Shown here: in pieces, positions 1 to 15,208 of the stretch
Numbering within the stretch: the first letter of the stretch is position 1
Layout: every line of letters begins with the position of its first letter
Assembly: GCA_050293845.1 (NCBI GenBank)
Contig: JBNKNM010000128.1
Coordinates: forward strand, 1 to 15,208
From: Pseudobacteriovorax sp.
GTDB lineage: Bacteria; Bdellovibrionota_B; Oligoflexia; Oligoflexales; Oligoflexaceae
Direction of reading: 5' to 3'
DNA: 15,208 nt
The notes under the pieces: generated by a model
The model's input: only the letters and a program-made list of their open reading frames with translations
Databases searched by the model: none
What the model was told of the DNA's origin: nothing
Program-made: the position numbers and the translations under genes

Positions 1-2
1 TT

Positions 3-71
3 CGATGCTCGCCGCAGGGCTTCTCCATTCCTCCCAGCCCTAAAGAGACCGGGTTTCCTGGAGAAGTTTGA
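3..71 (+). CDS. Possible 3' end of an upstream gene translationally coupled to leuD (partial; leuC expected by context but not recognisable)
   Basis: Frame 3 is open from the edge to TGA at 69-71, overlapping the leuD ATG. The peptide RCSPQGFSIPPSPKETGFPGEV is not diagnostic. Confidence 0.35.
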   Translation, partial: RCSPQGFSIPPSPKETGFPGEV

Positions 72-655
72 TGAAAACTATAAAATCGATATTTGGAAAA
101 GGCGTATTTATTAGGGGAAGCAATATTGATACTGATCAAATTATTCCTGCCCGCTTTCTAAAATGCACTACGTTTACTGAATTGTCATCTGGTCTTTTTT
201 ACGATCAAAGGTTTACTGAGGATGGTACACCACTGGAGCATCCACTTAATGGATTTGAAGTAGGAAACATTCTATTTACAGAGGATAATTTTGGTTGTGG
301 GTCGAGCCGTGAACATGCTCCACAAGCACTTCAAAAGAGTGGTTTTGAAGCGATTGTTGGTCTTTCTTTCGGCTCCATTTTTAAAGCGAACTGCTATCAG
401 ATTGGCCTACCTTGTTTTATAATCGATCCCGATAACCTCCAATTAATAACCGGCGAGCTTTTTAAATCCCAATCAAATGATGTGAGAATTGACGTGGAGA
501 AGCTGAACCTTTCTTGTGGAGGAAAACAGTTTCGTATTTCTGCATCTCAGGGTGAACAGCAATCCCTTTTAGAAGGTAGCTATGATCCCCTAGCACAGTT
601 GCTGGCAAATAGAGAGAGGATCATGGAAATAAATATGAAAACTGAGAGAGTTTGA
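71..655 (+). CDS. leuD: 3-isopropylmalate dehydratase small subunit (aconitase swivel domain)
   Basis: Motifs NIDTDQIIPARFLK, NFGCGSSREHAPQAL and SFGSIFKANC. ATG at 71 is preferred over TTG at 68: GGAGA lies at 60-64 and the ATG overlaps a TGA (TGATG, 69-73) that closes a frame open from the window edge. Confidence 0.92.
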   Translation: MKTIKSIFGKGVFIRGSNIDTDQIIPARFLKCTTFTELSSGLFYDQRFTEDGTPLEHPLNGFEVGNILFTEDNFGCGSSREHAPQALQKSGFEAIVGLSFGSIFKANCYQIGLPCFIIDPDNLQLITGELFKSQSNDVRIDVEKLNLSCGGKQFRISASQGEQQSLLEGSYDPLAQLLANRERIMEINMKTERV

Positions 656-752
656 GAGGATATTTAGTGCAAGGATCAAATAGAGCACAGTCGAATTAGG
701 AGAAGAGTCTTCGAAAAATCGCTAGACCCTTCTCCAATGAGTAGAGAAAATG

Positions 753-769
753 GGCAGCACACGACTGCC
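753..769. terminator. Short hairpin between convergent leuD and cysH-like genes, possible terminator
   Basis: GGCAG-cacacga-CTGCC inverted repeat. On the minus strand it is followed by CATTTTCTCT. Confidence 0.35.
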
Positions 770-789
770 TATCATGGCCCTTATATTAC

Positions 790-1440
790 TTATACGACTG
801 ATAACAGCGAACAAACAGCACAACTTAATGATCTTACACCCTTTCCATGCATAGGGTTGTAAGGAATTTTACGCTCGTTAATAAAGCGCAAAATAACATC
901 TGCTGGCCAGTCGCTAAGAGGATTAATACGAAGAATTCCGTTATGGGTATAGTCAACCTCAACTTTTTGTGGCAGACCTTCCTCTGTTTTCAAGCGTTTA
1001 GCTGAAACCCAGCCTTGAGCATTTGTCAAAGCTCTTTCCCTTGGTTCATTCAGTCGCACATAGGAGCACAATTCAAAAGATTTTTGATTGTTTTTACATG
1101 AAAATTCCTGGTGTTGCAGTTGAGACAGCAAAGTCTTGTCGGGACGATAAACCGAAAATTTAAAGCCCCGTTGCTGGTATCTTTTAATTAAGGAATAAGT
1201 CGCATCTGGAAGCTTTCCCGTATCAACGTAGAATACAGTAGGTAACTCACCAATTTCTCTAAAAAGTTCGAGGATAATGAGATCTTCTAAGTTGAACTGG
1301 CATTCAAAATAGAGGCTCGGTGAAAAAATCTCCAGGGCCCAATTGAGTAAATCCTTAGCTGAGTCATCAATAAAAAGTTCATTTAATAAGTGAACTTGCC
1401 CATCTTTCCATTTTGGTTCAATTAACTCTGATTGATACAC
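790..1440 (-). CDS. PAPS/APS reductase (CysH) family protein, degenerate and C-terminally short
   Basis: Retains VFYVDTG, RINPLSDW, IPYNPMHGKG and SLSCAVC (compare SIGCxPCT). Lacks the C-terminal ECGLH catalytic motif. GTG start with strong AGGAGG RBS (minus strand, 1446-1451). Confidence 0.8.
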   Translation of the reverse strand: MYQSELIEPKWKDGQVHLLNELFIDDSAKDLLNWALEIFSPSLYFECQFNLEDLIILELFREIGELPTVFYVDTGKLPDATYSLIKRYQQRGFKFSVYRPDKTLLSQLQHQEFSCKNNQKSFELCSYVRLNEPRERALTNAQGWVSAKRLKTEEGLPQKVEVDYTHNGILRINPLSDWPADVILRFINERKIPYNPMHGKGVRSLSCAVCSLLSVV

Positions 1441-1923
1441 GAAAACCTCCTATTAACCTTAAAAAATGGGAGCTGAGCCTTCTAGATCTTTTTATCCATC
1501 AACTAATTGTACCTATAGCAAAACTTCAGTTTCAAGGTCATCTTTTCCCCAATGATACGAAAGCTTTCTTTGACCCTATGCCTTCCCATAATGATAAAAA
1601 CATAAAGCCTTCAGTGCACTCTTTTCAGGCTATCAAAAACTGACTGCTGCAAGCCTGTAAACAAAGAATAGGCAATGCTTCCTTTTTCGAATTTAGGGAA
1701 TTTGGATAAAATGTCAATGGATTGGGACACAAAATTTGGCCAAGCGTCCAAAAACACACCGCTTGGTATTATTCAGGTTTACTCTGATGATATAGTATAA
1801 TAATTATATTTAGTTATAGATATTTTTGCGAGAAATCTCCTAGTACACCAAGTTATCTTTCGTGGCGGTTAGCGCTTGCTTTCTCTAAACTTAAGGAATA
1901 AGGTTGGCCTTTTTCGGACTCCT

Positions 1924-2982
1924 ATGATTTTGCTGTCGGGCTACCATACGTCAAGCCACAAATATTGGGCTTCCCAGTTACTGAATATATTTCCAGATAT
2001 GGAAATTCTATCAATGCCAGCTCGCCATTTTGCTTGGCGCTTTCAAGCCAATAGTCTGCACTACTATCAATGGCTTCAAAACAAGCAATTTTCTGGCCCC
2101 GTTATTACCACTTCAATGGTTAATCTTGGAATGTTAAAGGGGCTGTTCCCACCCTTGGCTCAACAAAGAATCCTATTATATTTCCACGAGAATCAATTTG
2201 CTTACCCTGATCGACATACTCAAGGTCATACAGAAAGACTGCTGACAAGCATATATTCTGCACTTGCAGCTGATAGTATTGCTTTTAACAGCGCTTATAA
2301 TCGCAAGACCTTTCTCGCAGGGGTCACTAATTTTTTAAAACGGATGCCAGATTTTAATGATAAAAACTTTGTCGATATATTAGAAAAAAAATCAAGAGTC
2401 ATTCCCGTTCCTGTTATCGATCGAGAAACCACTGTAAACTTTTCATCCTTGAAGGCCCCCCTTCAAATCGTTTGGAATCATCGATGGGAATATGACAAAG
2501 ATCCCCAAACCTTGTTCTACTTTCTGAAACATCTAGATACCTCTGAAATCAGATTTAATATTGCTATTGTTGGCCAAACTTTCCGACAAACACCTCCAGA
2601 ATTTGAAAAAATCAAACAACACTTTTCTAATGTGATTTCAGTGTGGGGCTTTATTGAGGATCGTCAGGACTATGAAACCTTGCTACACAATTCCGATATT
2701 GTTTTATCCACGTCGATACATGATTTTCAAGGAATTGCTATGCAGGAGGCCATAGCTCATAACTGCATTCCTATCGCCCCTCATGATTTAGGATATTCTG
2801 AATTCATTCCTTCTCAGTACCTATATCCAATGTCAGACCACCCTGAAGAGAAAGCTCTGCATGCTTTCTCTTGTTTACAAGATATCATCTCCAATATTGA
2901 CACATTACCACCCATAGATTTAACAAAAATATCACTTCGTTATTTAAGTAACATCTATAAGAAATGGGTTTTTGAGAAATAA
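1924..2982 (+). CDS. GT-B glycosyltransferase, DUF3524 / GTDC1 (tRNA-queuosine alpha-mannosyltransferase)-like
   Basis: Motifs SHKYWA, MPARHFAWR, YFHENQFAYP, FNSAYNRKTFL, IVWNHRWEYDKDP and STSIHDFQGIAMQEA. ATG at 1924 (MILLSGY) is chosen over TTG at 1876 because it fits the family's usual N-terminus. Confidence 0.85.
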   Translation: MILLSGYHTSSHKYWASQLLNIFPDMEILSMPARHFAWRFQANSLHYYQWLQNKQFSGPVITTSMVNLGMLKGLFPPLAQQRILLYFHENQFAYPDRHTQGHTERLLTSIYSALAADSIAFNSAYNRKTFLAGVTNFLKRMPDFNDKNFVDILEKKSRVIPVPVIDRETTVNFSSLKAPLQIVWNHRWEYDKDPQTLFYFLKHLDTSEIRFNIAIVGQTFRQTPPEFEKIKQHFSNVISVWGFIEDRQDYETLLHNSDIVLSTSIHDFQGIAMQEAIAHNCIPIAPHDLGYSEFIPSQYLYPMSDHPEEKALHAFSCLQDIISNIDTLPPIDLTKISLRYLSNIYKKWVFEK

Positions 2983-3192
2983 CTTAGATTTCTTAAATCT
3001 ATTTGATCAATATCCAATAATTTATCATGCATAGGACAATTGTTAGTTAAGACTAAACTAACTAATATAACAGGATAGCAACAATTTATCTTTAGATAAT
3101 AGAAACTTCATGAAATTCTAACAATATAGATATTGAATCCTACTCAAGTATAAATTATTCTCATTTAAAATTTTACAAATGAGGAGACTATA

Positions 3193-4023
3193 ATGAAACT
3201 TCCTTTAAGTATTGCATCTGCGCTTATTATAGCGACATCGTCTTTTGGAGCAATTTGTGAAACTACTGCAGACTATTGGCCGGCTGAGTATACTGCTGGA
3301 GATGACAACATCAATGTTGCATTCTACGGTGATCTATCTCTACTCAACAACTGCACACAGCAACAAGCTGATGTTCATGCAGGAGCTGCTAGCAAACTTT
3401 ATAGTATCGACGTAGAAATTATAGATGCGGCTGCTGGTGCAAGCCTTGAGGATTACAATATATTTGCTATTAACGGTGAAATTGCTGTTTTTGGAATGGT
3501 GGTCGATGATTTCAGCTATGATTTCACTGCTGAGATTAGCTACGGAGATACCCTATCTTTTCCTGTAGAAATTTCTGACAAGCAAATTTTTTTTGCAGGC
3601 CCTATCCCCATTGGTGTTGACTATGGAATTATTGGTGAAGGGGGCTTAGAGTACAATGCGAATCTAAGAGCTTTAGCTTTGGGTTTAGATGTCATCCCTT
3701 TTGTAAAAACTAGTGTATTCGCGGCTGCTGGCATTGATGCCATCATTGCATCAGTGAAGGTTAGAGGTGAGTTGGCCTTAATCAACGATAGTTTTAATAC
3801 CAACTTAATCCTGGCCATAGATCAAGAAACTTTTGACAGAGCCTTTTTCACTGCATACGGCGAAAACGAGTTTAGTGCTTTAGATGGATCTATAGATCTT
3901 ATAGCCGAAGTGGGTATCGATCCACTTAAAGAATCATATGATTTAGAATTATATGCATGGAAAGGTTATTCCATAAGAGATGAAGCTTTTAATGTTGAAT
4001 CTGATATCCCATTTCCAAACTAA
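3193..4023 (+). CDS. Secreted, acidic, beta-strand-rich protein of unknown function (candidate lipid-binding sheet subunit)
   Basis: GAGGAG RBS at 3181-3186. Sec-type signal MKLPLSIASALIIATSSFGA. Alternating hydrophobic/small-residue strands and an FFAGPIPIGV hairpin-like motif. About 40 D/E versus about 10 K/R by hand count. Two Cys. Confidence 0.8.
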   Translation: MKLPLSIASALIIATSSFGAICETTADYWPAEYTAGDDNINVAFYGDLSLLNNCTQQQADVHAGAASKLYSIDVEIIDAAAGASLEDYNIFAINGEIAVFGMVVDDFSYDFTAEISYGDTLSFPVEISDKQIFFAGPIPIGVDYGIIGEGGLEYNANLRALALGLDVIPFVKTSVFAAAGIDAIIASVKVRGELALINDSFNTNLILAIDQETFDRAFFTAYGENEFSALDGSIDLIAEVGIDPLKESYDLELYAWKGYSIRDEAFNVESDIPFPN

Positions 4024-4037
4024 ATTTTATTAAAAGG

Positions 4038-4056
4038 TGCTTCCCCTAGGGAAGCA
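4038..4056 (+). promoter_or_regulatory. Intercistronic stem-loop
   Basis: TGCTTCCC-cta-GGGAAGCA, a perfect 8-bp stem with no U-tract, immediately before the GGAG RBS (4058-4061) of the next gene. Confidence 0.6.
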
Positions 4057-4067
4057 TGGAGCCTAAT

Positions 4068-5807
4068 ATGAAACGCATCTTTGCTACCCTTCTCCTTTTT
4101 CCTATCATCTTGTTACTAGGATACATGCGCAATAAAGAGTCCGTTTCTAGTGATCACTCAACGGCTATATCTGAAGCTGCTCCCGTTAGTATTGCTACCA
4201 AGCTTCCATGCCAATCTCATATTCGCTATCGTTATGAATTTTCCTATTACACTAGTGGGAAGCTATTGGTAAATAACCAAGAAAAATTTTTAGAAATGAA
4301 AGTTACCGGCGAACTCAATCGATTCTGCTTAAGCCAATTGCCTCAGAACATTCAATATCTTCAAGTACAAAATATAAATATCCAGCAAAACATGAACCTC
4401 AGCCAGAAAAAAATAACAAACCTTAAGCAAAACCTTAAACACGGTGTATTTCTTCGTAGCGAGGCAAAAAACTCAATAGCATCAAGCATCCGGGAATATC
4501 ATGGTTCTTCCACAATTATTCTGAGTGATCTTGTCAGCAGTTTTTTTCTATGCTTCAACCAACAAGATCAGGATCATTGGCAATGTACAGAAAAGCATAC
4601 TGATCACCAATATACGAGTCAATATCAAAAGAGCGATAGCGAAATTGTTAAAACATATAGTTACGGGGACATAAACAAAGGATTATTCAACGAGGAAATT
4701 CGGCTTTCGATCCCAGGGTATAAGTATATTTACTTCACCAAAAAGCAAAAGCAAAATCAACAGACAATGGCTTTTGCAGGCACTACGTCTATTAAATACA
4801 CCCTTAAGGATACATTCAACATTTCCGTAAATGACAAAAACAAACTGCTTCAAGAATTCAGCTTAGCTAAGATACCATTACTGCACAAACTCACTAAAAA
4901 AATGCAAAAGTCAGGATATGAAAAAGCCTTGGGACAAACCACACTCACCCAGCTATGGCAGCCGGGGCTTTTTGAAAAAGGGGAGCATTTCAAGAAGATA
5001 GTTGGTTGGCTGCTGCAAAACCCCAACAATGCTGATGCTATAAAGGATAAGCTTATCACAAACCAGCTTGATGCTCCTCATAAGCTCTGGGTGCAAGCTC
5101 TCGCTAAGGTGGGTAAGGCAGAACACCAGAAAGCTTTAACTGAGCTTTATCGTAATTTGGAAGATAAAGCAGATAAGCGTTTTACAATGACAGCCTTGGG
5201 GTTCGTCACCAAGCCCAGCTCTGAATCTATAGATTTTCTAAAAGAAATAGTAGCTTCAGAAGGTTTATCAGGTATGGGAAAGAATGCTATGTATAATATA
5301 GGAGTCATGAGCAACAAACCTGAACAAGAGGATCTTTATACCTATATCTTTGAGAGGCTTAAAAATGCATCTTCTGATCAAGACAGAATTATATTAATTC
5401 AAGCACTTGGGAATTCTAAGCATAGCGGTTTGCGTGAAGTCCTTGAACCATATTATACCCACGCCAGTCCAAAAGTACGCGCTGCTGCTATATTTGCTAG
5501 CCGATTTGTACCAGGAAGCTTTTCATCTTTACTTGGATTTTTGCAAAGCAAAACCTACTCAGACTCTCTTGCAGCAAGCAGAGCCGTAAAGTTTTTTCAA
5601 TTAAAATCAGAGAAAACCGTTGCTATACTCCAAAAATGGAAGGATATAGAATTTTCACAAGTACGTGATCAATTGATCAACACTATACGGGCTCAATACA
5701 AACAGGGAGTTTCAGAAACGGTAAGAAATCACCTGGAACAGGCAAAAGCAGTGGAAACCGATGCTAAGATTAGCGATAAAATAGGGAAAATTACTTTAAG
5801 TCATTAG
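4068..5807 (+). CDS. Membrane-anchored or exported protein with vitellogenin/MTP-like N-terminal beta-domain and lipovitellin/HEAT-like helical domain
   Basis: N-terminal hydrophobic segment MKRIFATLLLFPIILLLGY; ATG at 4068 has GGAG 6 nt upstream. The beta-region starts YRYEFSYYTSG. Helical repeats: QALAKVGKAEHQKAL, TALGFVTKPSSESIDFL, NAMYNIG, IILIQALGNSKH, VRAAAIFASRF. The HEAT-like call is firm; the LLTP assignment is by-eye. Confidence 0.65.
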   Translation: MKRIFATLLLFPIILLLGYMRNKESVSSDHSTAISEAAPVSIATKLPCQSHIRYRYEFSYYTSGKLLVNNQEKFLEMKVTGELNRFCLSQLPQNIQYLQVQNINIQQNMNLSQKKITNLKQNLKHGVFLRSEAKNSIASSIREYHGSSTIILSDLVSSFFLCFNQQDQDHWQCTEKHTDHQYTSQYQKSDSEIVKTYSYGDINKGLFNEEIRLSIPGYKYIYFTKKQKQNQQTMAFAGTTSIKYTLKDTFNISVNDKNKLLQEFSLAKIPLLHKLTKKMQKSGYEKALGQTTLTQLWQPGLFEKGEHFKKIVGWLLQNPNNADAIKDKLITNQLDAPHKLWVQALAKVGKAEHQKALTELYRNLEDKADKRFTMTALGFVTKPSSESIDFLKEIVASEGLSGMGKNAMYNIGVMSNKPEQEDLYTYIFERLKNASSDQDRIILIQALGNSKHSGLREVLEPYYTHASPKVRAAAIFASRFVPGSFSSLLGFLQSKTYSDSLAASRAVKFFQLKSEKTVAILQKWKDIEFSQVRDQLINTIRAQYKQGVSETVRNHLEQAKAVETDAKISDKIGKITLSH

Positions 5808-5923
5808 GATCTGTAACTCTGGGACTGTTTTTTTAGGATACTTACTCCGTAGCCAGCTATTGAACTCCTAGTAAAATTCCTTTATCGTTGCTAGATTCAT
5901 TTAACTTATAATGGGAGACCAAA

Positions 5924-6544
5924 ATGCTAAGAACACTCAGTTATATGTCTCTTTTTGTAATGGGTAGCTTTTACACTTCAGCATTTGCCAGCAAGACTTT
6001 CCCTTTGGATGGAAACGTTCGTACCTTGCAGGCAGAAGAACTGGAAAAGCCTTATTCACAAGATGAGCATTACTCATATAGTAAAAGCAAGTCATTTTCT
6101 CGATGGGTTTACAGCCCTTGGACGAAACCAATTTTCAAAAATAATCAATTGATTTTGAGTACAGATCGTGATCAAAAAAAACAGACTGTATTAATTTCTG
6201 AACTAAGGCTAAGCAGCGACCTATTATCACCCCAAAAATCCTACCAAATCATCTTAAAAAATTCCTATAAATGCCATGGTGACGAATCCTTGCAAAAACC
6301 CTGCAAAATTCGTTTGATGGTGCGTTGCTATGGTAAAACCAAGAGTTCCGATTGGGGTGTGACTTTCGAGAAAATTCAAAAATTTGAGGATATTTCGCCA
6401 GAAGGTATCGCAAGCCTTGATAAGAGTGTCATGGCCGGAAAGGATTGTAGTAAAGGTATTCATATCTCAGCAGAGGCCATCATTAAACCTGGAAATGTCC
6501 AATATGCATTCAAAGAACTTCAGGTAGGTTTCAAAGAACTTTAA
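5924..6544 (+). CDS. Secreted hypothetical protein, Lys-rich, four Cys
   Basis: GGGAGA RBS just upstream. Signal peptide ending SAFA. No recognised family. Confidence 0.7.
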   Translation: MLRTLSYMSLFVMGSFYTSAFASKTFPLDGNVRTLQAEELEKPYSQDEHYSYSKSKSFSRWVYSPWTKPIFKNNQLILSTDRDQKKQTVLISELRLSSDLLSPQKSYQIILKNSYKCHGDESLQKPCKIRLMVRCYGKTKSSDWGVTFEKIQKFEDISPEGIASLDKSVMAGKDCSKGIHISAEAIIKPGNVQYAFKELQVGFKEL

Positions 6545-6585
6545 TTGCACAAGTGAATAAAATCTCAATGTGCGATCATACCCTC

Positions 6586-6614
6586 ACAAAAACTGAGGAC
6601 TCTTTAGAGTCCTC
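6586..6614 (-). terminator. Rho-independent terminator (minus strand, possibly bidirectional)
   Basis: GAGGACTC-4 nt-GAGTCCTC at 6595-6614, followed on the minus strand by AGTTTTTGT. Confidence 0.65.
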
Positions 6615-6861
6615 TGGTGCTAACCACTATCTTCACTGCATTTAAATCTCATTTAGATACCTTCACATGTTCCTGAACTCTGCTACAGAGAAACTACCAT
6701 CTTTGCAGCAAGCTGCCATTTAAAAACATATAAAGCACGGGAATTATATTCCCTAACATTCAGTGAATATTACTTGCAGGTGTAAAATATTGAGATAAGC
6801 TTAAGTCATTATAGAGTGGAGCAGTTCAATTTTTTATAGGTTATGGTTTAGAGAATTGCCC

Positions 6862-7521
6862 TTACAAGGCAGCAACCATACCGACTATTTCTCTTGACAG
6901 GGATTCGATGGCTTCCCAATCTTCTTTTAATATCGCGTCCTTGGGAGCTACCCAGGAGCCTCCCACACATAGAATGTTTGGCAAAGAAAGATATTTCTTA
7001 AAATTATTCTGATTAATGCCACCTGTCGGGCAAAAATGAATGTCTGAGAAAGGCCCTGCAAATGACTTTAGAGCGCTCACTCCTCCTGAAGAGGTGGCTG
7101 GGAAAAATTTAAAACACTGGTAACCTTCCCCCATCCCCACCATAAGCTCTGAAACACTGGTTATACCGGGTAGGTAAGGCAACCCTATCTCTTTTGCATG
7201 TTTGAGTAAGGCTGGTGTTAAGCCGGGGCTCACTGCGAACTGGGCTCCTACTTCTTTTAACCTATCGAGGTGGCGCAAACTGGTAACAGTCCCCCCACCT
7301 ACAATAGCTTCAGGAACCATTTCAAGTATCATTTCAATGGCATCATAGGCGCAATGGGTACGTAAGGTCACTTCTATGATGGGTAAACCGCCTTTCACCA
7401 AAGCTTTTGCAAGGGGAACAGCCTGAGAAACACGATCGATGGTAAGGACTGGAACCACAGGACTCTTGCGCAGTAAGCTTTCCATTTCCTTTGAGTTTGC
7501 AGCAACAATATCGGCGGTCAA
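6862..7521 (-). CDS. eda: KDPG/KHG aldolase
   Basis: Motifs IEVTLRT, VGGGTV, FAVSPG, FKFFPA, FCPTGGI and VGGSW. TTG start overlaps the glk stop (TTGA), with AAGGAG 7 nt upstream. Confidence 0.97.
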   Translation of the reverse strand: MTADIVAANSKEMESLLRKSPVVPVLTIDRVSQAVPLAKALVKGGLPIIEVTLRTHCAYDAIEMILEMVPEAIVGGGTVTSLRHLDRLKEVGAQFAVSPGLTPALLKHAKEIGLPYLPGITSVSELMVGMGEGYQCFKFFPATSSGGVSALKSFAGPFSDIHFCPTGGINQNNFKKYLSLPNILCVGGSWVAPKDAILKEDWEAIESLSREIVGMVAAL

Positions 7522-8489
7522 GTTATTTCTCCTTCGTTATCAAGCACGGCCGCAGCTCCAATAAGACCTGGCTGAGGTGCCATAATGATAAAGGTAGCAA
7601 TGTCCCTCAGGTAATGGGAGAACCGCCCTTTATCTTCAAATCTTGTTCTAAAATTGCTGTTCTTTTCAATAAACTCGCAGTACCGGGGTGCTATGCCTCC
7701 CCCAATATAAATGCCACCTTTGGCTCCTGTCTGCAGAGCATAATCTCCGGCTACTGAACCAAGAATTTCAAAAAACATATGGAAGGCTTCTATTGCAACA
7801 GCGTCCTCTTCAGCCAGCGCTCTATCAGCGATGTCATGGGCCGAAAGCTTAGGACAAGGCTTTTCATCAAGTTGTGCCAGAGCTTGGTAAAGCAATTGTA
7901 AACCTGAACCGGACAGTAGACTTTCATTAGAAACAAATCTTAGCTGTTTCTGTAGCAACTGCTTGACTGAATATTCACGATCAGTTACAGGACTAAAACC
8001 TGCATGCCCACCTTCTGTAGAAAGAGGTAAATAACCCGATGAGCCAAGGGGAGCTAGAATTGCGGTTCCCAGCCCCGTTCCAGCCCCTAATACTGACTTC
8101 GTTGCTCCATCCCGCTCAACTCCAGAACCAATCTGATGTTTGTCATCGCGGTCCAAGTGAGGGATCGACCGCGCTACAGCTTCAAAATCGTTGATCACCC
8201 TTAAGGCATCAAGTCCCAACTGTTGCTGTAAACGACGGATAGAAAAAGACCAGTGACTATTGGTGAGATGCACCTCATCAGCCGTAATAGGCGATGCAAC
8301 TGCAAAGCAAGCTTTCTTGGGAGGCACAATGCACTGGGCCATACTTAAATAGTGTTTAACCGCGTCACATAAGGACCGAAAATTTTGACTCGATAGGGTC
8401 TCAATTCCAAAAACCTCAGCACCCTCAACAGTCACTAATCCAAAACGAGCATTTGTTCCACCTATATCGCCTACTAAAAAGTGATTCAT
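7518..8489 (-). CDS. glk: Glucokinase (E. coli Glk family)
   Basis: Motifs GDIGGTNARFGL, INDFEA, GAGTGLG, EGGH and GGIYIGGGI. ATGA overlap with the edd stop. Confidence 0.96.
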   Translation of the reverse strand: MNHFLVGDIGGTNARFGLVTVEGAEVFGIETLSSQNFRSLCDAVKHYLSMAQCIVPPKKACFAVASPITADEVHLTNSHWSFSIRRLQQQLGLDALRVINDFEAVARSIPHLDRDDKHQIGSGVERDGATKSVLGAGTGLGTAILAPLGSSGYLPLSTEGGHAGFSPVTDREYSVKQLLQKQLRFVSNESLLSGSGLQLLYQALAQLDEKPCPKLSAHDIADRALAEEDAVAIEAFHMFFEILGSVAGDYALQTGAKGGIYIGGGIAPRYCEFIEKNSNFRTRFEDKGRFSHYLRDIATFIIMAPQPGLIGAAAVLDNEGEIT

Positions 8490-10309
8490 TGCCTAGCTCC
8501 ATACAACACCGAAGCTCCCTCTTCCGCTCCTAAAACAGAATGACGGAAGTTGACAAAGAGTTCACGCCCTACCCCCCATTGGGATGATATACTTTCCTTA
8601 GGTTGGGCCACTGGTCTCGCCTGCAACTCTTCATCGGAAACTAATAACTCCAACTCTCCATTAATAGCATCAAAGTGAACCATATCGCCATCTCTGATCT
8701 TAGCGATTATTCCACGATTGTATGCTTCTGGGCTAAGATGAATAGCTGCTGGGATTTTTCCCGATGCACCAGACATCCGACCATCTGTCAAAAGTGCTAT
8801 TTTATAACCAAGATTCTGCAACACACCTAAAGGAGGGGTGAGTTGATGTAACTCAGGCATCCCATTCGCTTGCGGACCTTGAAATCGTATGACAACGACT
8901 ACGTCTCGATGTAAGTCTCCTGACTTAAATGCTTCTAGCATGTCTTCGGGAGAGTCATAAACAGCTGCGGGAGCCTGCATCACAAGGTGCTCTTTAGCCA
9001 CTGCTGATGTCTTCATTATGGCTCGCCCTAAGTTACCCTTTAGCAGAGTTAATCCGCCATTATCCTGGAATTGACGACCGCCTGAACAAATAATGCTTTC
9101 ATCTCCAGATTGGGCATTTCCCGATATATGCACAACAGAGCCAGCAGGATCTAAACAGGGACGTTTCGTGTAGTGTTCGATCCCTTGTCCCATAACAGTC
9201 TCCACATTCTCAAACAATAAACCGCGATCAAGAAGCTGCTCAAAAACAATGCTCAAGCCCCCCGACTGTTGAAAGCTATTAATATCTTCATGCCCATTAG
9301 GATAAACACGAGCCAAAAGTGGGACCTGTTCAGACAGTGTCGCCATATCATCCCAGTCAATCAATATACTAGCAGCGCGTGCTATGGCAATAAGGTGTAT
9401 GGTAAGGTTTGTTGAACCGCCTGTAGCCAGGAGCCCCACGATACCATTGACAAGGGACTCAACTGTAACCAGTTTATATAGAGGTAAATACCGACTACCC
9501 CGTATCGTTCGTTTGGCAATCAGCTGGGTACCATAGCGAGTCAAAGCATCACGTAAAGGATCACTGGGATTGATGAAGGAAGCCCCTGCTACATGCAGTC
9601 CCATAAATTCCATAAGCATTTGGTTACTGTTCGCCGTTCCATAAAAGGTACAAGTGCCAGGACTATGGTAGGACTTAGACTCGACCTCTAACAGCTCTTT
9701 ACGCTCGATTTCTCCTTTGGCATACTTTTCCCGAGCCTGCGATTTTTCCTTGTTACTAAGTCCGGTCATCATGGGGCCAGCCGGTAGGAATATACCAGGT
9801 AGATGACCAAAACTTAATGCTCCGATGAGTATTCCCGGAACAATTTTATCGCAAGTTCCTAAAAAGACAGCTGCATCAAACATATTGTGGGAAAGAGCAA
9901 TGGCCGTACTCAAAGCGATAGTGTCACGACTGAATAAGCTCAATTCCATCCCCACCTGTCCTTGGGTTACGCCATCACACATGGCGGGAACCCCTCCAGC
10001 AAATTGCGCTACTCCGCCCAAGGCGGCAACAGCGTCTTTAATGATTCCAGGAAAACGATGGAAAGGTTGATGGGCAGAGAGCATTTCATTATAAGCTGAG
10101 ATAATAGCAAGATTAACACAGTCTTGCTTTAAAGCCTGCTTTTGCACCTCAGGACAAGCCGCCATACCATGAGCGAAGTTTCCACAAGATAGGGACTTGC
10201 GAGCGGGGAATTGTTCATTGGCGGCATCCATTCTTTTTTCATAATCGGCACGCAAATTGTGACTTTTCCGTGCTATACGATCACGGACCTTGATGATTGC
10301 TGGATTCAT
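8486..10309 (-). CDS. edd: Phosphogluconate dehydratase
   Basis: Motifs YNEMLSAHQP, AGGVPAMCDGVTQG, CDKIVPG, PGTCTFYGTANSNQ, GMPELHQLTP and TDGRMSGASG. ATG at 10309 has AAGGGG upstream and avoids overlap with pgl, unlike the ORF-track start at 10360. Confidence 0.97.
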   Translation of the reverse strand: MNPAIIKVRDRIARKSHNLRADYEKRMDAANEQFPARKSLSCGNFAHGMAACPEVQKQALKQDCVNLAIISAYNEMLSAHQPFHRFPGIIKDAVAALGGVAQFAGGVPAMCDGVTQGQVGMELSLFSRDTIALSTAIALSHNMFDAAVFLGTCDKIVPGILIGALSFGHLPGIFLPAGPMMTGLSNKEKSQAREKYAKGEIERKELLEVESKSYHSPGTCTFYGTANSNQMLMEFMGLHVAGASFINPSDPLRDALTRYGTQLIAKRTIRGSRYLPLYKLVTVESLVNGIVGLLATGGSTNLTIHLIAIARAASILIDWDDMATLSEQVPLLARVYPNGHEDINSFQQSGGLSIVFEQLLDRGLLFENVETVMGQGIEHYTKRPCLDPAGSVVHISGNAQSGDESIICSGGRQFQDNGGLTLLKGNLGRAIMKTSAVAKEHLVMQAPAAVYDSPEDMLEAFKSGDLHRDVVVVIRFQGPQANGMPELHQLTPPLGVLQNLGYKIALLTDGRMSGASGKIPAAIHLSPEAYNRGIIAKIRDGDMVHFDAINGELELLVSDEELQARPVAQPKESISSQWGVGRELFVNFRHSVLGAEEGASVLYGARQ

Positions 10310-10319
10310 AACATCCCCT

Positions 10320-11015
10320 TCAGTTAGACCAAAAAACTTGCAAAGGATTTTCACGGTCAAGCAAGTACCTTATGGGAGACTTGGTACTAGTATCTGCGGC
10401 TATCTGTAAAAAAGTGCGCAATTTTTCAACACCCGCAATTTGCAGAAATATGCGCCGGGAGTTTTTCAGAGCTCTTAATGTTAATGTCATCCGAGCATAG
10501 GGGGAGGTAAGGGGAGTGATCCCTCGGCACATTAGCTTATCTTCCTCGATGACTTCTTGAAATTGAGCAGCACATGGAAACAAAGATGCTGTATGGCCGT
10601 CTAAACCCATTCCTAACACAAGAAGATCGAATGGCAAAGACATCCGATCCTCTATCTCCTTATGGCTAAACTTTTCCGCCGTAAATGGGCTGTCATCATG
10701 ATTTTTTAACCCTACAAATTGAGCCTTAGCAGCGTAGTTTTGCAAAAGATTCTCATGCACAAGACGCTCGTTACTGAACTCATGATCGGTGGCAACCCAT
10801 CGATCGTCAGCAAGGGTTATCATAACTTGAGACCAAGGAATTGTCTGCTGAGATAAGAGCTGAAATAAGCGTTTTGGTGTACGGCCACCAGACACAACCA
10901 GACTTGCCTTTCCCCTCTTTTGCATGGCTAAAAGCAAGTCATCGATCATCATGTCGCATAAGAGTTGATCCCTCTCCTCTGCGCTGGAAAATTTTTTTAA
11001 ATGATAGCTAATCAT
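10320..11015 (-). CDS. pgl: 6-phosphogluconolactonase
   Basis: Motifs VSGGRTP, DDRWV, SNERLV, LGMGLDGHTASLFP and RMTLT. ATG at 11015 overlaps the zwf end; 11030 is an alternative start. Confidence 0.95.
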   Translation of the reverse strand: MISYHLKKFSSAEERDQLLCDMMIDDLLLAMQKRGKASLVVSGGRTPKRLFQLLSQQTIPWSQVMITLADDRWVATDHEFSNERLVHENLLQNYAAKAQFVGLKNHDDSPFTAEKFSHKEIEDRMSLPFDLLVLGMGLDGHTASLFPCAAQFQEVIEEDKLMCRGITPLTSPYARMTLTLRALKNSRRIFLQIAGVEKLRTFLQIAADTSTKSPIRYLLDRENPLQVFWSN

Positions 11016-12480
11016 GCCAGGTTCTCCCATCTCGAGCTATTAACGTTGAGGCTTTCTCCGGCCCCCAACTTCCCGCAGCATAGGGTTCAGGCTGCTCTGC
11101 AGAAATGCTCCACCCTTCCAGAATGTTATCCGTCCAGCGCCAAGCTGCTTCCACTTCATCCCGTCGCATAAAAAGGGTTTGATTGGCACGAAATACATCC
11201 AACAGCAAACGTTCGTAGGCTGCTGGTGTCCGGGGATTGTCGAAGGCTTTGGTCAGACTCAAGTTCAGGGGAACAGCTCGCAGTTTCATCGATTCTTCCA
11301 AACCAGGAACCTTATTCATCATGACTAGCTGAATACTTTCCTCAGGTTGCAAGCGAATAACGAGTTTATTAGCGCAGATAGTATCCTGTTCTGATTTAAA
11401 AATGGAGTGAGGAATTGATTTAAATTGAATAACGATTTCTGAGTAACGCACTGCCATACGCTTGCCTGTCCGTAAATAAAACGGGACTCCGGCCCAGCGC
11501 CAATTATCAATTTCAGCGCGAAGAGCAACAAAAGTTTCTGTATGGGAGCCACTTCTATCACCTTCAACGGAATAGCTCGCTACACTTTCGCCCTCAATAA
11601 CCCCTTCCTGATACTGCCCTCTGACAGTGTTCTGCCTGACTTGGTCACAAGGAATATCCCTCAGGGAGCGTAAAACTTTGAGTTTTTCATCGCGAACCGC
11701 ATCAGCATTTAAGGTGCTAGGCGGTTCCATAGCGACAAGACACAGGAGTTGTAGTAGGTGGTTTTGCACCATATCTCTGAGCGCTCCTGCTTTATCATAA
11801 TAAGACCATCGAGACTCTACTCCTACAGTTTCAGCTACGGTGATCTGTACGTGATCAATGGCAGCCGAATTCCATAAGGGTTCAAATAGAGTATTGGCAA
11901 ACCGAACCGAAAGCAGATTTTGAACAGTTTCTTTACCTAGATAATGATCAATGCGATAAATTTGCTCCTCATTAAGGTACTTGGCAAGCTCGTTATTTAT
12001 GGTTTGTGAGGACACAAGGTCTTCCCCAATCGGTTTTTCTAGAGCTATTCTCGTTTTAGGGGTGATCAGGTTAGATTTGAATAAATTATCGCACAAACTG
12101 GCAAATAGTGATGAAGAGGTTGAAAAGTAGTAGATGCATTCACTTGCTGCACTAGTGGCACAAACCTCTGCTATATGATGAAAGGTTTCCAACTCCTTGG
12201 CATCGACCATGGTGTAACGAAGTTTCTTTCTAAATAATTGCCAATCTTCGTCACAGATTTCTTCCTCGTCAAGATTGACTCTTAAACCTTCGTAGACCAA
12301 AGATACATATTCTTCAGTGGTGAGCCGGGTGTGAGATGCACCAATAATGTAGCCCTGTATTCCTAAGTGCCTGTTCTTAAAAAGCCTATATAGGGATGGT
12401 AGCAACTTCCGGATGGCAAGGTCTCCATTGCCACCAAAAAGTACTATATTGAACGGTTCTAACGAAGCTGAAAAAGCCAT
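11008..12480 (-). CDS. zwf: Glucose-6-phosphate 1-dehydrogenase
   Basis: Motifs GGNGDLAIRKLLPSLY, EKPIG, RIDHYLGKETVQN, DMVQNHLLQ and WAGVPFYLRTGKR. Confidence 0.98.
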   Translation of the reverse strand: MAFSASLEPFNIVLFGGNGDLAIRKLLPSLYRLFKNRHLGIQGYIIGASHTRLTTEEYVSLVYEGLRVNLDEEEICDEDWQLFRKKLRYTMVDAKELETFHHIAEVCATSAASECIYYFSTSSSLFASLCDNLFKSNLITPKTRIALEKPIGEDLVSSQTINNELAKYLNEEQIYRIDHYLGKETVQNLLSVRFANTLFEPLWNSAAIDHVQITVAETVGVESRWSYYDKAGALRDMVQNHLLQLLCLVAMEPPSTLNADAVRDEKLKVLRSLRDIPCDQVRQNTVRGQYQEGVIEGESVASYSVEGDRSGSHTETFVALRAEIDNWRWAGVPFYLRTGKRMAVRYSEIVIQFKSIPHSIFKSEQDTICANKLVIRLQPEESIQLVMMNKVPGLEESMKLRAVPLNLSLTKAFDNPRTPAAYERLLLDVFRANQTLFMRRDEVEAAWRWTDNILEGWSISAEQPEPYAAGSWGPEKASTLIARDGRTWHD

Positions 12481-12542
12481 CCTTTTTCCCTATTATATAC
12501 GCAATCTTAGTAGCAATTATCCGATTCAGCAGATTTGGTCAA

Positions 12543-12554
12543 TGTAATATTACA
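12543..12554. promoter_or_regulatory. Candidate HexR operator 1 (TGTAATATTACA)
   Basis: Perfect 12-bp palindrome in the zwf-hexR divergent region, abutting a minus-strand TTGACC -35-like hexamer (12537-12542). The half-sites resemble known TGTAAT...ATTACA HexR boxes. Confidence 0.65.
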
Positions 12555-12603
12555 AGAAAAACTGCGCATTACCTTCATTAGAAAGAGGCAGTCCTTATTT
12601 TTT

Positions 12604-12615
12604 CGTAATATTACA
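12604..12615. promoter_or_regulatory. Candidate HexR operator 2 (CGTAATATTACA)
   Basis: Second copy of the GTAATATTAC core, 61 bp from the first. Confidence 0.6.
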
Positions 12616-12795
12616 CATTTTTGGTTACAAAATAGTTTTTCATCTGCTATTATCATTCAACTATGAATGATTTCCCCCTAATTGATGCAATACATTTTGT
12701 AACACCACATGAAATAAACGAAAAAATGGCTTGTCTTGCAAGCATTTTGTTAGCTATATACGGCAAATTGCAAAACAGGACTTTCACTGCAAGGA

Positions 12796-13671
12796 GTGGG
12801 TACCATTAATATCTTACAAAAAATCAGTAAGTCTAGAGCCTCGTTAAGCAAATCAGAATTAAAAGTTGCCGACGTAGTTCTCGCAGACCCTAATACTACA
12901 ATTAGATCAAGTATTGCAAGCCTGGCTCGCTCAGCTGAAGTGAGCGAACCTACCGTCAATCGGTTTTGTCGTAGTTTAGACTGTAGTGGATTTCCCGACT
13001 TCAAGTTGAGGGTTGCCCAAAGCTTGGCAAACGGAACTCCCTATGTCAACAGTAACGTGGAACCCCATGATACCGTAGAGGATTTTGCGGTCAAGATCTT
13101 CGAAATGACCATGGCAAGTTTGGAAGATGCAAGAAGTAACTTGGATTTTAAGCTTATCGGCCGCGCTGTAGACGCCCTAGCCCAGGCAAAAAAAATTGAG
13201 TTTTATGGCTTAGGAGCCTCAGCATCGGTAGCCATGGATGCACAGCATAAATTTTTCCGTTTGAACACTCCTACTGTGGCATACACAGATATTATGATGC
13301 AAAGGATGTCAGCTGCCTCCACCAGCCGGGGGGATTGCATCGTCATCATCTCCTATACAGGCCGCACCATTGCCACAATTGAAGCCGCCCGTCTAGCACG
13401 GGAAGCAGGAGCGACTGTCATTGGGATTACAAACCCCAACTCCATGCTAGCTTCTGGATGTAATATTGTTTTGGGTGTCGAAACTGCAGAAGATACCGAT
13501 GTCTATACACCCGCCATTTCACGATTGGTACACCTTACCATTGTTGATGTCCTGGCAACCGGTGTCACCCTTCGACGGGGGCCAGAATTTTTAGATCATC
13601 TAAAGCGGGTTAAAAATTCTCTTGTAGATACGCGATACCGCAAAGATGTACCTCCTCACCTGCAAAATTAG
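12796..13671 (+). CDS. hexR: HexR transcriptional regulator (RpiR family HTH plus SIS domain)
   Basis: Motifs SKSELKVA, VSEPTVNRFCR, GFPDFKL, FYGLGAS, DAQHKFFR and ISYTGRT. Divergent from zwf. The start codon is uncertain (GTG 12796, CTG 12787 or ATT 12805). Confidence 0.95.
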   Translation: MGTINILQKISKSRASLSKSELKVADVVLADPNTTIRSSIASLARSAEVSEPTVNRFCRSLDCSGFPDFKLRVAQSLANGTPYVNSNVEPHDTVEDFAVKIFEMTMASLEDARSNLDFKLIGRAVDALAQAKKIEFYGLGASASVAMDAQHKFFRLNTPTVAYTDIMMQRMSAASTSRGDCIVIISYTGRTIATIEAARLAREAGATVIGITNPNSMLASGCNIVLGVETAEDTDVYTPAISRLVHLTIVDVLATGVTLRRGPEFLDHLKRVKNSLVDTRYRKDVPPHLQN

Positions 13672-13710
13672 CAGTTCGTGTGCAACTTTGTTGCACACGA
13701 ACTGCTAATT
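13666..13710. repeat. Perfect 21-bp inverted repeat with 3-nt loop; probable terminator between convergent genes
   Basis: AATTAGCAGTTCGTGTGCAAC-ttt-GTTGCACACGAACTGCTAATT, overlapping the hexR stop codon. Confidence 0.9.
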
Positions 13711-13741
13711 CAGTACTTTTGCTAGAATCTACTGCATAAGA

Positions 13742-14794
13742 TCATTCTGGAATTAGTCCCTGTACTTTCCATAACTTTCCAGCAGTTGTGATATAGAGAA
13801 GATCACCCTTGTCTCCTCCAAATGTTACATTAGTTACATTATCCTGCAGCTGTAATTCTTGGATAGTCAATCCATTAGGATCAAGAACCACTACTTTTTG
13901 ATCAGTATGAACAGTTGCATAAATATTTTCCTGACAATCCTGAGCCATACCATCGATGCCAGAAGATAATATGGCAAATATTGCAGGAGGTGCCGTGGGT
14001 AATCCTTGACTATCAAGGGGATAGCGATAAATAGCCCCATCGCTGGAACTTACGAAGAGCCGTGATTCGTCGGGGCTTAGTAGTACCCCATTAGGTTGGA
14101 GAATGGTTTCTCCTAATGGCACCAGCTCGTTGTGATTATAAAAGTAAATCCGCGTCACTGGCTGGCCCGGACGCGTTCCCCGTTGGTAATTAGGGTCGGT
14201 AAAGTAGATTCCTCCATCTTTTCGTAAAGTCAGATCATTTGGCGAATTAAATGGCAGATCATTGTAAGTCGCAACAAGACTCTCCCTTGCACCGGTTTCA
14301 ATATTGACTCTTGCGATTTCCTGACGATCATGAAACGCACCATAAAGATATTGATTGCCGTCATTTTCTAAACCATTTGTGCCGTTTATACCTTTATCAC
14401 TAAAAATCGAACAAGCATCAGCGTTGCACTGCAAAATAGCTGAAGGAGGCCCAGCTCCTGCATCTTCGTTAACATCCCATGCAGAAAGATATAGTCTTTT
14501 TTTTGTAGAATGCCAGGTCGGCCCTTCCAGAAAATTAAAACCGTTGGGGATGAGCACTTCTTGTAGTGAGTCAATAAGAAGAATCTGGCCAGTTACCTCT
14601 TTAGGACAGACTGTTTCAGGCTCTACCGTTCGTTCTGTTTCTTCTACGACAGCTCCAGCTTCCGAAATAGAGCCCAATCTACCCTGCTCCTGAATCACCG
14701 CATCACGCCTATCTTCAAAGTGCCGACTTCTGCAGGAAAGTAACAGCAATACAATACTGACAACCAAAAAACAGTTCCCATGGAACCTCTTCAT
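13742..14794 (-). CDS. SMP-30/gluconolactonase/LRE family beta-propeller lipoprotein
   Basis: Motifs FLEGPTW, GTNGL, FNSPNDL, YFTDP, QPNGVLLSPDE, DGMAQD and TNVTFGG. Lipobox LLSC follows a hydrophobic stretch. ATG at 14794 has a GGGGAG RBS. Confidence 0.9.
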   Translation of the reverse strand: MKRFHGNCFLVVSIVLLLLSCRSRHFEDRRDAVIQEQGRLGSISEAGAVVEETERTVEPETVCPKEVTGQILLIDSLQEVLIPNGFNFLEGPTWHSTKKRLYLSAWDVNEDAGAGPPSAILQCNADACSIFSDKGINGTNGLENDGNQYLYGAFHDRQEIARVNIETGARESLVATYNDLPFNSPNDLTLRKDGGIYFTDPNYQRGTRPGQPVTRIYFYNHNELVPLGETILQPNGVLLSPDESRLFVSSSDGAIYRYPLDSQGLPTAPPAIFAILSSGIDGMAQDCQENIYATVHTDQKVVVLDPNGLTIQELQLQDNVTNVTFGGDKGDLLYITTAGKLWKVQGLIPE

Positions 14795-15208
14795 CAACTC
14801 CCCCAATTTATCCAGATATGAATAATGAACCTGTGGGTTACTTCGGCAAAAAAATCATCCTCATTAACAGCTTTGTCTTGTGGTTTGATGCGCTTTTCAC
14901 TGCTGTTCACACTTCGGTGAAGAATTGAGAGAGTTCTCTGCACATTAATTTCATACCAAATTTGGTACGTTAGTGGTTTATAGCAAAAAAAGTAGCAATT
15001 TCGCCAAACTTTTTCGACACATTATCTTGAACATGGCTCAAGGAGGCTAACAGAATATACCCACAAGCTGCCAATGATATAACTTAACTCTTCAGATCTC
15101 GGTTACATCGCTGCTCTCAAAAATAGATGAGCTATAGTAATCCAGATAATTTTTTTGGGTTTTAAGCCTTTGCAGAAGCGGCTTCCAATTTCTTAAACTT
15201 CCCGAAAA

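Follow-up and report, generated by a model that had tools for sequence, protein, structure and literature searches.

A two-gene LLTP-like module in Pseudobacteriovorax: a bacterial protein related to the N-terminal region of MTP, vitellogenin, and apoB, and its predicted beta-sheet partner

Known LLTPs and the bacterial gene pair

The LLTPs (MTP, apoB, vitellogenin, and apolipophorin) are described in PMC6717300 and PMC1783640 as eukaryotic and mainly animal proteins, with MTP presumed to be the oldest. We analyzed a 15,208-nucleotide stretch of DNA (the window) from Pseudobacteriovorax sp. (contig JBNKNM010000128.1), in which a first-pass annotation had proposed that one gene encodes a bacterial envelope protein with a eukaryote-like Vitellogenin_N architecture. 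Features of the locus are given in Table 1, and we refer to the products of the two principal genes as the barrel-helix protein and its partner. The pair resembles the alpha subunit of MTP (6I7S, 8EOJ) in that barrel, superhelix, and two-sheet lipid-binding domain correspond in the same order, the combined mature length being about 790 residues compared to 894 for the 8eoj_B chain. Unlike in MTP, the third domain of the bacterial pair would be a separate polypeptide, encoded upstream, and the barrel-helix protein carries a predicted N-terminal membrane anchor and would function in a bacterial envelope rather than in the ER. A scan of the neighbouring ORFs revealed no evident PDI-like subunit and no thioredoxin-family match. 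Sequence identity in the comparison with MTP is 12-13% for the barrel-helix protein and 6-7% for the partner.

Lipovitellin/vitellogenin and apoB100 beta-alpha1 (1LSH, 9ENR/9ENS, 9BD1, 9BD8) also share the barrel and helical module, including an ALGN-type motif in the helical domain, but the bacterial protein is far smaller, and the long amphipathic stretches of apoB are absent from it. No match to DUF1943 or VWD was reported for the barrel-helix protein or for the relatives scanned. HEAT proteins (HEAT_2, alphaRep) are similar in their C-terminal helical repeats, but have neither an N-terminal barrel nor a beta-sheet partner.

Table 1. Coordinates of features at the LLTP-like locus within the window.
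Feature	Position	Strand	Basis or remark
Partner gene, exported 276-aa all-beta protein	3193..4023	+	AF2, Foldseek, VIA, hhalign
Intergenic spacer, 32-44 nt according to the start chosen	4024..4067	+	Inverted repeat 4038-4056; GGAG 4058-4061
LLTP-like gene (barrel-helix protein)	4068..5807	+	579 aa from 4068 or 583 aa from in-frame ATG 4056; stop included
N-terminal hydrophobic helix, residues 6-25	4071..4130	+	AF2 secondary structure and pLDDT
Beta-barrel domain, residues 52-255	4209..4820	+	AF2 model, VIA, hhalign of N-terminal profile
Alpha-helical HEAT-like superhelix, residues 258-582	4827..5801	+	HEAT_2, Vitellogenin_N in relatives, structure alignments
Third small exported ORF, 206 aa	5924..6544	+	No Pfam family; module membership uncertain

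The barrel-helix gene lies within a single open frame of 583 codons (4056-5807, + strand), of which ATG 4068 is the second ATG. Because a GGAG is found 6 nt 5' of ATG 4068, and because the gene call for this locus (P0002, 579 aa) agrees with it, 4068 is a likelier start than 4056; residue numbers are counted from ATG 4056. All nine motif strings quoted in the first-pass annotation were found in the translation: YRYEFSY (residues 58-64), LKHGVFLR (127-134), ILSDLVSSFFL (155-165), TEKHTDHQYTSQY (178-190), IVKT (197-200), ALAKVG (348-353), ALGFVTKPS (380-388), ALGNSKH (450-456), and VRAAAI (474-479). Cys C177 immediately precedes TEKH.

Kinship of the barrel-helix protein to the LLTPs

The AF2 model of the barrel-helix protein (pLDDT 86.4) has a domain-based organization. 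After the N-terminal helix comes a linker modelled with low confidence (residues 26-48), and aligned relatives likewise start with a hydrophobic stretch; the helix is probably a membrane anchor or an uncleaved signal sequence, from which we infer the localization of the protein. The barrel domain holds an internal helix (residues 151-162) and four cysteines (52, 91, 166, and 177) that are invariant among the six closest family members. The ALGN motif of the superhelix occupies residues 450-453 (nt 5403-5414), and its N453 is the sole invariant column in a 32-sequence alignment of the family. In the model the chain stops after the helical domain, so that the beta-sheets of the lipid cavity are missing from it.

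We examined the sequence of the barrel-helix protein both by itself and as a member of its family. Searched alone against Pfam, it matched HEAT_2 only (residues 432-481, E 2.5e-8, 34.5 bits, cut-off 27.7), this match covering the helical repeats and not the whole protein. Vitellogenin_N gave no match at E <= 1 and was below the gathering cut-off, phmmer against the PDB gave 0 matches at E <= 10, and a word-indexed homologue search with either the barrel-helix protein or the partner recovered only the query itself. Among the aligned family members, 25 of 32 matched Vitellogenin_N (PF01347) at E <= 1, with a best value of 5.2e-26, and 21 of the 31 aligned relatives passed the curated cut-off of 24 bits; the matches of the relatives cover profile positions ~300-590. 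A profile built from the family matched lipovitellin (1lsh_A, E 1.1e-19, profile 123-522 on chain 76-509) and MTP (8eoj_B, E 4.2e-14, profile 45-519 on chain 21-512) in the PDB, each as a single colinear stretch of 400-475 positions running from the barrel into the helices. The top PDB sequence matches of the profile were artificial alphaRep HEAT proteins (E 1.6e-43). At the level of sequence, the single protein is not significantly LLTP-like, and the resemblance exceeds chance for the family.

The barrel was also compared by hhalign. The N-terminal part of the 32 members aligned with that of eight bacterial LLTPs in which the domains are fused (described below) with a probability of 96.9% and an E value of 1.5e-10 over 192 columns. 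This alignment pairs LKHGVFLR with 'el..PfYfqQ', ILSDLVSSFFL with 'NiKRaa.SqLq', and TEKHTDHQY with 'E.DV.G.YTA.Y', which are the LLTP correspondences that had been proposed for these three segments. The barrels of the fused forms match PF01347 positions 1-180 on their own (E 1.2e-12). Smaller profiles did not detect the relationship: an 11-sequence N-terminal profile gave a best E of 0.78 against the PDB, to unrelated chains and no LLTP; a profile of 10 sequences over residues 1-445 matched alphaRep proteins only, with no LLTP at E <= 1; and the 11-sequence profile compared to single fused proteins gave non-significant probabilities of 1.7% and 0.3%. The sequence signal for the barrel emerges only with the deeper 32-sequence profile and, because the smaller N-terminal profiles found no LLTP, is weak and transitive.

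The predicted structure was also used to assess the relationship. The best 11 Foldseek matches of the AF2 model were all LLTPs (MTP, lipovitellin, apoB, and honeybee vitellogenin). Superposition by VIA upon MTP, which the first-pass annotation had suggested as a check, gave a Z of 17.6 over 499 residues (model 44-573 on MTP 20-614), and lipovitellin 1LSH was aligned with a Z of 15.8 over 496 residues (model 51-572 on chain 17-623). The apoB100 barrel (9bd8_A) was aligned with a Z of 17.0 and an rmsd of 4.5 A over 220 residues (model 46-279 on chain 40-312); together with the profile link, this places the LLTP-barrel likeness in the very region, residues ~50-260, on which the original proposal depended. 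Structures of alphaRep proteins also match the helical repeats of the model. These data support a conserved N-terminal LLTP module consisting of barrel then superhelix, two of the three MTP domains. The Vitellogenin_N-like architecture is borne out by the PF01347 matches of the relatives, by the lipovitellin and MTP profile matches, and by the LLTP-like predicted structure, and the barrel-helix protein is truly related to the first two-thirds of MTP, vitellogenin, and apoB.

The upstream partner, fused forms, and the predicted complex

The missing third MTP domain appears to be encoded by the gene upstream of the barrel-helix gene. The partner has a signal peptide to about residue 21 and conserved cysteines C22 and C54, and its mature form is acidic, with a pI of 4.05 compared to 9.44 for the barrel-helix protein. 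It yielded no Pfam family and no PDB sequence match. Its AF2 model (pLDDT 84.1) contains 13 long strands, and Foldseek matched this model to MTP (6i7s_G, E 1.4e-6; 6i7s_H, 1.6e-5) and then to lipovitellin (2.9e-3), with honeybee vitellogenin also listed; LLTPs alone were found at E < 1e-2, with a probability of at least 0.96. By VIA, the partner was aligned with MTP 8eoj_B at a Z of 7.7 and an rmsd of 3.9 A over 214 residues (model 25-270 on chain 570-877), the alignments to MTP 570-877 ranging from 214 to 235 residues at 3.9-4.2 A. In this search, which does not depend on Foldseek, MTP came third with a middling score, exceeded by those of an axonemal protein (Z 9.7, 126 residues) and of the AIDA-I autotransporter unit (Z 8.2, 136 residues). 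From these models the partner is predicted to be the counterpart of the C-terminal lipid-binding beta-sheet domain of LLTPs such as MTP.

In the fused forms of the family, a single polypeptide of 839-866 residues, which has a signal peptide, contains all three domains. They comprise a Herpetosiphon cluster (P0151, e.g. WP_012190932.1), for which the databases supply the automatic names 'lipid transporter' or 'Vitellogenin domain-containing protein', and a metagenomic protein (P0147), both of which are over the PF01347 cut-off. The Herpetosiphon and P0147 proteins belong to the same family as the pair, their barrels aligning with it as given above and their C-terminal domains aligning with the partner family by hhalign with probabilities of 89.6-97.0% (best E 1.3e-10). 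They differ from it in being one chain, where here there are two genes with that for the C-terminal domain first. A homologue search with the fused-form alignment returned no eukaryotic sequence, its matches being confined to Herpetosiphon relatives and a single 609-aa protein; our literature searches found no paper on these fused proteins, which have only automatic names.

Pairing of the two genes is conserved. In 41 related genomes there are 37 LLTP-like matches, of which 20 have a partner match within 6 kb on the same contig and strand (17 upstream and 3 downstream), and no partner was detected near the other 17. In the source genome all three full-length barrel-helix copies are paired with a partner, giving three diverged paralogous pairs. 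The short spacer suggests that the partner and barrel-helix genes are co-transcribed. Four terminator-like sites were found compared to 2.6 expected, which is not clearly above shuffles, the 4038-4056 repeat being listed among them as a minus-strand site; counts from the promoter and terminator scan as a whole were not above shuffles. An ORF of 209 aa similar to the third small ORF is found downstream only in a genome of the same genus (G001), and is absent in three further loci (L003-L005).

Prediction of the complex between the partner and the barrel-helix protein gave ipSAE scores of 0.85, 0.87, and 0.83, with a best control of 0.00; among solved complexes 116 of 157 attain that mark, compared to 2 of 215 mismatched pairs. 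The runs have at least 76% of their contacts in common, with a partner pLDDT of at least 73, and the partner was placed against the helical domain. Conserved positions fall inside this interface for 3 of 10 in the barrel-helix protein and 4 of 11 in the partner, an enrichment too slight to be used as evidence. The complex score may owe something to solved LLTPs that the predictor has learned, a known caveat for the halves of split genes. On these models, the partner and the barrel-helix protein are predicted to bind each other.

Proposed function, distribution, and origin

We consider it probable that genes 3193-4023 and 4068-5807 represent a two-gene bacterial version of MTP, the smallest LLTP, and serve as a lipid carrier in the envelope. 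The downstream gene would produce a membrane-tethered, periplasm-facing protein with the LLTP barrel and superhelix, and the upstream gene an exported acidic all-beta protein similar to the C-terminal lipid-binding sheets. The beta protein would dock against the barrel and into the concave side of the helical domain, and the resulting heterodimer would rebuild the three-domain LLTP module with a hydrophobic pocket. The likeliest role would be in holding or shuttling lipids in the cell envelope near the inner membrane. The analysis shows that the helical domain is homologous to that of the LLTPs, that both proteins have LLTP-like predicted folds, that their genes are paired in a conserved manner, and that fused forms exist; we infer the physical binding of the two proteins, their location, and any lipid ligand.

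The alternative that retains the most weight, although we regard it as unlikely, is that the barrel-helix protein is a true LLTP relative without being a lipid carrier, acting instead as a periplasmic scaffold or receptor, while the product of the upstream gene would be an outer-membrane barrel or an unrelated sheet protein linked to it only by a common operon. LLTP N-terminal modules also bind proteins, according to PMC6717300, and the neighbouring ORFs scanned include no genes of lipid metabolism. Outer-membrane barrels and autotransporter units come near MTP in Z for the partner (6-8.2), but the barrels themselves (Z 6-7) align with an rmsd of 16-21 A or over only ~100 residues, so that an outer-membrane barrel is less likely for the partner than the MTP fold, which is matched over more than twice that length at ~4 A. 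Outer-membrane barrels are expected to end in an aromatic residue, which is found in 0 of 21 aligned partner proteins. The restriction of significant Foldseek matches to LLTPs, the occurrence of the partner family as the C-terminal domain of fused LLTP-like proteins, and a predicted interface that faces the helical domain also argue against this alternative.

A second alternative, that the bacterium recently acquired a fragment of an animal or protist LLTP, would agree with the description of LLTPs as eukaryotic in the papers cited at the outset and with the patchy occurrence of the family in the phylum, where PF01347 matches are found in 34 of 131 genomes. Against it, phmmer at E <= 1e-3 recovered 209 representative clusters, the best of which apart from the query itself shares only 38% identity, and named members and Atlas clusters are distributed across Bdellovibrionota, Myxococcota, and Chloroflexota. 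The three paralogous pairs of the source genome are diverged, one paralogue (contig C287) exceeding the PF01347 cut-off at 39.9 bits, and the GC content of the pair (0.384-0.395) is near that of the genome (0.412). Split genes also have no eukaryotic counterpart among the matched solved LLTPs, all of which are one-chain proteins. A recent acquisition is therefore very improbable; the bacterial LLTP-like family is broad and old, and the term 'eukaryote-like' does not imply a recent import. We give equally little credence to a generic HEAT-repeat protein beside an unrelated beta domain, its LLTP likeness arising from convergence and predictor bias, since the alphaRep and HEAT_2 matches that would favor it are opposed by the colinear lipovitellin and MTP matches from barrel through helices, the alignment of the barrel alone on apoB, the match of fused relatives to the barrel part of PF01347, and the occurrence of PF01347 in 0 of 14 control genomes.

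It is possible, though in our view rather doubtful, that the LLTPs are a bacterial invention, with lipid carriers of Bdellovibrionota, Myxococcota, and Chloroflexota, two-piece or fused and either periplasmic or secreted, ancestral to the eukaryotic MTP, vitellogenin, and apoB, and with the split heterodimer serving as a lipid shuttle from membrane to membrane or from prey. These three groups include many predators. If this were true, animal lipoprotein assembly would trace back to a bacterial envelope machine.

The LLTP domain match is not in itself new, because databases already give some members automatic names such as 'lipid transporter' and 'Lipoprotein amino terminal region'. Our literature searches found no description of a two-gene LLTP-like pair; it is the partner family and the splitting of the module into two genes that appear to be undescribed. 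A wide and deeply diverged bacterial barrel-helix family, present in both fused and paired forms, changes the picture of LLTPs as eukaryotic and opens the origin of the superfamily to direct testing through phylogeny and structure. The pair offers a small, bacterially expressible two-subunit model of a helical domain cradling lipid-binding sheets, and it suggests that Oligoflexia and Myxococcota have a putative envelope lipid-handling protein of a kind not yet described.

Sequence family and predicted fold of the barrel-helix protein

The barrel-helix protein is encoded by one open frame of 583 codons (window 4056-5807, +), from whose first ATG residues are numbered here. The second in-frame ATG, at 4068, has a GGAG 6 nt upstream and agrees with the 579-aa gene call (P0002). 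An inverted repeat overlaps the first ATG and favours 4068 as the start; the repeat may also affect translation or coupling of the gene. The first-pass annotation had proposed, from nine short motifs, that the product shares the N-terminal architecture of the large lipid transfer proteins (LLTPs), among them MTP, lipovitellin and apoB. All nine strings were found in the protein, in the order described. The resemblance of this single sequence was not significant, as HEAT_2 (residues 432-481, E 2.5e-8) was its only Pfam match, with no Vitellogenin_N (PF01347) at E ≤ 1, and phmmer found no similar PDB sequence at E ≤ 10.

The family to which the protein belongs gave a clearer signal. A phmmer search against 1.84 billion representatives recovered 209 proteins with E ≤ 1e-3, of which 14 reached ≤ 1e-10 and 5 reached ≤ 1e-30; most have 560-660 aa, and the best non-self match is 38% identical. 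Matches were present in 21 genomes of a related set of 41 that includes the window's own, with full-length orthologues in four genera and many other matches confined to the C-terminal half. We aligned 32 family members (alignment A1) and scanned each against Pfam. PF01347 was matched at E ≤ 1 by 25 of the 32 (best E 5.2e-26); 21 of the 31 relatives exceeded the 24-bit cut-off and 4 more matched below it, the best stretches lying mostly at profile positions ~300-590, the helical part. Used as a profile against PDB sequences, A1 matched lipovitellin (1lsh_A, E 1.1e-19, profile 123-522 against chain 76-509) and MTP (8eoj_B, E 4.2e-14, 45-519 against 21-512; 6i7s_G, E 1.4e-13), each of the three chains in one colinear stretch. 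The five best matches in this search were artificial alphaRep HEAT proteins, owing to the HEAT-like repeats of the family. Some A1 members, such as P0029, start with a lipobox-like 'LSGC' in place of the long hydrophobic helix; judged from sequence, some lineages may tether the protein to the membrane by a lipid anchor.

An AlphaFold2 model built with A1 had a mean pLDDT of 86.4. When the model was compared with the PDB by Foldseek, ranks 1-11 were all LLTPs (MTP 6i7s_G, E 4.8e-14; lipovitellin, 2.1e-11; apoB100 beta-alpha1, 3.4e-11; honeybee vitellogenin, 1.6e-8; apoB barrel 9bd8_A, 9.5e-7). The high whole-chain rmsd in the VIA alignments suggests that the two modelled domains are set at a mutual angle different from that in MTP. 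HEAT proteins reached comparable Z values, over the helical part only.

Coordinates of the genes, model segments and VIA structural alignments
Feature	Position	Strand	Remarks
Glycosyltransferase	1876-2982	+	QTMAN_N (tRNA-queuosine alpha-mannosyltransferase N-terminal domain, E 4.1e-50) and GT1 domain
Partner ORF	3193-4023	+	276 aa, signal peptide
Inverted repeat	4038-4056		8-bp stem, 5 G-C pairs; between partner and barrel-helix genes, overlapping ATG 4056
206-aa ORF	5924-6544	+	Signal-peptide-like N-terminus; 116 nt downstream of barrel-helix gene
Entner-Doudoroff/oxidative pentose-phosphate cluster	6862-12480	-	Complete; genes overlap or abut
RpiR-family regulator	12796-13671	+	HTH_6 and SIS; adjoins zwf, divergent
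Exported SMP-30/gluconolactonase-like protein	13742-14806	-	Next after RpiR-family regulator
Hydrophobic helix	residues 6-25		AlphaFold2 model of barrel-helix protein
Low-confidence linker	residues 26-48		Same model
Strands with internal helix 151-162	residues 56-255		Same model
Helices	residues 258-582		Same model
MTP 6i7s_G	model 44-573, chain 20-614		Z 17.6, rmsd 13.0 Å, 499 residues
ApoB barrel 9bd8_A	model 46-279, chain 40-312		Z 17.0, rmsd 4.5 Å, 220 residues
Lipovitellin 1lsh_A	model 51-572, chain 17-623		Z 15.8, rmsd 9.3 Å, 496 residues

A lack of profile or structural likeness between residues ~50-260 and the LLTP barrel had been set beforehand as what would refute the proposal. The likeness held through the predicted structure and a transitive sequence link, four sequence tests being negative and two positive. 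The N-terminal 295 residues had no Vitellogenin_N match; searched against the PDB, a profile of 11 N-terminal sequences (A4) had no match, and one of residues 1-445 from 10 sequences (A5) picked up alphaRep proteins only. A4 also gave probabilities of just 1.7% and 0.3% against two single fused relatives. Two fused relatives, P0147 (metagenomic) and P0151 (from a cluster containing Herpetosiphon aurantiacus WP_012190932.1), are longer matches from the phmmer search. Their barrels alone match the barrel part of PF01347 (P0147 residues 52-240, positions 1-180, E 1.2e-12; P0151 residues 141-239, positions 78-164, E 8.4e-8). In turn, the N-terminal part of A1, with all 32 sequences, matched an 8-sequence fused-barrel alignment (hhalign 96.9%, E 1.5e-10, 192 columns), in which the three barrel motifs singled out by the first-pass annotation landed on the 'PfYfqQ', 'NiKRaa.SqLq' and 'E.DV.G.YTA.Y' segments. 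For some members within the phylum, the Pfam alignment begins at profile position 36 or 88. We conclude that the protein is very probably a true LLTP homologue.

The exported partner and the fused forms

The product of the upstream gene had no Pfam family and no PDB sequence match. This partner gene lies directly upstream of the barrel-helix gene in the four full-length orthologous loci, and partner matches were found in 22 of the same 41 genomes. When the two sets of matches were compared, 20 of the 37 LLTP-like ones proved to have a partner match no more than 6 kb away on their own contig and strand (17 upstream, 3 downstream), and the other 17 no detected partner. The downstream position occurs in one genus (G022, G037); the split form usually has the C-terminal-type domain gene first. 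Family HMMs located three full-length LLTP-like ORFs in the window's own genome (contigs C128, C287 and C277), each immediately preceded by a partner-family ORF, with an identical score order in both families. The two further pairs lie on C287 (2380-5427, +) and C277 (2962-5984, -), with partners of 429 and 394 codons of open frame compared with 276 aa in the window.

The AlphaFold2 model of the partner (21-sequence alignment A3, pLDDT 84.1) contains 13 long strands. Its best Foldseek match was MTP (6i7s_G, E 1.4e-6, TM 0.48; 6i7s_H, E 1.6e-5, TM 0.50, rmsd 6.5 Å), followed by lipovitellin (E 2.9e-3); MTP 8eoj_B and honeybee vitellogenin had probabilities of 0.95-0.96. In VIA alignments residues 25-270 fall on the C-terminal lipid-binding region of MTP, residues 570-877 (8eoj_B, Z 7.7, rmsd 3.9 Å, 214 residues; 6i7s_H, Z 7.2, 4.2 Å, 235 residues). 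These Z values are middling. A search of 48,161 chains run independently of Foldseek placed MTP third; above it stood an axonemal protein (Z 9.7 over 126 residues) and, in second place, the AIDA-I transport unit (Z 8.2 over 136 residues). Z values of 6-7 were reached by outer-membrane barrels, with either an rmsd of 16-21 Å or just ~100 residues covered; the longest low-rmsd alignment was to MTP.

Both fused relatives exceed the PF01347 cut-off, and in their C-terminal parts they are homologues of the partner family (P0147, 839 aa, residues 575-837, 89.6%, E 1.9e-6; P0151, 866 aa, residues 614-802, 93.8%, E 1.7e-7; profile-profile, 97.0%, E 1.3e-10, 232 columns). This homology indicates that bacteria have single-chain proteins of MTP order alongside the split form.

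We also predicted a complex of the barrel-helix protein (49-583) with the partner (22-276), using the alignments made here and three controls. The ipSAE values were 0.85, 0.87 and 0.83, compared with 0.00 for the best control; in calibration, 116 of 157 solved complexes attained that mark, as did 2 of 215 mismatched pairs. At least 76% of contacts were common to the runs, and partner pLDDT was at least 73. In the predicted interface, partner residues 99-106, 119-149 and 172-195 contact the inner helical face (~343-453, with G416, G452 and N453 among its residues) as well as parts of the barrel. Because the pair resembles solved LLTPs, this result may stem from the predictor's memory, and the modelled complex is a measure of likeness, not of binding. 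The mature proteins are oppositely charged (pI 9.44 for the barrel-helix protein, 4.05 for the partner). On balance the two are likely to form a heterodimer.

Distribution, neighbouring genes and possible role

The named relatives belong to Pseudobacteriovorax (Oligoflexia, in the Bdellovibrionota), where one is called 'Lipoprotein amino terminal region' in UniRef, to Kofleriaceae and 'Deltaproteobacteria' MAGs, and to Herpetosiphon (Chloroflexota). The closest Atlas clusters are all bacterial, most commonly labelled Myxococcota or Pseudomonadota, with HEAT_2 and Vitellogenin_N on 12-75% of members. PF01347 occurs in 34 of 131 genomes of the phylum (30 above cut-off) and in 0 of 14 control genomes. 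The GC content of the gene pair is 0.384-0.395, compared with 0.412 for the genome. Distribution and composition argue against recent import from a eukaryote. Source names within the P0151 cluster include 'lipid transporter', 'Lipid transport protein domain' and 'Vitellogenin domain-containing protein'. A search of openly available full texts found no account of LLTP or Vitellogenin_N proteins from bacteria, and no paper in which 'Herpetosiphon' and 'vitellogenin' appear together.

The 206-aa ORF downstream has no Pfam family, and a similar ORF (209 aa) occupies the same position only in a same-genus genome (L002, 768-1394). The 206-aa product could be a third component particular to the lineage, or have no relation to the pair. 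The sugar-catabolic cluster (zwf for G6PD, pgl, edd, glucokinase, and eda for KDPG aldolase) has a GC content of 0.456, compared with 0.38-0.40 in the left 6.5 kb and 0.412 genome-wide, and its Edd is merely 52-58% identical to its best matches, nearly all from Pseudomonadota. The QTMAN_N name of the glycosyltransferase domain comes from a eukaryotic tRNA-modifying enzyme.

One paper describes LLTPs as a conserved barrel-plus-helix module with a diverged C-terminal lipid-binding domain, and MTP as the probable oldest member, occurring across a wide range of eukaryotes (PMC6717300). In the mechanism that we propose, the N-terminal helix would anchor the barrel-helix protein in the inner membrane, with the flexible linker keeping its body in the periplasm. 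Four Cys of this protein, invariant in its six closest orthologues, and two conserved in the partner (A3) are in keeping with an oxidising compartment. The exported partner would dock in the helical cradle, like the A and C sheets in MTP, and the two together would shape a lipid-holding pocket. A lipid-holding or lipid-transfer role for the pair is plausible, and we lean slightly towards it. Predatory groups (Herpetosiphon, myxobacteria, Bdellovibrionota) account for many of the named carriers, and one may speculate that these LLTP-like proteins are tied to predation.
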